In this document: positions 1 through 25,620 of the stretch, piece after piece | How positions within the stretch are numbered: the first letter of the stretch is position 1 | Layout: every line of letters starts with the position of its first letter | Virus record (IMG/VR): IMGVR_UViG_2713896798_000006 | Strand: one strand, 5' to 3' | Source of the DNA: a virus | Taxonomy: Duplodnaviria; Heunggongvirae; Uroviricota; Caudoviricetes | Length of the DNA: 25,620 nt | The notes under the pieces: generated by a model | Told to the model about the DNA's origin: nothing | The model's input: only the letters and a program-made list of their open reading frames with translations | The model's database searches: none | Position numbers and translations under genes: made by a program

Positions 1-468
1 ATGCCAGATCAAAAAGAAAGTGAGAACACCAAACTCACTTGTGAAGAACAAAAGGATAATGAACTGGTTTCTCGAGTAATCGAAAATCCAGAGGTCTTAA
101 ACAGGGTTTTGGATAGTCCGCAGGTGCGGGCTATTGTTTGCCAGCATTTTCAGGGGCCTGTTCCGCCACCTTCAATGCTTAAAAAGTATGATCAACTGGT
201 GCCTGGGCTTGCAAATCGACTTGTTGAGTTGACCGAAAAAGAGCAGGCTCATCGCCATAAAACAGTGGCTGATAGCATTGATATTGCCAGAGATGGTCAA
301 ACAAAGGCTTTTTGGTTGGCAATATTGATCATCTTAGCTGCCACTGTCTTTGGCGTCATGGGGGAGACAGTTCTTGCCGGAACTCTCGTTTCAATAGATC
401 TTGTTGCATTGGTTACGGCATTTATTGTTGGAAAACATTATTCTAAGCAGGAACCTGATCAAGATTAG
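1..468 (+). CDS. Hypothetical protein with hydrophobic C-terminal segments (likely membrane anchored); ORF starts at the window edge so the N-terminus may be incomplete
   Basis: 155-aa ORF in the track; C-terminal stretch AFWLAILIILAATVFGVMGETVLAGTLVSIDLVALVTAFIVG is strongly hydrophobic; followed by a hairpin plus T-run. No family recognised. Confidence 0.4.
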   Translation: MPDQKESENTKLTCEEQKDNELVSRVIENPEVLNRVLDSPQVRAIVCQHFQGPVPPPSMLKKYDQLVPGLANRLVELTEKEQAHRHKTVADSIDIARDGQTKAFWLAILIILAATVFGVMGETVLAGTLVSIDLVALVTAFIVGKHYSKQEPDQD

Positions 469-474
469 TCTCCG

Positions 475-500
475 AACCCCGGTTGATGCCGGGGTTTTTA
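475..500 (+). terminator. Rho-independent terminator after ORF 1..468
   Basis: 8-bp stem aaccccgg/ccggggtt with 6-nt loop followed by ttttta. Confidence 0.55.
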
Positions 501-544
501 CACTAGCAAAGCAATATCAACATTTTTCAGCTGCATTTATTTCG

Positions 545-1663
545 TCAAACAACCAATTTAACCCATTCCTGACCACGAGTATCGTTATAACGATCGGTGG
601 TTGCTTGGACTTTATGTCCCAGTAATGTTTTTGTATCAATACCCTGCGCGCGGTACAGTCGTTCTGACAGGGAGCGTTGTTCATGAAATGTTGGCGGAGT
701 TTTTCCTGCTGGTGGAGTTATCCCAGCCAGATCCCGTGCTTTGGCAAAGTAGTCGCTCAGGTTGTCTTTACTCATCGGCTTTGGTTGTTTCTGGTGCCGA
801 CTATGGATTAGATATGGACTTAATATTCTGTCTCGGCACCCATCAATAACTTCTTTTAACGTTATCCCAATGGCATCACAGCGTAGTGTAAGCGGTAACG
901 CCAGACGCATTCTGGTTTTTCCCTGGGTGATATGCAAGTGTTCGTTCCACACATCTGAAAAACGCATGTGGCAAATGTCATCACGGCGCTGACCAGTAAC
1001 AATCGCAAGAAGCATTGCGTTACGGATAAAGTGTTTTTCAGGCGTTGCGTTGTAAATTTTTTGCCAGTCTTCCAGGGTGAGTCTGGATCTGGTCACTTTA
1101 GGGATCGGTTTACGGGTAGCCTCCGGAGGATTCCATCCAGGAGGAACTTCCCCTGCATGCTGTGCTTCTTTATAAATATCAACCCATAATCCGCGATTTA
1201 CTCTTGCTGTGCTGACCATGTCTTTATCCATCCACTCGTCCAGTATTAATGCAAAGTCTCTTACCTCCAGTTCTTTCAATGGGTGGTTTCCCAGGCGGGA
1301 AACCAGGTATGCAGCCATTCGCACTTTTTCTTTGTGGGTTGTAGCTGCAATATCTCCATTTTTCAGTCGCGTGTCCTGTATTTTCAGATATCGATCAACC
1401 CATGCCTTTAATCTGATACCCCGACGTTTTGTTGCTGATGGACTTTCATCAATTTTGCGCATGAAATATTCAGCTTCTGCTGCAGCTATCCGCTGATTGG
1501 CTGTGGAAGCGATTTTTTCTGCCTTACCTTTGTCTGTTCCGAGTCCGTGAAATTTTCCAGTCACAGGATTTTTATACTGGTAGTAAACTCTGCCAGTTCT
1601 GCGATCAAACTTTTCGTAAAGACCGGCTACGTCAGTGCTGTTTTTTCGTGGCCTCGGTGACAT
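545..1663 (-). CDS. int: Tyrosine site-specific integrase, lambda Int family
   Basis: 372 aa; overall pattern and C-terminus (HEQRSLSERLY...LLGHK...RYNDTRGQEW) parallel lambda Int (HELRSLSARLY...LLGHK...YRDDRGREW); start overlaps the upstream xis-like ORF as in lambda. Confidence 0.9.
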   Translation of the reverse strand: MSPRPRKNSTDVAGLYEKFDRRTGRVYYQYKNPVTGKFHGLGTDKGKAEKIASTANQRIAAAEAEYFMRKIDESPSATKRRGIRLKAWVDRYLKIQDTRLKNGDIAATTHKEKVRMAAYLVSRLGNHPLKELEVRDFALILDEWMDKDMVSTARVNRGLWVDIYKEAQHAGEVPPGWNPPEATRKPIPKVTRSRLTLEDWQKIYNATPEKHFIRNAMLLAIVTGQRRDDICHMRFSDVWNEHLHITQGKTRMRLALPLTLRCDAIGITLKEVIDGCRDRILSPYLIHSRHQKQPKPMSKDNLSDYFAKARDLAGITPPAGKTPPTFHEQRSLSERLYRAQGIDTKTLLGHKVQATTDRYNDTRGQEWVKLVV

Positions 1664-1910
1664 GAGTTAAAATCTCCTTCAGTGCATCATCATCGCCAGT
1701 ATGAATTTCCGGCGCAATTCCCGTTTCACCAGGCCCAACAAATACTGCTCGGCGATCTATCAGCCAACGCCCACGAATTTTTTGTGGTCTTGGAACGATG
1801 TATCCTAGTTTTCCGTATTTCACCAGGGTAGTGTTTGTTATTGGGAGACTGAACCGTTTTGGTTTCCACTCGTCGAGCGTTATCAGGTACTGTTCGCTCA
1901 TGGCTATCAC
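1632..1910 (-). CDS. xis: Excisionase (Xis-like)
   Basis: Small ORF directly upstream of and overlapping int; YLITLDEW...RP...PPP-like N-terminal resemblance to lambda Xis (YLTLQEW). Start may be the second Met (MSEQY). Confidence 0.65.
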   Translation of the reverse strand: MIAMSEQYLITLDEWKPKRFSLPITNTTLVKYGKLGYIVPRPQKIRGRWLIDRRAVFVGPGETGIAPEIHTGDDDALKEILTHVTEATKKQH

Positions 1911-1962
1911 TCCGGAACGCGCCAGTTGCAGAATATCAACGACAACTGGCGACGGTTGAACA

Positions 1963-4434
1963 TTAAAAATCAGCCTGACTCGGGATCAGTTTTTGCCAGA
2001 TAACTGAAACGTATTTTGCCTGGTAACGGGCGTCATCAAGTGCATTATGGCGCTCACCTTCGAATGGAATAGCCGTTCTGGCATCGAAGTCTATGGCTTT
2101 CCCCAGCTCAACGATTGTGCGTACATCGCGATCGTTGTAGTAACGCCACGGGCAGGGGATCCCCTGCCGTTCGTATGAACGGCGCAAAATCGTGTTGTCG
2201 AAGTTGGCTCCATTTCCCCAGACCTGAACAAAAAATTCACCGGAGTTTTCGTCGATAAATTCCCGCAATTGTAACAGTGCATCATCTAACGGGATTTCAT
2301 CGGTCATAATGGCAGATTGCGCTTCGCGTGATTGCTTAAGCCACCATTTAATGGTGTCCCGATCAATGACTCCGCCAGCAGTTTCCAGATCGATAGTCTT
2401 ACTAAATTCCGGTCCCATATCTCCGGTTTGCGGATCGAAAAATATTGCACCTATTGAGATGATCGGGGCATCAGGATTTTTTCCCATGGTTTCAAGGTCG
2501 ATCATTAGATGGTCACACGTCCTGCTGGTGGATGTGATTTCTTGATGACCGTTCACCTTAATTGAGTGATCTGCCGTCTCGCCAGTTTCATTATCGCTAT
2601 CGTGATGCTGATTGCCGCCAGTGTTCTCCTTGTGTGGATGTTCAGCGCCTTCCATTTTCTCCGGATCATCTTCCTGAACTTCAACCTGATACTCTTCATC
2701 GAATGTTTCCTGGTATGTTGCGTCGCCCATCACTGCGCCACAATCAGGGCAGTTGCCGCCGCCGGTCTGACCGCAGGCGGTGCAGACTTTTTCCACTTCC
2801 TGTTGCGCCACTGGTTCAGGCTGTTTCGTTTCTGGCTCGTTTTGTAACGCATTTGGGCTGTTTTGTTCCGCTTTTTGGTAGTTCCGTTCCGATTCATGCT
2901 GGTTCTGGTTTACAGAATCGCGGGTCTGGATCCCCTTAACCCATTTCGGATCATTCGGGTCGCTAATCCCTGCAACAAATTCTCCGCGAGAGGCAGCAAG
3001 CAACTTATCGGCGTCAGGCTGGCTGATATTGGCTGCCTGCATAATTTTGTTTACTTCGTCAGCGGTAACTTTTACCGGCTCTGGTTGTGCGGTCGTGTCA
3101 GATGCACCAGTATTTTGTTGTGAACCTGAGTATGTACTGTTTTTGCGGGCGAAATATTCTTCTTTCGTGATTTCAGTAGCCCCGGCAGCCAGTGCCTTAT
3201 CCAGACCAGAAAGTTTGTTTGCGCGACCGTATTTTTCGCCATCCTTGTCGGTGAAGAGGAAGTAGAACGGCCCCTCACGCTCTACAGATGGTTCGACTTC
3301 CACTTTGCATTCGGTTTTTTCGTTGTCCGGAATTGCCGTTTCCACTGCATCAGTTTCTGGTACTGGCGACGAGAGAGTATCAGTTGCGCTCTGATTTGTT
3401 CCTTCATCTTCAAACACGCCCTTTGTAGTCAGGTATTCAGTAATGTATTTGTTCAGTGCCACAGGGTCTTTGTGAATGTCGATCGGACGTTCACGGACAA
3501 GGCCAAAAATAGTCTGGCGGTCGTAGCGAAGGGCATCAGGCTGTTTGCGCATTGATGCCGAGATACGCTTCCAGTCTTCGCGGTCGTTGTCGATAACTTC
3601 ATTTTTTGCCCAGCGATGGATGCTGCCGTCAATGTTTCCGGCATCCACATCACCAGGCCAGAGAGCGTAGGCCAGTTCGTCATCCAGTGTTTTCCATGTC
3701 TGCTTGTATTCGCGATGAATGGCAGCAATGACCGGGCTGATTTTTCCTGTTGAATTTTCAGTGTGCTGTTGATTGGTTCTGGCGCGGGCGAGATCAACAA
3801 CAGACGTGTATTTTCCGGTTTCCTTGCGTTCACCTTCGCGACGTTTTTTCCAGATGCGCATCTCTGCCTGAATTTCGGGCCATTTGGCACCAGGCTTACA
3901 TTTATGCTTAACCCACCCGATGGCATGCAGCTTAAGCTCCGGATACATGGCGTTAACTTCTGGCATTTTCATCAACGCTTCAACGATATGTCCGTCGAAT
4001 GTTGCCATGTCTTCCTGCAACAATTCCTGTGCGCTAATAACCATATCAACGGTGATGTTTTCACATGTGTCGAACTTAACCATGACAGCGTTCTGTACTT
4101 CAGGGGCCAGCTTGTCAAAAGTGACGTTCATCGGATCTGATTCAGTCTCAACCGGAACAAAGGAAGCAGACTCCTCATCCCAGCGGTTTTCCTGCATATA
4201 TTCAGCATCCCATGAATCGAGGGCAGGGCGGGGTATGCCAGGTTTATCCTCGCAGATAATAAATTTATAAGCGCAGTCCTGAGCAGCCGGATAATGTTCC
4301 AGGAATTGCCAGTGAAATTTTGCTCGAGCACGGCGTTCGTCGCCAGCTTCAATAGCTGTGGCTACAGCGACTGCACCTTCTTCCTTTATTGCCTGTTCGT
4401 CCGGAATGGCGGCGCAAATAAAGACTTTACTCAT
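1963..4434 (-). CDS. Large early-region protein (823 aa) with C-terminal DnaQ-like DEDDh 3'-5' exonuclease domain, central Cys4 zinc ribbon and acidic/Gln-rich linker
   Basis: C-terminal motifs MIDLETMG (Exo I), WGNGANFDNTIL (Exo II), HNALDDARYQ (Exo III, His type); CTACGQTGGGNCPDCG zinc ribbon mid-protein. Sits where Qin carries ydfE; not RecE-like. Confidence 0.7.
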   Translation of the reverse strand: MSKVFICAAIPDEQAIKEEGAVAVATAIEAGDERRARAKFHWQFLEHYPAAQDCAYKFIICEDKPGIPRPALDSWDAEYMQENRWDEESASFVPVETESDPMNVTFDKLAPEVQNAVMVKFDTCENITVDMVISAQELLQEDMATFDGHIVEALMKMPEVNAMYPELKLHAIGWVKHKCKPGAKWPEIQAEMRIWKKRREGERKETGKYTSVVDLARARTNQQHTENSTGKISPVIAAIHREYKQTWKTLDDELAYALWPGDVDAGNIDGSIHRWAKNEVIDNDREDWKRISASMRKQPDALRYDRQTIFGLVRERPIDIHKDPVALNKYITEYLTTKGVFEDEGTNQSATDTLSSPVPETDAVETAIPDNEKTECKVEVEPSVEREGPFYFLFTDKDGEKYGRANKLSGLDKALAAGATEITKEEYFARKNSTYSGSQQNTGASDTTAQPEPVKVTADEVNKIMQAANISQPDADKLLAASRGEFVAGISDPNDPKWVKGIQTRDSVNQNQHESERNYQKAEQNSPNALQNEPETKQPEPVAQQEVEKVCTACGQTGGGNCPDCGAVMGDATYQETFDEEYQVEVQEDDPEKMEGAEHPHKENTGGNQHHDSDNETGETADHSIKVNGHQEITSTSRTCDHLMIDLETMGKNPDAPIISIGAIFFDPQTGDMGPEFSKTIDLETAGGVIDRDTIKWWLKQSREAQSAIMTDEIPLDDALLQLREFIDENSGEFFVQVWGNGANFDNTILRRSYERQGIPCPWRYYNDRDVRTIVELGKAIDFDARTAIPFEGERHNALDDARYQAKYVSVIWQKLIPSQADF

Positions 4435-4526
4435 TTTGTTTTACCTCATTACAGATTTAAGGGTGAACAAATCCCTGCCATTGCTGGCATATAAGAATGA
4501 AATCGGATGTTTATTACGGAACTGTT

Positions 4527-4718
4527 TTAAAGACCTGCCGGGATTTCGTTATTATCCTGGTGAATAACTTTATCGACCGGGTAACAGTTACCGGGAATTT
4601 TCTGTTCGGTTGCTGCAGTTACACACTCCTGCATTGTCCTGTGAACACTGACTGCAATATCAACTGGCTCTCCGGAAACAAGAAAAACTGTCAGAACAAG
4701 TGCAAATGCTGTATTCAT
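4527..4718 (-). CDS. ydfD: YdfD-like small protein (Qin prophage lysis protein family), 63 aa
   Basis: MNTAFALVLTVFLVSGEPVDIAVSVHRTMQEC...NCYPVDKVIHQDN.EIPAGL matches my recollection of K-12 YdfD; start overlaps the dicB stop by 4 nt. Confidence 0.65.
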   Translation of the reverse strand: MNTAFALVLTVFLVSGEPVDIAVSVHRTMQECVTAATEQKIPGNCYPVDKVIHQDNNEIPAGL

Positions 4719-4903
4719 TGCCAGCATCCTTTTTGCATCGGACGTAAACGGGCCAGCATTGAAAGAATGCATATTTTATTTAATAGCTCCCGTTCGTGTT
4801 TTCTCTTGTTAATGGCATCTTCAGTAAATACAGGGTTACTGATAGTGACACCAATTTCAAAACAACCTTCAGACGTATTAACGTTTGGTAATAACGTTTC
4901 CAT
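4715..4903 (-). CDS. dicB: Cell division inhibitor DicB (62 aa)
   Basis: METLLPNVNTSEGCFEIGVTISNPVFTEDAINKRK.ERELLNKICI.SMLARLR is near-identical to K-12 DicB as I recall it. Confidence 0.85.
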   Translation of the reverse strand: METLLPNVNTSEGCFEIGVTISNPVFTEDAINKRKHERELLNKICILSMLARLRPMQKGCWQ

Positions 4904-5078
4904 TATCGCGTCCTCAACAATGAATTTTGTGATGCAGTGCCTGGTGCCTCCAGGTGACGTTAACCAGTTAACAATTAACGCCGGATACAGAGCATTCCCG
5001 TTACGCCCGTAAAAGACCGCTTGTTTTAACTGTTCCGCGTGCGCTTAGCCGCATTCACCGCATCACAAAATTCACTTT

Positions 5079-5136
5079 AAAAAGGGCGGCAGAGCAGCCA
5101 CGGAGTAAAACTGATACCGCCAAACGTCACCAGAAA
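5079..5136 (-). ncRNA. dicF: DicF small RNA (ftsZ-targeting sRNA of the dicB operon)
   Basis: Reverse complement of 5084..5136 reads TTTCTGGTGACGTTTGGCGGTATCAGTTTTACTCCGTGGCTGCTCTGCCGCCC followed by TTTTT, matching the ~53-nt DicF sequence as I recall it; lies about 175 nt upstream of dicB. Confidence 0.8.
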
Positions 5137-5175
5137 ATTGATAACAGAGGGCGTTGCAGCGGGGTTGTCACTTAA

Positions 5176-6371
<1,196 letters not shown>

Positions 6372-6677
6372 TTAAGCGTATGGTCAACCTGACAACCCGG
6401 TGTCCTCAACGGGGGAAGGAATAACCCCGCCATACTTACCGCCGCGCCATTTCGCGGATTGCCACAACCGGAAGCGCACGGTCGACGAAAATTTAACGAC
6501 AGGCTATCTATGAACCAGCTACCTCGCCGTGCGCTTTCGCGTTATGGTCTGACTTTTCAGGGAAATATCCTTTCAGTAAACTGTCAGTGCCGGATGCTCA
6601 CCCGTGTCCGGCGCAAGCACTCCACCTCACCCGTGGAGAACTCCTTAATTACCAACCTTAGCTTCGTTGGTTAGCTA

Positions 6678-6896
6678 TTAACGCGGGTATGTAATCATTC
6701 TGGCAATGGTTAATGCCGCTGCTTTTTCCAGATTGGTGATATCCTGCTCCAGAGAGGACAGATTTTCAGCCTGCTTAGCCCTGACTTCATTAGCCCATTT
6801 CAGATCCTGCGCTGCATTAATTTTCTGGTGCATCCACTCATAAAGTTCATCATTGGTATAGTCTGGCGCGATGATGACGGGTTCTCGTTTCTGCAT
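6678..6896 (-). CDS. Small protein, 72 aa, in the position and size of Qin YdfC
   Basis: ORF follows ydfB-like with a GAGGAA ribosome-binding site; length and operon position match ydfC; sequence identity not verified. Confidence 0.5.
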   Translation of the reverse strand: MQKREPVIIAPDYTNDELYEWMHQKINAAQDLKWANEVRAKQAENLSSLEQDITNLEKAAALTIARMITYPR

Positions 6897-6925
6897 ACTG
6901 ATTCCTCGCGGTGCTGTTTCGCTTA

Positions 6926-7054
6926 TCAGCCATTAGATTTTGCCGAACTGGAAAGCACCTGTTTAAATTCGTTGAAGCTGTGAGCTTCTTCGCCTTCGGC
7001 AAGGCCTTCGAAGTATTCTTCGTAAGCCTTTTCCATGATTGTGTCGAAATCCAT
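6926..7054 (-). CDS. ydfB: YdfB-like small protein (42 aa)
   Basis: Not in the ORF track (under 60 aa); manual translation MDFDTIMEKAYEEYFEGLAEGEEAHSFNEFKQVLSSSAKSNG; start ATG lies 1 nt after the ydfA stop (tight coupling). Confidence 0.55.
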   Translation of the reverse strand: MDFDTIMEKAYEEYFEGLAEGEEAHSFNEFKQVLSSSAKSNG

Positions 7055-7055
7055 A

Positions 7056-7211
7056 TCACCCACCTGAATTTCTTTCCAGCCAGCGACGCGCTCCAGATTC
7101 GGTTTTAAACGTTTTGCTTTTGGTATACGTCATTGCGGTGAACGTACCGTACTGGTTGGGGAACACGCCACATACCAGAGATTCGCTGTTGCCAAGATCG
7201 ATAGTATCCAT
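7056..7211 (-). CDS. ydfA: YdfA-like small protein (51 aa)
   Basis: C-terminal 51 aa of track ORF 7056..7292: MDTIDLGNSESLVCGVFPNQYGTFTAMTYTKSKTFKTESGARRWLERNSGG, matching my recollection of K-12 YdfA. Confidence 0.6.
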   Translation of the reverse strand: MDTIDLGNSESLVCGVFPNQYGTFTAMTYTKSKTFKTESGARRWLERNSGG

Positions 7212-7392
7212 GCTGACCTCATTTCCCCTTAACGCCGGGGTAGCGGAACAAAAACCTGCTGCATAGTTATTAAAGTTGAACCCTGCCGTCATGTTCTTAC
7301 GCCTCGGGCTGGCTACTTAACCCGTGACCACTGCCTGGTAACTCGAGGTATTGCCCTGTATTGTGTGGGACGGGATGGGTTGGTATGGGAAA

Positions 7393-7434
7393 ACTATAGG
7401 AAATGCCTAATTACTTGTCAATAGGCTATGCCTA
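7393..7434 (-). promoter_or_regulatory. Leftward PL-like promoter with overlapping operator palindrome, predicted to drive ydfA-ydfB-ydfC-dicF-dicB-ydfD
   Basis: Minus strand reads TTGACA (plus 7416..7421), 17-bp spacer, TATAGT (plus 7393..7398); operator TAGGCTATGCCTA at 7422..7434 abuts the -35 and a half-site GCCTAAT lies in the spacer. Confidence 0.5.
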
Positions 7435-7529
7435 ATAATTTGGGCGCAACCTAATAGGTGATGGTTTGTGGAAGAGGTAGTAGGAGTTAACTAACGGGAA
7501 CTAGGAATTTCCCGTCGGACCATATAAGT

Positions 7530-8006
7530 TTAAGTTCCTGTCTTGGTGATGTTCTGGCTTTTCCGTTTTGATTCTTGATTTTTCAGATAGTTAGCTACCT
7601 TCATTTCCATTGCGGCAATGTAGGCGCGAACGTCATGATCAACCCAACTAGGCTCCGTAGCATTTCCAGATAAGATGAAAGCCACAATTGCTCTTTTTTC
7701 ATCAGAGGCGGCTTGATAAAGGCTGTTTATGTCTAAAAGTTCACTTTTTGTATCTGAAGTGGATGGGGTTGGTATGGGGTATTCGTTAAGCCCCCAATGC
7801 TCTGGACCAACCACATCAGAAAAGAAACGCCATAGTTCTGGAAGTTTGTCTTTACTTATCGAACCTTTCTTAATCCAGTCATGGATTGATGGTGGTTGGA
7901 CTTTGAAATGACGTGCGATTTCCGCCTTTGATTTGACGGCTCCTGATGCAATTTTTTTGTTAATGGCCTGCTCTATCGCTCGGCCTAAGTCTTTACCACT
8001 AAGCAT
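7530..8006 (-). CDS. Prophage repressor, HTH DNA-binding protein (158 aa; RacR-like by size and context)
   Basis: N-terminal HTH-like segment SKAEIARHFKVQPPSIHDWIKKG; flanked on both sides by operator palindromes; divergent from a Cro-position gene. Confidence 0.65.
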   Translation of the reverse strand: MLSGKDLGRAIEQAINKKIASGAVKSKAEIARHFKVQPPSIHDWIKKGSISKDKLPELWRFFSDVVGPEHWGLNEYPIPTPSTSDTKSELLDINSLYQAASDEKRAIVAFILSGNATEPSWVDHDVRAYIAAMEMKVANYLKNQESKRKSQNITKTGT

Positions 8007-8034
8007 TGCTTAATAGTCTCCTATGCGCATCGCG

Positions 8035-8103
8035 TTAGGCAATCCCTACTCTCGATGTATTAGGCATAGCCTATTGACAATTTCATTAGGCTAAGCCTAA
8101 TAT
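8035..8103 (+). promoter_or_regulatory. Rightward PR-like promoter with operator sites
   Basis: TTGACA (8074..8079), 18-bp spacer, TAATAT (8098..8103); palindromes TAGGCATAGCCTA (8061..8073) and TTAGGCTAAGCCTAA (8087..8101) plus half-site TTAGGC (8035..8040). Confidence 0.55.
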
Positions 8104-8130
8104 TGTTGCGTGTTTTTTGGAGTTCATTCG

Positions 8131-8454
8131 ATGAAAAAAGATAACTATTCATTCAAACGAGCTTGTGCTGTTGTCGGTGGGCAATCAGCAATGGCTAGGC
8201 TTTTAGGTGTATCTCCTCCAAGCGTAAATCAATGGATCAAAGGTGTACGTCAGTTACCTGCTGAGAGATGTCCTGCGATTGAACGAGCAACAAAAGGTGG
8301 TGTTCTGTGTGAAGAACTTCGTCCTGATGTTGATTGGACATACTTACGACGCTCGTCATGTTATTCGCAGAATATGTCGATGAAGCAACCAAATGACGAA
8401 AACGATCATACCCGAAGCATCAAGAGGCAAATGATTCATGAAAATCAAACATGA
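8131..8454 (+). CDS. Cro-position HTH protein, YdaS-like
   Basis: ATG at 8131 preceded by GGAG; sequence MKKDNYSFKRACAVVGGQSAMARLLGVSPPSVNQWIKGVRQLPAERCPAIERATKG resembles Rac YdaS; the track start at 8110 is a GTG. Confidence 0.6.
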   Translation: MKKDNYSFKRACAVVGGQSAMARLLGVSPPSVNQWIKGVRQLPAERCPAIERATKGGVLCEELRPDVDWTYLRRSSCYSQNMSMKQPNDENDHTRSIKRQMIHENQT

Positions 8455-8863
8455 GCACATCCGCATGGCGATGAATGCCTGGGCATACCCTGATGGTGAG
8501 AAAGTTCCTGCAGCTGAAATAGCCCGGACTTATTTCGAACTGGGGATGACGTTCCCTGAACTGTACGACGACAGCCATCCGGAAGCCCTGGCCCGTAATA
8601 CCCAGAAAATTTTCCGTTGGCTGGATAAAGACACCCCTGATGCTGTTGAAAAAATGCAGGCTCTGTTACCGGCGATCGAAAAGGCGATGCCGCCTTTGCT
8701 GGTGGCCCGTATGCGCAGCCACAGTTCTGAATATTACCGTGAGATCGTCGAACGGAGGGATCGGCTGGTGAAGGATGTCGATGATTTTGTTGCGTCAGCG
8801 GTTGTTTTGTATGACCAGATGAATCGCGGCGGCCCGGCAGGGAATGCTGTGGTGATGCACTAA
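8438..8863 (+). CDS. YdaT-like protein (141 aa)
   Basis: Overlaps the end of the YdaS-like gene; size and context match Rac YdaT (140 aa). Confidence 0.55.
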   Translation: MKIKHEHIRMAMNAWAYPDGEKVPAAEIARTYFELGMTFPELYDDSHPEALARNTQKIFRWLDKDTPDAVEKMQALLPAIEKAMPPLLVARMRSHSSEYYREIVERRDRLVKDVDDFVASAVVLYDQMNRGGPAGNAVVMH

Positions 8864-8870
8864 AAGCACG

Positions 8871-9848
8871 GTGTTCGGGGGTTTTATGAGCAGCAAGCTT
8901 CATGGTCTTGTCTGGGAAGGGTGCGCCTTCACCGGCATGATCTTATCCAGGGTGGCGGTTATGGCCCGTCTTGCAGACTACAGCAATGACGAGGGCGTGT
9001 CATGGCCTGCCATTGAAACTATCCGGCGTCAGATCGGTGCAAGAAGTGAATCCACAGTGAAATCGGCTATTGCAGAACTGGCGAAAGAGGGCTGGCTGAC
9101 GAAGGAAGAGCGTAAGGTCGGTGGGCGTAATGTAAGCAATATCTATCGGCTTAATGTGGAAAAACTCGAAGCAGCTGCGGCGGCGGCGCGTGAGTCATAT
9201 AAACCGAAAAGAAAAATTAGCCCGGCAAAAAATGACCCGTTAACAGTTGACCCGTCAAATATTGACCCCTCAACGGTTGACCCGTCAAATTTTGATGGAT
9301 CAACTGTTGATAAAAAACTGCCGATTAGGGGGGCGATGATTGACCCCGATCCGTCAGTATTAAAACCTGATCCGTCAGATAAAAGATCTTCTTGTCCGGA
9401 CGCTTCGCAACCGGACCCGCAGACGGCTGAACAGGATTTTTTAACCCGACACCCTGACGCGGTTGTGTTCAGTGCGAAAAAACGCCAGTGGGGAAGTCAG
9501 GAAGATTTGGTGTGCGCACAGTGGATCTGGGGACGAATCGTGAGTCTTTACGAGCAGGCGGCCAGCGATGATGGCGAGATCACTAGACCGAAAGAACCCA
9601 ACTGGACAGCATGGGCCAATGACGTTCGCACAATGCGGATGCTGGATGGCAGAACTCACAGACAAATTTGTGAAATGTTTGGGCGTCTCCAGCGGGATTC
9701 GTTCTGGGTAAAAAACATCATGAGTCCGGCAAAACTCCGGGAAAAATGGGATGAACTGGTTATCCGCCTGGGGCGTTCGCCTGCGCAGCGTTGCGTGAAT
9801 CACATTTCTGAACCGGACACTGAAATACCGCCGGGATTCAGGGGGTGA
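8871..9848 (+). CDS. Replication initiator (lambda O-like) containing the iteron array; start may be at 8886 (MSSKLHG)
   Basis: N-terminal wHTH-like region; internal 15-bp-period iterons encoding DPLTVDPSNIDPSTVDPSNFDGSTVD; immediately followed by a DnaC-like gene. Confidence 0.7.
   Translation: MFGGFMSSKLHGLVWEGCAFTGMILSRVAVMARLADYSNDEGVSWPAIETIRRQIGARSESTVKSAIAELAKEGWLTKEERKVGGRNVSNIYRLNVEKLEAAAAAARESYKPKRKISPAKNDPLTVDPSNIDPSTVDPSNFDGSTVDKKLPIRGAMIDPDPSVLKPDPSDKRSSCPDASQPDPQTAEQDFLTRHPDAVVFSAKKRQWGSQEDLVCAQWIWGRIVSLYEQAASDDGEITRPKEPNWTAWANDVRTMRMLDGRTHRQICEMFGRLQRDSFWVKNIMSPAKLREKWDELVIRLGRSPAQRCVNHISEPDTEIPPGFRG
9232..9303. repeat. Putative replication origin iterons: five 12-bp near-palindromic repeats at 15-bp spacing
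   Basis: ATGACCCGTTAA, TTGACCCGTCAA, TTGACCCCTCAA, TTGACCCGTCAA, TTGATGGATCAA starting at 9232, 9247, 9262, 9277, 9292; degenerate copies at about 9338 and 9367. Confidence 0.6.
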
Positions 9849-9854
9849 CGTGTC

Positions 9855-10595
9855 ATGAAAAACATTGCGGCAGTTGGGGTTCTTGAACGTATTCGCAGAC
9901 TTGCACCACAGGGGGCGGTTCCACCGTACCGGACGGTGGAGGAGTGGCGGGAATGGCAACTTGCTGAAGGACGAAAACGCAGCGAGGAGATTAACCGCCT
10001 GAATCATCAGGTGCGGGTTGAAAAAATCCTGAACCGTGCGGGCATCCAGCCGCTTCACAGGAAGTGCTCATTCGGGAACTACCGGGTGCAGAACGACGGT
10101 CAGCGCCATGCTCTGAGCCAGGCGAAATCCATTGCCGATGAATTGATGACCGGATGTACAAACTTCGTGTTCAGCGGTAAACCTGGTACCGGTAAAAATC
10201 ACCTGGCAGCAGCGATTGGCAATCGGCTGATGGCGAAGGGGAGAAGCGTGATTATCGTCACCGTGTCCGATGTCATGAGCGTGTTGCATGACGGCTACGA
10301 CAACGGCCAGTCCGGGGAAAAATTTTTACAGGAGCTTTGTGGAGTTGACCTTCTGGTCCTTGATGAAATTGGCATGCAGCGGGATACGCGCAACGAGCAG
10401 GTCACGCTGAACCAGATAGTCGACCGCAGAACGGCTTCGATGCGTAGTGTCGGAATGCTGACGAACCTGAATCACGCAGCGATGAGCACACTCCTCGGAG
10501 ATCGGGTGATGGACCGTATGACCATGAATGGTGGTCGTTGGGTGAATTTTAACTGGGAGAGCTGGCGGTCAAACGTTGGACGTCAGGGTATGTGA
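9855..10595 (+). CDS. DnaC-like helicase loader (AAA+ ATPase, IstB/DnaC family)
   Basis: Walker A GKPGTGKNHLAAAIG and Walker B LLVLDEIG; 246 aa; downstream of the O-like gene. Confidence 0.85.
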   Translation: MKNIAAVGVLERIRRLAPQGAVPPYRTVEEWREWQLAEGRKRSEEINRLNHQVRVEKILNRAGIQPLHRKCSFGNYRVQNDGQRHALSQAKSIADELMTGCTNFVFSGKPGTGKNHLAAAIGNRLMAKGRSVIIVTVSDVMSVLHDGYDNGQSGEKFLQELCGVDLLVLDEIGMQRDTRNEQVTLNQIVDRRTASMRSVGMLTNLNHAAMSTLLGDRVMDRMTMNGGRWVNFNWESWRSNVGRQGM

Positions 10596-10620
10596 GAATT
10601 TTTGACGAGGTAAATTTTCG

Positions 10621-11391
10621 ATGGAAACTGTATTGCATGCACTGAAAGCGATGGGAAAAGCCAATTCTGTTGAACTGGCGGCGCGGCTTGATATCAGCCG
10701 TGAAGAAGTTCTTAACGAACTGTGGGAACTCAAAAAAAATGGCGTTGTTGATAAAACGGGTCACACCTGGTTTCTGGCTGTCGAAGGTGAAGCCGGGGTA
10801 ACCGAAGGGCAGGCACTACAACCTGAAGCGCCGGATGTGGTAACCGAAGAGGTCGCTCCAAAAGTTACCGCAGACATGATGGTTGAGTTTATCGGTCAGG
10901 ATGGTGCTAAAACGTGTGAGGAACTGGCGGGTAAGTTCGGCGTCAGTACTCGCAAGGTTGCTTCCACGCTGGCGGTGGTAACCGCAACGGGGCGGCTGGC
11001 ACGCGTTAATCAGAACGGTAAATTTCGTTACTGCATGTCGGGGGGTAATTTACCAGCAGATCCGAAAGCCGCGCCGGTAACGAAAAATGATGGTAAGGCC
11101 TTTCCTCAGCCAGCAGGTGCTGCGTTACCAGTCCGGGAAGCCGCAACACAGGAAGAAATTAAAACAGAAACTGTGGCGGACATTGTGCAGCCGTTGCTAT
11201 CGTTTACCGAAACGCAAGCAGATGAGCTGATTTTTCCGTCCCTGCGCAGGGCAAACCTGGCGCTGCGCAGGGCGAAAAGTGATGTTCAGAAGTGGGAGCG
11301 AGTCTGCGCCGCGCTGCGGGAGCTGAACAAGCACCGGGATATTGTTCGACAGATTACTGATTCTTCCCGCCGTGTTGTATCGGAAAAGTGA
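10621..11391 (+). CDS. Hypothetical prophage protein with N-terminal winged-helix-like segment
   Basis: 256-aa ORF; N-terminus ANSVELAARLDISREEVLNELWELKKNGVVDKTGHTW looks like a wHTH; central Ala/Pro-rich linker. Confidence 0.5.
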   Translation: METVLHALKAMGKANSVELAARLDISREEVLNELWELKKNGVVDKTGHTWFLAVEGEAGVTEGQALQPEAPDVVTEEVAPKVTADMMVEFIGQDGAKTCEELAGKFGVSTRKVASTLAVVTATGRLARVNQNGKFRYCMSGGNLPADPKAAPVTKNDGKAFPQPAGAALPVREAATQEEIKTETVADIVQPLLSFTETQADELIFPSLRRANLALRRAKSDVQKWERVCAALRELNKHRDIVRQITDSSRRVVSEK

Positions 11392-11406
11392 TAGCCGGAG
11401 GCGCTT

Positions 11407-11802
11407 ATGGCGAAACCTTTTACACACGAACAGCGTGAAGAACTGAAGGCCCGAATTATCGGGCTGGTACGCAAAAATGAACGCATGACGATATCACAAC
11501 TGGAGAGAGCGACGGGAGCAGGCTGGCATTCAGTCAGACGTTGCCTTGTGGATGTACTGGCTTGTGGCGATTTATACATGCCCGGTAAATACGGTGTTTT
11601 TACATCAGAACAGGTGTATCGCGTATGGCGTAAGGCAGCGGAGAAAGCAACCGACCAGACATTGATTCGAAAGTTACCAGACGGAGAAATACGCCGCTAC
11701 GACAGACAACAGAACATAATCTGTGGCGAGTGCCGGAAGAGTGAAGTTATGCTGCGTGTACTGGCGTTCTATCAGGGCAATTTTCAGGAGGCGGTACTGT
11801 GA
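11407..11802 (+). CDS. Hypothetical prophage protein (131 aa)
   Basis: ORF with GGAGG ribosome-binding site 6 nt upstream; possible HTH-like MTISQLERATGAGWHSVRRCL; overlaps the next gene start. Confidence 0.45.
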   Translation: MAKPFTHEQREELKARIIGLVRKNERMTISQLERATGAGWHSVRRCLVDVLACGDLYMPGKYGVFTSEQVYRVWRKAAEKATDQTLIRKLPDGEIRRYDRQQNIICGECRKSEVMLRVLAFYQGNFQEAVL

Positions 11803-12443
11803 GTGAATTAGCTATCAGGCTTCAATTGTCGCTGGCATTCGCATCAAAGGAGAATGAGATGATCACTTTTACAAAAGAGCAGTTAATCAGTCATGTTAGT
11901 GAAAATGTAAAGGCGATGAAATTTGCAGTAAAACAGACAGTATTCAAAAATTCTCTCGAGGCAATTGAGTTGGATTTAGCACTGGCCCTTGTTGCTCAGG
12001 CTTCGCTGGAAGCAGAGCCCGTGCTTTATATGAATCGATTTACCGGAAAGACATTCTCACTGGAAGAGCAACCCGGTGCTGATAAGGAACCGGAAATATA
12101 CGTGCCGCTATATGCTGCCCCGCCAGACAGCGCCGCCATGCTTCAGGCTGGAAACTTTCGGGAAAATAAGGGTTCGTCAACCAATAATTTTCGGGAAATC
12201 TCGGAAACGTCAACCAACTATCCGGTAACTCCGGATGGTTGGATAAGCTGTAGTGAGCGAATGCCGGATGATGGTCAGCACGTAATTATTTTATGTGATG
12301 GCGCATTCGTTCTTTATGCGCAATATCGAGACGGTGAGTTTTTTGATGTAGTCCGTAATGGTGATGAATTTTTCGAAACACAGAGCCGCAATGTAACCGA
12401 CTGGATGCCGCTACCAGAACCGCCGCAGGAGGTGCGCCAATGA
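11799..12443 (+). CDS. DUF551-like C-terminal domain protein; alternative start at 11859
   Basis: C-terminus WISCSERMPDDGQHVIILCDGAFVLYAQYRDGEFFD...WMPLPEPP typical of DUF551; both GTG 11799 and ATG 11859 have good Shine-Dalgarno sequences. Confidence 0.6.
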   Translation: MSELAIRLQLSLAFASKENEMITFTKEQLISHVSENVKAMKFAVKQTVFKNSLEAIELDLALALVAQASLEAEPVLYMNRFTGKTFSLEEQPGADKEPEIYVPLYAAPPDSAAMLQAGNFRENKGSSTNNFREISETSTNYPVTPDGWISCSERMPDDGQHVIILCDGAFVLYAQYRDGEFFDVVRNGDEFFETQSRNVTDWMPLPEPPQEVRQ

Positions 12444-12523
12444 TCTGGCCTGAAGCCTTTGCAATTACAGGCGTTGCTATAGCTATTGATTTTTTAGTAT
12501 ATGTTATTTGTCGGTGGGGGTAA
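12440..12523 (+). CDS. Tiny hydrophobic ORF (27 aa), MIWPEAFAITGVAIAIDFLVYVICRWG
   Basis: ATGA overlap with the preceding stop; manual translation; not in the ORF track. Confidence 0.25.
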   Translation: MIWPEAFAITGVAIAIDFLVYVICRWG

Positions 12524-12558
12524 AAACGTTCGCCGGGATTCACACCAAAGGAGGGAAT

Positions 12559-12663
12559 ATGTCGGATGATATTTCACTGGCAATGGAAGGTGCTCTGGCT
12601 GTTATTGCTGTTGTGGGCGTTTACTGCCTGGTTGTGTTTTTGATGGATCGACTAGGGAACTGA
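12559..12663 (+). CDS. Small membrane peptide (34 aa), MSDDISLAMEGALAVIAVVGVYCLVVFLMDRLGN
   Basis: Strong Shine-Dalgarno AAGGAGGG 4-5 nt upstream of ATG; single predicted transmembrane helix; manual translation. Confidence 0.4.
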   Translation: MSDDISLAMEGALAVIAVVGVYCLVVFLMDRLGN

Positions 12664-12671
12664 ATTCATTA

Positions 12672-12693
12672 CGATATGGGAATTCCCATATCG
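12672..12693. promoter_or_regulatory. 22-bp perfect palindrome CGATATGGGAATTCCCATATCG (candidate dimeric regulator site or RNA hairpin) in the hok leader region
   Basis: Exact reverse-complement symmetry seen directly; no flanking U-tract on either strand. Confidence 0.4.
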
Positions 12694-12908
12694 GGTAAAA
12701 ACGGTTTGCGGTAAAGCGAGAGTTAAGTAGAATTGCTGCGGGTGCTTGAGGCTGTCTGCCTCGGGCATGCCACCGTAAGGCAGACAGAGAAAAGCCCCAG
12801 TTAACATTACGCGTCCTGCAAGACGCCTAACATTAATCTGAGGCCAATTTCATGCTAGACATATGTAGGTTAGCCTCTTACGCGCCGAAAGGCAAGGAGA
12901 AGCAGGCT

Positions 12909-13064
12909 ATGAAGCAGCAAAAGGCGATGTTAATCGCCCTGATCGTCATCTGTATCACCGTCATAGTGACGGCACTGGTAACGAGGAAAGACCTCTGCGA
13001 GGTACGAATCCGAACCGGCCAGACGGAGGTCGCTGTCTTCACAGCTTACGAACCTGAGGAGTAA
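12909..13064 (+). CDS. hokD: Hok/Gef family type I toxin (51 aa)
   Basis: MKQQKAMLIALIVICITVIVTALVTRKDLCEVRIRTGQTEVAVFTAYEPEE is essentially K-12 HokD as I recall it; followed by a terminator; the track ORF extends upstream in frame from 12852. Confidence 0.85.
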   Translation: MKQQKAMLIALIVICITVIVTALVTRKDLCEVRIRTGQTEVAVFTAYEPEE

Positions 13065-13133
13065 GAGACCTGGCGAGGGAGAAATCCCTCGCCACCTCTG
13101 ATGAATCAGGCATCCTCAACGCACCCGCACTTA

Positions 13134-13159
13134 ACCCGCTTCGGCGGGTTTTGTTTTTT
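13134..13159 (+). terminator. Rho-independent terminator of the hok transcript
   Basis: Stem acccgc/gcgggt with ttcg loop followed by tttgtttttt; preceded by a second hairpin ggcgaggga...tccctcgcc. Confidence 0.7.
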
Positions 13160-13231
13160 CCTGGCATTCTGGTTTACAATTCGCACGCCAGCCTGAACAA
13201 CTGGCACCTGCTGCGCCAGCAGAGACAACCG

Positions 13232-13510
13232 ATGGCGCACGATACCAAATTATACAATTCTGATGATTCTGCCGTCTTTGCCAGCAGGCGCGGACGGTGT
13301 TTTCACGCATTCAAATCTGACTGGTACCAGCATCCCCCATGCACTGAAGAACAGGCCGAATGGCTCATTCAGTGTTACCGCAGGCGCGGATGCGAGGTTA
13401 AAAAAGCCCTTAGCCTCGACTACCGTCACTGGATAATCTCCGTCAGGCTCCCTTACTCCGAACGGCCACCGCGTCCGTCCCGCACATTCCAGCAACGGAT
13501 CTGGAGGTAA
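13232..13510 (+). CDS. Hypothetical small protein (92 aa) in the position of Qin rem
   Basis: Start MAHDTKLYNSDD chosen downstream of the hok terminator; Cys-rich; synteny with hokD-rem-ydfU. Confidence 0.45.
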   Translation: MAHDTKLYNSDDSAVFASRRGRCFHAFKSDWYQHPPCTEEQAEWLIQCYRRRGCEVKKALSLDYRHWIISVRLPYSERPPRPSRTFQQRIWR

Positions 13511-13511
13511 T

Positions 13512-14561
13512 GTGCGGGTATTACTTCGACCTGTTCTGGTACCGGAACTCGGTCTGGTTATCGTTAAGCCAGGCCGTGAATCAATGTCAGCATTCCATAA
13601 CGGCAGAATACTGGTGGAGCCGGAACCAAAAAGCATGCGAGCTCTGCCGTCCGGGGTTGTACCTGCCGTTCACCAGCCGCTGGCGGAAGATAAATCACTA
13701 CTGCCATTTTTCAGCGATGAGCGGGTGAGCCGTGCTGCGGGTGGCGCTGGTGCACTGTCTGACTGGTTATTACGTCACGTGAAATCCTGCCAGTGGCTAC
13801 ACGGTGATTATCATCACAGCGAAACCGTCATTCACCGTTACGGTACCGGCGCAATGGTGTTGTGCTGGCACTGCGACAACCAGCTGCGTGACCAGACATC
13901 CGAATCACTCGAGCAACTTGCTCATCAAAACCTGTCAGCATGGATGATTGACGTCATCGGTCACGCAATAAGCGGTACGCAGGAGCGTGAATTATCTCTG
14001 GCTGAATTATCCTGGTGGGCGGTCCGCAATCAGGTGGCGGACGCGCTACCGGAAGCGGTATTACGTCGTTCGCTGGGGTTGCGTGCGGAAAAAATCCGCT
14101 CCATGTACCGTGAAAGCGACATCGTACCGGGAGAGCAGACCGCCACCAGCATACTGAAACAGCGCACAAAAAATCTTGCGCCGCTGCCTCACGCCCACCA
14201 GCAACAGAACCCACCACAGGAAAAGACGGTGGTCAGCATTGCCGTTGATCCTGAGTCTCCGGAATCTTTCATGAAACGACCTAAACGTCGCCGCTGGGTT
14301 AACGAGAAATACACTCGCTGGGTGAAGACACAGCCGTGTGCGTGTTGTGGTAAGCCAGCCGACGATCCCCATCACCTGATTGGTCATGGTCAGGGCGGAA
14401 TGGGGACAAAATCTCACGATATTTTCACGCTACCGCTGTGTCGGGAGCATCACAACGAGCTTCATGCGGATCCGCTGGCGTTCGAAGAAAAGCATGGTTC
14501 TCAGGTTGATTTAATTTTTCGTTTTCTTGATCACGCCTTTGCAACTGGCGTGCTTGGGTAA
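13512..14561 (+). CDS. YdfU-like protein (349 aa) with C-terminal HNH/zinc-finger-like motif (DUF968-like)
   Basis: C-terminus CACCGKPADDPHHLIGHGQGGMGTKSHDIFTLPLCREHHNELH; size equals Qin YdfU; start is a GTG preceded by GGAGG. Confidence 0.6.
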   Translation: MRVLLRPVLVPELGLVIVKPGRESMSAFHNGRILVEPEPKSMRALPSGVVPAVHQPLAEDKSLLPFFSDERVSRAAGGAGALSDWLLRHVKSCQWLHGDYHHSETVIHRYGTGAMVLCWHCDNQLRDQTSESLEQLAHQNLSAWMIDVIGHAISGTQERELSLAELSWWAVRNQVADALPEAVLRRSLGLRAEKIRSMYRESDIVPGEQTATSILKQRTKNLAPLPHAHQQQNPPQEKTVVSIAVDPESPESFMKRPKRRRWVNEKYTRWVKTQPCACCGKPADDPHHLIGHGQGGMGTKSHDIFTLPLCREHHNELHADPLAFEEKHGSQVDLIFRFLDHAFATGVLG

Positions 14562-14573
14562 AAGAGGTGACTG

Positions 14574-14948
14574 ATGCTCATAGATTTGGTTTTACCTTAC
14601 CCGCCGACGGTGAACACTTACTGGCGACGCCGTGGCAGCACATATTTTATCTCGGAGGAGGGAAAGCGTTATCGCCGGGCTGTGGCGCTTATTGTTCGCC
14701 AGCAGCGGCTGAAATTAAGCCTGTCCGGAAGGCTGGCGATAAAGATTATTGCCGAGCCACCGGATAAGCGCCGCCGTGACTTGGACAATATTCTGAAAGC
14801 GCCGCTGGATGCGCTGACGCATGCGGGGTTGCTAATGGACGATGAGCAGTTTGATGAAATCAATATCGTTCGTGCTCAGCCAGTATCTGGTGGACGTCTG
14901 GGGGTGAAGATTTACCCCATAATGCTTGAAGGGCAGGTCAAAAAATGA
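14574..14948 (+). CDS. rusA: RusA-type Holliday junction resolvase
   Basis: PPTVNTYWRRRG...PDKRRRDLDNILKAPLDALTHAGLLMDDEQ parallels RusA (PPSNNRYY...[26 protein letters not shown].Q). Confidence 0.75.
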   Translation: MLIDLVLPYPPTVNTYWRRRGSTYFISEEGKRYRRAVALIVRQQRLKLSLSGRLAIKIIAEPPDKRRRDLDNILKAPLDALTHAGLLMDDEQFDEINIVRAQPVSGGRLGVKIYPIMLEGQVKK

Positions 14949-15766
14949 AACTGGAAGATTTACCGAAATACTACTCCCCAAAATCCCCCGGCCTGACTGA
15001 TGCATCGGCCTCAACGTCGAAAGATACGCTGAGTATCACTGATGTGATGGCTGCGCAGGGCATGACACAGAATTGGGCTGAGATGGGGTTTTCTGCGTTC
15101 CTTGGGAAAATGGGCATTAGTATGAATGACAGAGAGCGGGCAACAGAATTGCTGACAGAATATGCACTCAGTCGGTGTGATCGCGTGGCGGCGTTAAGAA
15201 AACTCCCGGCAGAAATAAAACCGGCAGTGATGCGTATTATGGCTTCGTATGCGTTTGAAGATTATGCCCGTAGCGCGGCGAGCAAAAAACAGTGCCCCTG
15301 TTGTCACGGAAAAAAATTTATTGAAAGCGAGGTTTTTACAAACAAGATCCAGTATCCGGATGGTAAGCCGCCAGTGTGGGCAAAGTGCACAAAAGGCGTG
15401 TATCCGTCTTACTGGGAGGAATGGAAAAAAGTCAGGGAGGTGGTAAAAGTTGCCTGTCCGGAGTGTGGAGGGAAGGGGGAGGTTTCCACCGCCTGTAAAG
15501 ATTGTCGTGGGCGCGGTGTTGCCATTCATCGTGAAGAGTCGGTAAAACGTGGTATGCCTGTTATCAGAGACTGCCAGCGTTGTGGTGGTCGTGGCTATGA
15601 AAGATTACCTTCAACGGAGGCATTTAATGCCATATGTAATGTAACCGATGCCATATCTCTTGATACATGGAAAAAAACAGTTAAACGTTTTTACGATACG
15701 CTGGTGGTGCAGTTTGATATTGAAGAAGCATGGGCAGAACAACAACTGAAAAAGGTGACCAGATAG
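14945..15766 (+). CDS. Putative late antiterminator (Q-like) with DnaJ-type CxxCxGxG zinc-finger repeats
   Basis: Three CxxCxGxG motifs (CPECGGKG, CKDCRGRG, CQRCGGRG) plus CPCCHGKK; located after rusA and before a promoter/terminator pair and the lysis genes. Confidence 0.5.
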   Translation: MKLEDLPKYYSPKSPGLTDASASTSKDTLSITDVMAAQGMTQNWAEMGFSAFLGKMGISMNDRERATELLTEYALSRCDRVAALRKLPAEIKPAVMRIMASYAFEDYARSAASKKQCPCCHGKKFIESEVFTNKIQYPDGKPPVWAKCTKGVYPSYWEEWKKVREVVKVACPECGGKGEVSTACKDCRGRGVAIHREESVKRGMPVIRDCQRCGGRGYERLPSTEAFNAICNVTDAISLDTWKKTVKRFYDTLVVQFDIEEAWAEQQLKKVTR

Positions 15767-15771
15767 CTTTG

Positions 15772-15799
15772 TTGATTTTTCCCGAATCTGTGGTAAATT
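15772..15799 (+). promoter_or_regulatory. Candidate late promoter (PR'-like)
   Basis: TTGATT (15772..15777), 16-bp spacer, extended -10 TGgTAAATT (15791..15799). Confidence 0.35.
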
Positions 15800-15846
15800 T
15801 GCCCTAACGATGGGCGTTTTATGCCTGACGTTAGAAGATTTTTTAC

Positions 15847-15870
15847 ACCCGTCGCTAGGCGGGTTTTTTT
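15847..15870 (+). terminator. Candidate tR'-like intrinsic terminator downstream of the Q-like gene
   Basis: Stem ACCCG/CGGGT with 8-nt loop followed by seven T. Confidence 0.5.
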
Positions 15871-15915
15871 ATGACTGAAATCACGCCAGTACAGTAAACG
15901 CGCTGGTGGTTGTGA

Positions 15916-16366
15916 ATACCGGTCTTTCAGCTTGCTGGCTTTTTCGACAAGAGTTATTGGTGTGTCACGTTAACCGGAAAAAGGAAAGTTTGAGAAACGC
16001 GATCTGGCACAGGCGGTTATTAATGCTGCCTACCTGGTGGCCTGTGCAGATGGTGAATGTGAGGCTTCCTAGAAAGCGAAGATCGAACAGGTACTGCGTA
16101 ATCAGCCTGCGCTGTCCGCGTTTACGTCAGAAATTAATGCGATTAGCGCAACCATTATCGGTCAGCTGGATACGAACTTTAAAATTGGTCGTCGTGCGGC
16201 GTTACGTGAGATCGAGGATGTGAAACACGATACGCGTGAAGCGGAAGATGTGCTGGATGTGGCGGTGGCCATTGCGGAGGCAGACGGCGAAATTGAGCCG
16301 GAAGAGCGCAAGGTGCTGGAAGAGATTGCCGGTGTTCTGGGTCTTCGTCTGGAGAATCACCAGTGA
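15916..16366 (+). pseudogene. TerB-like domain gene remnant (frameshifted, in-frame TAG, no start codon)
   Basis: One frame reads ...KRDLAQAVINAAYLVACADGECEAS*KAKIEQVLRN...DVLDVAVAIAEADGEIEPEERKVLEEIAGVLGLRLENHQ; upstream part (FQLAGFFDKS) is in another frame; TAG at 16070..16072. Confidence 0.45.
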
Positions 16367-16530
16367 CGGTAAAACTGCGCCTGGCTGTGGCTGCACTCCT
16401 GCTGTTTCTGGTGGTGATGGTGGATTTCACCAGCAGAATCATGTCGGTGCTGGCGGATGGGGTGCTGGTCTGCGGCATTGTGGTATTGCTGTGGCCGGTG
16501 ATAAAAAGAAACAGCCTGCATAATGCTTGA
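16363..16530 (+). CDS. Small two-helix membrane protein (55 aa) starting with GTG, overlapping the TerB-remnant stop
   Basis: Manual translation VTVKLRLAVAALLLFLVVMVDFTSRIMSVLADGVLVCGIVVLLWPVIKRNSLHNA; not in the track (under 60 aa). Confidence 0.3.
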   Translation: MTVKLRLAVAALLLFLVVMVDFTSRIMSVLADGVLVCGIVVLLWPVIKRNSLHNA

Positions 16531-16695
16531 TTTTTTTGTTTACTGTTTATTAAAAATACTACTGCATGGTGAATCCCCCTGTGCGGAGGGGCAATCAGCA
16601 ACCAGGTATATGTGATAATCGCGGATTCAGGTGCTGATACTGAATTCACCGGGAGGCACCCGGCACCATGCAAGAAAAAGAATGTGCATGCAAAC

Positions 16696-16723
16696 ATGCC
16701 CCTCTCCTGAGGGGCATTTTTAT
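16696..16723 (+). terminator. Rho-independent terminator (plus strand)
   Basis: 9-bp stem ATGCCCCTC/GAGGGGCAT, loop tcct, then ttttta. Confidence 0.55.
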
Positions 16724-16724
16724 G

Positions 16725-16752
16725 GGTAAAAAATGCCCGAATGGGTTCGGGC
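16725..16752 (-). terminator. Rho-independent terminator (minus strand), back to back with the plus-strand one
   Basis: Stem gcccgaa/ttcgggc with loop tggg; on the minus strand it is followed by the U-run complementary to ggtaaaaaat. Confidence 0.4.
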
Positions 16753-16848
16753 AATAGCATGAGATACTGATATTGTTGTGTTGTTATCGTGTGGATTTTA
16801 ACCAGGGTTTATCAGGCTGCGCAACTGCGTGGCCTTTTTTCATTTCTT

Positions 16849-16893
16849 GGGCTGTAGTCCCCGTGTGTCATTCAGGCTTCCGGACTACAGCCC
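16849..16893. repeat. 12-bp perfect inverted repeat with 21-nt spacer, about 45 bp upstream of the esterase gene
   Basis: GGGCTGTAGTCC (16849..16860) and GGACTACAGCCC (16882..16893). Confidence 0.5.
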
Positions 16894-16936
16894 ACTCCAT
16901 ATCTGATTTAATACACTATCCCGGCCGGGAGGAATA

Positions 16937-18787
16937 ATGACATTTAAACATTATGATGTTGTCAGGGCGGCGTCGCCGTCAGACCTTGCGGAAAAGCTGA
17001 CACACAAACTGAAAGAGGGCTGGCAGCCGTTTGGTAGTCCGGTGGCCATAACCCCTTATACCCTGATGCAGGCGATTACAGCAGAAGGTGATGTGGTGGT
17101 CAGTGGTGCAACTGAGCCGGAGTGGTACTACGTCATCGTACTGGCCGGGCAGTCCAATGCCATGGCTTACGGTGAAGGGCTTCCGCTGCCGGATTCATAC
17201 GATGCTCCGGATCCGCGCATTAAACAGCTGGCGCGCCGCAGTACAGTGACGCCGGGTGGGGCTGCCTGCAGATATAACGATATTATTCCGGCCGACCACT
17301 GCCTGCATGATGTGCAGGATATGAGTACGCTGAATCATCCGAAGGCAGACCTGAGCAAAGGGCAGTACGGCTGTGTCGGCCAGGGGTTACATATTGCCAA
17401 AAAACTGCTCCCGTATATCCCGAATAACGCGGGGATCCTGCTGGTACCATGCTGTCGTGGTGGTTCGGCATTTACCCAGGGCGCGGAGGGGACATTCAGT
17501 GCGGACACGGGGGCCAGCCAGGATTCGGCGCGCTGGGGTGTGGGTAAACCGTTATATCAGGACCTGATTGCGCGCACCAAAGCTGCATTACAGAAGAACC
17601 CGAAAAATGTGTTGCTGGCGGTGTGCTGGATGCAGGGAGAGTTTGACATGAGCGCCGCCACCCACGCACAGCAACCTGCGCTGTTTACAGCCATGCTGAC
17701 ACAGTTTCGTGCTGACCTCTCCGTGTTTAACGCGCAGTGCCATGGTGGCAGTGCTGCAGATGTGCCGTGGATTTGTGGTGACACGACGTATTACTGGAAA
17801 AATACATACGCTACCCAGTACGACACCGTGTACGGCGGGTATAAAAACAGGGAGAGTGAGGGCGTTTATTTTGTGCCCTTCATGACAGACGGTAACGGCG
17901 TCAATACCGCCACTAACGCGCCGGCAGAAGATCCGGATATTCCGGCATCAGGATATTACGGTGCGGCATCGAGAACGAATGGAAACCAGGTATCATCAAA
18001 CCGCCCGACACATTTCAGTTCATGGGCGCGCAGGAGCATTATTCCGGATCGTCTGGCAACCGCTATTCTGAACGCAGCCGGGCGCACCTCAGCCTTCATC
18101 AGTGGTAAGGCACCGGAAATCAAACCCTCGCCCGGCGGCAACACGCCATCGGGTCCGTCTGCAGATACGTCCGTTCGCACAATCTCCCTGCTGCCGGCAG
18201 CCGGAGAGGCTGCTGCGCAGGGCTGGAGCATTAAGGATGGCGGAATTCAGTTGTCAGATGGTGTATTTAAGATCACCAAGCAGAGCAATAAAACCTGGTC
18301 CCTGACGCATCCGGTGGATGACGCAATTACCCTGCTGACACAGGGCGGCAGACTGACCTGTAAGTTCCGCCTGTCAGGCGCACTGACCAACAATCAGTTC
18401 GGGCTGGGGATTTATCTGTATACGGATGCTCCCGTTCCTGATGGTGTGGCGATGACGGGTACCGGTAATCCGTTCCTGATGTCGTACTTCACTCAGACCA
18501 CTGACGGCAGAGTGAATCTGATGCATCACAGGAAAGCCGGAAACACGAAGCTGGGGGAGTTCGGCGATTACGGTAACGACTGGCAGACGCTGGAGCTGGT
18601 GTTCACCGCCGGCAGTGCCACGGTTACTCCGAAACTGAATGGAGTGGCTGGCCCGGCATTCCAGGTTATAAAAGACAGTCTGACACTGGGACTGAATGCG
18701 CTGACGCTGACGGATGTTACAAAAAATGCAGCGTATGGCGTTGAGATAGAAAGTCTGATGCTGGAGATAAATGCACCGGCAGCATAA
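16937..18787 (+). CDS. Prophage sialate O-acetylesterase-like protein (NanS-p type; SGNH/SASA hydrolase with N- and C-terminal extra domains)
   Basis: 616 aa; GQSNAMAYGEG motif early in the hydrolase domain; located between the Q-like gene and the holin, the usual site of nanS-p genes in EHEC lambdoid prophages. Confidence 0.6.
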   Translation: MTFKHYDVVRAASPSDLAEKLTHKLKEGWQPFGSPVAITPYTLMQAITAEGDVVVSGATEPEWYYVIVLAGQSNAMAYGEGLPLPDSYDAPDPRIKQLARRSTVTPGGAACRYNDIIPADHCLHDVQDMSTLNHPKADLSKGQYGCVGQGLHIAKKLLPYIPNNAGILLVPCCRGGSAFTQGAEGTFSADTGASQDSARWGVGKPLYQDLIARTKAALQKNPKNVLLAVCWMQGEFDMSAATHAQQPALFTAMLTQFRADLSVFNAQCHGGSAADVPWICGDTTYYWKNTYATQYDTVYGGYKNRESEGVYFVPFMTDGNGVNTATNAPAEDPDIPASGYYGAASRTNGNQVSSNRPTHFSSWARRSIIPDRLATAILNAAGRTSAFISGKAPEIKPSPGGNTPSGPSADTSVRTISLLPAAGEAAAQGWSIKDGGIQLSDGVFKITKQSNKTWSLTHPVDDAITLLTQGGRLTCKFRLSGALTNNQFGLGIYLYTDAPVPDGVAMTGTGNPFLMSYFTQTTDGRVNLMHHRKAGNTKLGEFGDYGNDWQTLELVFTAGSATVTPKLNGVAGPAFQVIKDSLTLGLNALTLTDVTKNAAYGVEIESLMLEINAPAA

Positions 18788-18999
18788 TAAAAAAAGCCAG
18801 CGCCCACTCTGAAGGACGCTGGCTAAAACGGGTAGATGTACTTCACATGATACTTATATTTGGCAGTACATTTTCTGACAGACAGTGACGGATGTTGTCA
18901 AGATATTGTGTCATTTATAACCTGAATCAGGGGTTGGTCGGAATGTTATCTGGCATTTTTAGCAGAGCCTGAATGCCATAATCACGGCTCCCGGCGTTG

Positions 19000-19034
19000 G
19001 CCGTCAGTGGGTGACACTGGCGGCTTTTTGTTTT
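19000..19034 (+). terminator. Intrinsic terminator immediately upstream of the holin gene
   Basis: Stem GCCGTCAGTG/CACTGGCGGC (one mismatch) with loop ggtga followed by tttttgtttt. Confidence 0.5.
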
Positions 19035-19079
19035 CCTTTACTTTCATTTTCTGTCGGCGGTGACGGAGACATACATCAG

Positions 19080-19286
19080 ATGGAAAAAATCACAACAGGT
19101 GTGTCATACACCACGTCAGCGGTAGGGACGGGATACTGGTTACTGCAACTGCTGGACAAAGTCTCTCCGTCCCAGTGGGTGGCAATAGGTGTGCTGGGGA
19201 GTCTGCTGTTTGGCCTGCTGACGTATCTGACTAACCTTTATTTCAAGATTAAAGAAGATAAGCGTAAGGTGGCGCGGGGAGAGTAG
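19080..19286 (+). CDS. Holin, phage 21 S-type pinholin
   Basis: [68 protein letters not shown] closely parallels S21 as I recall it. Confidence 0.8.
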
Positions 19287-19351
19287 TCGATGAATAAACA
19301 ATACGAACTGGTTGTAAAATGGTAAGCGTCAACGGAGCACCGTATTGACGC

Positions 19352-20965
19352 TTATTTATTGGTGAGTACTACGTTCCATGGCAGGAGTTCGTCAACTCGG
19401 TTGGAAGGCCATTCCGGCAGTACGCTCAGGATATGGCGCAGATACGCTTCCGGATCGATACCGTTCAGACGGCAGGTGCCGATCAGCCCGTACAACAGTG
19501 CTCCACGCTCGCCGCCGTGATCGCTGCCAAAGAACATAAAGTTTTTCTTTCCGAGACAGACTGCACGAAGCGCTCTTTCCGCAGCATTATTATCCGCCTC
19601 CGCCAGACCGTCATCACTGTAATAACAGAGGGCATCCCACTGATTCAGTACATAGCTGAACGCTTCGCCCAGTCTGGATTTTTTCGACAGCGTACCATTC
19701 TTCTCCACCATCCATTCATGCAGCGACGTCAGTAACACTTTGCTTCGCTGCTGCCTGACGGCAAGACGCTCTGACTCCGGTAATCCCCGTATTTCATCCT
19801 CGATGGCGTACAGTTCACTGATTCGCTTCAGGGCTTCTTCTGCCGTCGCACTTTTGCTGCTGATGTATACATCGTGGATTTTTCGCCGGGCATGGGCCCA
19901 GCACGCAACTTCTGTCAGTGCACCACCTTCACGTTCTGCACTGAACAACCTGTCGTAACCTGTGAACGCATCCGCCTGCAGGATACCCCGGAAGGGGCGG
20001 AGGTGTTGCTCCGGGTGTTTCCCCTGCCGGTTCGGCGAGTACGCGAACCAGACCGCTGGAGGAGATGACGAACCCACATTGCGATCATCCCGGACATACG
20101 TCCAGATACGCCCTGTTTTCGCCTTTTTCTGACCCGGTGCCAGTACCTTTACCGGTGTGTCATCAGTGTGAACCTTGCGGGTGTTCATTACATAACGGTA
20201 CAGGGCATCATTCACCGGTGTCATTAACTGGCAGCACGCGTCAACCCAGTTGGAGAGTAAGGCCCGGCTCAGTTCGACACCCTGGCGGGCAAAGATTTCA
20301 CTCTGACGATACAGTGGCAGATGTTCGCAGTATTTTCCCGTTAACACGCGGGCAAGTAATCCGGGGCCCGCGATACCACGCTCTATCGGGCGGGACGGCG
20401 CCGGTGCTTCAACAATACAGTCACATTTTGTACAGGCTTTTTTTACCCGTTCTGTGCGGATCACTTTCAGGGCACTGCTCACCAGTTCCAGCTGTTCAGC
20501 GCTGACTTCCCCCAGATAATCCAGCTCACCGCCACACTCCGGGCAACAGCTTTCTTCTGGCTCCAGGCGGTGTATTTCACGGGGAAGGTGTGCCGGTAAC
20601 GGACGACGATGGCGCGACTGTCGCAACTGGCGGGGAACCTGAGGATCGTCTTCCCGCCCACTGTAACGATCGCTGTCCTGTTCACGTTGTTTCAGCAGAG
20701 CCTCAGCCAGTTCAACTTCACGACGCAGTTTTTCAGAACGGGTACCGAACAGCATCCGGCGCAGTTTTTCTATCTGAGCCCGCAGATGTTCTATTTCCCG
20801 TTCATCTTCTTCGATCTTTTCTTCGGCACGTGTCAGTGCAGAGCGCAGGAAGGCTTCCGTCTCTTCAACCAGACTCAGTTGCTGGTCTTTCTGACGGAGG
20901 GCTTCAGCCTGCTCAGAGAGCAACCTTTCCAGCTCTGCGATGCGAATGAGGTATTTCTGACTCAT
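19352..20965 (-). CDS. IS66-family transposase (TnpC, 537 aa)
   Basis: N-terminal coiled-coil/leucine-zipper region, Cys-rich zinc-binding segment (CPECGG...CTKCDC) and length typical of IS66 TnpC. Confidence 0.85.
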   Translation of the reverse strand: MSQKYLIRIAELERLLSEQAEALRQKDQQLSLVEETEAFLRSALTRAEEKIEEDEREIEHLRAQIEKLRRMLFGTRSEKLRREVELAEALLKQREQDSDRYSGREDDPQVPRQLRQSRHRRPLPAHLPREIHRLEPEESCCPECGGELDYLGEVSAEQLELVSSALKVIRTERVKKACTKCDCIVEAPAPSRPIERGIAGPGLLARVLTGKYCEHLPLYRQSEIFARQGVELSRALLSNWVDACCQLMTPVNDALYRYVMNTRKVHTDDTPVKVLAPGQKKAKTGRIWTYVRDDRNVGSSSPPAVWFAYSPNRQGKHPEQHLRPFRGILQADAFTGYDRLFSAEREGGALTEVACWAHARRKIHDVYISSKSATAEEALKRISELYAIEDEIRGLPESERLAVRQQRSKVLLTSLHEWMVEKNGTLSKKSRLGEAFSYVLNQWDALCYYSDDGLAEADNNAAERALRAVCLGKKNFMFFGSDHGGERGALLYGLIGTCRLNGIDPEAYLRHILSVLPEWPSNRVDELLPWNVVLTNK

Positions 20966-20995
20966 GACCGTTTTTATAATGCGGTCAGGAGTTTT

Positions 20996-21346
20996 TTACA
21001 ACATTGTCAGTGAGTTACGGCTGGATGTTTTTGGCTGACGCCAGTCCAGCTTATCGAGGAGCATTGCCAGTTGCGAGCGGGTAATGGATACCTTGCCGTC
21101 ACGTACCGCAGGCCAGATAAACTGGCCTTCCTCCAGGCGTTTGGTGAACAGGCACAGACCATCAGCATCAGCCCAAAGAATTTTGACGGTGTCACCCCGT
21201 CGGCCACGGAAGATAAACAGGTGACCGGAGAAGGGATTATCATTCAGCACATGTTGTACCTGTTCTCCCAGTCCGTTGAAGGATTTACGCATATCGGTAA
21301 CGCCGGCAACGAGCCAGATACGGGTACCTGATGGGAGTGAGATCAT
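20996..21346 (-). CDS. IS66-family accessory protein TnpB (116 aa)
   Basis: MISLPSGTRIWLVAGVTDMRKSFNGL... typical IS66 Orf2; overlaps tnpA stop. Confidence 0.8.
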   Translation of the reverse strand: MISLPSGTRIWLVAGVTDMRKSFNGLGEQVQHVLNDNPFSGHLFIFRGRRGDTVKILWADADGLCLFTKRLEEGQFIWPAVRDGKVSITRSQLAMLLDKLDWRQPKTSSRNSLTML

Positions 21347-21768
21347 CTTCCCCTCCCGGTCAGTTCACGGATCAACACTGTGAGCAGCTCTGGCGATGGA
21401 TTTTCCAGCGTCATGTTACCGTGACGGAATTCCACCTTGCAGGAACTGGCACTGACTCTGGTCTGAGTGGAAGTGGATAAAGACGGCGCAATGGCCGCCA
21501 CAGGTTCTTTCTGCTCATCCGGCGTTATTTCTACAGGTAATAATTCAACGCCAGTGTCAGAAGAGGTCGTTACCGGAAGACGCCGCGAAACACGCCCTTC
21601 GTTCTGCCAGAGCCTGAGCCATTTGAAAATAACATTATCATTGACGCCATTTTCACGTGCAATCTGTGCAACACAAGCTCCAGGTTGTGATGCCAGTTCC
21701 ACCATACGAAGTTTGAATTCATTCGAATAGTTTTTACGAGGTTCTTTTCGCCAGTCCTGTAATTCCAT
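21343..21768 (-). CDS. IS66-family accessory protein TnpA (141 aa)
   Basis: HTH-containing first ORF of the IS66 operon, immediately upstream of and overlapping tnpB. Confidence 0.75.
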   Translation of the reverse strand: MELQDWRKEPRKNYSNEFKLRMVELASQPGACVAQIARENGVNDNVIFKWLRLWQNEGRVSRRLPVTTSSDTGVELLPVEITPDEQKEPVAAIAPSLSTSTQTRVSASSCKVEFRHGNMTLENPSPELLTVLIRELTGRGR

Positions 21769-22081
21769 ACTTAGATGTCCGTCTATATCAGATGGGCGTC
21801 TAAGTTACCAATTCTCGTCTGATGGCTACATACGGCGGTCAGTTTACGCTTACGTAAAATGAATATTTCTAACTGAAAAAACGTTCCATGAGGTGAGAAA
21901 AGGTCACAGGCAATCAATAACAGGACGTGATGAAAGACCCTTGCATTTGTGCGCTTTCTCTTTAGATAGCAGCAGATACTGAAAATCTGAGTTGTCGGGG
22001 AGTCAGGGATACAGCTGTGCAAGAGTTGGTCATTGTGATTCCATTGAAATCCTGTATGCCATGAAGGGCAGGATTTTATGG

Positions 22082-22396
22082 CTACCTGAGCTTTGGTGAT
22101 AGTAAGTTGAAAATTCGCATTTTTTGCTGACATGCGTAACGAGAATCCCATAAGCAGGGAGGACTTAATTCTTCATTAACCCATGCGTTGATATTATGTT
22201 TCAGCCGTTGAAGCATCAGCGGTGTTAATGTTGTGGTAATAATATCCAGCGTTTTATGTGAGATCTTACCGTAAGGGTCTGCAAGAATGCTGCTTGTTGC
22301 TTCGTTATTATCTGCCATCAGAAGAAGTAACTCTGATTTAACGTTTTCTGTCATTAGTTGTAAAAATCTTCTGCGCAAACTTTCTTTACTGTTCAT
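22082..22396 (-). CDS. Hypothetical 104-aa protein on the opposite strand, in an AT-rich segment between holin and endolysin
   Basis: ORF in the track; upstream on the minus strand is a perfect TATAAT; size and position resemble Qin ydfR (103 aa) but sequence identity not verified. Confidence 0.4.
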   Translation of the reverse strand: MNSKESLRRRFLQLMTENVKSELLLLMADNNEATSSILADPYGKISHKTLDIITTTLTPLMLQRLKHNINAWVNEELSPPCLWDSRYACQQKMRIFNLLSPKLR

Positions 22397-22513
22397 TTAT
22401 ATGGCTTCATTTGTTGTAATCTGCTGCGTCTCAAGGGATATGTTTATGAGAGCGACCATGAGTGTTGGATTATATACCTAACATATCAAGGGATTAGAAA
22501 TCGATAAATCCCC

Positions 22514-23047
22514 ATGAACGAAAAAATAAAATACGGCCTGTCGGCTGCCGTTCTGGCGCTGATTGGTGCAGGTGCTTCTGCGCCTGAAATCCTCGACCAG
22601 TTTCTGGATGAAAAGGAAGGTAACCACACCACGGCATACCGTGATGGTGCGGGGATCTGGACCATCTGCCGTGGTGCCATTCTGGTGGATGGTAAGCCTG
22701 TTATTCCTGGCATGAAGCTGTCAAAGGAAAAATGCGACCGGGTTAATGCCATCGAACGTGACAAGGCGCTGGCATGGGTGGAGAAAAACATCAAAGTGCC
22801 GCTGACCGAACCCCAGAAAGCGGGGATCGCGTCATTCTGTCCGTATAACATTGGCCCCGGTAAGTGTTTCCCGTCGACGTTTTATAAACGAATTAATGCA
22901 GGTGATCGAAAAGGTGCCTGCGAAGCGATTCGCTGGTGGATTAAGGACGGTGGCAGAGACTGCCGTATCCGCTCAAATAATTGCTACGGTCAGGTATCCC
23001 GGCGAGATCAGGAAAGTGCGCTGGCGTGCTGGGGTATCGACAGATAA
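22514..23047 (+). CDS. SAR endolysin (T4-lysozyme-like, GH24) with N-terminal signal-anchor-release domain
   Basis: Weakly hydrophobic Gly/Ala-rich N-terminus YGLSAAVLALIGAGASAP; catalytic E-x8-D-x5-T (EGNHTTAYRDGAGIWT); 177 aa. Confidence 0.8.
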   Translation: MNEKIKYGLSAAVLALIGAGASAPEILDQFLDEKEGNHTTAYRDGAGIWTICRGAILVDGKPVIPGMKLSKEKCDRVNAIERDKALAWVEKNIKVPLTEPQKAGIASFCPYNIGPGKCFPSTFYKRINAGDRKGACEAIRWWIKDGGRDCRIRSNNCYGQVSRRDQESALACWGIDR

Positions 23048-23141
23048 GCAGAATATTTTGCTTAAAAATGACGTTGGCCAACGCGGGCAGATAACACGAA
23101 ATCCTGCGAACTGGCAAAACCCAAGTGAATAAAAGTAAAAA

Positions 23142-23172
23142 CCCCGTTTGTTGGTTGCAAACGGGGTTTTAT
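23142..23172. terminator. Hairpin with U/A-rich flanks on both sides (possible bidirectional terminator) between endolysin and Rz
   Basis: 9-bp stem CCCCGTTTG/CAAACGGGG, 7-nt loop, followed by ttttatgtttat and preceded by aaaagtaaaaa. Confidence 0.5.
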
Positions 23173-23339
23173 GTTTATGGCAGTAAGCTATGGGAGGCTG
23201 CCTTGATTGATTTTAGCAAACTGATTAGGGAGTTGCGACTCATGATTAGTCAATTACCAAACTGGAAATTTTTGCTGGTCTGGAGCATCCCTTTTTTATG
23301 GGTAGTATCCCAGTGAATTGTGGCAATTAAGGGGTAGCT

Positions 23340-23471
23340 ATGTCAGACAAACTCATAATGCTGGCGAAGATCCTCTGTGTAATCGTCGGCATTTCATTTT
23401 CACTAATGCTGGTTGCTCTTTTTCTTTCCATGGGCTGGATGATGTTGTCTTCGTCGGGGCTGCTGGGGTGA
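23340..23471 (+). CDS. Small membrane peptide (43 aa), [43 protein letters not shown]
   Basis: AAGGGG Shine-Dalgarno 5 nt upstream of ATG; manual translation; stop overlaps the candidate GTG start of Rz. Confidence 0.3.
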
Positions 23472-23482
23472 GCATAAACCGA

Positions 23483-23941
23483 ATGCTTTCCGCGTTTACC
23501 GTTATTCTGCTGGTGGTCTGTGGTGCGCTTAGTCTGGGGCTGAATCATTACCGCGATAACGCCATCACCTACAAAGCGCAGCGCGATAAAAAAGCCAGTG
23601 AGCTGGATCTGGCAAACGCAACCATTACTGATATGCAGGTGCGCCAGCGCGATGTTGCTGCGCTCGATGCAAAATACTCGAGGGAATTAGCCGATGCGAG
23701 AGCTGAAAATGAAACTCTGCGTGCTGATGTTGCCGCTGGTCGTAAGCGCCTGCGGATCAACGCCACCTGCCCCGGTACCGTGCGTGAAGCCACCGGCACC
23801 TCCGGCGTGGGCAATGATGCCGCCGTCGAACTCTCTCCGGTTGCTGGACGAAACGTTCTCGGTATCAGAGACGGAATCATCAGCGACCAGGCAGCATTGA
23901 GAATGCTTCAGGAATATATCCGCACTCAGTGTATTAACTAG
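23483..23941 (+). CDS. Rz-like i-spanin (inner-membrane spanin subunit)
   Basis: N-terminal transmembrane helix then coiled-coil-like charged region; contains an embedded +1-frame lipoprotein ORF; alternative GTG start at 23468. Confidence 0.7.
23709..23900 (+). CDS. Rz1-like o-spanin (outer-membrane lipoprotein embedded in Rz in the +1 frame)
   Basis: [15 protein letters not shown] lipobox followed by Pro-rich mature region [16 protein letters not shown]; fully embedded in the Rz gene. Confidence 0.7.
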
Positions 23942-23964
23942 TATTTTTGTTATTCGGAGAATGC

Positions 23965-24189
23965 ATGAAGAAATTATTGGTAACCGTAAAGCCTTTTCAG
24001 GGAACAATTCCGTTCCGTATTTTGCAGCGTGGTCGTGTTCTTGTTGAAGGTTCGTTCAGTGGTAAATGTACGCAATTACACTCCCGGACCTTTCAGGTGA
24101 ATGCCACGAATGAAGAGCTAACCGTTGAGTGTACGATGAATGCCGCTAAATGCCGCATGGTATCCGCTGCATTACAGCCAGTGTGTTGA
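23965..24189 (+). CDS. Hypothetical small protein (74 aa)
   Basis: GGAGA Shine-Dalgarno before ATG at 23965; MKKLLVTVKPFQ...; no family recognised (not a CspA-type cold shock protein). Confidence 0.4.
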   Translation: MKKLLVTVKPFQGTIPFRILQRGRVLVEGSFSGKCTQLHSRTFQVNATNEELTVECTMNAAKCRMVSAALQPVC

Positions 24190-24922
24190 GCGACCTTATT
24201 ATTCATGCGCGGTATTGTCGCCGTATTCCTGCATTAACAGAGACCGCAGCCCGACCGGGAGAATCCTCTGCGCGAGTGTGCGGGGATAATCAAAAACGAT
24301 ACACACCGGGGTTTACCGCGTTAACGGAGCGCGGCGTTGTCCCCTCATGGTCGCTGGTCCGGTGCGATGGTGGAAGAAGCCGGATGTTTATCACTATTAA
24401 TTGATAACACAGAAATGGATTCATTGATTTTCAGCACGTTTTTGTATTCGTATTATTGAACATCTGTTTATTTTACTTTTAACATATTGATAATAAAAAG
24501 AGCTGTAAATCTTTAGATGAGTCGATTTTGTCCGGGGAAGTTCAAATGGATTTTATGCTGACGGTTTCTGGTGTGGTTATCCTGTCCATTGCTTATACTG
24601 CAGATAAATATGGCTGCCATTTGTTATCACGTATTGGCGCTTATTGCTCGTTGATGCTGATTTTCTCGTCGCTTTTTTTTGAGTAAGTTATATTAATTAT
24701 AACAAATAATTTTCTGTGTTTTTTCAGGCTATCCCGTCAGACGGGAAGCCTGTACTGCCGGGGGACGAATGGAAAACTGATGTGTCCGGTAACTGTGTGT
24801 TCTGTGAACACCATGTTACTTAATTATGTAATTCATACCCGAACGCTCTGTTGACAGCCTTCTTCTGCAGGCTTCAATAACCCACGCTGAAAAGTTACCG
24901 GAACCTTGGTAATGACTCCAAC

Positions 24923-25426
24923 TTATTGATAGTGTTTTATGTTCAGATAATGCCCGATGACTTTGTCATGCAGCTCCACCGATTTTGAGAACGACAGCGA
25001 CTTCCGTCCCAGCCGTGCCAGGTGCTGCCTCAGATTCAGGTTATGCCGCTCAATTCGCTGCGTATATCGCTTGCTGATTACGTGCAGCTTTCCCTTCAGG
25101 CGGGATTCATACAGCGGCCAGCCATCCGTCATCCATATCACCACGTCAAAGGGTGACAGCAGGCTCATAAGACGCCCCAGCGTCGCCATAGTGCGTTCAC
25201 CGAATACGTGCGCAACAACCGTCTTCCGGAGCCTGTCATACGCGTAAAACAGCCAGCGCTGGCGCGATTTAGCACCGACATAGCCCCACTGTTCGTCCAT
25301 TTCCGCGCAGACGATGACGTCACTGCCCGGCTGTATGCGCGAGGTTACCGACTGCGGCCTGAGTTTTTTAAATGGCGGAAAATCGTGTTGAGGCCAACGC
25401 CCATAATGCGGGCGGTTGCCCGGCAT
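24923..25426 (-). CDS. insB: IS1 InsB
   Basis: 167 aa, [58 protein letters not shown]... Confidence 0.9.
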
Positions 25427-25620
25427 CCAACGCCATTCATGGCCATATCAATGATTTTCTGGTGCGTACCGGGTTGAGAAGCGGTGTAAGTGAACTGCAG
25501 TTGCCATGTTTTACGGCAGTGAGAGCAGAGATAGCGCTGATGTCCGGCGGTGCTTTTGCCGTTACGCACCACCCCGTCAGTAGCTGAACAGGAGGGACAG
25601 CTGATAGAAACAGAAGCCAC
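25345..25620 (-). CDS. insA: IS1 InsA
   Basis: 91 aa, [43 protein letters not shown]...; start codon at the last base of the window. Confidence 0.9.

Follow-up and report, generated by a model that had tools for sequence, protein, structure and literature searches.

The locus examined here raises the question of what kind of enzyme is encoded by the long gene preceding the excisionase and integrase genes of a temperate caudoviricete (record IMGVR_UViG_2713896798_000006; the window is the whole stretch analysed, 25,620 nucleotides). The gene is very common in E. coli and already bore the annotation 'exonuclease'. Its ORF was intact, with an ATG start and a GAGG Shine-Dalgarno sequence 9 nt upstream, and the RefSeq WP_000048411.1 locus in O103:H2 12009 was identical to it. 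Judged by sequence, the protein belongs to PHROG 2082 ('exonuclease'), which it matched from end to end (residues 1-823 against positions 1-823 of 823, 1878 bits). In comparison with phage Tritos, its folded modules displayed dN/dS ratios of 0.04-0.25, which identifies a real coding gene and shows these modules to be under purifying selection. One linker reached 0.77, and the zinc-ribbon/acidic segment 0.74, the latter value resting on 4 substitutions. A literature search (ydfE with exonuclease, ydfE with dicB, Rv2179c-like, PPompW) retrieved no functional paper on the protein.

1963..4434, minus strand: whole gene, coding for the 823-residue RecE-scaffold/DEDDh exonuclease, i.e. full-length YdfE
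1966..2517, minus strand: DEDDh 3'-5' exonuclease domain (Rv2179c-like/DexA-like), residues 640-823, with D646, E648, D746, H796 and D801

The C-terminal 184 residues formed a DEDDh domain of predicted 3'-5' exonuclease activity. The initial annotation had placed all three motifs of this family here, and they were indeed present: Exo I, D646-x-E648 (MIDLET); Exo II, D746 (GANFD); and Exo III, H796-x4-D801 (HNALDD). Pfam family PF16473 (Rv2179c-like) covered residues 642-813 over model positions 2-177 of 177 (E 2.3e-67, 226.6 bits versus a cut-off of 27), and the Pfam search gave no PD-(D/E)XK match in the protein. The catalytic residues were kept in 10 of 11 aligned relatives and conserved across genera; one distant representative carried substitutions in motifs I and II. 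An AlphaFold2 model of residues 640-823 (blockwise pLDDT mostly 75-94) adopted an RNase H-like alpha/beta fold, which Foldseek related with probability 1.00 to RNase T, DexA, DnaQ, Orn and Cap18 (target TM-scores 0.6-0.73). The best 50 of 89 structure matches at E<=0.001 comprised DEDDh exonucleases alone (RNase T, DexA, DnaQ and Orn among them), and REXO2 also figured among the matches of this head. The sole PDB entry reached by sequence was T4 DexA (E 1.6e-6).

The remaining residues told a different story from the one first proposed. The protein had been described as not RecE-like, a view that has to be abandoned. BLASTP aligned residues 262-625 to residues 278-591 of RecE, the exonuclease VIII of the Rac prophage (E 1e-62), with roughly 80% identity over residues 470-625, zinc ribbon included. 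Likewise, NCBIfam RecE model NF007259 matched residues 246-625 (positions 271-602 of 877; 284.5 bits versus a cut-off of 1269). Further upstream, profile-profile comparison with hhalign related residues 2-203 to RecE 4-220 (96.4% probability, E 1e-9), shuffled and reversed controls giving at most 3.4%. Sequence comparison revealed no similarity to the nuclease part of RecE (residues 600-866) anywhere in the protein; the resemblance stopped at residue 625, which thus marks the junction of a head swap. As far as these alignments go, the non-catalytic part of about 625 residues is collinear and homologous with RecE, and the catalytic head alone differs: a predicted DEDDh 3'-5' exonuclease stands where RecE carries its PD-(D/E)XK 5'-3' nuclease.

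In the full-length AlphaFold2 model, this scaffold was strung out like beads, and 221 residues of the whole protein fell below pLDDT 50. Its modules are the following:

3814..4434, minus strand: N-terminal alpha/beta domain (residues 1-95) and helical domain (105-207), together residues 1-207, remote homologue of RecE 4-220
3406..3702, minus strand: helical module N3, residues 245-343, conserved, corresponding to RecE about 278-350
3124..3273, minus strand: module M4, a small beta-hairpin/helix, residues 388-437, GPFYF...GRANK...EITxEEYxARK, pLDDT above 90
2941..3021, minus strand: peptide M5, residues 472-498, LLAASRGEFVxGISDPNDPKWV, pLDDT 62-71
2719..2787, minus strand: Cys4 zinc ribbon, residues 550-572, C551-x2-C554...C562-x2-C565, modelled at pLDDT about 80
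2527..2718, minus strand: acidic disordered linker, residues 573-636, from composition and AlphaFold2 disorder

The zinc ribbon and the acidic/Gln-rich linker had both been noticed beforehand and proved real. The four cysteines were conserved in K-12 RecE, which also shares the acidic linker and the GISDPNDPKWV peptide; for the linker, Gln/Asn accounted for 13/40 in residues 501-540 and Asp/Glu for 13/40 in 561-620, with disorder predicted by AlphaFold2 over residues 499-547 and 573-636. Module N3 was found in most long relatives, whatever their head type, and M4 in many, K-12 RecE lacking it. Peptide M5 was almost identical in RecE and was retained by distant relatives with other N-termini and heads; it is a candidate partner-binding motif. 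The N-terminal 400 residues, where no motif had been recognised, matched no family in the Pfam copy searched, which agrees with that remark, and residues 1-207 found no structural match of note in the PDB or BFVD. Yet the region is not without relatives, since PHROG 2082 covers it entirely and precomputed annotation places the newer Pfam entries PF27430 and PF27432 on close homologues. No well-characterised exonuclease family with a known role accounted for the full length, since even for RecE the N-terminal region has been described without an assigned function (PMC11611040).

The kinship with K-12 ydfE, suspected in the initial annotation, was borne out. This Qin prophage pseudogene corresponded to residues 1-256 (97% identity), was likewise placed after dicB-ydfD, and was cut off by IS2, so that it lacks everything from residue 257 onward, exonuclease included. 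By its sequence, ydfE is a truncated remnant of the 823-residue gene.

The genetic surroundings were those of an early-left operon, in agreement with the placement initially assigned:

7393..7421: likely early-left operon promoter, minus strand, TTGACA-17-TATAGT, 11/12, consensus match only
5084..5135, minus strand: DicF sRNA (Rfam RF00039, 75 bits), shared operon
4715..4903, minus strand: dicB, cell-division inhibitor, shared operon
4527..4718, minus strand: ydfD (DUF1482), upstream gene, shared operon
1632..1910, minus strand: excisionase, directly downstream of the exonuclease gene
545..1663, minus strand: integrase, past the excisionase

The promoter candidate lay just downstream of a RacR-like repressor gene (7530..8006), and the exonuclease gene was the last of the repressor-controlled dicF-dicB-ydfD operon, at its int-proximal end. 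No promoter-like site was seen in the 92-nt gap preceding it. Upstream of the gene, the operon is interrupted by an IS5 in the window. Among the 25 species loci with the fused gene, the integrase gene started about 0.3-0.7 kb downstream in all 25 and a repressor-like gene occurred within 3.5 kb upstream in 24; DicB, as searched by tblastn, was restricted to Escherichia-type loci.

RecE is also encoded in an early-left operon near xis-int. The gene studied here is followed by xis and int, and no recT gene comes after it. A search limited to RecT, Bet and Rad52-like genes found none in the window, nor any in 80 species loci at distances of up to 7 kb. This lack of a RecT/Bet/Rad52-like partner excludes a classical two-component recombinase of the RecET type. 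A weak tblastn match to lambda Gam (14241-14351, 37 aa, E 7e-4) was antisense to a DUF968 gene and was judged spurious.

Relatives with other heads shed light on the scaffold. Where it carried a RecE-type nuclease, RecT was encoded immediately downstream in both loci inspected, one from HK225 and one from a Klebsiella phage. Other relatives joined it to an uncharacterised domain or to a Rad52-like annealing domain mis-annotated as 'exonuclease'. The latter fusions form PHROG 2489 (e.g. Pectobacterium phage ZF40 gp07, 'putative exonuclease'), which matched residues 3-356 and likewise occupies the early-left position before int; the N-terminal scaffold is held in common, but at the C terminus a Rad52-like single-strand annealing domain takes the place of the nuclease. 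This head was identified through Pfam entries on stand-alone homologues and phage annotations, and the PHROG scan gave it no name. The occurrence of RecE-type nuclease and Rad52-like heads ties the scaffold to DNA recombination. Conversely, about 50 of the 80 species loci encoded stand-alone DEDDh exonucleases of temperate phages, int-proximal in the early-left region and without the RecE-type scaffold (e.g. the 190-aa protein of phage mEp460_4F5, whose domain was 59% identical). The fused form was recorded in 25 species, with intact copies in the sequenced phages Tritos, mEp460_ev081 and HannyBb. Of 5426 complete E. coli genomes, 3533 (about 65%, many Shiga-toxin-producing strains included) contained DNA covering 80% or more of the gene, at a median of 2 places per genome.

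The most probable role is that of a tethered exonuclease acting 3'-5' on DNA ends early in lytic growth. Our tentative reading, held at somewhat less than even confidence, is that of a RecE paralogue with an exchanged nuclease head, acting from the early operon as a 3'-5' DNA-end-processing enzyme together with host functions. It would be produced upon prophage induction or phage infection and not in the repressed lysogen, a timing suggested by operon position and by what is generally known of dicB in K-12. The first 625 or so residues make up a chain of folded modules joined by flexible stretches (an alpha/beta domain, a pair of helical domains, the small beta/helix module, the conserved peptide, the zinc ribbon and the acidic linker), which tethers a DexA/Rv2179c-type DEDDh head where RecE has its 5'-3' PD-(D/E)XK nuclease. 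This scaffold would bring the head to a partner or DNA structure shared with RecE and the scaffold-Rad52 fusions, such as DNA ends or recombination/replication intermediates, where the head would strip nucleotides off DNA 3' ends. That DNA rather than RNA is the probable substrate we infer only from the nearest relative. Such delivery and 3'-end removal would suit an end-processing enzyme whose partners are host functions and not a phage annealing protein. A 3'-5' exonuclease leaves 5' overhangs, which are not the usual substrate of single-strand-annealing recombination; this polarity counts against a role in that process.

An unlikely alternative is prophage defence of the HREX type, in which the head would selectively digest the 5-hydroxymethylcytosine DNA of infecting T-even phages, thereby guarding the lysogen. 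DicB, from the same operon, is reported to block some phages, and retention of the gene in so large a share of complete E. coli genomes speaks for such a benefit. T4 DexA is a 3'-5' DNA exonuclease active in host DNA scavenging, and its stand-alone E. coli homologue EcD ('HREX') degraded the DNA of T4 and shielded cells against this phage (PMC12153337). DexA (PDB 8KEL/8KEN), which assembles into dimers and tetramers, shares family and fold with our head at about 32% identity, and its catalytic D7/E9, D119, H186 and D191 aligned with D646/E648, D746, H796 and D801. The residues of specificity did not follow. W152 and D169 of DexA are tied to 5hmC recognition, and absence of D90, the tetramer-forming Asp, is said to restrict EcD to modified DNA (PMC12153337). 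Yet W152 aligned to Y766 (a position occupied by Trp in most relatives), D169 lay in a DexA-only insertion without counterpart here, other DexA-specific loops being missing as well, and D90 was kept as D718, judging by one pairwise alignment with 32% identity. These comparisons therefore lend no support to selectivity for 5hmC DNA here. DexA and EcD, moreover, stand alone with about 190-230 aa, while the present head ends an 823-residue protein, the RecE-type scaffold of which a defence role would leave unexplained. The EcD primers delimit a separate protein starting with MIDTET and ending with TIPETYD, and no ORF with these ends occurred among the 80 species loci. Finally, a repressed early-left position with no promoter-like site in the 92-nt gap fits poorly with protection of a lysogen.

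Rather improbable, too, is an early-lytic anti-defence or host-takeover nuclease destroying host DNA or defence nucleic acids (e.g. retron msDNA or other 3'-ended DNA/RNA). The place among early accessory genes, the missing annealing partner and the scavenging of host DNA by T4 DexA (PMC12153337) are in its favour, as is the finding that RecE degrades retron msDNA and triggers the retron toxin system (bioRxiv 10.1101/2020.06.22.160242). Against it, PADLOC models gave only a meaningless 12-bit match, and fusion of the scaffold to a Rad52-like domain points to recombination rather than destruction. Action on RNA 3' ends, perhaps those of transcripts of its own operon, in the manner of Rv2179c, RNase T or oligoribonuclease, appears still less probable. 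Rv2179c of M. tuberculosis, after which the Pfam family is named, is an exoribonuclease; RNase T, Orn and REXO2 were among the structure matches, and the operon includes the sRNA DicF. But the only solved structure reached by sequence was a DNA exonuclease, the scaffold elsewhere carries a DNA exonuclease or a DNA-annealing domain, and the restriction of DicB to Escherichia-type loci weakens the argument from the operon. Very improbable is a functionless relic of domain shuffling drifting within prophages. The IS2 truncation in K-12, the IS5 in the window and the altered motifs I and II of one distant representative would suit such decay, but sequenced phages and the window alike carry an intact ORF, every folded module except the zinc-ribbon/acidic segment has a dN/dS far below 1, catalytic residues are kept across genera, and the fused form spans its 25 species.

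A broader version of the RecE-paralogue reading, which we consider rather improbable, takes the N-terminal region of RecE, about 600 residues, as a portable targeting platform that lambdoid phages fit with interchangeable DNA-processing heads. The heads concerned are a 5'-3' exonuclease accompanied by RecT, a 3'-5' exonuclease without annealing protein, a Rad52-like domain and an uncharacterised one. The DEDDh version would then be an early effector that, through its conserved GISDPNDPKW peptide, engages a host partner and destroys 3'-ended DNA of competitors or host defences; not a recombinase, it may represent a class of early phage effectors that has so far escaped notice.

What this study adds for a common gene is the architecture of a RecE scaffold with a swapped head. 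The label 'Exodeoxyribonuclease VIII' carried by the gene is misleading, as it implies the wrong enzyme class, and so is 'Exonuclease' for PHROG 2489/7838, which hides a Rad52-like annealing protein. Should the head act as DexA or EcD do, competition between phages could be influenced too. RecE is a workhorse of recombineering of which, to our knowledge, two thirds have no known function. That its scaffold naturally bears an exonuclease of the opposite polarity in this protein and an annealing domain in others provides a comparative handle on that role and implies that the job of the scaffold must be independent of nuclease polarity.

The exonuclease gene (window positions 1963..4434, minus strand) is an uninterrupted open reading frame of 823 codons; its ATG is preceded, at a distance of 9 nt, by the ribosome-binding site GAGG. 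A gene with 100% identical DNA, named 'exonuclease' or '3'-5' exonuclease', was present in many E. coli genomes, predominantly those of O103:H2 and further Shiga-toxin-producing strains, and at least 80% of it was matched at the DNA level in 3533 of 5426 complete genomes. Sequenced lambdoid phages contained genes displaying 91-96% identity (mEp460_ev081, Tritos, HannyBb, PhiR42_1, Evi and the PPompW prophages), and the label 'exodeoxyribonuclease VIII' is attached to several of these. The relationship with the truncated K-12 ydfE was confirmed, since the latter corresponds to the first 256 residues (97% identity) and is cut off by IS2. The gene itself is no discovery, as it belongs to a very common family that databases already list (PHROG 2082, RefSeq 'exonuclease').

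The initial annotation had recognized a DnaQ-like exonuclease at the C-terminus. All three motifs were indeed found (D646-x-E648, D746 and H796-x4-D801), and Pfam PF16473 (Rv2179c-like 3'-5' exonuclease) matched residues 642-813 with an E value of 2.3e-67. Foldseek analysis of the full-length AlphaFold2 model gave matches of probability 1.00, and the best 50 of 89 (E<=0.001) were all DEDDh enzymes, including RNase T, DexA, a DnaQ domain, Orn/REXO2 and Cap18. Motifs, profile score and predicted fold therefore place this head in the DEDDh superfamily. The sole solved structure reached by sequence was T4 DexA (8KEL/8KEN, E 1.6e-6), a 3'-5' DNA exonuclease sharing about 32% identity with the head. 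In the relative P0236 (752 aa), Lys replaces the Glu of motif I (DLKTMG) and Ala the Asp of motif II (SFANV); this head may be catalytically dead.

AlphaFold2 predicted folded units separated by disordered linkers:

Residues 1-207: alpha/beta domain and helical domain
Residues 245-343: helical domain
Residues 388-437: small beta/helix module (M4)
Residues 472-498: weakly folded peptide (M5)
Residues 550-572: zinc ribbon
Residues 640-823: exonuclease

The Cys4 zinc ribbon (C551, C554, C562 and C565) and the acidic/Gln-rich linker (Gln/Asn-rich, then Asp/Glu-rich, across residues 500-640) were both as first described. The statement that the protein is not RecE-like, on the other hand, had to be abandoned. 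Residues 262-625 aligned with residues 278-591 of K-12 RecE (BLASTP, E 1e-62), with about 80% identity from residue 470 on; zinc ribbon, acidic linker and the common peptide LLAASRGEFVxGISDPNDPKWVKGIQTRD all belong to this stretch. The NCBIfam RecE model matched residues 246-625 with a score of 284 against a cut-off of 1269. When profiles of 21 YdfE-type and 10 RecE-type N-termini were compared with hhalign, they were collinear over 187 columns (query 2-203, RecE 4-220; probability 96.4%, E 1e-9), and controls that were reversed, column-shuffled or block-shuffled reached scores of 10-23 versus 67, with probabilities of at most 3.4%. Residues 1-625 thus correspond to RecE 1-591, the head alone being different.

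The peptide QLAAxRGE(Y/F)(V/I)xGISDPxDPKW (window 2941..3021, residues 472-498), with disorder on either side, was strikingly conserved across diverged relatives with differing N-termini and heads. It looks like a partner-binding motif.

When 1.84 billion representative proteins were searched exhaustively with residues 1-344, no more than 175 clusters were retrieved. Long relatives were dissected by module-by-module BLAST together with Pfam and PHROG scans. Their N-termini were of two types, YdfE-like and RecE-like, combined with at least four heads:

Head 1: DEDDh exonuclease
Head 2: RecE PD-(D/E)XK/DUF3799 nuclease
Head 3: 'exonuclease' by annotation, PHROG 7838/2489
Head 4: PHROG 26058

The PHROG 7838 head was rejected as a nuclease. 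It displayed a weak Pfam Rad52_Rad22 match at the KKSLTDAMKKALSLLGFSADIYLG motif (E 0.036), its stand-alone homologues (40-45% identity) carried precomputed PF04098 assignments, one being named RAD52-pathway protein, and homologues in phage records are called 'RAD52-like annealing protein'. Pectobacterium phage ZF40 gp07 (2648-4813 of its locus) is such a scaffold-Rad52-like fusion, in the same early-left position. Like gp07, the relatives P0130, P0132, P0140, P0158 and P0179 are annotated 'exonuclease' (PHROG 2489/7838) although their YdfE/RecE-type scaffold bears a Rad52-like single-strand annealing domain in place of a nuclease. Many stand-alone homologues in Vibrio phages share this annotation; the label looks like an annotation error spread by transfer.

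In phage vB_EcoS-640R1, which shares the potC-side attachment site, dicB-ydfD are likewise followed by an allele of the gene, here coding for 813 aa (4129-6570 of its locus). It was about 99% identical from residue 453 on, with an unrelated-looking, RecE-type N-terminal half. Such a junction shows recent exchange in the linker between M4 and M5; modules are therefore swapped by recombination inside linkers.

In O103:H2 strain 12009, the gene order was RacR-like repressor, ydfA-like, ydfB-like, ydfC, dicB, ydfD, exonuclease, excisionase, integrase and potC. The following elements were recorded in the window:

5084..5135: DicF (Rfam)
5176..6371: IS5, between ydfC and the DicF sRNA, inside the dicBF operon
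12740..12914: sok antitoxin RNA (Rfam), beside a hokD-type toxin
16538..16727, plus strand: STnc100 prophage sRNA (Rfam)
16728..16789, minus strand: AgvB, anti-GcvB prophage sRNA (Rfam), adjoining STnc100
19352..21768: IS66-family element with three minus-strand ORFs, DDE_Tnp_IS66 transposase (537 aa), TnpB_IS66 (116 aa) and HTH_Tnp_1 (141 aa)

The coding strand contained a single strong promoter-like site (7421..7393), adjoining the repressor gene, and none was found in the 92-nt gap 5' of the exonuclease gene, from which we infer transcription within a repressed early-left operon. IS5 is bounded on either side by the terminal repeats GGAAGGTGCGAA and has its transposase ORF on the minus strand (5323..6303). 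It was missing from phage Tritos and from the 12009 locus, where the exonuclease gene is 100% identical and gene order otherwise the same. The insertion may exert a polar effect that reduces or alters expression of dicF, dicB, ydfD and the exonuclease.

Among 80 head-encoding loci (one genome per species), 25 coded for a fusion protein (641-851 aa) and about 50 for a stand-alone form (186-260 aa). Fusions occurred in Escherichia, Citrobacter, Kluyvera, Klebsiella, Pluralibacter, Dryocola, Buttiauxella, Kosakonia, Phytobacter, Atlantibacter and Enterobacter; their N-termini were mostly RecE-type, the YdfE type being confined to Escherichia. In all 25, an integrase gene of the same orientation started some 0.3-0.7 kb downstream, and 24 had a repressor-like gene no more than 3.5 kb upstream. 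In 16 of the 25 (e.g. 4915-5289 of locus L019), the fused gene is immediately preceded by a small ORF that may encode an Rrf2/IscR-type helix-turn-helix protein. Searches covering RecT, Gam, lambda Bet and lambda Exo, together with the RecE-nuclease and Rad52 heads outside the exonuclease gene, gave no hit within 7 kb in any of the 80 loci. Likewise, no annealing-protein gene was annotated in phage Tritos over the regions covered, from the tail genes onward. RecE-head relatives (HK225, a Klebsiella phage), in contrast, displayed recT directly downstream.

DexA and EcD, a stand-alone E. coli homologue, were reported in 2025 to discriminate 5-hydroxymethylcytosine DNA, and EcD to protect against T4 (PMC12153337). 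An EcD-like defence against T-even phages is nevertheless unlikely for the 823-aa protein, given its repressed operon and apparently mismatched specificity residues: DexA W152 aligned with Y766, D169 fell inside an insertion present only in DexA, and D90, which EcD has lost and whose absence reportedly limits EcD to modified DNA (PMC12153337), was kept as D718. The DexA/EcD specificity residues thus do not seem to carry over; moreover, EcD is a separate small protein (primers: MIDTET...TIPETYD), whereas the head is fused here. An anti-defence or host-takeover nuclease, suggested by analogy with RecE degrading retron msDNA (bioRxiv 10.1101/2020.06.22.160242), is slightly less probable still. 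An RNA exonuclease is improbable, the nearest relative by sequence being a DNA exonuclease, and intact ORFs under purifying selection make an inert relic highly improbable.

The best-supported reading, held tentatively because substrate, timing and scaffold role are all inferred, takes the protein for a RecE paralogue with reversed polarity. The literature searched contained neither a RecE scaffold bearing a swapped head of opposite polarity, nor the same scaffold with a Rad52-like annealing domain in relatives, nor a DEDDh form consistently devoid of a RecT/Bet/Rad52-type annealing partner. As a RecE paralogue of this kind, the protein would be an early-lytic, flexibly tethered 3'-5' DNA-end exonuclease, delivered by a scaffold that in relatives bears the RecE nuclease or a Rad52-like annealing domain, and would act without a phage partner of the RecT/Bet/Rad52 type.

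Follow-up and report, generated by a model that had tools for sequence, protein, structure and literature searches.

A known dicF-dicB-ydfD prophage module, very probably split only recently by ISKpn26 at a TTAA that IS5-family elements seem to prefer

The window analysed here, a stretch of 25,620 nucleotides from a Caudoviricetes record (IMGVR_UViG_2713896798_000006), carries on its minus strand the small RNA DicF followed by the genes dicB and ydfD, with an insertion sequence and further genes of a lambdoid early-left operon upstream of them (Table 1). The first-pass annotation, made from the letters alone, had proposed on this strand DicF with its terminator, a full-length DicB and a YdfD-like reading frame overlapping the dicB stop, all downstream of an IS5, and had called their retention notable. 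For DicF the proposal was borne out by cmscan, which matched Rfam family RF00039 at 5084..5135(-), scoring 75 bits where the gathering score is 48 (E = 4e-15) and extending over the whole of the model (positions 1-52/52), and by alignment to the K-12 annotation, which gave DicF as 5136..5084 followed by a T-run at 5083..5079; the terminator scan placed a stem at 5101..5086 that runs into CCTTTTT. In K-12, DicF is an Hfq-binding sRNA whose 3' part blocks translation of ftsZ and which also represses xylR and pykA. The DicF of the window differs from that of K-12 by a single change, A39G, nucleotides 1-38 being identical. In the Rfam stem the change replaces U-A by U-G with pairing kept, the predicted self-fold energy is -15.4 kcal/mol versus -15.9 kcal/mol for K-12, and the predicted duplex with ftsZ (-60..+30 of the K-12 gene) has an energy of -38.5 kcal/mol for both variants, because the base sits in an interior loop of the duplex; a functional effect of A39G was rejected on these grounds. 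Directly upstream, the 35-nt native leader holds the AU-rich sequence at the RNase E processing site and matches K-12 exactly, and the predicted accessibility around the DicF 5' end and this site is 0.34 in the IS context versus 0.32 in the native one. Once the IS is removed, DicF lies 3' of ydfC and 5' of dicB in a lambdoid early-left operon.

Table 1. Features of the interrupted operon, in window coordinates.
Feature	Position	Strand	Evidence
ydfD, 63 aa, DUF1482	4527..4718	-	PF07358 88 bits; 94% identity to K-12 YdfD
dicB, 62 aa	4715..4903	-	PF05358 129 bits; 90% identity to K-12 DicB
DicF sRNA, 53 nt, with terminator hairpin	5084..5136	-	Rfam RF00039, terminator scan, K-12 alignment
Native leader, 35 nt, between IS and DicF	5137..5171	-	identical to K-12
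TTAA target-site duplication, downstream copy, -39 to -36 of DicF 5' end	5172..5175	.	sequence
ISKpn26 (IS5 family), 1196 bp	5176..6371	-	inverted repeats GGAAGGTGCGAA(C/T)AAG; annotation as ISKpn26-family transposase
IS transposase gene, 326 aa, reading towards dicF	5323..6303	-	DDE_Tnp_1 123 bits, DUF772 75.5 bits
TTAA target-site duplication, upstream copy	6372..6375	.	sequence
ydfC-dicF spacer, structured, upstream part of DicF precursor	6376..6677	-	fold of IS-free sequence
ydfC, 72 aa	6678..6896	-	collinear with K-12 ydfC; annotated ydfC in SCPM loci
ydfB, 42 aa	6926..7054	-	collinear with K-12 ydfB
ydfA, 51 aa, DUF1391	7056..7211	-	PF07151 90.8 bits; collinear with K-12 ydfA
Promoter-like TTGACA-17-TATAGT upstream of ydfA, presumed dicBp equivalent	7393..7421	-	consensus scan
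RacR-type repressor gene, 158 aa, at the position of dicA in Qin	7530..8006	-	ORF; racR annotation
Exonuclease gene, 823 aa, full length, next in leftward operon	1963..4434	-	Pfam, SCPM annotation

DicB was likewise found to be full length with its frame intact, residues 1-62 aligning to HMM positions 1-62/62 of PF05358 (129.2 bits). It shares 56/62 residues with K-12 DicB, the exceptions being K2E, Q36H, V47L, L55P, P57Q and A61W, and three of these six (L55P, P57Q and A61W) fall within the last eight residues. The same DicB allele (WP_016241178.1) is annotated in both SCPM genomes described below, and at the nucleotide level the 741-nt region has matches of 99.9-100% in IS-free prophages of the O103/O111 type. 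The YdfD-like frame is also full length and agrees with K-12 YdfD at 59/63 residues; its ATG overlaps the TGA of dicB by 4 nt (ATGA, 4715..4718), as proposed and as in K-12, and the mechanical ORF list gave it as an 81-aa frame (4527..4772) because an in-frame ATG lies upstream. Alignment of dicF, dicB and ydfD to their K-12 counterparts revealed no frameshift in either gene; paired indels near the 3' end of dicB in the DNA alignment proved to be substitutions, and the proteins align without gaps. A poor DicF alignment and frameshifts in the two genes, which the first-pass annotation had named as refuting outcomes, were thus both absent. In K-12, DicB inhibits cell division in a MinC-dependent manner and inhibits the ManYZ phage receptor (PMC6832061), and K-12 YdfD is reported to cause lysis through a block of the IspG step of isoprenoid synthesis (PMC8835842). 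The module is already known, its products being textbook prophage products present in most E. coli.

The likeness to K-12 extends upstream. When the IS and one TTAA copy were removed and the remaining sequence was aligned to the Qin prophage of MG1655, ydfA-ydfB-ydfC-dicF-dicB-ydfD was collinear with Qin at 1558/1632 positions (95.5%) and without a frameshift in any ORF. The window shares with the Qin dicBF operon (ydfA-ydfB-ydfC-dicF-dicB-ydfD-ydfE) the gene order, the dicB/ydfD overlap and the structured spacer between ydfC and dicF, but it has a RacR-type repressor where Qin has DicA, its exonuclease, xis and int are intact whereas ydfE and intQ of K-12 are pseudogenes, the former truncated by IS2, and its operon is split by ISKpn26 just 5' of dicF. 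It also differs from Qin by a variable patch between dicF and dicB (~4990..5022, minus strand), where about 30 nt are replaced by sequence that cannot be aligned with K-12, with a net change in length, within surroundings that are >95% identical. The exonuclease, next in the leftward operon, carries a Rv2179c-like 3'-5' exonuclease domain at residues 642-813 (226.6 bits). The repressor gene is annotated as racR (WP_000948452.1) in the identical SCPM loci, which also have ydaS/ydaT-like genes transcribed divergently; the 158-aa protein gave no Pfam match. The TTGACA-17-TATAGT site upstream of ydfA fits the consensus at 11/12 positions and is the sole minus-strand match in 4400..7600, and by analogy with K-12 dicBp (PMC10448788) we presume that it acts as its equivalent; judging from its position, the RacR-type repressor would control this promoter. 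The motif ATTAGG(C/T) occurs three times around or overlapping the promoter (7393..7470, minus strand, between racR and ydfA), and these copies are possibly operators of the repressor.

The element upstream of dicF is ISKpn26. Its ends are GGAAGGTGCGAA(C/T)AAG with TTAA on each side, a perfect duplication, and it has the features of the IS5 family: a length of ~1.2 kb, 16-bp terminal inverted repeats, one DDE transposase and a 4-bp YTAR duplication. It is identical to ISKpn26 copies elsewhere (1196/1196) and 92% identical to true IS5 (1103/1199), so that the earlier statement of an upstream IS5 interrupting the operon stands as regards the family and the interruption and has to be corrected as regards the element. 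When the IS-free RNA was folded, the position 137 nt upstream of DicF coincided with a long helix near 6473, and the IS lies between this expected RNase III stem and DicF, within the 190-nt RNase III precursor; therefore the only known promoter, upstream of ydfA, is 1.2 kb farther away. The minus-strand consensus scan of 4400..7600 predicted no promoter-like site in the right end of the IS or in the leader, and an outward or hybrid promoter at either place thus gained no support from it; for K-12, too, no internal promoter is reported (PMC10448788). From the transposase stop codon to dicF, the terminator scan predicted no minus-strand intrinsic terminator.

These features can be set against the route by which DicF is made in K-12, where it comes only from a polycistronic transcript that starts at dicBp upstream of ydfA, no internal promoter for it was found in the operon, and DicF, DicB and YdfD are all made only from this repressor-controlled promoter; RNase III yields a 190-nt species with its 5' end 137 nt upstream of DicF, and RNase E then makes the 53-nt DicF (PMC10448788, Ragunathan et al. 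2023). By comparison with the 190-nt product, an RNase III cut would be expected in the long spacer stem of the window near 6473. We take the segment to be the dicF-dicB-ydfD part of a lambdoid early-left ('dicBF') operon; the prophage, located by potC, is of the O103:H2 12009 type and has a RacR-type repressor in the place of DicA. The 1196-bp ISKpn26 landed in the TTAA at -39 to -36, on the DicF side of the expected RNase III site. It leaves the leader and its RNase E site whole and lies between DicF and both the promoter and the expected RNase III stem. The insertion is probably polar, both on dicF-dicB-ydfD and on the exonuclease, xis and int that follow. It would in this way uncouple both the module and exo-xis-int from repressor-controlled induction, and this probable uncoupling, read from the arrangement of the genes, bears on prophage excision and host filamentation. 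Residual DicF would stem from read-through of transcripts of the IS or of the promoter; an outward promoter borne by the IS below the threshold of the consensus scan, or read-through across the IS5-family element, may contribute, and read-through RNA, in which the DicF terminator and the RNase E site are preserved, could still mature to DicF.

The prophage as a whole is near-identical to one located by potC in E. coli SCPM-O-B-7615 (raw milk, Russia) and in SCPM-O-B-9504. With the IS elements left aside, prophages of O103:H2 strain 12009 and its relatives, which belong to the lambdoid prophages of EHEC/STEC, agree with it at 99.8% identity. Isolated lambdoid phages carry the dicF-dicB-ydfD block at 92-96% identity (mEp460 at 96%, Tritos, with DicF annotated, at 95%). 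The dicF/dicB copies of the EHEC/STEC prophages and of the isolated phages are uninterrupted, whereas the block of the window is cut from the early-left promoter by the IS. The block is present in 4664/5426 complete E. coli genomes, at 2 places in the median genome, at 9 at most and at 4 in the closest genome, and multiple dicF/dicB copies per genome are the rule (PMC5069750). The IS/dicF junction, by comparison, was found in only 3/5426 genomes, at 100% identity only in the two SCPM genomes, and a metagenome scan for it gave 0 matches. The reconstructed empty site matched in 4010 genomes, in one of them (RM8385) at 200/200 positions, and the flank from dicF to ydfD is 100% identical over 737 nt to an IS-free prophage of OkiPb01711. 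By all appearances the insertion took place very recently and within a single lineage, the two SCPM strains; its recent date is indicated by the perfect duplication, by an IS that shows no difference from other copies and by flanks that are 99.8-100% identical to IS-free prophages. The genes downstream are intact because there has been no time for decay since the insertion. The view of the first-pass annotation that their retention is notable is accordingly not supported, the module being near-universal and no decay being expected after a recent insertion; a fresh IS upstream of the module says nothing about selection for its retention.

A different feature of the insertion is its position. 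The TTAA at -39 to -36 of dicF is occupied by an IS5-family element in at least four separate contexts. Two IS species are involved, ISKpn26 and true IS5; the insertions occur in both orientations and in the company of three different immunity regions. In strain F95 (France), true IS5 lies at this TTAA in the same orientation as in the window, with TTAA on both sides (locus positions 2903..4104), in a prophage whose repressor differs and in which kil takes the place of dicB-ydfD after dicF. The F95 locus shows mosaic exchange of division inhibitors behind a K-12-like dicF; the kil region lies at 4372..4593 of the locus, and two extra ORFs are found between ydfC and the structured spacer (2033..2768). 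In strain B379 (China), true IS5 lies in the opposite orientation in a Qin-like prophage with DicA/DicC, again with TTAA on both sides (locus positions 2903..4104). Two IMG/VR contigs have ISKpn26 with the same junction and orientation (locus positions 1191..1221 and 207..237), and their flank from dicF to ydfD is only 94.8% identical to the window, with a difference 28 nt from the IS. Beyond the other end of the IS (from 2401 and 1417 onward, respectively), these contigs continue with TTAG and unrelated DNA and then with the hok region, and ydfABC, the repressor and the replication genes are absent, which looks like a later IS-mediated deletion or recombination between IS copies.

Since a search with a single junction is biased to that site, composite queries were built from the operon and the IS ends, such that any operon interrupted by an IS5-family element must outrank the uninterrupted ones. 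Among the matches listed, the ydfA-ydfD query (1574 nt, 25 YTAR sites) ranked only B379 and the SCPM pair first; with the ydfA-dicF query (1030 nt, 16 YTAR sites) F95 joined these at the top, and no other genome did. No IS5-family element was seen at the other 15-24 YTAR sites of the operon among the matches listed from 5426 genomes, in surveys whose reach was operons of ~93% identity to the query and above. For two further independent insertions at the seed site, uniform use of the 16 YTAR sites of ydfA-dicF gives a probability of (1/16)^2, ~0.004, which is our rough estimate for the matches listed and for operons of at least ~93% identity. In an IMG/VR sample of prophage insertions, 109/125 flanks of IS5-family ends begin with YTAR and no site was seen more than twice; TTAA was the least used of the four YTAR tetramers (10/109). 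An extended target consensus was rejected as the cause of a hotspot, since the 105 unique flanks of this sample hold at most 0.3 bit beyond YTAR, and this small amount of information would fit a structural determinant of targeting. The TTAA sits in a small hairpin formed by a 9-bp inverted repeat, but its DNA fold is weak (-7.2 kcal/mol, z = -1.58), and a cruciform or hairpin as the cause was likewise set aside as suggestive at most. The recurrence suggests that the TTAA near dicF is a local hotspot of IS5-family elements, on the strength of three to four events, and a single TTAA used by two such elements in unrelated prophages is a candidate for the study of IS5 targeting beyond YTAR. A literature search for dicF, ydfC or dicB together with IS5 found nothing relevant.

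In light of these data, we regard it as very likely that the locus is a known prophage module, recently split by ISKpn26, at a site that is probably preferred by IS5-family elements. If instead the IS were fully polar, the three genes would be silent and bound to decay, and the recurrent use of the site would be coincidental. This we consider rather unlikely: K-12 has a single promoter and no internal one (PMC10448788), the prophage gathers IS insertions such as the IS66 in the lysis region, and the IMG/VR contigs have lost everything from ISKpn26 at this site to the hok region, all of which would agree with silent genes on their way to loss, but the transposase reads towards dicF with no terminator predicted between them, so complete silence is not assured, and the coincidence has the low probability, rough as it is, that was estimated above for uniform use of the YTAR sites.

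Selection for the insertion itself offers another explanation for the recurrence. IS5 puts glpFK, flhDC, bgl and fucAO under IS-dependent, stress-responsive control, and at the IS5 hotspots upstream of flhDC, glpFK, bglGFB and fucAO the insertion activates a silent promoter, often in one orientation. The dicF site resembles these loci in that IS5-family elements have inserted repeatedly at one YTAR in a regulatory non-coding region; it differs from them in lying inside a transcription unit, 3' of the sole known promoter, and in being used in both orientations. An insertion that removed the module from induction control, or placed it under a comparable IS-dependent and stress-responsive control, could have been selected, with the host keeping low-level gains such as protection by DicB from phages that use ManYZ and being spared lethal bursts. 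A benefit of DicB against phage infection is documented (PMC6832061), the same TTAA was taken independently at least three to four times with no other YTAR of the operon used among the matches listed, and its being the least-used tetramer means that sequence preference alone does not predict the site; however, both orientations occur, no promoter-like site is predicted in the right end of the IS or the leader and K-12 offers no internal promoter that could be enhanced, each event is confined to one or two genomes without clonal spread, and any site in ydfABC would give a polar block, so that selection for silencing does not explain the exact position. We hold this account to be very improbable. 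A combination of the two, in which the TTAA is a true hotspot and the insertions are kept since the rewiring frees the toxic module from its repressor, leaving it silenced or under control of the IS, also appears quite improbable; if it were true, E. coli would have in the rewiring at this TTAA a repeatedly used means of taming the division inhibitors of its prophages. Selection is a less likely cause than a preference of the elements for this target, given that they are found in both orientations and that an insertion anywhere in ydfABC would be just as polar, and it is target preference that we retain in our reading of the locus as a recently split module.

Elsewhere in the window, the prophage is accumulating IS insertions. 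An IS66-family element (ISEc23-like, with tnpA, tnpB and the transposase on the minus strand) lies in the lysis region at 19319..21853 and is directly preceded by a short holin-like ORF (19011..19286); the record of SCPM-O-B-7615 has two nested IS66 elements in this region, whereas the window has one. The DUF6645 ORF at 16937..18787(+) is intact in the window and frameshifted in SCPM-O-B-7615. IS copies abound in the closest genomes: the 200-nt query of the IS/dicF junction matched 24 places in one and at least 40 in the other. Positions 24908..25000, the portion of the last ~700 nt (24908..25620) that was covered by a query ending at 25000, matched none of the listed records. Rfam matches above the gathering score were also obtained for sok at 12740..12914(+), beside hokD (114 bits), for STnc100 at 16538..16727(+) (148 bits) and for the anti-GcvB sRNA AgvB at 16728..16789(-) (96.5 bits, a perfect match to the consensus), the latter two adjoining on opposite strands 3' of the antiterminator gene.

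Follow-up and report, generated by a model that had tools for sequence, protein, structure and literature searches.

Introduction

RacR, the repressor of the Rac prophage, is among the few essential transcription factors of Escherichia coli K-12 (PMC5700373), and its regulon has been stated to be 'not yet characterized in detail' (PMC11014345). The 123-bp region between racR and ydaS in K-12 contains palindromic GCCTAA/TTAGGC repeats (PMC5700373), and the action of RacR on this region was demonstrated by EMSA, which gave three complexes, by ChIP-qPCR binding and by repression of a reporter (2017, PMC5700373). By DNaseI footprinting the consensus was determined as (T/A)TAGGC-n3-GCCTA(T/A), and the ydaS promoter region was the first to be protected (2022, PMC9638921), and ydaS has a single start, mapped by primer extension, behind TTGACA/TAATAT, the activity of which was abolished when the -10 was changed to CCCGGG (PMC9638921). 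Furthermore, four inverted repeats were described in the racR-ydaS region, together with the CII-like protein YdaT, which acts at a box over the ydaT ATG (PMC11014345, PMC11879457), and this YdaT box was footprinted (PMC11879457). According to published work, RacR is in competition with YdaS for the operators (PMC11014345), and protection of the PydaS region by YdaT was also described (PMC11879457). The domain layout of RacR is covered by a published AlphaFold analysis, and an octameric state was reported for the protein from size exclusion (PMC11014345). The published K-12 work covers the sites of the racR-ydaS intergenic region only (PMC5700373, PMC9638921, PMC11014345, PMC11879457).

Three other switches invite comparison. 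In the lambda paradigm (OL/PL-cI-OR/PR), the repressor gene lies between two operator clusters, each over a strong early promoter, and the operator step is 23-24 bp. In the Qin prophage (dicA/dicC/dicBp), a short non-cleavable repressor controls the PL-like promoter dicBp right after its own gene, and dicBp drives ydfA-ydfB-ydfC-dicF-dicB (bioRxiv 10.1101/2023.04.14.536235). The PaaR2/YdaS/YdaT system of CP-933P in E. coli O157:H7 is, like the present one, a lambdoid cryptic-prophage switch with ydaS and ydaT genes and a near-identical YdaT box, but it has another maintenance repressor and other operators (PMC8630535, PMC9986795).

The present paper discusses the repressor region of the window, that is, of the whole 25,620-bp stretch of viral DNA that was analysed. 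On the whole it is a lambda-type immunity region of the ordinary kind, with a repressor of the known RacR family; its right half is already published, and its left half was not found described in the accessible literature. We put the probability at roughly 0.85 that the region serves a Rac-type lambdoid prophage of E. coli as its immunity (lysogeny-maintenance) module, in which RacR dimers on paired operators exclude RNA polymerase. The features are collected in Table 1.

Table 1. Features of the racR region and of the genes on both sides of it (positions in the window)
Feature	Position	Strand	Remarks
Distal left operon	4715..5135	-	dicF sRNA 5084-5135 (Rfam RF00039, 75 bits); dicB 4715-4903 (PF05358, 4.5e-38)
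IS5 in left operon	~5176..6371	-	TTAA target duplication 5172-5175 and 6372-6375; 326-aa transposase ORF
Proximal left operon	6678..7211	-	DUF1391/ydfA-like 7056-7211, ydaG-like small ORF 6926-7063, ydfC 6678-6896 (Pfam; RefSeq annotation of identical strain)
PL-type sigma-70 promoter, predicted	7393..7421	-	-35 TTGACA 7421..7416, 17-nt spacer, -10 TATAGT 7398..7393; predicted start near 7386
OL1 operator, 1 mismatch, TAGGAAATGCCTA	7397..7409		over spacer and first -10 bases of leftward promoter
OL2 exact operator, TAGGCTATGCCTA	7422..7434		adjoins leftward -35; within 23-nt inverted repeat; half-sites conserved, N3 varies
Candidate weak third left site, 2 mismatches, TGGGCGCAACCTA	7441..7459 (match 7441-7453)		overlaps palindrome ACCTAATAGGT 7449-7459
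racR, CI-analogue repressor, 158 aa	7530..8006	-	N-terminal HTH domain and small non-S24 C-terminal domain
OR4 degenerate operator, 2 mismatches, TAAGCATTGCTTA	8000..8012		over racR start codon; invariant in 47 distinct sequences
OR3 operator, 1 mismatch, TAGGCAATCCCTA	8036..8048		in racR promoter region; invariant in footprint
OR2 exact operator, TAGGCATAGCCTA	8061..8073		adjoins rightward -35; within 23-nt inverted repeat
PydaS, PR-type promoter	8074..8103	+	TTGACA, 18-nt spacer, TAATAT
OR1 exact operator, TAGGCTAAGCCTA	8087..8099		last two bases are the first two of rightward -10
ydaS-like Cro analogue, 107 aa	8131..8454	+	PF15943 3.8e-30, P22_Cro 1e-8
YdaT box, ATGATTCATGAAAATCAA	8431..8448	+	exact match; spans ydaT-like start codon
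ydaT-like CII analogue, 141 aa	8438..8863	+	PF06254 2.8e-10

The repressor

The 158-aa repressor gene that the earlier note placed here is present (Table 1). Its product matches the NCBIfam equivalog profile NF049929 with 246.3 bits (E 1.2e-73, cutoff 200) over residues 1-145 of 158, the RefSeq annotation of the locus is likewise RacR, and the amino acid identity with K-12 RacR is 91%; on these matches the repressor is identified as RacR. No Pfam family matched the protein at E <= 0.01, and hence it has no Peptidase_S24 autocleavage domain, unlike repressors of the lambda CI/LexA type, and RecA-stimulated autocleavage is thus not an expected route of induction. PF00717 (Peptidase_S24) is present in proteins from Achromobacter and Aeromonas that share the N-terminal domain of RacR. 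The Achromobacter homologues of this S24 type have the DNA-binding domain and the operator motif in common with RacR, and at the locus of the Aeromonas homologue only a degenerate right-hand cassette is visible. A search of the PDB found no relative.

Operators on both sides of racR

The palindrome TAGGCNNNGCCTA occurs three times in the window as an exact match and nowhere else in it, against an expectation of 0.00 (100 dinucleotide shuffles, none in any). The positions claimed earlier for these three sites hold, except that the third ends at 8099 and not at 8101, having been given 2 bp too long. With up to one mismatch there are five sites, 0.42 being expected and 0 shuffles reaching 5, and all five lie in two clusters flanking racR. 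The only two one-mismatch sites in the window, OL1 and OR3, each have an exact site 25 bp away; the extra half-sites of the earlier note do exist on both sides, but they are really near-complete palindromes. Two-mismatch sites as a class show no excess over chance (8 in the window against 6.8 expected), and those at 7441-7453 and 8000-8012 are retained because of their position and conservation, not because of statistics. The palindrome which the former overlaps (Table 1) is invariant in the Escherichia-lineage footprint.

The right cluster (8000-8099) has four operators with 0, 0, 1 and 2 mismatches, and the left one (7397-7453) has two with 0 and 1 mismatch, plus the one two-mismatch candidate, of a kind in no excess over chance. 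From centre to centre the operators are spaced by 25 and 19 bp on the left and by 36, 25 and 26 bp on the right, and the clusters are 559-690 bp apart, or ~0.64 kb. Operator sets do flank the repressor gene on both sides, as was claimed; the right one consists of four sites rather than three, and the left one of two good sites and a weak one.

Promoters and the design of the cassettes

A consensus scan of 6600-8900 gave exactly two promoter-like sites, and these are the same two that had been named from reading the sequence: TTGACA-17-TATAGT leftward, with 11 of 12 positions matching, and TTGACA-18-TAATAT rightward, with 10 of 12. Hexamer statistics were tried as the sole evidence for promoters and rejected, because an exact TTGACA with a -10 matching at 4/6 positions or better is found twice in the window, as compared with 0.84 times in shuffles, 21% of which give two or more, and this is not significant. 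Since the hexamers alone are not rare, reliance is placed instead on operator register and on conservation.

As to register, the overlap of operators and sigma-70 promoters proposed earlier is borne out, for each of the two promoters adjoins an exact operator and does so identically on both sides. In the direction of transcription the left cassette reads ATTAGGCATAGCCTA-TTGACA-AGTAA-TTAGGCATTTCCTATAGT, and the right cassette, TTAGGCATAGCCTA-TTGACA-ATTTCA-TTAGGCTAAGCCTAATAT, matches it in design: one operator adjoins the -35, and another, 25-26 bp on, fills the spacer and gives the first -10 bases. The two sides are joined by a perfect inverted repeat of 23 nt (7415-7437 / 8058-8080). Chance cannot explain that both promoters adjoin an exact operator in one register, which this repeat makes visible.

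The right half and its counterpart in K-12

Positions 7300-8200 of the window are 87.5% identical in nucleotides to K-12 Rac, and the operators and hexamers align without change. The four sites at 8000-8099 (two exact, the others with 1 and 2 mismatches) agree column for column with K-12 sites of the type (T/A)TAGGC-n3-GCCTA(T/A), and a divergent ydaS-ydaT operon lies behind TTGACA-18-TAATAT. The K-12 promoter region equivalent to OR1 is the one protected at the lowest RacR concentration, that equivalent to OR3 is protected at higher concentration, and the counterpart of OR4 is a published operator with the racR ATG inside its spacer (PMC9638921). Because the operators and hexamers are invariant and the YdaT box is an exact match, the right half is an orthologue of the experimentally defined K-12 element, and with a repressor 91% identical to that of K-12, RacR would be expected to bind the right cluster of the window and to repress from it. 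YdaS/YdaT-like genes had been predicted to be fed by the rightward promoter, and matches to PF15943 and PF06254 lie directly downstream of it; a HTH_36/DnaD-like replication gene and an ATPase gene follow beyond the ydaT-like gene.

The likeness to K-12 Rac accordingly comprises an orthologous RacR, the operator consensus, the PydaS hexamers, four right-hand sites and the YdaT box, and it also includes the left cassette, which is present in K-12 98 bp downstream of racR. The differences are ~12% nucleotide divergence with other N3 cores; the -10 of the PracR3 equivalent, GAGACT in the window as against GAGAAT; a Qin-like left cargo (DUF1391, ydfC, dicF, dicB, exonuclease) in place of ydaG-ydaF-kilR-recET; IS5 in the left operon; and insertion beside potABCD.

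Conservation of the left cassette

The left cassette (7393-7434), co-directional with racR, is located 96 bp downstream of the stop codon of that gene. The accessible literature on RacR and Rac was found to contain no description of it, and an earlier description is possible; this part of Rac was reportedly sequenced by Conter et al. in 1996 (J Bacteriol 178:5100). The words ydaF, ydaG, kilR, looping and octamer are all absent from the text of the footprinting paper (PMC9638921).

Of 12 loci picked by RacR protein only, those from E. coli, E. ruysiae, Mixta, Proteus, a Pseudomonadota MAG and two Achromobacter carry the operator doublet with TTGACA on the downstream side of the repressor gene, and no downstream cassette lies within 2.0-2.4 kb in the Klebsiella, Nitrosomonas MAG and Aeromonas loci picked in the same manner. 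In addition, scanning of phage contigs for an operator with a -35 gave at least 120 loci, at least 66 of which carry one cassette per strand, always divergent and 626-630 bp apart; as these loci were selected by the cassette itself, such counts measure position and orientation, not presence. Among the matches listed, a co-directional cassette follows the stop codon at a distance of 62-1436 bp for 40 of 43 distinct repressors with the RacR N-terminal domain (147-366 aa, identity in that domain down to 43%), from genera that include Escherichia, Mixta, Proteus and Achromobacter, and in most cases a divergent one also precedes the ATG by 28-55 bp. A second operator 24-26 nt downstream, which the search pattern did not demand, accompanies 110 of the 111 distinct cassettes among the matches listed. 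The genes past the left cassette differ widely between lineages, and this varied cargo suggests that the cassette travels with the repressor. As a test for a promoter, the presence of a co-directional following gene (an ORF of 40 aa or more, no further than 300 nt away) was discarded as non-discriminating, since it is found in 58 of 59 lineages but also at 514 of 600 random positions.

In the Escherichia footprint, for which 34 distinct left and 47 distinct right sequences were compared, no change occurs in the half-sites or the hexamers, and the N3 cores and spacers vary. This bears on the supposition that the left cassette is a non-functional leftover of an inverted duplication, or of recombination between immunity regions, which hitch-hikes by racR. 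The perfect 23-nt inverted repeat with the right cassette and the mosaic junction with Qin-type genes just beyond the left cassette would both suit such an origin, but invariant half-sites and hexamers amid varied N3, spacers and flanks in the 34 Escherichia sequences are not like decay, and the cassette persists in Mixta, Proteus and Achromobacter, with repressors down to the 43% identity mentioned above; we regard a dead remnant as exceedingly improbable. That the left half is a genuine counterpart of the right half, expected and conserved, is strongly supported by these comparisons.

Leftward derepression in K-12

When RacR is lowered in K-12, ydaF, ydaG, ydaE and racC rise ~40-fold and kilR >70-fold, and recET, xis and int are also among the genes that rise ~40-fold or more (PMC6765115). 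Moreover, Cascade placed at +3 or +58 of racR (CRISPRi) lowers racR mRNA 11-20-fold, and ydaG, kilR, ydaE, racC, recET, ralR, xisR and intR go up (bioRxiv 10.64898/2026.09.06.749655). As transcription from the racR promoters is blocked here and the leftward genes nevertheless rise, a RacR-sensitive promoter beyond the block is indicated, which is what the left cassette predicts. A part of this derepression could be indirect, through the action of YdaS/YdaT or through excision. The likening of the left side to lambda OL/PL in the earlier note is backed both by the comparison across genera and by these K-12 transcriptomes (PMC6765115; bioRxiv 10.64898/2026.09.06.749655).

The same data weigh on two other explanations. 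According to the first, the left sites bind RacR only as auxiliary operators, being anchors of a loop or a roadblock at the end of racR, the TATAGT match is no promoter, and the operon is driven from elsewhere. The reported RacR octamer suits the bridging of distant sites (PMC11014345), and the hexamer matches alone are not significant. A roadblock is conceivable since no intrinsic terminator was flagged between racR and the left cassette (the 3' hairpin is unexceptional, z = -1.56, with no U-tract), and racR is known to contain a Rho-dependent terminator that protects kilR (PMC4150792). However, TTGACA and a -10 in register, which would be superfluous for pure anchor sites, are kept across genera and with S24 and non-S24 repressors alike, despite fully diverged flanks, and an upstream block of racR transcription raises the expression of the leftward genes. 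Purely auxiliary operators are therefore unlikely.

The second explanation assigns the sites, at least leftward, chiefly to the Cro-like YdaS, or to YdaT, and not to RacR. The HTH segments of YdaS and RacR are homologous (41% over 29 residues, E = 5e-6), which fits the published competition for common sites (PMC11014345), and the protection of the PydaS region by YdaT (PMC11879457) points the same way. We hold this to be very unlikely, because the RacR footprint is exactly on the motif (PMC9638921) and depletion of RacR suffices to derepress both arms (PMC6765115; bioRxiv 10.64898/2026.09.06.749655); besides, site use in common with Cro-type proteins belongs to the lambda paradigm and is no alternative to it. 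With RacR as the principal ligand, its binding at the left cassette and the activity of the promoter there are inferred from the features of the sequence described above.

The left operon and its mosaic structure

The leftward promoter had been taken to feed the dicB operon. This would hold for the proximal genes, since DUF1391, the ydaG-like ORF and ydfC follow directly, but dicF and dicB are separated from the promoter by IS5, which sits between ydfC and dicF/dicB, 41 nt upstream of dicF and oriented as the operon. The boundaries of IS5 were derived from an IS-free locus of an otherwise identical strain and from reading of the junctions. Because of this insertion, dicF, dicB, the exonuclease gene, xis and int would be reached only by transcription through the IS or by a restart within it, and IS5 may block transcription ahead of dicF and dicB in this window. 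After dicB come DUF1482, an 823-aa exonuclease, xis and int, and the prophage adjoins potABCD.

A mosaic junction with Qin-type genes is located just past the left cassette. With its Rac-type immunity genes and Qin-type left genes, the window is a lambdoid prophage in which both modules are joined. The left cargo is of the same type as that driven by Qin dicBp, and the position of the promoter right after a short non-cleavable repressor gene is also similar; the repressor, however, is a RacR equivalog with no Pfam match and not DicA, and the operators are of the RacR motif. A RacR repressor over dicB-type cargo would place the dicB operon under another immunity specificity through mosaic recombination.

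Proposed mechanism and comparison with lambda

In the mechanism proposed, RacR dimers would bind palindromes of 13-17 bp, (A)TTAGGC-N3-GCCTAA(T), in the two clusters flanking racR. Each cluster contains a cassette of ~45 bp, with one operator at the perfect -35 TTGACA and the second, 25-26 bp on, over the spacer and first -10 bases, so that access to a near-consensus sigma-70 promoter would be closed by two neighbouring dimers on a cassette. The right cassette (8061-8103) is supposed to silence ydaS (Cro-like), ydaT (CII-like) and the replication operon, and the right sites at 8036-8048 and 8000-8012, which cover the promoters and the start codon of racR, would serve autoregulation. The left cassette (7393-7434) would silence the early-left operon, namely DUF1391, ydfC, (IS5), dicF, dicB, the exonuclease gene, xis and int. 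Steps of 25-26 bp resemble the lambda spacing, which makes cooperative pairs plausible, and cooperative RacR binding at this spacing is presumed here. With ~0.64 kb between the clusters and a reported octamer, bridging of OL and OR by RacR is likewise a reasonable idea by analogy with lambda.

The arrangement is that of lambda at the level of sequence: racR is flanked by two clusters, each over an outward-reading early promoter (the left one predicted), one promoter being divergent from the repressor gene and the other co-directional with it. Neighbouring operators are ~24-26 bp apart centre to centre, extra right sites lie over the promoter of the repressor gene itself, genes of Cro and CII type follow on the right, and the repressor is a reported octamer. 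On the other hand, RacR is unrelated in sequence to CI and has no S24 autocleavage domain, there are four right sites and two strong plus one weak left sites, the clusters are only ~0.64 kb apart with no rexAB, neither an N gene nor a nut site is present and the left leader is C-rich, and published data point to no repression of racR by YdaS of the kind that Cro exerts on cI (PMC9638921).

A wider reading combines three propositions: that the left cassette is the undescribed true OL/PL of RacR prophages, that the octamer stands for OL-OR bridging, and that the whole is an ancient portable immunity module. Taken jointly these are possible, though on balance doubtful. In such a case, the left cassette would directly control kilR/recET in Rac, or dicF/dicB here, together with xis-int; the octamer would reflect bridging over ~0.64 kb and not four-site occupancy of the intergenic region; the RacR N-terminal domain and the operator/-35/operator/-10 cassette would be common to phages of Gamma- and Betaproteobacteria; and the C-terminal domain would have been exchanged, so that some members have an SOS-cleavable S24 domain and others a small oligomerisation domain that is not cleavable.

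Significance for RacR prophages

The lambda paradigm is left unchanged by this locus, and an expected piece of a known switch is filled in. A defined left operator and promoter would explain why KilR or DicF/DicB, the RecET-type genes and the excision functions are silent, and also why these genes rise together when RacR falls. Looping between OL and OR would then offer an alternative, testable reading of the RacR octamer. Moreover, the mosaic described here would bring the toxic dicB cargo under a different immunity specificity, and the IS5 insertion may represent one way for the host to disarm that cargo.

The interrupted left operon and its predicted leader

The left operon carries an IS5 element between ydfC and dicF/dicB, 41 nt upstream of dicF, and strain 2011C-4251 is without this element, its flanks being otherwise 99.3-99.95% identical to those in the window. 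The left promoter is probably uncoupled by IS5 from the division inhibitors, the exonuclease, xis and int. The predicted leftward leader extends about 175 nt up to the DUF1391 start codon, and its first 40 nt (7347-7386, minus strand) contain 17 C and 4 G, a C-rich, G-poor composition resembling that of a Rho-loading (rut) site. A 13-nt exact direct repeat, GGGTTGGTATGGG, which is not conserved in K-12, has one copy at the predicted transcript start (7377-7389) and the other within racR, the repressor gene (7766-7778).

Sites around racR

The palindrome ACCTAATAGGT is invariant in the three lineages of the first alignment and nearly so over 34 distinct Escherichia-type sequences, and it overlaps a 2-mismatch operator-like site (7441-7453). 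The whole region (7441-7459) may act as a third, weak operator on the left, or it may be bound by another factor. On the other side of racR, the -10 element equivalent to that of PracR3, published as the main racR promoter in K-12, is GAGACT (8015-8020, minus strand) as against GAGAAT in K-12, so the strength of the racR promoter in the window's lineage may differ from that in K-12. The YdaT box farther to the right is exact, and a site identical to it has been footprinted in the Rac prophage of K-12 (PMC11879457). Small RNAs elsewhere in the prophage are listed with the other features in the table.

Features located in the window and in the comparison loci
Feature	Location	Strand	Remark
IS5	window 5176-6371		TTAA target duplication
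IS5 transposase, 326 aa	window 5323-6303	minus	
Palindrome ACCTAATAGGT	window 7449-7459		between racR stop and left operators
YdaT box ATGATTCATGAAAATCAA	window 8431-8448		over ydaT-like start codon (8438)
sok antitoxin	window 12740-12914		adjoins hokD; Rfam match
sRNA STnc100	window 16538-16727		Rfam match
Anti-GcvB sRNA AgvB	window 16728-16789	minus	Rfam match
RacR N-terminal domain with Peptidase_S24	L012 2501-3601		Achromobacter
RacR N-terminal domain with Peptidase_S24	L014 2501-3589		Achromobacter
RacR N-terminal domain with Peptidase_S24	L015 2501-3178		Aeromonas

Repressors and cassettes in other lineages

In a viral lineage (L058, L016 and related loci), the repressor is of 158 aa with 79% identity in the N-terminal domain, and about 1.4 kb separates the repressor stop from the co-directional cassette beyond it, leaving space for additional genes between repressor and left promoter, like lambda rexAB; a search at ≤2 mismatches found no right-hand cassette in this lineage. 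The N-terminal DNA-binding domain of RacR is almost invariant in the Achromobacter and Aeromonas proteins, which end in a Peptidase_S24 domain, whereas the C-terminal domain of enterobacterial RacR is small and unrelated to it. The Achromobacter loci have the same operator cassettes as the window, while in the Aeromonas locus only one cassette is seen, a degenerate one. The same N-terminal domain joined to unrelated C-terminal domains suggests that repressors sharing operator specificity have had their C-terminal domain swapped between an SOS-cleavable and a non-cleavable type.

Follow-up and report, generated by a model that had tools for sequence, protein, structure and literature searches.

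A 15-bp array of dyad repeats within an initiator gene as the probable replication origin of a Rac-like lambdoid prophage

Examination of the 25.6-kb window (i.e., the whole stretch of DNA analyzed here) revealed an O-like initiator gene (8886-9848, plus strand) containing an array of short repeats at 15-bp intervals. These repeats would act in cis as iterons, such that the segment of the gene in which they lie would correspond to the replication origin of a Rac-like lambdoid prophage, a reading to which a probability of roughly three in four is assigned. As judged by comparison of 81 diverged relatives, the array is kept as DNA rather than as protein, and is therefore most likely a phage replication origin. 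That the origin lies within the initiator gene, as in lambdoid phages, had been proposed in an earlier, sequence-only reading, and is supported by the position of the repeats in a linker-coding segment, by their conservation as DNA across these relatives and by their linkage to the N-terminal domain of the initiator. Indeed, each prediction of the iteron/origin reading amenable to in silico testing came out as expected, lending support to that reading.

Direct reading of the sequence revealed five near-palindromes of 12 bp, of the TTGACCCGTCAA type, starting at positions 9232, 9247, 9262, 9277 and 9292, with the distance from one start to the next being exactly 15 bp. Tandem Repeats Finder identified the region spanning 9212-9310 with a period of 15 (5 copies) and a period of 30 (84% matches, score 101), while a separate repeat search returned the same 15-bp register. 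Besides 9212-9310, Tandem Repeats Finder detected no second multi-copy array in the 25.6-kb window. When matches to TTGACCCGTCAA with no more than two mismatches were counted, nine were found in the window, as compared to 2.0 expected, with seven lying within the array and only two stray matches being found elsewhere in the 25.6 kb. None of 100 shuffled versions reached nine such matches. The array is real and non-random, and the earlier description of five near-palindromic 12-bp repeats at an exact 15-bp spacing was confirmed by the sequence itself, by Tandem Repeats Finder and by the motif count.

Iteron 1 (ATGACCCGTTAA; 9232-9243) shows two mismatches to the consensus and is missing in some E. 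coli alleles. Iteron 2 (9247-9258) reads TTGACCCGTCAA, with half-sites TTGAC and GTCAA flanking a CC center, as does iteron 4 (9277-9288), assigned, like iteron 3 (TTGACCCCTCAA; 9262-9273), from the sequence and the motif match. The iteron 3 12-mer and its reverse complement, TTGAGGGGTCAA, serve as units in relatives from Edwardsiella, Erwinia, Mixta and Morganella. Iteron 5 (TTGATGGATCAA; 9292-9303) is a perfect dyad (TTGAT/ATCAA) that contains GATC and fits the consensus when read on the minus strand, i.e., it is an inverted copy. A degenerate sixth unit (TTGATAAAAAAC; 9307-9318) follows in register and retains the left half-site only. Further downstream, two distal sites, each containing GATC, are found 21 bp apart at 9346-9357 (CCGATCCGTCAG, with a TTGAC half-site ahead of it at 9340) and 9367-9378 (CTGATCCGTCAG). 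The sequence-only reading had noted degenerate copies downstream of the array, as was indeed found at 9307, 9346 and 9367. Relatives retain paired sites of the GATCCGTCAG type at a spacing of 21-24 bp. All of the repeats, proximal and distal alike, lie within the initiator gene (ORF 8871/8886-9848), and in-frame translation of the array yields DPLTV DPSNI DPSTV DPSNF DGSTV, in agreement with the earlier claim of repeats inside an O-like ORF that encode a repeated DPxTV/DPSN-type peptide. The TTGAC motifs were also considered as promoter elements, an assignment that was rejected, with no sigma-70-like promoter being predicted in the array.

Conservation was considered at the codon level in a set of 252 D-x-S units, each lying exactly five residues from another, drawn from 81 genes of many Enterobacterales. 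The serine in D-x-S is encoded by TCA in 226 of the 252 units and by TCG in the other 26, whereas the serine preceding Asp is encoded by TCT in 179 of 198 cases and by TCC in the other 19; no other serine codons were used at either position. Lysine in the units is always encoded by AAA (190/190), asparagine by AAT (28/28) and glutamate by GAA (23/23). The residue before Asp is variable (S, F, P, T, I, V or Y), but the third base of its codon is T in 219 of 252 units. Overall, TCA accounts for 90% of the serines in the units, as opposed to 21% of those in the remainder of these genes (Fisher p 5e-178, with relatives counted as independent). By contrast, invariant serine columns in the N-terminal domains encoded by the same genes, serving as control, use two to six codons, the commonest accounting for 32-77%. 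Because these control columns vary in codon, synonymous sites at such divergence are otherwise randomized. Kinship among the sequences is addressed by this internal control only, since the codon statistics treat relatives as independent.

A position matrix of the units revealed the two positions at the dyad center to be the least conserved (0.4-0.6 bit), with the flanks scoring at least 1.1 bits regardless of codon position and with the specific bases TGAC and GTCA being conserved. Within the half-sites, the inner bases co-vary in a symmetric manner, with 141 symmetric pairs being counted vs. 118 expected (chi-square 62). In close relatives, TTGACCCCTCAA (encoding DPS) and its reverse complement TTGAGGGGTCAA (encoding EGS) are both found as units of one array, and in Morganella, both full units are inverted. 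From such comparisons, the site appears to work in either orientation. Some E. coli alleles carry substitutions within half-sites, e.g., TTGCCCCCTCAA and TTGGCCCGTCAA.

The initiator gene starts at ATG 8886 according to RefSeq, where its product is named 'helix-turn-helix domain-containing protein', and at GTG 8871 when the longest ORF is considered; the annotation was that of a genome showing 100% identity across a 530-base query. Residues 1-104 (8886-9197, plus strand) form a winged-helix domain assigned to Pfam HTH_36 (PF13730; E 2e-6), with the AlphaFold2 model (pLDDT 70-89) presenting a helix/helix/helix/helix/two-strand wing topology. This domain is presumed to be the iteron-binding module. 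Its best fold matches in the PDB, dimeric MarR/ArsR/PadR-type regulators with weak E-values (1e-3 to 1e-2), are generic winged-helix regulators that speak only to fold class, and were set aside as functional evidence. Residues 109-176 (9210-9413, plus strand) comprise a predicted disordered linker (pLDDT <50), within which every repeat lies. The folded C-terminal domain that follows (residues 181-297; 9426-9776, plus strand) is homologous to the C-terminal domains of lambda O and phi80 gp15, with the C-terminal part of the protein sharing 35% identity with lambda O (aa 158-305; E 1e-18 by tblastn) and 36% identity with phi80 gp15 (E 5e-26 by BLASTP). This domain presumably contacts the helicase-loading machinery. 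The protein ends in a disordered tail (...VNHISEPDTEIPPGFRG; 9777-9845, plus strand) that resembles the tail of DnaT, as reflected in matches to 2ru8, 6aep and 9zbt in a PDB sequence search. The same DnaT-like tail is found at the end of the otherwise unrelated K-12 YdaU, and such a tail is present on three unrelated initiator types.

As seen from their distribution, the N-terminal domain and the array comprise a single module, with the C-terminal domain being swapped. The two are found in combination with no fewer than three distinct C-terminal regions and also co-segregate in SKA5 and Eeyore, phages without the neighboring DUF1627 and DnaC-like genes, while DNA similarity to phage mEp460 starts at about 9381, immediately downstream of the last site. 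Copy number changes in whole 15-bp units, ranging from two to five among E. coli alleles, with between-unit deletions being seen in P0023, P0013 and P0016, for example. Iteron number varies likewise in other phages, with four in lambda and six in Stx phages (PMC7466680). As the 15-bp period corresponds to five codons, gain, loss or inversion of whole units leaves the reading frame intact, and the protein tolerates the repeats because the segment encodes a disordered inter-domain linker. Of 5426 complete E. coli genomes, 1521 were found to contain the initiator allele, among them those of O157:H7, O111:H8 and ATCC 25922, the last with 99.8% identity. Related alleles are found across Enterobacterales. 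A 15,977-bp circular "plasmid" (NZ_CP148542.1) comprises no more than the early region, with the initiator-array module in it, and contains no typed replicon, thus assuming a lambda-dv-like appearance. Given the frameshifts in its initiator and ydaT genes, this entry was not counted as a natural mini-replicon and may be an assembly artefact.

A moderately AT-rich patch (9350-9389; GC 0.375) lies over the distal sites and represents a candidate unwinding region, in alignment with the AT-rich stretches of both ori-lambda and ori-phi80. When a strong AT-rich unwinding element was sought in the gene on the basis of composition, none was found beyond this modest patch, with the lowest GC content over 40 bp being 0.325 in the initiator gene and 0.375 over the distal sites, as compared to 0.20 in lambda O. 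In most relatives, the 40 bp of lowest GC content in the gene fall at the distal sites (median GC 0.30). GATC sequences at 9298, 9348, 9369 and 9385, i.e., four within 87 bp, constitute the tightest cluster of four such sites in the window.

Downstream of the initiator gene lies a gene (9855-10595, plus strand) encoding a DnaC/IstB-type ATPase (Pfam IstB_IS21, E 1.5e-19), the ortholog of Rac YdaV, with its product sharing 79% identity with K-12 YdaV (BLASTP). This ATPase is presumed to be the helicase loader. The upstream region contains racR (7530-8006, minus strand), as annotated in an E. coli genome that shows no difference from the window over the compared segment, as well as ydaS-like (8131-8454) and ydaT-like (8438-8863) genes with matches to Pfam YdaS_toxin and YdaT_toxin, respectively. 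Promoter prediction returned a single hit, namely, a pR-like promoter at 8074-8103 on the plus strand (TTGACA, 18-nt spacer, TAATAT), which would drive a ydaS-ydaT-initiator-loader operon, with transcription passing through the array.

In the mechanism envisaged, derepression would lead to transcription from pR and so to the initiator being made. The N-terminal winged helix, probably as a dimer, would recognize the dyad 12-mers (TTGAC-SS-GTCAA, or TGAC-NN-GTCA in the wider family). Several copies of the initiator would then bind cooperatively to the five to six proximal and two distal sites, generating an O-some-like complex that would destabilize the adjoining moderately AT-rich, GATC-containing region at ~9350-9390. 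Finally, the C-terminal domain, together with the DnaT-like tail, would recruit DnaB via the phage YdaV/DnaC-type loader. What the sequences show are the repeats themselves, their constraint as nucleotides, their dyad symmetry, their linkage to the N-terminal domain and a position collinear with ori-lambda, whereas we infer binding by the initiator's own N-terminal domain, as well as the unwinding site, helicase recruitment and origin activity. Certain considerations speak against assigning the array as an origin. A center-to-center spacing of 15 bp (~1.4 helical turns) is far tighter than in characterized iteron origins and leaves but 3 bp between 12-bp sites, such that it cannot be taken for granted that winged-helix dimers would occupy adjacent sites at once. 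Likewise counted against the origin reading were the weak AT-rich element, the half-site substitutions in E. coli alleles and the weak fold matches of the N-terminal domain.

It is also conceivable, if rather doubtful, that the array represents a distinct class of phage origin, combining orientation-independent 12-bp dyads every 15 bp, a filament of the HTH_36 initiator and direct docking on DnaB-DnaC of the tail, acting as a mimic of the extreme C-terminus of host DnaT. Such origins would be widespread in Enterobacterales prophages, where they would never have been annotated, and the initiator would coat the DNA as a continuous filament, unlike the spaced dimers of lambda-like origins. Were this true, tail docking would explain the loader-less replication of 'O-only' lambdoid phages and would point to the contact of DnaT with DnaB/DnaC.

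Constraint at the DNA level and linkage to the N-terminal domain would be equally expected were the initiator to bind these sites for the purposes of autoregulation, titration, copy control or as an operon roadblock, with the unwinding site and origin lying elsewhere. Some plasmid iterons serve in autoregulation, titration or copy control, and the lack of a strong AT-rich element adjoining the array would fit such a role. Still, this explanation, which survives better than the other alternatives, is unlikely, given how no other array or iteron-like motif, apart from the two stray matches, is found in the window, how the position of the array corresponds exactly to that of the lambda ori, as defined by experiment, and to that of the gp15-binding sites annotated in phi80, and how the most AT-rich 40 bp of the gene are reproducibly found at the distal sites.

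Recognition by a component other than the initiator, be it the DUF1627 or YdaS/YdaT products or host SeqA/Dam acting at GATC, or else a role for the array as an mRNA hairpin affecting translation or decay, is less probable still. What is conserved in the units are the specific bases TGAC/GTCA, beyond what complementarity alone would call for, even if the array, as single-stranded DNA, can be folded into a long imperfect hairpin (-24.9 kcal/mol, z = -4.0). A known RNA element was rejected, as no Rfam family was found over the repeat region. Despite the presence of four GATC sites within 87 bp, among the repeats GATC is found solely in the distal sites and in a single inverted unit. Finally, the link between the N-terminal domain and the sites, drawn from co-occurrence, would be an indirect one, yet the array and the HTH_36 domain co-segregate across genomic contexts and C-terminal domains, SKA5 and Eeyore included.

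The in-frame position of the array and its period, a multiple of three, together with a five-residue peptide repeat recognizable in all relatives, could be taken to reflect a coding tandem repeat only, namely, a flexible hydrophilic linker (D-P-S-N/S-D-A-S-K) selected as protein and having no DNA function. The segment is, moreover, predicted to be disordered, and disordered, repeat-rich linkers are common. Such an explanation, named in the sequence-only reading as the one that would overturn it, was not upheld and, on the comparative evidence, appears to be already largely refuted; its probability is very low. Synonymous positions, randomized in the N-domain control columns, are near-fixed in the array, and differently so for each serine (TCA vs. 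TCT), while the amino acids vary; inverted units preserve the DNA site at the cost of changing DPS to EGS; and constraint is weakest at the dyad center rather than at third codon positions. Equally improbable is that the array serves mainly as a recombination substrate, i.e., a junction for the shuffling of N- and C-terminal initiator modules with the repeats as by-product, since, although modules meet where the repeats end on their 3' side and between-unit deletions are seen among alleles, recombination needs similarity and not a dyad motif fixed across genera and usable in either orientation, while a specificity module would just as well lead one to expect junctions at ori, lambda and phi80 serving as precedent.

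Assigning the array as an origin is of significance for a gene annotated merely as "helix-turn-helix domain-containing protein", with no origin being marked. The site at which replication starts matters for the reading of read-depth peaks after induction and bears on in situ amplification and lateral transduction, while also helping to predict the replication incompatibility of co-resident prophages and to construct mini-replicons. The array further offers a clean natural case of two overlapping codes in one stretch of DNA, of which the cis-acting code visibly dominates, because codon choice is fixed and inversion of units is seen despite the change in peptide. The DnaT-like tail shared by three unrelated initiator types, in turn, provides a concrete handle on helicase recruitment. 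Full-text literature searches, conducted with iteron sequences and with the terms iteron, prophage and DnaC, returned nothing on the HTH_36 initiator family, including its binding, unwinding or replication, and neither iterons nor a replication origin is mentioned in the Eru papers, which deal with the replication regions of Stx phages.

Theta plasmids, such as pSC101, R6K, P1 and F, rely on winged-helix initiators of the RepA/Pi type and direct-repeat arrays, with P1 also presenting GATC sites near its unwinding region. Plasmid iterons are typically 17-22 bp long, are bound by monomers, lie about two helical turns (~21-22 bp) apart and are positioned outside of the rep gene. By contrast, the window contains 12-bp dyads at a 15-bp spacing inside the gene, and departs in this from the plasmid type.

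The Rac prophage of K-12 (racR-ydaS-ydaT-ydaU-ydaV; oriJ) has the regulatory and loader genes in common with the window. Its YdaU, however, is a DUF1376 protein with similarity to the window initiator limited to the last 19 residues (BLASTP), and ydaU is without the 15-bp array, containing instead its own 14-nt repeats at a 33-bp spacing. With a non-homologous initiator and different repeats, oriRac was rejected as a model for the array, and oriJ, whatever its nature, is a different sequence. Hence, of the two origins earlier put forward for comparison, ori-lambda presents the same order and a homologous C-terminal domain, whereas the Rac initiator of K-12, YdaU, is unrelated.

The O gene of mEp460 encodes nearly the same C-terminal domain and tail (86.6% DNA identity from 9381 on) and carries an iteron array at the same position. 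In this case, however, the N-terminal domain is unrelated and without a Pfam match, the five iterons are of other sequence, spaced by 23-24 bp and not codon-phased, and no loader gene lies downstream. Modules of the mEp460 type are 'O-only' replication modules (PMC12315714).

Systems grouped with ori-lambda include Stx phages 933W and P27 and phi80 gene 15 (repeat numbers: PMC7466680). Both lambda and phi80 place the repeats in the linker-coding segment, between the DNA-binding N-terminal domain and the C-terminal domain, the latter making contact with the helicase-loading protein. In the window, homology to the C-terminal domain of lambda O begins directly after the repeats, in the same order as in ori-lambda, while the annotated gp15-binding sites of phi80 occupy a position equivalent to that of the array. 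As in a lambda-type origin, which contains several direct repeats with internal dyad symmetry, five to six proximal and two distal sites are found, and the N-terminal domain and iterons together behave as a specificity module. There are also differences. The N-terminal domains of lambda O and phi80 gp15 belong to Phage_rep_O (PF04492; E 6e-36 and 6e-25, respectively), whereas the window protein matches HTH_36 (PF13730) only. The iterons are 12 bp long at 15-bp intervals, as opposed to ~19-20 bp with spacings of 20, 24 and 23 bp for lambda and a spacing of 21 bp for phi80. As such, the earlier remark that the 15-bp period differs from that of lambda stands, with the correction that ~19 bp is the length of the lambda unit and not its period. 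Unlike in lambda, the period is codon-phased, giving rise to a peptide repeat, and units are found in both orientations. The AT-rich tract, with GC 0.33-0.38 vs. 0.20 in lambda, is a weak one, the loader is of the DnaC/YdaV type rather than lambda P, and the DnaT-like C-terminal tail of the initiator sets it apart from the lambda type. Identity with ori-phi80, as might be implied by a Pantoea homolog being called "Replication protein 15", was rejected, given the PF04492 N-terminal domain and 21-bp iterons of phi80, with the C-terminal domain alone being common. The array is thus not a lambda-family origin, in that its DNA-binding domain, its 12-bp iterons at 15-bp spacing and its loader all differ.

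Reading of the region 9232-9380, within the O-like initiator gene (8886-9848, + strand, from the RefSeq start; GTG 8871 begins the longest ORF), revealed five proximal 12-mers with a start-to-start distance of exactly 15 bp, namely, ATGACCCGTTAA at 9232, TTGACCCGTCAA at both 9247 and 9277, TTGACCCCTCAA at 9262 and TTGATGGATCAA at 9292, the last fitting the consensus on the opposite strand. Each unit takes the form of the dyad TTGAC-CC-GTCAA. These are followed by a sixth, half-degenerate unit (TTGATAAAAAAC, 9307) and by two related distal sites 21 bp apart, CCGATCCGTCAG at 9346 and CTGATCCGTCAG at 9367. Tandem Repeats Finder reported periods of 15 (5 copies) and 30 (84% matches) for what is the sole multi-copy array of the 25.6-kb window, and a second repeat search returned the identical register. 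When the consensus was sought with up to two mismatches, nine matches were obtained in the window (2.0 expected), seven of them within the array; nine matches were reached in 0/100 shuffles. In frame, the array is translated as DPLTV-DPSNI-DPSTV-DPSNF-DGSTV. As such, the sequence-only reading of five 12-bp near-palindromes at 15-bp spacing with degenerate copies downstream, lying in frame inside an O-like ORF and yielding a five-residue peptide repeat, was borne out by the sequence, by Tandem Repeats Finder and by translation of the ORF. A promoter search of the window predicted none within the array, and an Rfam search returned no family over it. Positions 9242-9308 also form an imperfect inverted repeat with 33-nt arms and, as single-stranded DNA, the array would fold into a long hairpin (-24.9 kcal/mol, z = -4.0). 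Because the units are tandem dyads, such cruciform/hairpin potential, also discussed for the lambda iterons, is an automatic outcome, and no separate function is assigned to it.

The N-terminal part of the initiator matches Pfam HTH_36, and residues 158-305 (counted from GTG 8871) share 35% identity with the C-terminal part of lambda O (tblastn E 1e-18); the C-terminal part also shares 36% identity with phi80 gp15. AlphaFold2 modelled a winged-helix N-domain (residues 1-104), assigned with weak scores to a fold class common to dimeric MarR/ArsR/PadR regulators, a folded C-domain (181-297) and then a disordered tail. Residues 109-176, encoded by 9210-9413, were given pLDDT values below 50, such that the repeats are predicted to lie wholly within a disordered inter-domain linker; ori-lambda likewise occupies the inter-domain linker of O (PMC7466680). 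The next gene (9855-10595, + strand) encodes an IstB/DnaC-type ATPase 79% identical to Rac YdaV, and upstream of the initiator gene lie YdaS-like and YdaT-like genes, the racR repressor gene in the opposite orientation, and a promoter resembling pR (8074-8103). A single perfect dyad of the family core type TGAC-NN-GTCA, TGACGTGTCA (9846-9855), overlaps the initiator stop codon, its last base being the first of the loader start codon (9855); this may be a chance occurrence. With window positions 8871-9400 as query (the initial 530 bases of the ORF, spanning the array and the gene's N-terminal half), 1521 complete E. coli genomes out of 5426 gave a match of at least 80% identity; the annotation there is solely "helix-turn-helix domain-containing protein".

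That the array is only a coding repeat, the refutation named in the sequence-only reading, was considered in 80 loci from different Enterobacterales species, collected via an N-domain profile, with phage relatives added. Almost all relatives contain a 5-residue/15-bp repeat at the same place, the usual peptide being S-D-[APTG]-S-K. Core motif density reaches 13.9 per kb in the linker window vs 1.1 per kb outside it in these genes, and the spacing seen most often, by a wide margin, is 15 bp (181 gaps; next commonest, 42). Where units were set by amino acids alone (D-x-S five residues from another D-x-S; n = 252), the Ser following x is encoded by TCA (226) or TCG (26) and never by the remaining four codons, and the Ser preceding Asp by TCT (179) or TCC (19) and never by TCA, TCG, AGC or AGT. 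Similarly, Lys is AAA in 190/190 cases, Asn is AAT in 28/28 and Glu is GAA in 23/23. The residue before Asp may be S, F, P, T, I, V or Y, yet 219 of the 252 units have T as the third base of its codon. The TCA share is 90% across 440 linker D-x-S tripeptides vs 21% of serines elsewhere in the same genes; as a control for relatedness, Ser columns that are invariant in the N-domains of this set of 81 genes are encoded by two to six codons, the commonest accounting for 32-77%. Information content in the position matrix is lowest (0.4-0.6 bit) at the two positions on either side of the dyad centre, and not at the third codon positions.

At the level of sequence, the most direct evidence on DNA versus peptide is provided by the mixed-orientation arrays of the closest clade (Edwardsiella, Erwinia, Mixta and Morganella; N-domains 74-77% identical to that of the window). 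Here, TTGACCCCTCAA (V/I-D-P-S) is mixed with its exact reverse complement, TTGAGGGGTCAA (V/I/F-E-G-S), with the spacing still being 15 bp; Morganella has two full units, each of them inverted. Inversion changes the peptide from Asp-Pro to Glu-Gly and retains the DNA site. Bases of the inner half-sites, moreover, co-vary symmetrically (141 vs 118 expected, relatedness of the sequences being ignored). Since inversion alters the peptide but preserves the DNA site, and the half-sites co-vary, a purely coding repeat is ruled out, with near-fixed synonymous codons likewise telling against it. As judged from these relatives, the array element is a dyad-symmetric DNA site, independent of orientation, and selection of the repeats as DNA can be considered virtually certain.

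Among E. coli alleles, the array varies by entire units: 2, 3, 4 or 5 proximal copies are present, the proteins being 305, 310, 315 and 320 residues long. In certain alleles, a distal unit of 21 bp is missing or a deletion runs from a proximal to a distal unit. Because the period is five codons, gain or loss of a unit never breaks the frame.

The array is linked to the N-domain as a module, the HTH_36 N-domain and the array jointly occurring with no fewer than three distinct C-terminal regions, among them a lambda-O-like domain and Phg_2220_C (phage Eeyore). Phage mEp460 has a near-identical C-domain (86.6% DNA identity from window position ~9381, directly 3' of the last site), together with an unrelated N-domain and five iterons of its own at 23-24 bp spacing. 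The N-domain/iteron rule seen in mEp460 and the window gene also holds for lambda (PF04492 N-domain; iterons at 20/24/23 bp) and phi80 (PF04492 N-domain; four gp15-binding sites annotated at 21-bp spacing). The 12-mer subtype also follows the N-domain clade, being gTTGACCCGTCAAat in that of the window and TCTGAC-NCN-TCAAAA in a large clade. Such co-travel is the pattern that would be expected of an origin-specificity module. The mEp460 O gene, with its five linker repeats (L005, the mEp460 record, 1699-1828) and an N-domain without a Pfam match, looks like another unannotated origin-specificity class.

The reading favored here, with a probability of about 0.75, is that the array is an origin bound and fired by its own initiator. 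Transcription from pR would yield the initiator, the winged-helix N-domain of which would bind the dyads cooperatively to form an O-some-like complex across ~150 bp; neighbouring AT-richer, GATC-containing DNA would open, and the C-domain and tail would recruit DnaB via the YdaV/DnaC-type loader. The sequences themselves show the repeats, their constraint as nucleotides, their dyad symmetry and freedom of orientation, the tie to the N-domain and the collinearity with ori-lambda; we infer the identity of the binder, the place of melting and the start of replication at the array. The case is at its weakest for the unwinding element. GC content over 40 bp drops no lower than 0.325 in the gene (0.375 over the distal sites), with lambda O going as low as 0.20. 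For most relatives, the point of lowest GC in the whole gene (median 0.30) lies over the distal pair, ~105 bp past the first unit. When aligned, this distal stretch corresponds to the AT-rich parts of ori-lambda and ori-phi80 and immediately precedes a conserved AAAAGATCTTC...GTCCG joint. The distal stretch is proposed as a candidate unwinding region. Four GATC (Dam) sites (9298, 9348, 9369 and 9385) are packed into 87 bp, closer together than any other four in the window, with two falling inside the distal sites; across the family, ~70% of the non-array linker core matches, mostly distal sites, contain GATC. This clustering could point to Dam/SeqA control of the origin.

The last 21 residues of the initiator resemble the DnaT C-terminal tail, with ...VNHISEPDTEIPPGFRG (9777-9845) matching the extreme C-terminus of host DnaT (PDB 2ru8, 6aep, 9zbt). 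The same tail, also seen at the ends of the L003, L005 and L006 genes, is found in YdaU of K-12 Rac (L092, 4921-4974), an otherwise unrelated DUF1376 initiator, in the mEp460-type O protein and in many Phg_2220_C-type relatives, including those of phages without a loader gene. Such a tail may serve these proteins as a common docking peptide for DnaB/DnaC. Published work describes as not understood both the recruitment of DnaB/DnaC by DnaT (PMC13377028) and the way in which 'O-only' lambdoid phages replicate (PMC12315714).

The same 15-bp array is present in NZ_CP148542.1, a 15,977-bp circular E. coli 'plasmid' consisting solely of the cI-cro-ydaT-initiator-ydaV...Q-lysis prophage part, with no known replicon typed and with frameshifts in the initiator and ydaT; this may be either a natural lambda-dv-like mini-replicon or an assembly artefact. 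Elsewhere in the window, the Rfam hits that pass the gathering score are DicF antisense RNA (5084-5135, -), sok antitoxin RNA (12740-12914, +), adjoining a hok-type gene, STnc100 sRNA (16538-16727, +) and AgvB (anti-GcvB) sRNA (16728-16789, -).

Of the known origins, oriJ of K-12 Rac was rejected as a counterpart, since YdaU is unrelated save for the tail and its repeats differ; the comparison with oriRac suggested in the sequence-only reading thus gave no match. Mid-gene in K-12 ydaU (L092, 4472-4563), four 14-nt AAGCAGATGTTCAA-like copies are spaced at 33, 33 and 12 bp, and are possibly the iterons of oriJ. The lambdoid layout, with the origin inside the initiator gene, is supported by the linker position, the lambda-O-like C-domain and the collinearity of the array with ori-lambda. 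The window element would work like ori-lambda, yet it departs from the lambda family in several respects: its N-domain belongs to a different Pfam family, its loader is of the DnaC type rather than P, its AT-rich tract is weak, and its iterons are 12 bp at 15 bp, as compared to about 19 bp at 20-24 bp. The 15-bp period had been correctly noted as differing from that of lambda, although the ~19 bp given for the latter is the iteron length and not the measured spacing. No description of these 12-bp iterons was found in the literature searched, which omits most older subscription papers. An origin within an O-like gene is what a specialist would expect; what is unusual is the tight, codon-phased and orientation-free packing of the sites, together with the strength of the evidence for two superimposed codes.

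Follow-up and report, generated by a model that had tools for sequence, protein, structure and literature searches.

Catalogued accessory genes follow the helicase loader of a Rac-type E. coli prophage, with a remote lambda Ren homologue among them

Introduction

Lambda ren mutants reportedly turn Rex-sensitive, a result said to be that of Toothman and Herskowitz in 1980. In the pR operon, the gene lies directly after P, where the replication module ends; it is dispensable and is transcribed together with O and P (PMC3640518, PMC10695390), and two-hybrid assays show interactions of the Rex proteins with O and Ren (10.1101/2021.04.19.439022). The lambda nin region and the 'moron' slots of lambdoid phages carry variable small non-essential genes between the replication genes and Q, and these are swapped as cassettes at conserved junctions; both features recur in the locus described here. 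The Rac prophage of E. coli K-12 has the gene order racR, ydaS, ydaT, ydaU, ydaV, ydaW. In an overexpression screen, ydaW was a blocker of the retron toxin RcaT, the allele being the truncated one of K-12; in the available part of these sources, it is absent from the mechanisms taken further (10.1101/2020.06.22.160242; PMC11951105).

Here we analyze a 25,620-nucleotide stretch of viral DNA (IMG/VR record IMGVR_UViG_2713896798_000006), the whole of which is referred to as the window. A preliminary description had singled out three open reading frames, ORF1 to ORF3, as a coupled cluster of unknown function. These genes are already known: they belong to named families and stand in a typical lambdoid mosaic arrangement.

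Results

The DNA of this region matches, at 100% identity, a prophage of E. coli O103:H2 12009 and many other STEC genomes; the window is a Rac-type lambdoid prophage. In the identical genomes, the annotation runs racR, HTH, YdaT-family, HTH (O-like), ATP-binding, DUF1627, DUF977, DUF551, hokD, DUF968, RusA and antiterminator. As first described, reading frames of 256, 131 and 214 aa (the last counted from GTG) occupy positions 10621-12443, flanked upstream by an IstB/DnaC-like AAA+ helicase loader and downstream by sok and hokD (Table 1). Because the Pfam scores are far above their cut-offs, homologues were found in the thousands, and annotated coding sequences exist at 100% identity, ORF1, ORF2 and ORF3 are genuine conserved genes. 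All three are catalogued accessory genes, carried by a Rac-type E. coli prophage and assigned to the families DUF1627/YdaW, DUF977/'LygF'/Ren-like and DUF551, and are not anonymous. An NCBIfam search of the three proteins gave nothing above cut-off, and a literature search for 'LygF' returned only unrelated lysozyme-g papers. The region had been called nin-like, and in this lambdoid prophage it is indeed the equivalent of nin; its gene content differs from the ninB-ninI set of lambda and comprises the YdaW, Ren-like and DUF551 genes along with small peptide ORFs, hok/sok, DUF968 and RusA.

Table 1 Features of the ORF1–ORF3 locus in the window.
Feature	Position	Strand	Description	Evidence
pR-like promoter candidate	8074-8103	+	TTGACA-18-TAATAT, upstream of ydaS-like gene	consensus scan
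Helicase loader	9855-10595	+	DnaC/IstB-like (YdaV-like)	Pfam IstB_IS21 1.5e-19, Bac_DnaA 3.4e-7
ORF1	10621-11391	+	YdaW-family (DUF1627), 256 aa	RefSeq WP_000450874.1
ORF1 layout (approximate)	residues 1-55; 84-137; 197-255		winged helix 1; winged helix 2; single long C-terminal helix; disordered linkers between	
ORF2	11407-11802	+	DUF977/'LygF', 131 aa, long-form lambda Ren homologue	RefSeq WP_001118159.1
Coupling/junction signal	11786-11802	+	conserved AGGAGG-N7-GTGA at 3' end of DUF977 gene	44 distinct junctions compared
ORF3	11859-12443 (ATG, preferred) or 11799-12443 (GTG)	+	DUF551 protein, 194 or 214 aa	
hok/sok, downstream of ORF3	12740-12914 (sok)			sok by Rfam; hokD by annotation of identical genomes
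First strong terminator	13133-13150			

ORF1, ORF2 and ORF3 are the distal genes of an early-right (pR-like) operon that runs ydaS-like, ydaT-like, O-like, DnaC-like loader, ORF1, ORF2, ORF3; lambda has ren and the beginning of its nin region at this place. The promoter candidate is the sole plus-strand promoter-like site upstream of the cluster in the consensus scan, and the first strong terminator lies downstream of all three genes. Under RacR-type repression they would be silent in the lysogen, and after derepression or infection they would be made together with the replication proteins. Spacers of 25 nt and 15 nt, each with a Shine-Dalgarno sequence, precede ORF1 and ORF2, while ORF2 and ORF3 overlap at GTGA; the translational coupling ascribed to all three is therefore literally true for the ORF2/ORF3 pair only. 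The loader, directly 5' of ORF1, is the final gene of the replication module.

ORF1 aligns with the entire Pfam DUF1627 (PF07789) profile (1-155/155 on residues 91-245; 327.1 bits, cut-off 28.1; 1.9e-98) and matches phrog_630 at 5e-130. Profile searches place helix-turn-helix matches at residues 3-52 and 87-134, and those at the N-terminus (HTH_11 2.9e-5, ArsR-type 1e-5) bear out the winged-helix-like fold noted there earlier. K-12 Rac YdaW (b1361) likewise belongs to DUF1627 and PHROG 630, is 58% identical to ORF1 over residues 1-154, spanning both winged helices, and has the same place after ydaV, the K-12 gene order being matched in the window. The Rac internal deletion truncates K-12 YdaW beyond residue ~152; unlike ORF1, it has neither a second linker nor the long C-terminal helix. 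Judged by this comparison, ORF1 is the intact, full-length counterpart of K-12 Rac YdaW. An AF2 model of ORF1 built with 36 close homologues (mean pLDDT 49) is usable for secondary structure alone; Foldseek of this model against the PDB gave no significant match, and the ORF1 sequence gave only insignificant PDB matches. A DUF1627 pattern scan of genome contigs found matches in E. albertii only, the patterns being overly specific and the scan no measure of breadth.

ORF2 covers the full Pfam DUF977 (PF06163) profile (1-134/134; 243.1 bits against a cut-off of 22.1, 9.4e-73), and several comparisons relate it to lambda Ren. Both proteins match phrog_142, 'Ren-like exclusion protein' (ORF2 at 1.7e-43, Ren at 1.6e-41); BLASTP aligns them at E 2e-6 with 29% identity; and hhalign, run with the DUF977 profile against Ren, reports a probability of 95.9% and E 6.3e-9 over 89 columns, spanning the winged helix and a C-terminal motif. 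In ORF2 this motif reads PYDRxxNxICxECRxSxxMxRVLAFY, with near-invariant columns, and the form common to both proteins is N-x2-(C/F)-x-ECRxSxxMxRVLAxY. Both also have an N-terminal winged helix, seen for ORF2 in PDB profile matches, so that the possible HTH proposed earlier was well founded. Searching with lambda Ren by tblastn, DUF977 genes were the only matches in ~157 loci, a separate ren never occurring alongside. ORF2, like lambda Ren, sits where the replication module of the pR operon ends, although here the YdaW gene (ORF1) lies between the loader and ORF2. In mEp460-type phages, the DUF977 gene directly follows the replication gene. The two proteins also differ in length, Ren having 96 aa and ORF2 131 aa, with ~35 extra residues between winged helix and motif, and Ren matches no Pfam family. 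By these sequence comparisons, ORF2 is a remote, long-form homologue of lambda Ren. To this extent the cluster does include a relative of a characterized nin-region protein, which the preliminary description had set against its own reading: Ren is the product of a nin-side gene with an established Rex-escape phenotype. The window is without rexAB.

Searches of the PDB with the ORF2 sequence found nothing, and those with the DUF977 profile returned generic winged helices only. One of these, the Z-alpha (Z-DNA/Z-RNA) domain of PKZ, was matched by the DUF977 profile at E 1.4e-4 and was rejected as a model for ORF2. Z-alpha domains are marked by a conserved Asn and a conserved Tyr in recognition helix alpha-3 (N173 and Y177 in hADAR1); these signature residues are missing, the DUF977 consensus having Arg and Glu at the two aligned positions and ORF2 having Arg and Val. 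The second winged helix of ORF1 and that of DUF977 align by hhalign with 47% probability.

Comparison of loci showed how freely the three genes assort. ORF1 and ORF2 occur together in 46 of 48 close relatives, whereas ORF3 is complete in only 7 of the 48 ORF1-anchored loci. Among the matches listed, ~12 phage records carry both DUF1627 and DUF977, ~12 DUF1627 alone and ~12 DUF977 alone. The loader that precedes the DUF1627/DUF977 unit is DnaC-like in 50 non-redundant loci and lambda-P-like in 32. After the DUF977 gene, at least 10 alternative cassettes take the place of ORF3, and several alternative cassettes in other loci begin at the junction GTG; this slot is hypervariable, a cassette-exchange point. 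GC content falls across ORF3. Because the genes assort independently and the slot after DUF977 is hypervariable, they are three separately exchangeable accessory modules rather than a single three-gene system. The functional three-gene cluster of the preliminary description is accordingly not upheld, DUF1627, DUF977 and DUF551 each occurring without the others in other phages. Fusions of ORF1 and ORF2 were considered as evidence of functional linkage and set aside, the in-frame case (P0155) being a single metagenomic contig and the second 'fusion' frameshifted.

The C-terminus of ORF3, earlier called DUF551-like, matches the whole Pfam DUF551 (PF04448) profile (1-68/68, residues 147-210 in 214-aa numbering; 75.3 bits, cut-off 22); the domain core exists in at least six divergent variants, of which ORF3 has one. 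Its start is more likely ATG 11859 than GTG 11799, because PGAP annotates the former and an unrelated cassette has the same 45 nt after GTG; that cassette departs from the ORF3 sequence only after its own AAGGAG-N6-ATG. The DUF551 domain is predicted to form a small five-stranded Tudor/SH3-like beta-barrel, with the N-terminal half of ORF3 poorly modeled; the two AF2 models, this and that of ORF1, are both of low confidence overall (pLDDT 50 and 49, respectively), and fold matches are weak. CPS-53 YfdS and the V2 variant of Stx-phage Ea22 have a C-terminal DUF551 domain in common with ORF3, and DUF551 appears as a portable domain on varied N-termini of early phage genes; the N-terminal half of YfdS is unrelated to that of ORF3. 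ORF3 lies in the early-right operon, not in the exo-xis (ea) region, and shows no match to Ead_Ea22 (PF13935) at E up to 1. One alternative cassette in the ORF3 slot matches Ead_Ea22 at 9.9e-12. The DUF551 profile gave no PDB match even at E 10, and the ORF3 sequence gave insignificant ones only, including spurious ubiquitin matches on its linker, which were dismissed. A tandem-repeat search for an NFRE...STN duplication in ORF3 found none above threshold.

Discussion

For now the finding is of minor importance: hundreds of STEC genomes contain RefSeq proteins identical to these, and the families, though named, are uncharacterized in function. The gain is a cleaner annotation, with DUF977/'LygF' placed in the Ren family, ORF1 as an intact YdaW, the ORF3 start probably at ATG 11859, and the segment after DUF977 as an exchange point. 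Two statements of the preliminary description agree with this outcome, namely that the three proteins are without demonstrated molecular function and that the position carries accessory or anti-exclusion genes.

Our best guess, proposed because of homology and position, is that these are non-essential early genes that may shield the replicating phage from abortive-infection-type exclusion. ORF2 would act like Ren, as a small non-essential winged-helix protein that keeps an abortive-infection or exclusion system (Rex-type in the case of Ren) from firing at the phage replication phase, its target probably being a replication-associated nucleoprotein or the sensor itself. Since the prophage is without RexAB, that target would need to belong to another system. 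ORF1, usually linked to ORF2, would be a winged-helix protein, probably a dimer, with a protective or regulatory part like that of ORF2, K-12 YdaW having blocked RcaT in the overexpression screen; ORF3 would be a binding adaptor built on its predicted barrel. Taken as a whole, this account of Rac-type early-right accessory modules seems to us slightly better than an even bet.

Winged-helix proteins beside replication genes are equally plausible as replication or transcription factors. ORF1 and ORF2 might, as DNA-binding proteins, work at the origin, on the loader-helicase complex, or at early or late promoters, tuning replication or the lysis-lysogeny decision with no part in counter-defense. 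Their winged helices and their constant place directly after the helicase loader, whether DnaC-type or P-type, fit such a role; moreover, Thomason et al. describe ren as 'likely involved in DNA replication', with Ren and O interacting with the Rex proteins (10.1101/2021.04.19.439022), and K-12 YdaW is on a list of predicted transcription factors (PMC9308461). However, DUF1627 and DUF977 are each dispensable, many related phages lacking one or the other, and pairing with two unrelated loader types argues against a specific loader partnership. We regard this explanation as unlikely, though a serious contender.

The protective reading must also be weighed against two others. Tight spacing on one strand, Shine-Dalgarno sites, the near-constant pairing of ORF1 with ORF2 and the single in-frame fusion might suggest a dedicated three-component system, such as an anti-defense or defense complex encoded by a coupled operon. 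Comparative genomics already disfavors it, as ORF3 is swapped for unrelated cassettes and differs in GC content, about half of the DUF1627 carriers among the phage records listed are without DUF977 and vice versa, and the fusion is confined to one contig. PADLOC-DB models likewise indicate no defense-system membership for the three proteins: ORF3 is without any match, and the weak matches are to the HTH parts of Csa3/CARF/CasR models (best E 1.2e-5, on the ORF1 winged helix). We consider such a system highly improbable. A role as host-benefit 'moron' genes, active in the lysogen and aiding stress tolerance or biofilm formation, would accord with K-12 phenotypes, where deletion of ydaW reduces early biofilm and deletion of the DUF551 gene yfdS increases H2O2 sensitivity (PMC3105296). 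These are nevertheless single-gene knockouts in cryptic prophages, possibly polar or indirect; YfdS and ORF3 have only the DUF551 domain in common, and the genes here are without a promoter-like site of their own, within a repressor-controlled operon, so that we think this very unlikely.

Were the Ren-like/YdaW pair to counter abortive infection, it would open a molecular route into a problem 45 years old, the escape of Ren from Rex, and add a common anti-defense module for relatives of Shiga-toxin phages. A bolder extension, which we rate as a long shot, is that YdaW- and Ren-family genes form a widespread, unrecognized post-loader anti-abortive-infection module of lambdoid phages. Their winged-helix products would hide the replication-associated signals that set off Rex-, retron- or similar Abi systems, and the AGGAGG-N7-GTGA junction would serve as a dedicated landing pad for fast-exchanged counter-defense cassettes, including DUF551 barrels with hypervariable cores as target-binding adaptors.

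Gene calls and prophage context

All three ORFs are clearly genes, since their Pfam scores (327 bits for ORF1 with DUF1627, 243 bits for ORF2 with DUF977 and 75 bits for ORF3 with DUF551) lie far above the cut-offs of 22–28 bits and thousands of homologues were found. The ORF listing exactly matched the coordinates and sizes in a preliminary description, all on the + strand; its placement between a helicase loader and hok also stood, and its domain-level descriptions (winged-helix-like N-terminus in ORF1, possible HTH in ORF2, DUF551-like C-terminus in ORF3) were correct. A novel three-gene system, as implied by its framing of a cluster of unknown function, was not borne out: the proteins belong to already-known families, arranged as an ordinary lambdoid mosaic. 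PADLOC assigned none of the three to a defence system.

Coordinates of the three ORFs and flanking features in the window
Feature	Position	Strand	Remarks
Promoter-like site	8074–8103	+	Consensus scan; in front of ydaS-like gene
IstB/DnaC-like AAA+ loader	9855–10595		Immediately before ORF1
ORF1	10621–11391	+	256 aa, ATG start; ORF listing
ORF2	11407–11802	+	131 aa, ATG start; ORF listing
ORF3, long form	11799–12443	+	214 aa, GTG start; ORF listing
sok	12740–12914		Rfam; followed by hok ORF

The genes are closely spaced: the spacers upstream of ORF1 (25 nt) and ORF2 (15 nt) contain GAGG and GGAGG, respectively, and a GTG preceded by AGGAGG overlaps the ORF2 stop (GTGA). ORF1 and ORF2 share a reading frame, with only tandem stops (TGA TAG) and four codons between them (11389–11409).

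Many E. coli chromosomes, O103:H2 str. 12009 among them, carry the 2.3-kb three-gene segment at 100% identity, and nearly the entire window matches the same prophage, which is integrated beside potABCD according to RefSeq annotation; the best-matching strains carry additional IS elements. The RefSeq gene order is integrase, excisionase, exonuclease, dicB, racR, HTH (ydaS-like), YdaT-family, HTH (O-like), ATP-binding (DnaC-like), DUF1627, DUF977, DUF551, a 34-aa hypothetical protein, hokD, DUF968, RusA and antiterminator, the same architecture as in the K-12 Rac prophage. Consensus scanning found a single promoter-like site on the + strand, and no convincing + strand terminator before 13133–13150, after hok. 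From this arrangement we infer that ORF1–ORF3 are distal genes of a repressor-controlled early-right operon, which would be expressed alongside the replication genes upon derepression.

Rfam elements in the window comprised a hok/sok type I toxin-antitoxin (12740–13064), DicF (5084–5135, −), and STnc100 and AgvB, an anti-GcvB sRNA (16538–16727 and 16728–16789, −), an sRNA load typical of an EHEC-type lambdoid prophage. IS5-like (ISKpn26 family) and IS66-like (ISEc8/ISEc23) transposases are annotated in the best whole-window matches, and the large reverse-strand ORFs at ~5323–6303 (−) and ~19352–22400 (−) are probably such insertions, which are missing from the O103:H2 12009 prophage copy.

Association of the three genes across phages

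Comparison of related loci indicates that ORF1–ORF3 do not form one three-gene unit, because DUF1627 and DUF977 occur apart, full-length ORF3 is rare near them, and the contents of the following slot vary. The phage collection has 24 records with DUF1627 and 25 with DUF977; about one-third of these records combined carry both genes, and the rest only one. In phage mEp460, DUF977 alone comes after a replication gene, PPompW carries DUF1627 alone, and Shigella phage 75/02 carries both without DUF551. Among 48 IMG/VR loci that are close relatives of the window, ORF1 was linked to ORF2 in 46 and full ORF3 was found in 7. At least 10 alternatives occupy the slot after DUF977, including DUF551, a Zn-ribbon protein, Ead/Ea22-like, DUF4406, QueH, a putative methyltransferase, a reverse-strand DUF4145 gene, IS elements and orphans. 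Separability is also supported by GC content, which is 52–55% in the replication genes and in ORF1 and ORF2 but drops to 43–48% in ORF3.

Two apparent ORF1–ORF2 fusions among metagenomic homologues were rejected as evidence of linkage: P0155, joined in frame with both stops and the ATG substituted, is a single-contig variant, and P0199 is frameshifted.

ORF2 and lambda Ren

ORF2 matched phrog_142, 'Ren-like exclusion protein', at 1.7e-43, and lambda Ren, which had no match in a search of Pfam families, hit the same profile at 1.6e-41. Direct BLASTP between ORF2 and Ren gave an E-value of 2e-6, aligning a common C-terminal motif. In an alignment of diverse family members, this near-invariant motif, shared with Ren, reads PYDRxxNxICxECRxSxxMxRVLAFY. 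A profile built without Ren aligned with it over 89 columns spanning the winged helix and the motif (95.9% probability, E 6.3e-9). The family is small, as exhaustive phmmer against 1.84 billion representatives yielded only 70 clusters; phage records label such genes 'LygF' or 'Ren-like exclusion protein'.

The lambda ren gene lies directly after P. The gene preceding the DUF1627/DUF977 unit was a DnaC-like loader in 50 non-redundant loci and a lambda-P-like protein (PF06992) in 32, and tblastn with lambda Ren matched only the DUF977 genes, with no separate ren in these loci. Sharing this post-loader position, with no ren beside DUF977, the two are alternative alleles of one slot.

By profile search, the ORF2 N-terminal domain resembles solved winged helices, including Z-alpha domains; the best solved-structure matches of this region (window 11407–11580, residues ~7–58) were to fish PKZ Z-alpha (E 1.4e-4), and ORF1 weakly matched the ADAR1 Z-alpha domain. 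Since conservation does not extend to the signature Asn and Tyr that contact Z-DNA, a Z-alpha identity was rejected and these matches were treated as generic winged-helix similarity.

ORF1 and the YdaW family

ORF1 shares 58% identity with K-12 YdaW over residues 1–154. The match of K-12 YdaW to the DUF1627 profile is confined to positions 1–64, and the gene is followed by rzpR; the K-12 copy is therefore truncated, and ORF1 is the intact form. HMM matches place winged-helix domains at ~3–52 and ~87–134. Because all usable homologues are ≥81% identical, AF2 gave a poor model (mean pLDDT 49); its predicted secondary structure (three helices, a disordered stretch at 43–80, three helices and a beta hairpin, a low-confidence stretch to 197 and one helix at 197–255) agrees with the HMM layout. 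Foldseek with this model returned nothing significant, only local winged-helix matches.

The DUF1627 gene of Actinobacillus phage vB_Apl-pPE4 (PP818812.1, ~10072–10806) is 78% identical in amino acids and 83% in nucleotides to that of the window prophage. Its Actinobacillus pleuropneumoniae host label is unexpected for a gene otherwise restricted to Escherichia/Shigella.

Proposed roles of ORF1 and ORF2

Identity, homology, position and mosaic behaviour are demonstrated for ORF1–ORF3, and roles can be proposed on this basis. Mutation of ren renders lambda sensitive to Rex exclusion. ORF2 may act in a Ren-like manner, so that the replicating phage does not set off an exclusion or abortive-infection system, and ORF1 could have a related protective or regulatory role. 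The sole functional hint for ORF1 is a screen in which ydaW was among several prophage genes that blocked the retron-Sen2 toxin RcaT when overexpressed (10.1101/2020.06.22.160242; restated in PMC11951105). Deletion of ydaW also reduced early biofilm (PMC3105296).

The main rival to these protective roles casts ORF1 and ORF2 as accessories of replication or transcription. YdaW is listed as a predicted transcription factor of unknown function (PMC9308461). Rex proteins interact with O and Ren in two-hybrid assays, whose authors describe ren as 'likely involved in DNA replication' (10.1101/2021.04.19.439022); ren is co-transcribed with cro-cII-O-P and non-essential, and P-lethality and replicative killing do not need it (PMC3640518, PMC10695390).

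ORF3 start codon, cassette junction and DUF551 domain

PGAP starts ORF3 at ATG 11859, giving 194 aa. In a comparison of 44 distinct junctions downstream of the DUF977 stop codon, AGGAGG-N7-GTGA at the DUF977 3′ end (window 11786–11861 region) was conserved, and its GTG starts at least three unrelated cassettes (DUF4406, the putative methyltransferase and an 88-aa ORF). A 45-nt leader (11803–11846) is common to ORF3 and the unrelated Zn-ribbon cassette; each then has its own AAGGAG-N6-ATG, and the two diverge only past that ATG; leader variants show a 1-nt indel and substitutions without third-codon-position bias. This comparison favours ATG 11859 over GTG 11799 as the ORF3 start, and AGGAGG-N7-GTGA appears to be a fixed junction at which cassettes are exchanged by recombination and their translation is coupled.

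DUF551 occupies the last ~65 residues of ORF3 (Pfam). Comparison of window 12230–12440 with genes in E. coli prophage loci L041, L074, L082, L087, L115 and L155 revealed nearly invariant flanks, PDGWISCSERMP and THWMPLPEPPQEV, enclosing at least six very different ~45-aa cores. This pattern points to cassette exchange within the gene or to a rapidly diversifying binding surface. AF2 with a 130-sequence alignment predicted five beta strands for the domain at moderate confidence (mean pLDDT 69–89 per 10-residue block); the N-terminal half of ORF3 was unreliable. A sequence-profile search for solved structures of DUF551 gave no match, and BFVD structure matches were exclusively other DUF551 proteins, from phages of many hosts. 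DUF551 is a portable domain, also present in YfdS and the Ea22 V2 variant (PMC10834534, PMC4776307), and ORF3 may be a small-barrel binding adaptor.

Two short hydrophobic ORFs follow. The ATG of a 27-aa ORF, MIWPEAFAITGVAIAIDFLVYVICRWG (window 12440–12523), overlaps the ORF3 stop (ATGA). A PGAP-annotated 34-aa ORF with a strong Shine-Dalgarno sequence, MSDDISLAMEGALAVIAVVGVYCLVVFLMDRLGN (window 12559–12663), is usually accompanied at its locus by the DUF551 C-terminus.

What the first reader, a model, noticed from the sequence alone, without database searches (positions are those of the whole stretch)
12150..12235. Short direct repeat inside the DUF551-like gene
TTTCGGGAAA followed by CGTCAACCAA occurs twice about 40 bp apart, encoding NFRENKGSSTN and NFREISETSTN. 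It could be a slippage-prone coding repeat or an embedded binding site.
Basis: seen in the sequence. Interest (0 to 1): 0.2.

Follow-up and report, generated by a model that had tools for sequence, protein, structure and literature searches.

The report
Shared repeat linker joining phage protein modules
The short repeat is real: it is a two-copy, 11-codon spacer between the two halves of a prophage protein, and the same stretch of DNA is found in many otherwise unrelated phage genes, where protein modules have been swapped on either side of it.

Summary
There are two in-frame 33-bp units, at 12153-12185 and 12186-12218, identical at 24 of 32 aligned bases. They encode NFRENKGSSTN and NFREISETSTN. 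The units lie in the spacer of a 194-aa prophage protein (11859-12443), just upstream of its Pfam DUF551 domain.

This is not a phase-variable repeat. All 120 close orthologues carry two units. Among 121 loci holding the DNA unit, 117 have two units, 3 have one and 1 has three, the last in a decayed gene. No evidence supports a binding-site array.

The units plus a short AAMLQxG leader form an island of about 90-115 bp with roughly 85-100% DNA identity. Unrelated sequence flanks it on both sides. It joins at least 36 N-side to at least 17 C-side module families (48 combinations) in Escherichia, Shigella and Salmonella phages and P1-like plasmids. It occurs in 1167 of 5426 complete E. coli genomes.

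I read it as a shared interdomain linker cassette that serves as an in-frame homologous crossover patch.

One point is unexplained. Its synonymous sites are 7-17 times less variable than those of adjacent modules, especially in four 10-mers.

It is a new example of a known kind, of modest interest.

The parts
11859..12443 (+). Gene for a 194-aa DUF551-domain prophage protein, identical to RefSeq WP_000627694.1. The ATG is preceded by AAGGAG.
   Evidence: ORF list; RefSeq annotation of the 100% identical stretch in E. coli 2011C-4251; Pfam scan.
11859..12125 (+). N-terminal module, aa 1-89, ending ...PLYAAPP. Elsewhere it occurs joined to other sequence without the linker.
   Evidence: The blastn match to phage record PP818812.1 ends at window position 12126. 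The protein there continues ...YAAPPAPVVPEF... instead of DSAAMLQAG.
12126..12152 (+). Leader of the linker cassette (DSAAMLQAG). It forms the left part of the shared island of DNA identity.
   Evidence: Many blastn hits begin at query positions 332-335, which is window 12130-12133. The identity profile rises from about -24 nt. Left ends of homology cluster from -16 to -44 nt.
12153..12185 (+). Repeat unit 1: AAC TTT CGG GAA AAT AAG GGT TCG TCA ACC AAT, encoding NFRENKGSSTN.
12186..12218 (+). Repeat unit 2: AAT TTT CGG GAA ATC TCG GAA ACG TCA ACC AAC, encoding NFREISETSTN.
12156..12165 (+). Invariant 10-mer TTTCGGGAAA. The second copy is at 12189-12198.
   Evidence: Exact matches occur only here in the window. 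The positions are invariant or nearly so in 40 unique 66-mers drawn from 240 loci.
12175..12184 (+). Invariant 10-mer CGTCAACCAA. The second copy is at 12208-12217.
   Evidence: It was never found outside linkers in 2.18 Mb of related DNA.
12215..12443 (+). C-terminal DUF551 module. The Pfam domain covers aa 127-190, which is 12237-12428. Elsewhere the module is found fused to other N-terminal parts without the repeat.
   Evidence: Pfam E-value 6.8e-21. Blastn hits begin at query position 417, which is window 12215. Proteins from Stx2a_1447 and E. coli AST262 carry the same module after ...GNSPVIPDSW and ...AVNYPVTPDGW respectively.

Best explanation
The repeat is an old in-frame tandem duplication of an 11-codon unit. 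It encodes a hydrophilic spacer, probably flexible, between the N-terminal module and the DUF551 domain. Together with the preceding AAMLQxG codons it forms a mosaic cassette of about 90-115 bp. That cassette is shared at the DNA level by many different multi-module accessory proteins (annotated EaA, Eaa, Ea22-like or DUF551) of temperate enterobacterial phages and P1-like phage-plasmids. It is a patch of near-identical DNA embedded in otherwise unrelated genes, and several copies coexist in one host genome. Homologous recombination in or beside the patch therefore joins any upstream module to any downstream module in frame.

Shown here: the island of identity, the reticulate module combinations, the uncoupling of the linker's genealogy from that of its flanks, and recombinant combinations of unit-1 and unit-2 alleles.

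Inferred: that recombination at the patch is what generated these combinations, and that the peptide acts only as a spacer.

Copy number is essentially fixed at two. Rare one- and three-unit alleles arise by unequal crossing-over or slippage between the identical 10-mers.
For: Position in the protein:
- The repeat sits between modules and outside the Pfam domain.
- The same C-module and the same N-module exist elsewhere without it.

Island of DNA identity:
- In 1193 pairs of loci with unrelated N and C sides, identity is about 25% in the flanks and 83-100% across the 66 nt.
- In 487 pairs with unrelated flanks, the linker is 77-95% identical.
- Homology ends cluster at -16 to -44 nt and at +73 to +82 nt.

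Module combinations:
- 277 loci give 36 N-side clusters, 17 C-side clusters and 48 combinations.
- Eight pairs of N clusters each share at least two C clusters.

Uncoupled genealogy and internal recombination:
- The linker's synonymous difference stays at 0.5-6% whether the flanks differ by 0% or 39%.
- All four combinations of unit-1 alleles (NNKN, NSKN) with unit-2 alleles (IAETN, IPEAS) exist.
- Linkage to the C side decays from unit 2 (AMI 0.67) to unit 1 (0.50).

Opportunity for recombination:
- The 89-nt linker query hits 1167 of 5426 complete E. coli genomes, 2773 places, median 2 and up to 8 per genome.
- It also hits 139 phage records and 112 plasmids of about 90-105 kb from Escherichia and Salmonella.

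Spacer character:
- In orthologues, 12 of 22 linker sites vary, against 14 of 89 in the N-module and 20 of 74 in the DUF551 side.
- The sequence is rich in N, S, T, E, R and K. It has the lowest pLDDT and no predicted secondary structure in the AF2 model.

Literature:
- Short conserved boundary sequences as sites of homologous exchange in lambdoid phages are an established proposal (Susskind & Botstein 1978 and Clark et al. 2001, as cited in PMC3029335).
- The mosaicism of ea22 genes and the portability of DUF551 are published (PMC10834534).
Against: - No recombination event was observed directly. An island shared by descent, with illegitimate junctions on both sides, would look similar.
- A plain spacer does not predict the near absence of synonymous change in the four 10-mers.
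- The AF2 model is poor overall, with mean pLDDT 38.6, so the disorder inference is weak.
- Perfect identity between the two deepest linker classes is only about 26 nt. That is near the lower limit I recall for RecA-dependent exchange (own knowledge, about 23-27 bp).
Confidence: 0.6

Rival explanations
1. The cassette carries a nucleic-acid-level signal. The four 10-mers (TTTCGGGAAA and CGTCAACCAA, each present twice with a 33-nt period) would be kept by selection on the DNA or RNA itself. Possible roles are a protein-binding site, a dedicated recombination adaptor or an RNA target, with the coding function secondary.
For: - In 40 unique 66-mers from codon-degenerate scans, which are unbiased for synonymous choice, nine fourfold-degenerate third positions in the blocks are invariant or nearly so. 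AAY third positions outside the blocks are polymorphic.
- The blocks do not respect codon boundaries. The final A of GAAA and the CG of xCG stay fixed while the amino acid changes.
- In a sample found through the neighbouring zinc-ribbon module, and so free of ascertainment on the linker, 2 of 15 linker codon columns show synonymous variants. In the module that starts at the next codon, 27 of 38 do (Fisher p=1.8e-4).
- The same contrast appears (p=7e-7).
Against: - The 10-mers are absent elsewhere in the window.
- CGTCAACCAA was never found outside linkers in 2.18 Mb of related DNA, and TTTCGGGAAA was found there in only 6 unique contexts, about the chance level.
- The element is always in one reading frame inside an ORF.
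- RNA folding is not significant, with z-scores of -0.98 and -0.50. There is no Rfam hit.
- Only a 9/12 antisense promoter-like match was found, within chance expectation.
- There is no candidate binding protein.
- A well-mixed recombining pool with a recent coalescence explains much of the low diversity.
Confidence: 0.17
2. The repeat is a pair of short linear peptide motifs, (N/D)FRE...S-T-N, that bind a host or phage partner. Its wide retention would then reflect selection on the peptide.
For: F-R-E and S-T-(N/K) are kept in both units and in both deep allele classes: NFRENKxSSTN-NFREIxETSTN and DFREIxNSSTN-N(F/C)RENAETSTK. Two units are retained in 117 of 121 loci.
Against: - Close orthologues tolerate substitutions at F, R, E, T and N.
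- Intact genes with a single unit exist.
- The same modules function without the linker.
- Selection on the peptide alone would leave synonymous sites free, and they are not.
- No PDB or Pfam relative of the peptide was found.
Confidence: 0.13
3. It is a slippage-prone (contingency-type) coding repeat whose copy number varies to modulate the protein.
For: One-unit and three-unit alleles exist, with junctions in the identical 10-mers.
Against: There is no copy-number variation in 120 orthologue sequences. Only 4 of 121 loci differ from two units, and the three-unit allele sits in a gene with a premature TAG and a 1-nt deletion. The unit is 33 nt, so the frame never changes. The two copies are only 75% identical.
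Confidence: 0.04
4. It is a programmed +1 ribosomal frameshift site. UUU in the P site would re-pair on UUC while the rare CGG codon waits in the A site. The result would be a truncated N-module protein with a basic tail.
For: - UUU-CGG-G is invariant in both units, including the synonymous positions.
- CGG is reported as an A-site codon that favours +1 frameshifting in E. coli, and 'TTT CGG C' was among the top FSscan candidates (PMC2790909).
- In 101 of 131 contexts the +1 frame stays open for exactly 22 codons and stops at CGG-TAA just after the linker. It encodes GKxRxRQPIIFGKSRKRQPTIR.
Against: - An open run of 22 codons is expected by chance in about a third of sequences, and all copies are related.
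- Four contexts have a +1 stop three codons after UUU yet keep all the blocks.
- Frameshifting does not explain the conservation of CGTCAACCAA.
- There is no upstream Shine-Dalgarno-like stimulator.
- There are no product data.
Confidence: 0.03
5. It is a chance similarity between two neighbouring stretches.
For: There are only two copies, and they are 75% identical.
Against: Shuffles rarely or never reproduce it. The two-unit structure is conserved in hundreds of loci.
Confidence: 0.01

Closest known systems
Short conserved boundary ('linker') sequences at module junctions of lambdoid phages (Susskind & Botstein 1978; Clark et al. 2001, as cited in PMC3029335)
   Same: It is a short patch of high DNA identity flanked by unrelated sequence on both sides. 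It lies at a module boundary, the flanking modules occur in reticulate combinations, and it is found in lambdoid phages of enteric bacteria.
   Different: This patch lies inside a gene, at a boundary between protein domains, and it preserves the reading frame. It is itself a tandem repeat and encodes a spacer peptide. It also recurs in P1-like phage-plasmids and at different map positions: the replication/nin side in this window and the int-xis/ea side in Stx phages.
Mosaic Ea22 / EaA / DUF551 proteins of lambda and Stx phages (PMC10834534)
   Same: It comes from the same pool of early accessory genes, and DUF551 is described there as a portable C-terminal domain in mosaic proteins. Several database records that hold this linker are annotated EaA, Eaa or Ea22.
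   Different: The window protein has no Ead/Ea22 Pfam signature. The published work describes mosaic blocks at the protein level, and the papers I searched do not describe this repeat linker or its DNA-level conservation.
Origin iterons embedded in the linker-coding part of the lambda O gene
   Same: These are also direct DNA repeats lying within the part of a phage gene that encodes an interdomain spacer, so they have a dual protein and DNA role. A probable example lies in this same window at 9212-9286.
   Different: Iterons number four or more and bind the protein encoded by the same gene, and they occur once per replicon. The repeat here has two copies, no known binding protein and up to 8 copies per host genome in unrelated genes.
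Phase-variable / contingency tandem repeats
   Same: It is a tandem repeat in a coding region with occasional gain or loss of a unit.
   Different: The unit is 33 nt and in frame, there are only two imperfect copies, and copy number is stable among close relatives.

Membership tests
Pfam PF04448 (DUF551) | The protein matches the DUF551 HMM above the gathering score. | tested here: met
   75.3 bits against a cut-off of 22, E-value 6.8e-21, aa 127-190.
Pfam PF04448 (DUF551) | The repeat lies inside the DUF551 domain. | tested here: not met
   The repeat covers aa 99-120 and the domain starts at aa 127. The same domain occurs elsewhere without the repeat.
Ead/Ea22-like family (IPR025153) | The N-terminal and coiled-coil Ead_Ea22 signature is present. 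| tested here: not met
   The Pfam scan of the window protein at E<=0.01 returns only DUF551. NCBIfam returns nothing.
Conserved boundary sequence for modular exchange | A short patch of high DNA identity is flanked on both sides by unrelated sequence in many genomes. | tested here: met
   flanks are about 25% identical, the island 77-95% and the 10-mer blocks 97%.
Conserved boundary sequence for modular exchange | The patch lies at a module boundary and the flanking modules occur in reticulate combinations. | tested here: met
   36 N-side and 17 C-side clusters give 48 combinations. Eight pairs of N clusters share at least two C clusters. Linker and flank genealogies are uncoupled. The four-gamete combinations exist inside the linker.
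Conserved boundary sequence for modular exchange | Recombination is demonstrated to occur at the patch. | not testable with these tools
   This needs genetic crosses.
Contingency (phase-variable) repeat | Copy number is polymorphic among close relatives. | tested here: not met
   0 of 120 orthologues vary. 4 of 121 loci vary overall.
Contingency (phase-variable) repeat | A change in copy number switches the frame or expression. | tested here: not met
   The unit is 33 nt, which is 11 codons.
Iteron / operator-type binding-site array | The motif recurs at other control sites, or outside coding context, in the replicon or in related replicons. | tested here: not met
   for the window, and for 2.18 Mb of related DNA.
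Iteron / operator-type binding-site array | A cognate binding protein exists. | not testable with these tools
   There is no candidate. This needs EMSA or ChIP.
Diversity-generating retroelement variable repeat | Variation is adenine-specific, and a template repeat and reverse transcriptase lie nearby. | tested here: not met
   The adenines in the blocks are invariant. No reverse transcriptase is annotated in the prophage region.
Programmed +1 frameshift site | A shift-prone P-site codon is followed by a slowly decoded A-site codon. | tested here: met
   UUU-CGG-G occurs in both units. The A-site properties of CGG come from PMC2790909. This covers sequence features only.
Programmed +1 frameshift site | The +1 frame is conserved, or the frameshift product has been detected. 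| tested here: inconclusive
   The +1 frame is open for 22 codons in 101 of 131 contexts, but that is not beyond chance or shared descent. Four contexts carry an early stop. The product is not testable here.
Intrinsically disordered interdomain linker | The segment has no predicted secondary structure and low confidence, lies between folded domains, and has relaxed sequence constraint. | tested here: inconclusive
   Linker residues have the lowest pLDDT (24-27) and no secondary structure, but the whole model is poor at mean pLDDT 38.6. A higher fraction of sites varies in orthologues.

The most novel reading that the evidence does not exclude
The cassette is more than an inherited spacer. Its four 10-nt blocks would be held by selection at the nucleotide level. 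That would make it a dedicated in-frame recombination adaptor, or another DNA/RNA signal such as a recoding or binding site, which phages maintain to reassort the domains of their accessory proteins.
Probability: 0.18. Interest if true: 0.65.

Novelty: new member of a known kind. Interest (0 to 1): 0.35.

Why it matters
Whether phage mosaicism is made at special conserved junction sequences or by random illegitimate joining followed by selection is an old question. This cassette is a clean and abundant case of the first kind, at the level of protein domains. It is a patch of about 100 bp that links dozens of module families in frame, and it is present several times in many pathogenic E. coli genomes. 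It offers a simple experimental handle: recode the patch synonymously and measure chimera formation. It is also useful for annotation. These proteins are chains of exchangeable modules, so the names 'DUF551', 'EaA' and 'Ea22' describe only one piece each. The frozen synonymous sites remain unexplained and would be worth a proper population-scale test.

Tried and rejected
- Tandem Repeats Finder did not call the repeat, because two imperfect copies score too low.
- My first pattern used the wrong spacer (N12 instead of N9) and found nothing.
- The codon-degenerate two-unit pattern gave only one hit in 185,579 species-representative genomes. That hit is a chance match with in-frame stops. This shows a narrow host range but added no loci.
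- RNA folding of either strand is not better than shuffles. Rfam has no family at the repeat.
- The promoter scan found only a 9/12 antisense match, within chance expectation.
- AlphaFold2 on the shallow orthologue alignment gave a poor model with mean pLDDT 38.6, so it cannot establish disorder.
- PDB sequence searches with the whole protein and with the linker peptide gave nothing meaningful. The poly-ubiquitin hit comes from a short TGKT.SLE.P similarity and is not significant for single ubiquitin.
- NCBIfam has no model for these proteins, and the PHROG families that match have unknown function.
- The DGR idea was rejected: variation is not adenine-specific and no reverse transcriptase is annotated.
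- Dual coding in the +1 frame was rejected as the cause of block conservation, because some contexts have an early +1 stop.
- My first synonymous-site control was uninformative. Shared flanking modules in that sample are themselves near-identical. The test became informative only with the diverged zinc-ribbon module.
- Literature searches found nothing describing this linker.

Full report
**What is there**

The region 12150-12235 lies in an ORF on the + strand. RefSeq annotates the 100% identical stretch in E. coli 2011C-4251 as a 194-aa 'DUF551 domain-containing protein', corresponding to window 11859-12443. The gene sits in a Rac/CP-933P-like prophage next to potCD, between replication genes and hokD, DUF968, rusA and the antiterminator gene.

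The motif TTTCGGGAAA-N9-CGTCAACCAA occurs exactly twice in the window, at 12156-12184 and 12189-12217. No shuffle reproduced this. The full units are 33 nt each: 12153-12185 and 12186-12218. They match at 24 of 32 aligned positions, are in frame, and encode NFRENKGSSTN and NFREISETSTN. Only 1 of 200 shuffles of the window reaches that identity at offsets of 12-60.

The repeat covers aa 99-120. The Pfam DUF551 domain covers aa 127-190. The repeat is thus in the gene but outside the domain, in the spacer between an N-terminal part and the DUF551 domain.

**Copy number**

All 120 best database relatives are at least 96% identical and have two units. A scan of IMG/VR for the exact unit returned 120 loci. 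Together with the window that makes 121 loci. Of these, 117 have two units, 3 have one (L036, L049, L076) and 1 has three (L029).

The one-unit alleles keep either the unit-1 centre or the unit-2 centre. The extra unit in L029 is a precise 33-bp duplicate of unit 2. Both outcomes are what unequal exchange or slippage between the identical 10-mers would produce. The L029 gene also carries a premature TAG and a 1-nt deletion. The repeat can therefore change copy number, but rarely, and it never changes the reading frame. It is not a contingency locus.

**The unexpected part**

Blast hits with the whole gene fall into classes. They start at window ~12130 (just before the repeat), start at 12215 (its last bases) or end at 12126.

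- The same DUF551 module is fused, without the repeat, to other N-terminal parts in Stx2a_1447 and in E. coli AST262.
- The same N-terminal module continues into different sequence in the phage record PP818812.1.
- The same double unit, preceded by AAMLQ(S/A)G, sits in EaA-type proteins of Shigella phage Ss-VASD and of the P1-like Salmonella phage SJ46. There it is followed by a different module.

In the loci from the DNA scans the double unit is always in the same frame inside a long ORF. It joins many different upstream sequences to many different downstream ones. The downstream modules include several DUF551 variants, an 'SEVLSAILKV...' module, an 'ALLPGGFTIEE...' module and two cysteine-rich zinc-ribbon-like modules.

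Over 277 loci I count 36 N-side clusters, 17 C-side clusters and 48 combinations. Eight pairs of N clusters each share at least two C clusters. Only DUF551 is known to Pfam among these modules.

For 1193 pairs of loci unrelated on both sides, DNA identity is about 25% in the flanks. It rises to 53-64% over the 24 nt before the repeat and to 83-100% across most of the 66 nt. Homology ends cluster at -16 to -44 nt and at +73 to +82 nt.

The cassette occurs widely:

- It is found in 1167 of 5426 complete E. coli genomes, at 2773 places, with a median of 2 and up to 8 per genome.
- It is found in 139 phage records, mostly Stx-converting and other Escherichia, Shigella and Salmonella phages.
- It is found in 112 plasmids of about 90-105 kb from Escherichia and Salmonella.
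- It was not found in any of 185,579 species-representative genomes apart from one chance match.

**How it most likely works**

The simplest reading is that the repeat encodes a spacer and belongs to a cassette of about 100 bp that acts as a shared in-frame crossover patch.

- The linker's genealogy is uncoupled from that of its flanks. Its synonymous difference stays at 0.5-6% whether the flanks differ by 0% or by 39%.
- Linker alleles are linked more tightly to the C-side module (AMI 0.50-0.67) than to the N-side module (0.29-0.36). Linkage decays across the linker.
- All four combinations of two unit-1 alleles with two unit-2 alleles exist. The unit-2 alleles differ at three residues, so this points to crossover between the two unit centres, that is, within the repeat.

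This matches the old proposal that homologous exchange at short conserved boundary sequences contributes to lambdoid mosaicism. It also matches the published description of ea22 genes as mosaic and of DUF551 as a portable domain.

Some evidence is compatible with a mere spacer. The composition is hydrophilic, there is no predicted secondary structure, and pLDDT is lowest there. The AF2 model is poor overall, however. Within the orthologues, a higher fraction of sites varies in the linker than in the flanking modules.

**What remains unexplained**

Variation in the linker is very uneven. Two codon-degenerate scans, which do not bias codon choice, gave 240 hits. Of these, 239 contain at least one exact DNA unit.

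In the 40 unique 66-mers the four 10-mers are almost invariant. That includes nine fourfold-degenerate third positions, and it includes bases belonging to codons whose amino acid varies. The 9-nt centres and the AAY third positions outside the blocks are polymorphic.

My first control was uninformative, because shared flanking modules in that sample are also near-identical. I then found 11 distinct genes through the adjacent zinc-ribbon module, independently of the linker. In these genes:

- The linker shows synonymous variants in 2 of 15 codon columns, with a pairwise difference of 1.9%.
- The module that begins at the next codon shows them in 27 of 38 columns, with a pairwise difference of 32% (Fisher p=1.8e-4).
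- A smaller set gave the same contrast.

A well-mixed recombining pool with a recent coalescence explains low overall diversity. It does not obviously explain why the polymorphism avoids the blocks.

I tested several DNA- and RNA-level explanations.

- There is no significant RNA structure and no Rfam family.
- Only a weak antisense promoter-like match was found.
- The 10-mers are not dispersed elsewhere.
- UUU-CGG-G has the sequence features of a +1 frameshift-prone site, and the +1 frame usually stops right after the linker.
- Some contexts have an early +1 stop yet keep all the blocks, so translation of the +1 frame cannot be what conserves them.

I therefore keep nucleotide-level selection as a rival and as the most novel reading, at about 0.18.

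**Comparison and verdict**

The protein is a member of Pfam DUF551. It is not a member of the Ead/Ea22 family by the Pfam test. The repeat fails the tests for a contingency repeat, an iteron or operator array, and a DGR repeat. It meets the tested criteria for a conserved boundary sequence at a module junction, although recombination at the patch was not demonstrated.

It differs from the classical examples in being intragenic, frame-preserving, itself a tandem repeat and shared with P1-like phage-plasmids. I found no description of it in the searched literature.

I rate it a new member of a known kind. It is ordinary as a repeat and moderately interesting as an unusually clear domain-shuffling junction with unexplained synonymous conservation. 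Interest: 0.35.

Noticed in passing
window 9212-9286: There are about five phased 15-bp direct repeats (consensus ~TTGACCCGTCAAnnn) inside the gene for the helix-turn-helix replication-initiator-like protein (window ~8886-9848). They look like origin iterons embedded in the initiator gene, as in lambda O.
   Followed up: partly
window 12740-12914: A strong Rfam match to the sok antitoxin RNA (114 bits against a gathering score of 59) lies next to the annotated hokD toxin gene. This is a hok/sok type I toxin-antitoxin locus immediately downstream of the DUF551 gene.
   Followed up: no
window 12216-12240: A 10-bp hairpin (AACUAUCCGG / CCGGAUGGUU with a 5-nt loop) is predicted exactly at the junction that codes NYPVTPDGW. 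That is where the homology of the DUF551 module begins. It may simply follow from the CCG-G...CCG-G proline codons.
   Followed up: no
window 11407-11802: The DUF977 gene is intact in the window: 131 aa with a full-length Pfam match. In E. coli 2011C-4251, the reference strain in which the neighbouring DUF551 gene region (11799-12443) is 100% identical, it carries an internal stop (PGK*GVF against PGKYGVF). The window therefore comes from a close relative and not from that strain.
   Followed up: yes
window 12021-12191 (protein aa 55-111): phmmer gives E~7e-6 to poly-ubiquitin chains, but only 0.9 to single ubiquitin. The hit rests on ...FTGKTFSLEEQP... against ...LTGKTITLEVEP..., and I consider it a short chance similarity inflated by the repeated target.
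   Followed up: partly
L003 (plasmid NZ_CP150020.1) and L004 (NZ_OZ121072.1): Some loci carry runs of adjacent fragments annotated as incomplete Ea22-like, Eaa, hypothetical or DUF551 pseudogenes. This suggests repeated breakage and rejoining among these modular genes.
   Followed up: no
L286-L365 (zinc-ribbon module loci): The cysteine-rich module CWCxTCRP...CPxCGNKRCPHANDHR is preceded by at least six different junction types...ERDALNAPD...GNSPVTPD...EQVTK...PQNIPEIIPD, the FRE double unit and a single FRE unit. Other recurrent junction motifs (AAMLQxG, YAAPPAPVVP, NSPVIPDGW) may play the same linker role.
   Followed up: partly
one related locus among L006-L285 (not in the window): One occurrence of TTTCGGGAAA outside a linker is part of a near-perfect inverted repeat, AGTTTCCCGAAAACGGGTTTCCCCATTTCGGGAAAACT, which looks like an operator. 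It was seen in one locus only.
   Followed up: no

Follow-up and report, generated by a model that had tools for sequence, protein, structure and literature searches.

The window analysed here, a 25,620-nucleotide stretch of viral DNA (Duplodnaviria; Heunggongvirae; Uroviricota; Caudoviricetes) recorded in IMG/VR as IMGVR_UViG_2713896798_000006, contains a hok toxin gene, an overlapping mok frame, a structured leader and a predicted Sok antisense gene around positions 12672 to 13159 (Table 1). Combined, these features very probably make up a hok/mok/sok type I toxin-antitoxin module that is complete and encoded in cis, located in the nin-like, early-right part of an E. coli lambdoid prophage of Rac/Qin-like type. 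The elements themselves, their homology to known loci and the covariation between the tac and fbi elements are direct observations from the alignments, and the transcription starts are predictions drawn from plasmid R1 and the hokW-sokW locus.

Table 1. Features of the hok/mok/sok region and its upstream DNA, in window coordinates.
Feature	Position	Strand	Remarks
Extra upstream block	12529-12704		~176 bp; 34-aa hydrophobic ORF (12559-12663) plus the palindrome; absent from the otherwise collinear Stx2 phage I
22-bp perfect palindrome	12672..12693	.	CGATATGGGAATTCCCATATCG; adjoins the hok/sok module, outside the predicted transcript
Predicted hok promoter	12705..12733	+	-35 TTTGCG 12705-12710; -10 TAGAAT 12728-12733
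Predicted full-length hok mRNA	12740..13158	+	~419 nt; RF01794 model position 1 at 12740; 3' end at the terminator
tac element	12740..12751	+	GGGTGCTTGAGG; mRNA 5' end; pairs with 13114-13126
5' tac hairpin	12740..12798	+	RF01794 helix 1; alternative local fold of the 5' end
Predicted Sok RNA	12784..12860	-	77 nt; 5' tail GUCUAGCAUGAAAUU, long hairpin, U-rich tail CUUUUCUCUGU
mok Shine-Dalgarno	12840..12843	+	GAGG; 8 nt 5' of the mok ATG; covered by Sok; invariant in 41 loci
mok ORF	12852..13064	+	70 codons; same frame as hok, with hok inside
Sok promoter	12867..12895	-	-35 TTGCCT 12895 to 12890; 17-nt spacer; -10 TAACCT 12872 to 12867
hok Shine-Dalgarno	12894..12899	+	AAGGAG; read from the sequence; conserved in the 41-locus alignment; 2-nt overlap with the Sok -35
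hok ORF	12909..13064	+	51 aa, MKQQKAMLIALIVICITVIVTALVTRKDLCEVRIRTGQTEVAVFTAYEPEE; Pfam PF01848; hokD annotation in the identical RefSeq stretch
Post-stop stem-loop	13066..13099	+	Inverted repeat; -24.5 kcal/mol, z = -7.3
fbi element	13114..13126	+	CCTCAA-C-GCACCC; complementary to tac
hok intrinsic terminator	13133..13158	+	Hairpin 13133-13150 (7-bp stem, 5 GC pairs) plus T run

The prophage setting was read from the genome NZ_CP144930, which differs from the window at one base across 12.5 kb. Its gene order is racR, ydaS/ydaT-like genes, replication genes, DUF1627, DUF977, DUF551, the 34-aa ORF, hokD, a hypothetical gene, DUF968, RusA, a Q-like antiterminator and the lysis genes. A 541-bp stretch around the hok locus is 100% identical in RefSeq genomes, including NZ_CP144930, where the toxin is annotated as hokD. 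Of 5426 complete E. coli genomes, 4736 had a match to this stretch, in 2 places per genome at the median and in up to 11, and the element is at least 90% identical in thousands of genomes. Elsewhere in the window, three prophage sRNA genes score above their Rfam gathering thresholds: DicF at 5084-5135 (minus strand, 75 bits), STnc100 at 16538-16727 (plus strand, 148 bits) and, directly adjoining STnc100 on the opposite strand, the anti-GcvB sRNA AgvB at 16728-16789 (minus strand, 96.5 bits).

Two sets of loci were used for comparison. The window was aligned with five partners, namely the hokW-type locus of Stx2 converting phage I, K-12 hokC/mokC/sokC, K-12 hokB/mokB/sokB, an R1-type IncFII plasmid hok locus and K-12 hokD; the Stx2 phage I locus contains the exact published probe and primer sequences of hokW-sokW from the Sakai prophage Sp5. 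Additionally, a scan for related loci, restricted to a single genome for each species, gave 60 hok loci (Escherichia, Shigella, Kluyvera, Citrobacter, Pseudocitrobacter, Photorhabdus, Pantoea and Erwinia), and 41 distinct intact loci were aligned. Contigs L026, L033 and L067, all very short and attributed to Acinetobacter idrijaensis, Xanthomonas pisi and a gut MAG, have near-identical E. coli-type hok genes that are probably assembly contamination.

The hok and mok frames and the predicted hok mRNA

The toxin frame scores 83.2 bits with the Pfam profile PF01848 (HOK_GEF; cutoff 22) and covers positions 1-42 of the 42 in the profile. Together with a 114-bit match of the leader to the Rfam family RF01794, this result confirms the first-pass annotation of a hok-family type I toxin locus with a structured leader and a full-length toxin. 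The start of the mok frame aligns with that of K-12 mokC, its ATG column is nearly invariant across the 41 loci, and both frames and both Shine-Dalgarno sequences are intact in the window. As in K-12 mokC, mok is in frame with hok, whereas the annotated mok and hok ends differ in K-12 hokB. Toxicity has been demonstrated for HokW, with neutralisation by sokW (PMC8621323), and is also described for overexpressed K-12 HokD in a preprint (bioRxiv 10.1101/2025.08.07.668861). As a separate observation, the hexamer TACGAA at 13047-13052, spanning the tyrosine codon 47 of Hok, is invariant at the DNA level in 41 of 41 aligned loci; the same preprint reports that A-to-I editing by TadA recodes tyrosine to cysteine at the equivalent position of hokC, hokD and hokE.

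The RF01794 model, which Rfam names "sok", matches 12740-12914 on the plus strand over its full length with 114.3 bits (E = 1.2e-25), about twice its gathering score of 59. Its consensus starts with GGGUGCUUGAG and extends to the hok start region; because the model thus spans the interval between the mRNA 5' end and the hok start, it describes the hok-sense leader and not the antisense RNA. The plus-strand match therefore marks the hok leader, and the Sok RNA lies on the opposite strand. With the transcript placed in this way, the leader of about 240 bp proposed in the first-pass annotation retains its structured character and is divided into 68 bp of upstream and promoter DNA (12672-12739) and a transcribed leader of 169 nt (12740-12908). 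Its description as non-coding does not hold throughout, because the mok frame begins at 12852.

The hok promoter was inferred from its position relative to the conserved 5' end of the transcript, GGGTGC, which follows the -10 hexamer by 6 nt, and from the presence of TAnnnT at this site in nearly all aligned related loci; an alternative -35 hexamer, TTGCGG at 12706-12711, would give a 16-nt spacer. A consensus promoter scan reported neither the hok nor the Sok promoter, each being a weak match to the consensus, and a terminator scan missed the Sok terminator, the stem of which is long and interrupted. Homology was therefore needed to place all three elements.

Folding of the whole transcript supports the proposed ends. 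The minimum-free-energy fold of the 419-nt RNA (-178.4 kcal/mol, z = -7.6) brings the 5' and 3' ends together and is closed by 12 tac/fbi pairs. Across the 41 loci, pairing is kept in 89.8% of the tac/fbi cells, and at four pairs both partners change (e.g., UA in 27 loci and CG in 11), with the compensatory changes spanning loci of Escherichia, Kluyvera, Photorhabdus, Pantoea and Citrobacter. For the whole structure tested in these loci, 79.8% of the cells pair, vs. 31-47% after a shift of the partners by 1-3 columns. The 5' end can alternatively fold locally into the tac hairpin, which is built on a 21-nt inverted repeat (12741-12761 and 12778-12798; 61-nt fold, -34.2 kcal/mol, z = -5.6). The core of this hairpin is the 10-bp stem ctgtctgcct/aggcagacag (12752-12761 and 12778-12787) already noted in the first-pass annotation. 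In the R1 model, the 5' tac hairpin forms once the 3' end containing fbi has been trimmed.

The two hairpins previously noted 3' of the toxin gene are also genuine features and can now be named as the post-stop stem-loop and the hairpin of the intrinsic terminator. A GC-rich hairpin equivalent to the former occurs in the aligned homologues, including the R1-type locus. The terminator (fold of -13.8 kcal/mol, z = -5.6) is also found 3' of K-12 hokD, and the fbi element is located between the two structures, matching the order in the R1-type locus.

The predicted Sok gene and its promoter

The first-pass annotation had found no convincing Sok promoter or terminator and had left it unclear whether the toxin is under antisense control. 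Alignment to known hok/sok loci overturns the first of these statements, as it places a predicted cognate Sok gene at complement(12784..12860) with a promoter of the form TTGCCT-17-TAACCT and a fold that ends in a terminator hairpin and tail; this is the outcome that the first-pass annotation had itself named as a refutation. The ends annotated for sokC and sokB in K-12 fall in both cases at 12860 (5') and 12784 (3') on the minus strand, where the sequence reads CTCCTTGCCTttcggcgcgtaagaggcTAACCTacatatGTCTAGCATGAAATTGG... and the predicted +1 is the G at 12860, seven bases past the -10 hexamer. The predicted RNA folds into a long hairpin flanked by a 15-nt single-stranded 5' tail and a 3' tail (-33.9 kcal/mol, z = -5.35). 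The 5' tail is antisense to the mok ATG, and Sok is fully complementary to both the Shine-Dalgarno sequence and the start codon of mok.

The Sok promoter is conserved across the 41 loci: the -35 begins with TTG in 40 of 41 (as TTGCCT or TTGACC), the spacer is 17 nt in all 41, and the -10 is TAATCT in 16, TAACCT in 11 and a close variant in the others. Part of this conservation could stem from constraints on the sense strand, given that the -35 shares sequence with the hok Shine-Dalgarno, and the spacer with conserved elements of the hok mRNA. In sokW, changing the -10 from TAACCT to GAGCCG with primers YO-421/422 produced a promoter-less gene and abolished protection against HokW (Takada et al. 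2021, PMC8621323). The -10 hexamer in the window is exactly the one mutated in that experiment, and its spacing to +1 is also identical to sokW. Additionally, the pairing of the Sok hairpin is better kept on the antisense strand (92.6% of cells across the 41 loci) than on the sense strand (72.9%), and two C·A mismatches in the hok mRNA correspond to G·U pairs in Sok.

Work cited in a preprint (bioRxiv 10.1101/2025.08.07.668861) reported that the hok/sok loci on the chromosomes of laboratory E. coli strains do not mediate post-segregational killing; an intact sequence is no proof of activity. A decayed or silent copy, with one or both of the Sok and hok promoters inactive, no working antisense control and the toxin either kept off by mRNA folding only or never made, would agree with these reports of inactive K-12-type chromosomal loci and with a Sok promoter that has only 7 of the 12 sigma-70 consensus positions and was missed by the consensus scan; K-12 hokD itself, having neither leader nor sok, points in the same direction. 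Such a copy is nevertheless unlikely, since no element of the module is missing or interrupted and the reading frames, Shine-Dalgarno sequences and tac/fbi pairing are all intact. The identity of the Sok -10 and its spacing with functional sokW, the RF01794 score and the sequence identity kept in thousands of genomes also argue against decay.

The stretch at 12845-12860, which holds the Sok 5' tail and the mok start, varies more among homologues than any other part of the locus and is flanked by nearly invariant blocks. This pattern fits what would be expected of a specificity determinant for locus-specific recognition between Sok and hok in genomes with up to 11 copies. The number of related places per E. 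coli genome, combined with the high conservation of the Sok hairpin and tail among paralogues, could alternatively suggest that Hok is controlled mainly in trans by the Sok RNAs of other hok loci, leaving the cis-encoded Sok redundant. Control in trans is considered highly improbable, however, because the variable 5' recognition tail (identical at 17 of 23 positions to sokW, with six differences, and at 15 of 23 to sokC) argues for locus-specific pairing, and because the cis-encoded Sok is perfectly complementary to its target by construction.

The palindrome and the upstream block

The 22-bp perfect palindrome that the first-pass annotation placed in the leader is present as described, and its position is outside the predicted transcript, 11 nt upstream of the hok -35. 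It carries a central EcoRI site, is unique in the window even when three mismatches are allowed (0 matches expected from 100 shuffles) and can fold into a hairpin of -14.5 kcal/mol (z = -4). A gapped DNA pattern scan recovered this context in over 100 IMG/VR contigs, where the variants of the palindrome comprise a 1-nt deletion (21 contigs) and single mismatches (2) and show no covariation. The palindrome is absent from the hok loci of Stx2 phage I (hokW-type) and E. ruysiae, the closest of those compared. Its location upstream of the -35 and its absence from close hok loci led to its rejection as a part of the hok leader, and the lack of a U tract after the hairpin on either strand rules out an intrinsic terminator.

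The 22-mer, or a 20/22 match to it, was also found inside KilA-N-type coding sequences (e.g., in L051, with a Pfam KilA-N score of 83.6 bits). In a KilA-N gene beside a Photorhabdus hok locus the 20/22 match encodes SDMGIPIT, and in unrelated KilA-N-type coding sequences the 22-mer encodes DMGIPI. An origin as the remnant of a KilA-N gene was rejected because the flanks in the window break that frame, with a stop following directly on the minus strand, and the recurrence may be a coincidence.

The palindrome belongs to a block of about 176 bp that is bracketed by a direct repeat, GGGTAAAAACG, at 12517-12527 and 12693-12703, and that looks like an inserted or recombined mini-module. Compared with the E. 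ruysiae locus, which has the small ORF, the window has only the palindrome and GGGTAAAAACGG in addition. Tiny hydrophobic ORFs are encoded at 12440-12523 (27 aa, MIWPEAF...CRWG) and 12559-12663 (34 aa, MSDD...MDRLGN); homologues of these are located upstream of hok in other prophages (L002 and L015), and neither ORF had a match in Pfam.

A role for the palindrome in hok control, either as an operator through which a phage or host regulator acts on the hok promoter or as an RNA hairpin insulating hok from early-operon read-through, would be in line with its closeness to the -35, its perfect symmetry beyond chance expectation, its stable hairpin and its retention in the IMG/VR contigs. This role is quite unlikely, since the palindrome is missing both from the locus type of hokW-sokW, which has been validated, and from further close hok loci that have the same promoter, no U tract follows it on either strand and its variants show no compensatory changes. 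Since the palindrome is located exactly at the GGGTAAAAACG-bracketed mosaic junction, a recombination joint fits better than a regulatory site. The more specific proposal that 12529-12704 is an inserted cassette, with the palindrome serving as a protein-binding or RNA-processing site that ties hok/sok to early-operon read-through, is very unlikely; if true, it would help to explain how Sok is removed and Hok released on induction, a step left open for hokW-sokW.

Related loci and proposed mechanism

The window, Stx2 phage I, K-12 hokC/sokC, K-12 hokB/sokB and the R1-type plasmid locus all have the same order of module elements. The closest relative is hokW-sokW of Sakai prophage 5 and Stx2 phages (Takada et al. 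2021, PMC8621323), which also belongs to a lambdoid prophage and has about 91% nucleotide identity with the locus in the window. The two loci have in common the Sok -10 (TAACCT) and -35 (TTGCCT), the hok -10 (TAGAAT), the tac sequence and a Sok hairpin extended by 18 nt compared with sokC, sokB and the R1-type locus; the predicted Sok is identical at 68 of 77 positions to the sokW region of Stx2 phage I. The differences, apart from the Sok 5' tail, lie in the C-terminus of the toxin (FTAYEPEE in the window vs. FVDYESEK in HokW, translated from the aligned Stx2 phage I sequence and from primers YO-369/YO-560), in the 3' terminator and in the extra block directly upstream.

The toxin itself is nearly identical to that of K-12 hokD (relF) of the Qin prophage, with 50 of 51 residues identical (I16 in the window, L16 in K-12) and with a near-identical post-stop stem-loop, fbi and terminator. 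The position in the prophage is also the same, upstream of DUF968/YdfU and the Q antiterminator. The homology begins only at about 12893, however, and relBE takes the place of the promoter, tac, mok start and Sok gene in K-12. The relBE-hokD type is defined by the lack of a leader, mok and sok, and the window, which has a full leader and sok, falls outside it. Truncated relBE-hokD copies keep only the hok Shine-Dalgarno, ORF, fbi and terminator; this layout was also seen in another E. coli strain and in a Kluyvera (L011 and L035). As K-12 hokD has no leader and no sok, the window carries the intact form of the hokD locus type, and the K-12 gene is a truncated remnant.

Similarly, the hok/mok/sok locus of plasmid R1, the paradigm of the family, has the order tac, 5' hairpin, Sok target with mok start, Sok promoter, post-stop stem-loop, fbi and terminator, as in the window, and the leader in the window matches RF01794. 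The R1 Hok has low identity (44% is given for HokW, the relative of the toxin in the window, vs. R1 Hok; PMC8621323), and the setting is a plasmid in R1 vs. a prophage here. The predicted Sok is also longer, at 77 nt, than the annotated sokB and sokC (57-59 nt).

Based on R1 and hokW-sokW, the following mechanism can be proposed. The plus strand would yield a stable hok mRNA, about 419 nt in length (12740 to approximately 13158) and closed by pairing of its 5' tac and 3' fbi elements, while a short Sok RNA (12860 to 12784) would be produced from the minus strand by its own promoter within the mok/hok translation-initiation region. If sufficiently abundant, Sok would block translation of mok and hence, by translational coupling, that of hok, and the Sok/hok duplex would be marked for RNase III cleavage by analogy with R1. 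Once the supply of Sok stops, the hok mRNA, which would outlive Sok and be trimmed at the 3' end, would refold into the 5' tac hairpin and be translated. The resulting 51-aa membrane toxin would then damage the inner membrane and kill or lyse the cell.

In the close relative hokW-sokW, the supply of Sok ends at prophage induction: on RecA-dependent induction of Sp5, sokW RNA vanishes and HokW appears, and hokW-sokW doubles phage release. By analogy, the locus in the window may have a similar biological role. The hok gene is oriented with the early-right operon, so that antiterminated transcription reading through after induction would meet the Sok promoter head-on. In our reading, such read-through could explain the loss of Sok on induction.

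Overall, the sequence describes a canonical and apparently intact hok/mok/sok module. The locus is already known as a kind and, essentially, also as a sequence; it is an ordinary prophage copy, and its discovery value is small, as prophage hok/sok copies number in the thousands and the closest relative of this one is already characterised experimentally. RefSeq records of this stretch name only the toxin, as hokD, and leave mok and the Sok RNA unannotated. The coordinates of mok and Sok given here are therefore useful, since public annotation omits both.

Follow-up and report, generated by a model that had tools for sequence, protein, structure and literature searches.

What occupies the hairpin-rich gap in front of the esterase gene of this prophage, and is it one regulatory element or several? 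The gap measures 406 bp (16531-16936) and lies in a window of 25,620 nucleotides, by which is meant the whole stretch of viral DNA that was analysed (IMG/VR record IMGVR_UViG_2713896798_000006). According to the ORF list and Pfam, it separates a DUF3927 gene (16363-16530) from an esterase gene (16937-18787). A first-pass annotation, made from the letters alone, had treated it as a single element, a candidate structured sRNA or regulatory element with back-to-back terminators. Rfam places two convergent sRNA genes here instead, one of the STnc100 family on the plus strand and AgvB on the minus strand, and each of the back-to-back terminators is thus the 3' end of one of these genes. It can be held with high confidence that the gap is a small-RNA island of a lambdoid prophage resembling Sakai Sp17 and Sp10, in which the two convergent genes have their own promoters and abutting terminators. 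The island occupies the moron site, with the Q antiterminator on one side and the lysis genes on the other, and the STnc100/AgvB pair is already known, being found in many Shiga-toxin-type prophages. The features on which the argument is built are the following.

16527..16556, plus strand: putative sigma-70 promoter of STnc100, with -35 TTGATT (16527-16532), an 18-nt spacer and -10 TAAAAA (16551-16556); read from the sequence
16538..16727, plus strand: STnc100-family sRNA gene (Rfam RF02076); cmscan
16696..16722, plus strand: intrinsic terminator of STnc100; terminator scan, within the terminal hairpin of the Rfam model
16728..16789, minus strand, 5' end at 16789: AgvB anti-sRNA gene (Rfam RF02702; EcOnc01); cmscan
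16795..16824, minus strand: putative AgvB promoter, with -35 TTGCGC (16824-16819), an 18-nt spacer, -10 TAAAAT (16800-16795) and a predicted start at C16789; read from the minus strand
16814..16841, plus strand: third hairpin (stem 16814-16835) and T6, AGGCTGCGC-AACT-GCGTGGCCT; terminator scan
16848..16894, plus strand: perfect 13-bp inverted repeat TGGGCTGTAGTCC ... GGACTACAGCCCA with a 21-nt loop; repeat search and MFE fold
16927..16939, plus strand: Shine-Dalgarno sequence GGGAGG and ATG of the NanS-p-type esterase gene; ORF list, invariant among aligned homologues

The order of the genes around the island, as given by cmscan and Pfam, is Q (14945-15766, PF03589), TerB, DUF3927, STnc100 (plus strand), AgvB (minus strand), nanS-p and holin. 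The esterase gene is located on the plus strand and its product is of the NanS-p type, with the Pfam domains DUF1737, SASA and DUF6645; a gene for a P21-type holin (19080-19286) lies 3' of it. Terminator-like sites are about eight times commoner in this part of the window than in shuffled sequence, with 7 sites between 15600 and 17200 as compared to 0.9 +/- 1.0 in the shuffles.

Several other observations concern the neighbourhood. Directly 3' of the Q stop codon (15767-15871, plus strand), a promoter-like TTGATT-N17-TAAATT opens a unit of about 15773-15871, in which a small hairpin (15800-15816) is followed by a strong terminator (15847-15864) with T7. This unit is probably PR' with tR', from which a short RNA of about 70 nt would arise at the position of StxS. 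The TerB-family gene (15906-16366, plus strand) is split by an internal stop into two ORFs (15906-16223 and 16220-16366), and it is marked as a pseudogene by PGAP at an identical locus. Directly after the holin gene lies an IS66-family transposase gene (19352-20965, minus strand; PF03050, 328 bits), while L001, a locus that is otherwise identical, has a lysozyme gene in this place, so that the lysis cassette may be disrupted in the present prophage. Two further known prophage sRNAs are present in the window: sok (Rfam match of 114 bits, 12740-12914, plus strand), adjoining a hokD-type toxin gene, and DicF (75 bits, 5084-5135, minus strand). In addition, the sRNA PasC (Pearl Mizrahi 2021), which has no entry in Rfam 15, is located at 18789-18866 on the minus strand, directly after the nanS-p stop codon. 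This copy is identical to that of EPEC E2348/69 at 77 of 78 positions and contains an exact match to the published northern probe, at 18817-18841. With PasC 3' of the esterase gene, sRNA genes are therefore found on both of its flanks.

The plus-strand gene is recognized by cmscan over the full STnc100 model (1-206 of 206), with 148 bits as compared to a gathering score of 47 (E = 2.9e-33). The nested stem-loops that had been noticed at 16565-16670 are indeed present and make up the body of this RNA (16564-16671), a multi-branch fold closed by helix P1 (16564-16571/16664-16671, GCAUGGUG/CACCAUGC). The stretch 16564-16726 folds with a minimum free energy of -66 kcal/mol (z = -3.67), a stability reached by none of 200 shuffles. 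Helices P1, P2 and P5 and the terminator appear in the MFE fold, without P4 (GGATTCAG/CTGAATTC), which is paired in the Rfam model alignment of the window. The plus-strand terminator that had been marked at 16696-16723 consists of a 9-bp stem, ATGCCCCTC/GAGGGGCAT (16696-16717), followed by T5. Homologues of the gene at 13 other loci score between 57 and 208 bits. The P4 hairpin and the terminator stem covary over 14 homologues, and among these compensatory changes are seen in six of seven terminator pairs.

The start of this RNA is predicted near G16564 from the putative promoter, which is not reported by the consensus scanner. The promoter stretch is nearly identical in EPEC E2348/69, and the 5' end of PasD2 determined there by RNA-seq (NC_011601 741157) coincides with the corresponding G in GCATGG, which is position 16564 in the window. 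Together with the start of the Rfam model at 16538, this equivalent does no more than bracket the 5' end, to about 16531-16564. The suggestion in the first-pass annotation that a promoter in the AT-rich stretch would give a structured sRNA of about 160 nt, ending at the first terminator, agrees well with an STnc100-family RNA, the promoter being putative.

The STnc100 copy in the window equals EcOnc06, EcOnc27 and EcOnc05 of Tree 2014 and is related to PasD. In Sakai Sp17, EcOnc06 gives a northern band of about 177 nt and is associated with Hfq (Tree 2014, PMC4104026). The probe used for it maps to 16606-16640 in the STnc100 body with one mismatch, and the size of the band fits neither a start at 16538 nor one at 16564 exactly. 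A remark in the table of the same study, "homologue 5' of ECs1961" (Tree 2014, PMC4104026), points to the Sp10 esterase gene, which is ECs1961. In EDL933, transcriptome reads were obtained for each of the 11 STnc100 copies, and northern blotting confirmed one of them (PMC5331693); EcOnc27 of the Stx2 phage, alias sRNA103, is the STnc100 copy downstream of stx2B (PMC12711010). From the Hfq association of these near-identical copies, it seems likely that STnc100 acts in trans by base pairing.

Mapping of EcOnc06 by its published coordinates had put the Hfq peak on the third hairpin; this was dropped in view of an offset in the table, and the probe was used instead. The Sakai coordinates in Table S2 of Tree 2014 are displaced by about 140 nt relative to NC_002695.2 (L036, L038); AgvB1, for instance, is listed at 1941783-1941835, but its gene occupies 1941920-1941981. 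The published positions can therefore not be relied upon for placing EcOnc peaks in current records.

The minus-strand gene is matched just as clearly. AgvB scores 96.5 bits as compared to a gathering score of 56, is identical to the consensus at 62 of 62 positions and folds with z = -3.75. Its 5' variable region contains CACAACA at nucleotides 10-16 of the RNA (16780-16774 in the window), and at its 3' end a terminator stem (16753-16734) is followed by U6, reaching 16728. The minus-strand terminator reported at 16725-16752 thus exists, with its stem at 16753-16734 and T6, and is more than the mere terminator it was taken for, since it forms the 3' end of a characterised anti-sRNA. Members of the family have a total length of 51-60 nt and share a conserved 3' part (about 42 nt) that includes a Rho-independent terminator. 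Such a 3' part and terminator are present here, the 3' part being common to AsxR-type RNAs, and the placement, downstream of Q and convergent with a plus-strand sRNA, agrees with that described by Tree 2014. The boxes TTGCGC and TAAAAT, predicted to direct transcription from C16789, also precede the AgvB-like RNA of BP-4795 and AsxR of Stx2 phage II.

AgvB corresponds to EcOnc01a/b of Sp10 and Sp17, Hfq-bound RNAs of about 60 nt with mapped 5' ends, which are the most abundant new Hfq-bound RNAs in Sakai (Tree 2014, PMC4104026). The CACAACA-containing 5' region of AgvB pairs with the R1 seed of GcvB and derepresses dppA, and an agvB double deletion strain is outcompeted in bovine rectal mucus (Tree 2014, PMC4104026). 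In the window RNA, a stretch of 12 nt is a perfect Watson-Crick complement to GcvB nucleotides 71-82 in the R1 region. The duplex of the 25 nt at the 5' end with GcvB has a predicted energy of -19.9 kcal/mol as compared to -14.2 +/- 2.9 in shuffles, 16 of 500 of which were as good. The AgvB genes of Sakai Sp10 and Sp17 reach the same 96.5 bits and are identical to that of the window across the 62 nt in alignments. A match to an already described RNA family, the outcome that the first-pass annotation had itself set against its proposal, was therefore obtained twice, with STnc100 and with AgvB. The novelty that it implied does not stand, since each of the two RNAs corresponds to a curated Rfam family and to RNAs already in the literature (Tree 2014; Zhu et al. 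2026 preprint).

Between the AgvB gene and the esterase gene, two more structures are found. The T-run hairpin that had been seen near 16818-16848 lies at 16814-16835, with its T6 running to 16841, and the apparent -35 box of AgvB is contained in it. It aligns with the terminator of EPEC PasD2, and none of the 12 homologues in the alignment lacks its core, 88% of the cells being paired. Its homologue works as a terminator in EPEC, where it forms the 3' end of PasD. The inverted repeat noted at 16849-16893 is perfect, as had been claimed, and is 13 rather than 12 bp long, with arms at 16848-16860 and 16882-16894, 43-89 nt upstream of the nanS-p ATG. In the modelled fold it would form a stem-loop in the nanS-p leader. 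As a terminator this stem-loop was ruled out, there being no U-tract 3' of the stem. Perfect inverted repeats of at least 13 bp with arms at most 60 nt apart occur only twice in the whole 25.6 kb window; the other one, AAAACCCCGTTTG / CAAACGGGGTTTT at 23138-23170 with a 7-nt loop, looks like a bidirectional terminator.

Conservation of the leader stem is uneven. Among 12 homologues, the outer 7 bp are paired in 98% of cases and include one compensatory pair, U-A to C-G. The inner part has uncompensated mismatches in most lineages, and the loop varies in sequence and length. Only in the window, BP-4795 and the Sp17 lineage is the stem perfect; 4 nt are inserted into the 3' arm in Sakai Sp10, and in the alignment the repeat is absent from the EPEC PasD2 locus. 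The covariation score observed for the stem was reached by 9 of 500 shuffles, and related sequences without structure can give as much.

The island is widely distributed. In a 521-nt alignment with Sakai Sp17, the gap stretch differs at only two positions, and it is 98% identical to Sakai Sp10; both Sakai loci give the same two Rfam matches, STnc100 and AgvB. A 441-nt query is 100% identical in two RefSeq genomes. Of 5426 complete E. coli genomes, 2833 contain matches to it, the median number of matching places in a genome being 1 and the maximum 11. Convergent sRNA genes at the moron site downstream of a Q-antiterminated PR' have been described for Sp3, 4, 5, 9, 10, 11, 15 and 17 (Tree 2014, PMC4104026). 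The module of STnc100, a convergent short sRNA, the third hairpin, the stem-loop and nanS-p is present in the Stx1 phage BP-4795 and in several Stx2 phages, where the convergent minus-strand RNA is AgvB-like, AsxR or an unnamed variant without an Rfam match. In these Stx phages STnc100 scores 159-208 bits, as compared to 148 bits here, because the variable middle segment is shorter in the window.

Outside this group, STnc100 reaches the threshold in prophage regions of Klebsiella, Phytobacter, Enterobacter, E. albertii and Shigella and in other Escherichia loci. A pattern scan of genome contigs returned 26 loci, most of them chance matches in unrelated MAGs, and a re-scan of nine enterobacterial loci with Rfam placed seven of them (eight copies) at the STnc100 threshold. 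One E. albertii locus (L018, 4825-5482) contains two tandem copies about 460 nt apart, scoring 138 and 132.5 bits, downstream of a tRNA cluster. Sequence of E. coli phage type was also met in two unexpected contigs, with the STnc100 pattern and the nanS-p leader stem in one assigned to Xanthomonas pisi (L032, 888 bp) and with the PasD-type terminator in one from a Veillonella MAG (L026, 3054 bp); contamination or mis-binning is the likely source.

The two sRNA genes would then work as follows. In a lysogen, both RNAs would be made from their own promoters. The STnc100 RNA would start at about 16531-16564, end near 16722 and act on its targets in trans, and read-through from it on the plus strand would be stopped by the third hairpin. 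AgvB would mimic GcvB target sites, pair on Hfq with the R1 seed of GcvB, which is a core sRNA, and so relieve repression of, for example, dppA. Upon induction, RNA polymerase modified by Q would proceed from PR' through the three terminators into nanS-p and the lysis genes; this last step is based on general knowledge of lambdoid phages. Expression, 5' ends and Hfq binding are taken here from near-identical loci in other strains, and the two RNAs of this prophage would be expected to follow them.

It could also be imagined that the STnc100 body and its terminator are a cis-acting leader (a riboswitch, an attenuator or a put element) gating nanS-p and the lysis genes. The layout of promoter, strongly conserved multi-stem junction, terminator and gene is suggestive of this, and a holin ORF follows the element in Phytobacter (L013) and Klebsiella (L011), both of the non-Escherichia loci with ORFs checked. 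The conservation pattern points in the same direction: when 14 copies are compared, P1, P2 and P5 with their junctions are almost invariant among genera and the middle is variable. The most conserved parts are helices and junctions with no obvious single-stranded seed, which is unusual for a base-pairing sRNA. This pattern and the leader stem-loop lend support to a cis-regulatory reading of low probability. The P2 and terminator hairpins are, moreover, mutually complementary in the window, so that an alternative pairing is possible. However, this pairing is not kept in the Enterobacter and Phytobacter copies, whose terminator sequences are unrelated, and as a riboswitch-like switch it was rejected for not being conserved outside E. 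coli phages. A convergent gene and a second terminator stand between the element and the next ORF in the window, a discrete Hfq-bound RNA accumulates in Sakai and EDL933, Q already accounts for the read-through into late genes in lambdoid phages, and no ligand or protein partner is known. The cis-acting leader is thus very improbable. A related thought is that the four- or five-way junction serves as a binding site for a protein, RNA polymerase or a ligand and influences the downstream terminators in cis. With the PasD-type terminator and the stem-loop, it would then make up a gate, undescribed so far and independent of Q, that controls the expression of nanS-p and the lysis genes in lysogens; this, too, must be regarded as very improbable.

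The position of the gap invites two further explanations. In phage lambda, PR', 6S RNA and tR' follow each other in a layout that resembles the order of promoter, structured RNA and terminator found here, and a structured RNA of about 160-190 nt in the interval between Q and the lysis genes could accordingly be the short PR'-tR' transcript of a late promoter leader, like lambda 6S RNA or StxS. Yet Q ends at 15766, 760 bp upstream, with the TerB pseudogene and the DUF3927 gene in between; the unit directly after Q, TTGATT-N17-TAAATT with its T7-tailed terminator, is a better candidate, and in Stx phages the element is located downstream of stxB, far from PR'. Such a leader is hardly to be expected at this place. 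Still less credible is the idea of a tRNA cluster in decay or of several short protein-coding genes, which is brought to mind by the tRNA genes at the equivalent Q-to-stx position of related phages and by hypothetical ORFs drawn across the equivalent region in older records (BP-4795 ORF42, Sakai ECs_1960 and ECs_3499). ARAGORN finds no tRNA in the whole window, in keeping with what had been noted before, and an Rfam scan of 15700-17100 that admitted E-values up to 10 gave no match to the tRNA family RF00005. Where phages do possess tRNAs, STnc100 lies downstream of these as an element of its own. As to coding, no convincing ORF had been seen in the gap before. None of the five ORFs tested in or across it, small ORFs in the gap included, has a Pfam match, and no CDS is called there in the current PGAP annotation of an identical locus. 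Two convergent sRNA genes thus remain the preferred reading.

The significance of the island lies mainly in AgvB, by which a prophage reprogrammes the amino-acid and peptide-uptake regulon of the host GcvB and raises the fitness of EHEC in bovine rectal mucus (Tree 2014). The presence of AgvB marks the prophage in the window as a carrier of that trait, and the alignment of STnc100 with PasD provides a concrete picture of prophage sRNA diversification. Otherwise the finding adds little, as it re-identifies a known prophage sRNA island.

When compared with named systems, the AgvB gene agrees with that of Sakai Sp10 and Sp17 in its strand relative to the late genes, in the CACAACA mimic of GcvB targets, in the terminator and in its neighbours. 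No difference was found in the RNA; what differs is the host strain and the prophage mosaic, with a Q region different from that of PPyecE_EH1910 and an IS66 element after the holin gene. AgvB or AsxR, TerB, RusA and DUF1627 are typical neighbours of PasA and PasC (Zhu et al. 2026 preprint). AsxR (EcOnc02; RF02703), the anti-FnrS sRNA of Stx2 phages, corresponds to the window RNA in homologous position, orientation, 3' part and promoter boxes, and differs from it in the 5' variable region. With 43 bits as compared to a gathering score of 63 and that different 5' region, an assignment of the minus-strand RNA to AsxR was rejected in favour of AgvB.

The STnc100 RNAs of other prophages (EcOnc06 in Sp17, EcOnc27/sRNA103 in the Stx2 phage Sp5/933W and EcOnc05 in Sp4) share P1, P2, P5, P4 and the terminator with that of the window, and a common setting in the late region of a prophage, convergent with a short anti-sRNA. 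The variable middle is shorter here than in the Stx-phage copies, and these follow stxB or tRNA genes, whereas the copy in the window follows the DUF3927 gene.

It is precisely this position, between the DUF3927 and esterase genes, that is occupied by PasD1 and PasD2 in EPEC E2348/69 (Pearl Mizrahi 2021; Zhu et al. 2026), and a link between STnc100 and PasD has been drawn (Zhu, Shabalina, Storz 2026 preprint). Alignment with the PasD2 locus (NC_011601 741157-741328) reveals that the promoter region and the first helix are nearly identical and that the PasD terminator is the homologue of the third hairpin. Neither the STnc100 terminator nor the AgvB gene is present in PasD, and the two together account exactly for the surplus of about 130 nucleotides in the window. 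PasD has, in turn, its own seed CCUUGUGAG before the shared terminator. The window RNA was not assigned to PasD, as the PasD probe has no match in the window and an internal STnc100 terminator and AgvB are present. At the gathering threshold the PasD2 locus gives no Rfam match, STnc100 included, and by that test PasD and STnc100 are therefore related and not the same family. From its sequence, PasD looks like an STnc100 body to which the third hairpin is attached, the convergent gene between the two being absent.

Follow-up and report, generated by a model that had tools for sequence, protein, structure and literature searches.

Gene order between Q and the holin gene

The window analyzed here, a prophage stretch of 25,620 nt, carries a plus-strand open reading frame (ORF) of 616 aa that begins with ATG at position 16937 and ends at position 18787. 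The earlier note had described it as an SGNH/SASA-type hydrolase of this length with the motif GQSNAMAYGEG, and both the ORF and the motif (aa 71 to 81) are present exactly as described. The ORF and the features around it are as follows.

14945 to 15766, plus strand: antiterminator gene Q, 273 aa, QuuQ/YdfT type (PF03589, E=4.7e-50; phrog_127, "anti-termination protein Q-like")
15772 to 15799, plus strand: putative late promoter pR', TTGATT, a 16-nt spacer and TGgTAAATT (extended -10), read from the sequence
15847 to 15871, plus strand: tR'-like intrinsic terminator, a 7-bp stem (ACCCGTC/GGCGGGT) and then T7 (terminator scan, fold)
16004 to 16366, plus strand: TerB-family (tciA-like) pseudogene, so annotated by RefSeq in O103:H2 12009 and SCPM-O-B-7615, where the stretch is identical; its translation has an in-frame TAG
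16363 to 16530, plus strand: gene for a DUF3927 small membrane protein, TciB-like (PF13064, E=4.3e-17; the phage 434 homologue is annotated TciB)
16538 to 16727, plus strand: STnc100 small RNA (sRNA) gene (Rfam RF02076, full-length match from 1 to 206, 148 bits; gathering score 47)
16728 to 16789, minus strand: AgvB anti-GcvB sRNA gene (Rfam RF02702, 96.5 bits; gathering score 56)
16814 to 16835, plus strand: terminator-like hairpin with T6, about 100 nt 5' of the nanS-p start, conserved in YYZ-2008 and PA2
16849 to 16893, plus strand: perfect inverted repeat of 12 bp within the 5' leader of nanS-p, GGGCTGTAGTCC, a 21-nt loop and GGACTACAGCCC (fold)
16937 to 18787, plus strand: nanS-p, encoding DUF1737 (aa 3 to 50), a SASA/SGNH core (aa ~59 to 379), a linker and a DUF6645 jelly-roll (aa ~421 to 613)
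18795 to 18824, strand undefined: hairpin with an 11-bp stem directly 3' of the nanS-p stop codon (terminator scan, fold)
19080 to 19286, plus strand: class II (P21-type) holin gene S, 68 aa, intact (PF04971, E=4.5e-32)
19322 to 21853, minus strand: IS66-family element (ISEc23-like: tnpA, tnpB, transposase), between the holin and endolysin genes
22514 to 23047, plus strand: endolysin (lysozyme) gene (ORF list; RefSeq annotation of the syntenic gene)

The esterase gene lies in the Q-to-lysis slot, as had been proposed: it is flanked by Q and the P21-type holin gene, and the arrangement matches the order Q-stxAB-esterase-holin of five reference phages, YYZ-2008, BP-4795, PA2, WGPS6 and Sakai Sp15. 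The companion proposal, that it replaces the cold-shock genes of Qin, is borne out by K-12, where ynfS-cspF-cspB-ynfU occupies the interval from ydfT (Q) to essQ in Qin. The flanks of the window and of Qin are homologous, with 85% identity for DUF968/YdfU, 40% for Q and YdfT, and 79% for the holin and EssQ. The stxAB genes of Stx phages and the cspF/cspB genes of Qin occupy this same location, 3' of the Q/pR'/tR' module and 5' of S, although the genes are unrelated. No stx genes are present in the window, and a tRNA search of it found no tRNA genes, unlike in 933W-like phages.

Beyond the esterase, the slot carries the TerB pseudogene, the DUF3927 gene, STnc100 and AgvB, all of them ahead of nanS-p. 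STnc100 ends in a hairpin (16696 to 16717) followed by a T run, as detected by the terminator scan. AgvB, whose strand is opposite to that of nanS-p, matches the family consensus at 62 of 62 positions, including the CACAACA GcvB-mimic motif; its function has been described (PMC4104026). The esterase gene is 148 bp from AgvB, an sRNA that likewise aids growth in bovine mucus. YYZ-2008 has an identical copy of the inverted repeat in the leader and PA2 an imperfect one; phage 434 lacks it. On the minus-strand side of the hairpin at 18795 to 18824 there is a T7 run, so this hairpin could terminate a convergent transcript and may be the terminator of a candidate PasA-like sRNA; the Pas sRNA preprint locates pasA between esterase and holin. 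Downstream of the holin gene, the IS66-family insertion is bordered by an 8-bp target duplication, GTAAAATG, at 19314 to 19321 and 21854 to 21861. The exact holin/IS junction is absent from the complete E. coli genomes of the collection, the best match being 97.4%.

An intact nanS-p allele

The sequence identifies this ORF as an intact copy of nanS-p, already known as the sialate O-acetylesterase gene of lambdoid prophages. A strong ribosome-binding site, GGGAGG (16927 to 16932), was read from the sequence 4 nt 5' of the ATG. Pfam recognizes DUF1737 (PF08410, 57.7 bits against a cut-off of 24, E=1.1e-15), SASA (PF03629, 48.6 bits against 24.8) and DUF6645 (PF20350, 65.9 bits against 27, E=4.4e-18), and phrog_143 covers the full length of the protein with a printed E-value of 0. 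In a PDB search, NanS/YjhS (3PT5) matches aa 59 to 379 (E=4.8e-121) and the NanS-p C-terminal domain 6YP6 matches aa 421 to 613 (E=1.1e-29). These Pfam, PHROG and PDB values are far beyond chance, and we regard the fold as settled because of the sequence identity to solved structures. An NCBIfam search gave no family for the esterase, and a search of the PDB for a DUF1737 structure with aa 1 to 62 returned chance matches only (E>0.5).

Ser73 and His359 align with Ser19 and His301 of NanS. Rangarajan et al. are said to have established these two NanS residues in 2011 as the catalytic pair. In six NanS and NanS-p sequences, GQSN, G145/G148, Q233-G-E-F-D237 (QGEFD) and R356..H359 (RxxH) are invariant. 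Ser73, within the GQSN motif, would act as the nucleophile and His359 as the general base of the central SGNH/SASA domain. Block IV reads RPTH, not RSSH or RASH, and the phage 86 allele has the same RPTH. The proposed sugar-binding aromatic residues Y510, Y515, Y540 and F611 correspond to F488, Y493, F518 and L584 in the 616-aa protein; three of the four stay aromatic and one is Leu. The NanS-p-like character claimed in the earlier note is thus confirmed by the combination of DUF1737, SASA and a C-terminal jelly-roll, by the aligned catalytic residues and by the invariant block motifs; the SASA domain is present and both catalytic residues are kept, the two points on which that note had let its assignment depend.

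The protein is not chromosomal NanS. The catalytic SGNH/SASA domain of the latter (YjhS, 3PT5) is 56% identical to that of the window protein, but chromosomal NanS has 326 aa, a single domain and a place in the nanCMS operon (in K-12, nanS adjoins nanM and nanC), and it lacks DUF1737, the jelly-roll and the prophage context, whereas the window protein has 616 aa, three domains and a prophage late-region location.

Relatives of the 616-aa allele

A match was found in 2185 of 5426 complete E. coli genomes, at up to 14 places per genome. The window protein is 100% identical to RefSeq WP_000143049.1 (ECO103_RS06310 of E. coli O103:H2 12009, annotated as a "SASA family carbohydrate esterase"), 99% identical to gp42 of YYZ-2008 (the esterase of an O157:H7 Stx1 prophage) and 97% identical to gp71 of phage 434; a copy in O145 RM9872 is 100% identical at the DNA level. 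WP_000143049.1, gp42 and gp71 share with the window gene its length, its three domains and its position 5' of a class II holin gene. The O103:H2 12009 copy differs solely in having no IS66-family insertion after the holin gene. In YYZ-2008, stx1AB lies directly upstream of the esterase, whereas the window is without stx; phage 434 is unlike the window in its Q82-like antiterminator, lambda-type head and different leader.

The other types are more distant. Those of 933W/phi24B and of Sakai Sp15 have just 54 to 57% overall identity to the 616-aa protein. NanS-p of 933W (Z1466/L0105) is the same as phi24B vb_24B_21/gp84, and PA2 gp82 (645 aa, 933W-type) stood in for this type in the comparison: identity to the window protein is 71% in the catalytic core and 37% in the C-terminal domain. 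The 933W type, a characterized esterase family, agrees with the window protein in its three domains, in its catalytic motifs and in lying between Q/stx and S; in the window protein, however, the DUF1737 anchor loop and the linkers are shorter. Sakai Sp15 ECs_2972 (648 aa) has a catalytic and C-terminal body like that of the 933W type and a third N-domain variant. We considered whether the window allele is the NanS-p of the EDL933/Sakai Stx1 prophage and rejected this, as ECs_2972 differs in length and is 54% identical. The 616-aa type is clearly distinct from the crystallized 933W/phi24B type, and, as judged from reviews, no assayed NanS-p allele is known to belong to it.

The divergence of the C-terminal domain bears on the substrate. 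This lectin-like domain is the most variable part of the protein, with the 37% identity between types that would be expected of a specificity module, and a review has raised bacterial glycans as an open possibility (PMC8065619). The natural substrate would then be an O-acetylated bacterial surface polysaccharide (O-antigen or capsule), and the enzyme would serve adsorption or superinfection control. We consider this very improbable: the catalytic core is 56% identical to that of chromosomal NanS, whose role is the use of 5-N-acetyl-9-O-acetylneuraminic acid (Neu5,9Ac2), cleavage of Neu5,9Ac2 and of O-acetylated sialic acids in mucin has been seen for each NanS-p tested (PMC8065619), and nothing in the window points to a bacterial glycan.

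The state of the prophage likewise raises the question of whether nanS-p is a decaying remnant in a defective element, without current function. Insertion sequences interrupt the prophage (the IS66-family element and an IS5 transposase at 5323 to 6303 in the early region), a TerB pseudogene lies nearby, O103:H2 12009 carries defective capsid and portal genes, and deletion remnants of nanS-p occur in other genomes. In the sister strain SCPM-O-B-7615, the region match is 100.0% as printed, yet the orthologous esterase is annotated as frameshifted and there are two IS66-family elements. Against decay stand the 616 intact codons of the window gene, its full identity to the O103:H2 12009 protein and to the O145 RM9872 DNA, the retention of all catalytic motifs and the strong ribosome-binding site, and we hold a functionless remnant to be extremely unlikely.

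Transcription signals and moron status

The earlier note had placed nanS-p under late, Q-dependent transcription. The -10 region of the putative pR' is conserved in Qin and phage 434, as seen in an alignment; we infer the promoter rather than read it from the consensus scan, because its score falls short of the threshold of 9/12 used there. The hairpin annotated as a terminator in phage 434 aligns with the tR'-like hairpin, which is conserved in Qin as well. Two further terminator-like hairpins between tR' and nanS-p were detected by the terminator scan, and 12 terminator-like sites were observed in the region, compared to 3.2 expected. At the scan threshold, no plus-strand sigma-70 match is found between 15600 and 16936, although a consensus scan could miss a promoter that is weak or not of the sigma-70 type; in the curated record of phage 434, no promoter is annotated ahead of the esterase gene. 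Since a promoter-like site and a terminator are conserved after Q, late, Q-dependent expression of nanS-p is well supported, if indirectly, and the proposal stands on that footing. Transcription would start from the pR'-like promoter just after Q, and RNA polymerase would pass tR' and the two further hairpins only when modified by Q. In published qPCR measurements, nanS-p increased by 1 to 2.4 logs on mitomycin C (PMC10462455).

The GC content of nanS-p is 55.5%, compared to 49.1% and 46.6% in its flanks. In the strict sense, a moron is an autonomous transcription unit, which needs its own promoter. Several moron traits are evident: hairpins flank the gene (16814 to 16835 and 18795 to 18824), its base composition deviates, it is missing from Qin, and GN03204 has a remnant of it. 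For the genomes that match nt 1 to 227 only, a stand-alone DUF1737 gene had been a candidate; the GN03204 case proved to be a deletion remnant of nanS-p. The description of the gene as a moron is thus upheld by the flanking terminator, base composition and presence/absence pattern but not by a promoter of its own, which the consensus scan did not find, and moron status is for this reason only partly shown.

Probable release of the esterase and proposed benefit to the lysogen

NanS-p enzymes make the O-acetylated sialic acids of gut mucus usable for pathogenic E. coli, and EHEC genomes typically carry several copies. With the identity, architecture, catalytic residues, position and flanking signals documented above, the window gene very probably encodes a sialate O-acetylesterase, belongs to the late operon and has a product that is released by lysis. 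The enzyme would remove O-acetyl groups from Neu5,9Ac2 and O-acetylated mucin sialoglycans, yielding Neu5Ac for catabolism by E. coli. With a late-operon location and Q-dependent read-through as proposed, the esterase and the lysis proteins would be produced at the same time. Neither a signal peptide nor a hydrophobic segment is present in the esterase (the maximum 19-residue Kyte-Doolittle mean is 0.97), so that it would leave the cell upon lysis by holin and endolysin; surviving lysogen siblings would then profit from the released enzyme.

For EDL933 and O104:H4, each NanS-p allele assayed proved to be an active esterase that supports growth on Neu5,9Ac2 (review, PMC8065619). Z3342 of CP-933V, in the O island encoding stx1A and stx1B, is among the ten most abundant EDL933 supernatant proteins, also in T1SS, T2SS and T3SS mutants (PMC12962677). 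We infer that Z3342 is a NanS-p gene, because ECs_2972, the Sakai gene beside stx1B, is one. In the prophage studied here, lytic release may be impaired, since the IS66-family element parts the holin gene from the endolysin gene and an IS5 element lies in the early region. Since RefSeq already contains the identical protein, the finding of a further intact copy, here in a non-Stx prophage of the O103:H2 lineage, is not new in itself.

DUF1737 as a possible capsid anchor

An alternative to the lysogen-benefit model is that the protein is mainly a virion component, in which DUF1737 docks on capsid hexons and displays the esterase and lectin domains. It would help the phage to bind or penetrate mucus or to act on O-acetylated surface glycans, and nanS-p would be a late structural gene and not a moron that benefits the lysogen. 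Such a role does not conflict with the enzymatic identity; only the beneficiary would be another. A precedent is provided by phi24B, in which cryo-EM and mass spectrometry showed gp84 as a decoration of the central capsid hexons (T=9), attached through DUF1737 (bioRxiv 10.64898/2026.04.10.717836). The window protein has DUF1737, its aa 1 to 34 are nearly identical to those of the 933W type, and late timing fits a structural protein. However, the anchor loop is different: VAITPYTLMQ stands in place of LISTAGYGAEFIQ, which contains the Tyr42 "tooth," and is 3 to 5 residues shorter, with a Tyr (Y41) in another register. The SSP motifs proposed for self-cleavage are also missing, with AEGDVVVSG and PSPGGNTPSGPS in place of the SISSP and SSPSG of the 933W type. 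On this evidence, a mainly structural role is conceivable but unlikely.

The distribution of N-domains among phage heads is similarly two-sided. BP-4795 and WGPS6 combine a 933W-type catalytic and C-terminal body with the N-domain of the window protein and the 645-aa capsid protein of the window's lineage. The type-1 N-domain occurs in about 105 phage records and the 645-aa capsid protein in about 93, many accessions being common to both, and the type-3 N-domain accompanies 11 of 12 Sp15-type heads. However, the type-1 N-domain is also found with an unrelated lambda E-type capsid protein in LC645429-36, a type-1-like variant is present in phage 434, and NC_004913 and HUN/2013 have the type-3 N-domain without an Sp15-type head. 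The association between N-domain and capsid is, moreover, confounded by whole-genome relatedness, and the three capsid proteins have no detectable sequence similarity among them. That DUF1737 is a general, exchangeable capsid anchor, which would place the 616-aa allele on siphovirus capsids built from the 645-aa protease-capsid fusion protein, is accordingly a speculative and rather doubtful proposal.

We favor the late-expressed, lysis-released esterase that benefits the lysogen. If the capsid-anchor proposal is true, nanS-p would be a structural mucus-interaction module of the phage, not a lysogen-benefit moron, and selection for a match between anchor and capsid would have left its trace in the BP-4795 and WGPS6 recombinants, which have the enzyme body of the podovirus 933W but acquired the window's type of N-domain along with the head. 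Domain-level mosaics of this kind could provide a cheap test of the recent capsid-decoration claim.

Identity of the esterase gene

The 616-aa open reading frame that the earlier note had read as a NanS-p-like esterase was found exactly at 16937..18787 (+), with an ATG start, a GGGAGG ribosome-binding site 4 nt ahead of it and the GQSNAMAYGEG motif at aa 71-81. Three Pfam domains scored above the curated cut-off:

aa 3-50, DUF1737
aa 66-262, SASA
aa 467-577, DUF6645

The PHROG family phrog_143 matched the protein end to end, and a search of solved structures returned NanS/YjhS 3PT5 over aa 59-379 (E=4.8e-121) and 6YP6, the crystallised NanS-p C-terminal domain, over aa 421-613 (E=1.1e-29). An open reading frame with NanS-p domains is confirmed, far beyond chance. 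We aligned the window protein with K-12 NanS, the 933W-type NanS-p (Z1466/L0105 of 933W, represented by PA2 gp82) and close relatives. NanS Ser19 and His301 correspond to Ser73 and His359 of the window protein, and there is no variation in GQSN, the conserved glycines, QGEFD or RxxH. In block IV the sequence is RPTH, previously noted as a variant for phage 86 (PMC10462455); three of the four sugar-binding aromatics proposed for the phi24B domain are still aromatic, and the other is Leu. The SASA domain and the aligned catalytic pair, both of which were checked for, bear out the identification together with the structure matches. The gene shows all testable defining features of nanS-p and does not qualify as chromosomal nanS.

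Its sequence equals that of WP_000143049.1 from E. coli O103:H2 str. 12009 (100% identity; RefSeq "SASA family carbohydrate esterase"). Identity is 99% with gp42 of YYZ-2008, an Stx1 prophage of O157:H7, and 97% with gp71 of classical phage 434, whereas the 645-648-aa type of 933W-like phages and Sakai Sp15 reaches only 54-57%; relative to PA2, the catalytic core retains 71% identity and the C-terminal domain 37%. The family is very common, with matches in 2185 of 5426 complete E. coli genomes, at up to 14 places per genome, and in 353 phage records, mostly Stx phages. The window gene is an already known one, since RefSeq contains an identical protein, the family is biochemically characterised, and its position, diversity and flanking small RNAs (sRNAs) have been described (PMC10462455, PMC8065619, Pas sRNA preprint).

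Contents of the Q-to-holin slot

The prophage in the window is lambdoid, its immunity region is Rac-like, and in related genomes it is integrated beside potC. Genes for DUF968, RusA and Q all lie upstream of the esterase. From Q to the insertion after the holin, the following accompany the esterase:

14945-15766, Q (273 aa, PF03589 type)
16004-16366, TerB-family (tciA-like) pseudogene with an in-frame internal stop, between Q and the esterase
16363-16530, intact DUF3927 (tciB-like) membrane protein gene, right after the pseudogene
16538-16727, + strand, full-length STnc100 sRNA
16728-16789, - strand, AgvB anti-GcvB sRNA (62/62 positions equal to the Rfam consensus)
19080-19286, intact P21-type holin (68 aa), downstream of the esterase
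19322-21853, IS66-family element (ISEc23-like, 2532 bp), between holin and endolysin

The order Q, (tRNAs), stxAB, esterase, holin is found in YYZ-2008, BP-4795, PA2, WGPS6 and Sakai Sp15. With Q upstream, the holin downstream and the esterase in the same position in these five reference phages, the proposed Q-to-lysis placement stands. No stx or tRNA genes were found within the window, and the TerB pseudogene and DUF3927 gene (16004-16530) occupy the part of the slot that holds tRNAs and stx in Stx phages. STnc100 and AgvB sit back to back, directly upstream of nanS-p. A growth advantage of EHEC in bovine rectal mucus has been reported for AgvB (PMC4104026), so two mucus-related functions, AgvB and nanS-p, lie 148 bp apart. 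The comparison with Qin was also positionally correct: K-12 Qin carries ynfS, cspF, cspB and ynfU between ydfT (Q) and essQ, placing the cold-shock genes in the equivalent slot between homologous flanks, whose proteins share 85% (DUF968/YdfU), 40% (Q) and 79% (holin) identity with those of the window.

The G+C content of nanS-p is 55.5%, against 49.1% and 46.6% in its flanks. Related elements lack nanS-p or carry a truncated form. The higher G+C content and this patchy presence fit an accessory insert. A sister strain has a frameshifted copy. In the blood isolate E. coli GN03204 (L011:2244-4347), the equivalent slot has three tRNA genes and a DUF3927 gene, with the anti-adaptor gene iraM on the other strand; nanS-p is reduced there to a 186-bp DUF1737 remnant. 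The Rac/Qin-like prophage of the window carries other insertions and small RNAs:

5084-5135, - strand, DicF sRNA
5323-6303, - strand, IS5-family (ISKpn26-like) transposase gene, in the early left region beside DicF
12740-12914, + strand, sok antitoxin RNA with hokD

Putative signals for late transcription

Around nanS-p we found the following signals:

15772-15799, promoter-like site right after the Q stop (TTGATT, 16-nt spacer, TGgTAAATT)
15847-15871, GC-rich 7-bp hairpin with a T7 run, after the promoter-like site
16696-16717 and 16814-16835, two further terminator-like hairpins ahead of the esterase
16849-16893, 12-bp perfect inverted repeat in the nanS-p 5' leader (GGGCTGTAGTCC, 21-nt loop, GGACTACAGCCC)
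18795-18824 (region 18788-18900, - strand), hairpin whose T7 run belongs to the minus strand

Qin and phage 434 both keep the promoter-like site and the T7 hairpin, the latter being annotated as a terminator in the curated phage 434 record; together they appear to form a lambdoid pR'/tR' layout. Terminator-like sites in the region number 12, against 3.2 expected from shuffles, and a sigma-70 scan of the region detected no + strand site upstream of nanS-p. Because of the putative pR'/tR' layout, the extra hairpins and the lack of an upstream sigma-70 site, nanS-p expression most likely depends on Q-modified polymerase. In agreement with this, nanS-p rose 1-2.4 logs on mitomycin C in published qPCR (PMC10462455). 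Late transcription, as the earlier note had it, is thus supported by the post-Q signals and published induction, while the term moron applies in part: the accessory-insert traits are present, but the scan found no promoter of its own, the mark of a strict moron.

Transcription starting at the putative pR' and ending at the tR' hairpin (15800-15871) would yield a short terminated RNA of ~65 nt with two hairpins, comparable to lambda 6S RNA. YYZ-2008 has an identical copy of the leader inverted repeat and PA2 an imperfect one, while phage 434 lacks it. The hairpin at 18795-18824 may terminate a transcript that runs towards nanS-p from the opposite strand, possibly a PasA-like sRNA; a 2026 preprint locates PasA between esterase and holin, and the window RusA, TerB and DUF1627 match its "PasA conserved genes" (Pas sRNA preprint).

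Possible capsid decoration

The T=9 capsid of phi24B is decorated by gp84, a NanS-p of the 933W type: a DUF1737 hexamer plugs the central hexon via a Tyr42-bearing loop, and gp84 undergoes self-processing, for which SSP motifs are the proposed cleavage sites (2026 preprint, bioRxiv 10.64898/2026.04.10.717836). That NanS-p is mainly a virion component, docking on capsid hexons through DUF1737 in this way, seems to us unlikely here. Residues 1-34 of the window protein are nearly identical to gp84, but its anchor loop is shorter and different, and it has no SSP motifs. We compared N-domain variants with head genes across phage records to see if the two go together. BP-4795 and WGPS6 have a 933W-type catalytic and C-terminal body yet the window's N-domain, and they also carry a 645-aa capsid protein 99% identical to that of YYZ-2008 and the window's lineage. 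The window's DUF1737 variant (type 1) occurs in ~105 records and this capsid protein in ~93, with many accessions in common, and the variant of Sakai Sp15 ECs_2972 (type 3) accompanies 11 of 12 Sp15-type heads. However, Stx1a phages LC645429-36 combine type 1 with a lambda E-type capsid protein, phage 434 pairs a type-1-like variant with a lambda head, and NC_004913 and HUN/2013 have type 3 without an Sp15-type head. The association is partial and confounded by whole-genome relatedness, and no sequence similarity was detectable among the three capsid proteins. NanS-p genes are mosaic at the domain level: in BP-4795 (L014:14001-15938) and WGPS6 (L015:5501-7438), DUF1737 of the window type (window 16937-17107) is joined to the 933W-type body at a breakpoint in the linker.

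Probable release and function

No hydrophobic segment was found anywhere in the window protein, and cytoplasmic retention until lysis is therefore expected; the esterase would be made late, kept in the cytoplasm and freed at lysis. Z3342 of CP-933V, part of the O island that carries stx1A and stx1B, ranks among the top ten proteins by abundance in EDL933 supernatant, T1SS, T2SS and T3SS mutants included (2026 secretome, PMC12962677). We infer that Z3342 is a NanS-p gene, because the Sakai gene adjoining stx1B, ECs_2972, is NanS-p. Release from the window prophage itself may be impaired, since the IS66-family element splits holin from endolysin and an IS5 element lies in the early region. The IS66-family insertion is 35 bp past the holin stop and, with its 8-bp target duplications (GTAAAATG), spans 19314-21861; ISEc23 is likewise found beside a class II holin in several more E. 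coli genomes, a hint of site preference.

All tested NanS-p alleles of EDL933 and O104:H4 are reported to be active Neu5,9Ac2 esterases, to support growth on Neu5,9Ac2 and to de-O-acetylate mucin glycans (review PMC8065619). The best explanation of the window protein, and one that we consider very probable from its sequence and setting, is a late-expressed sialate O-acetylesterase released by lysis.
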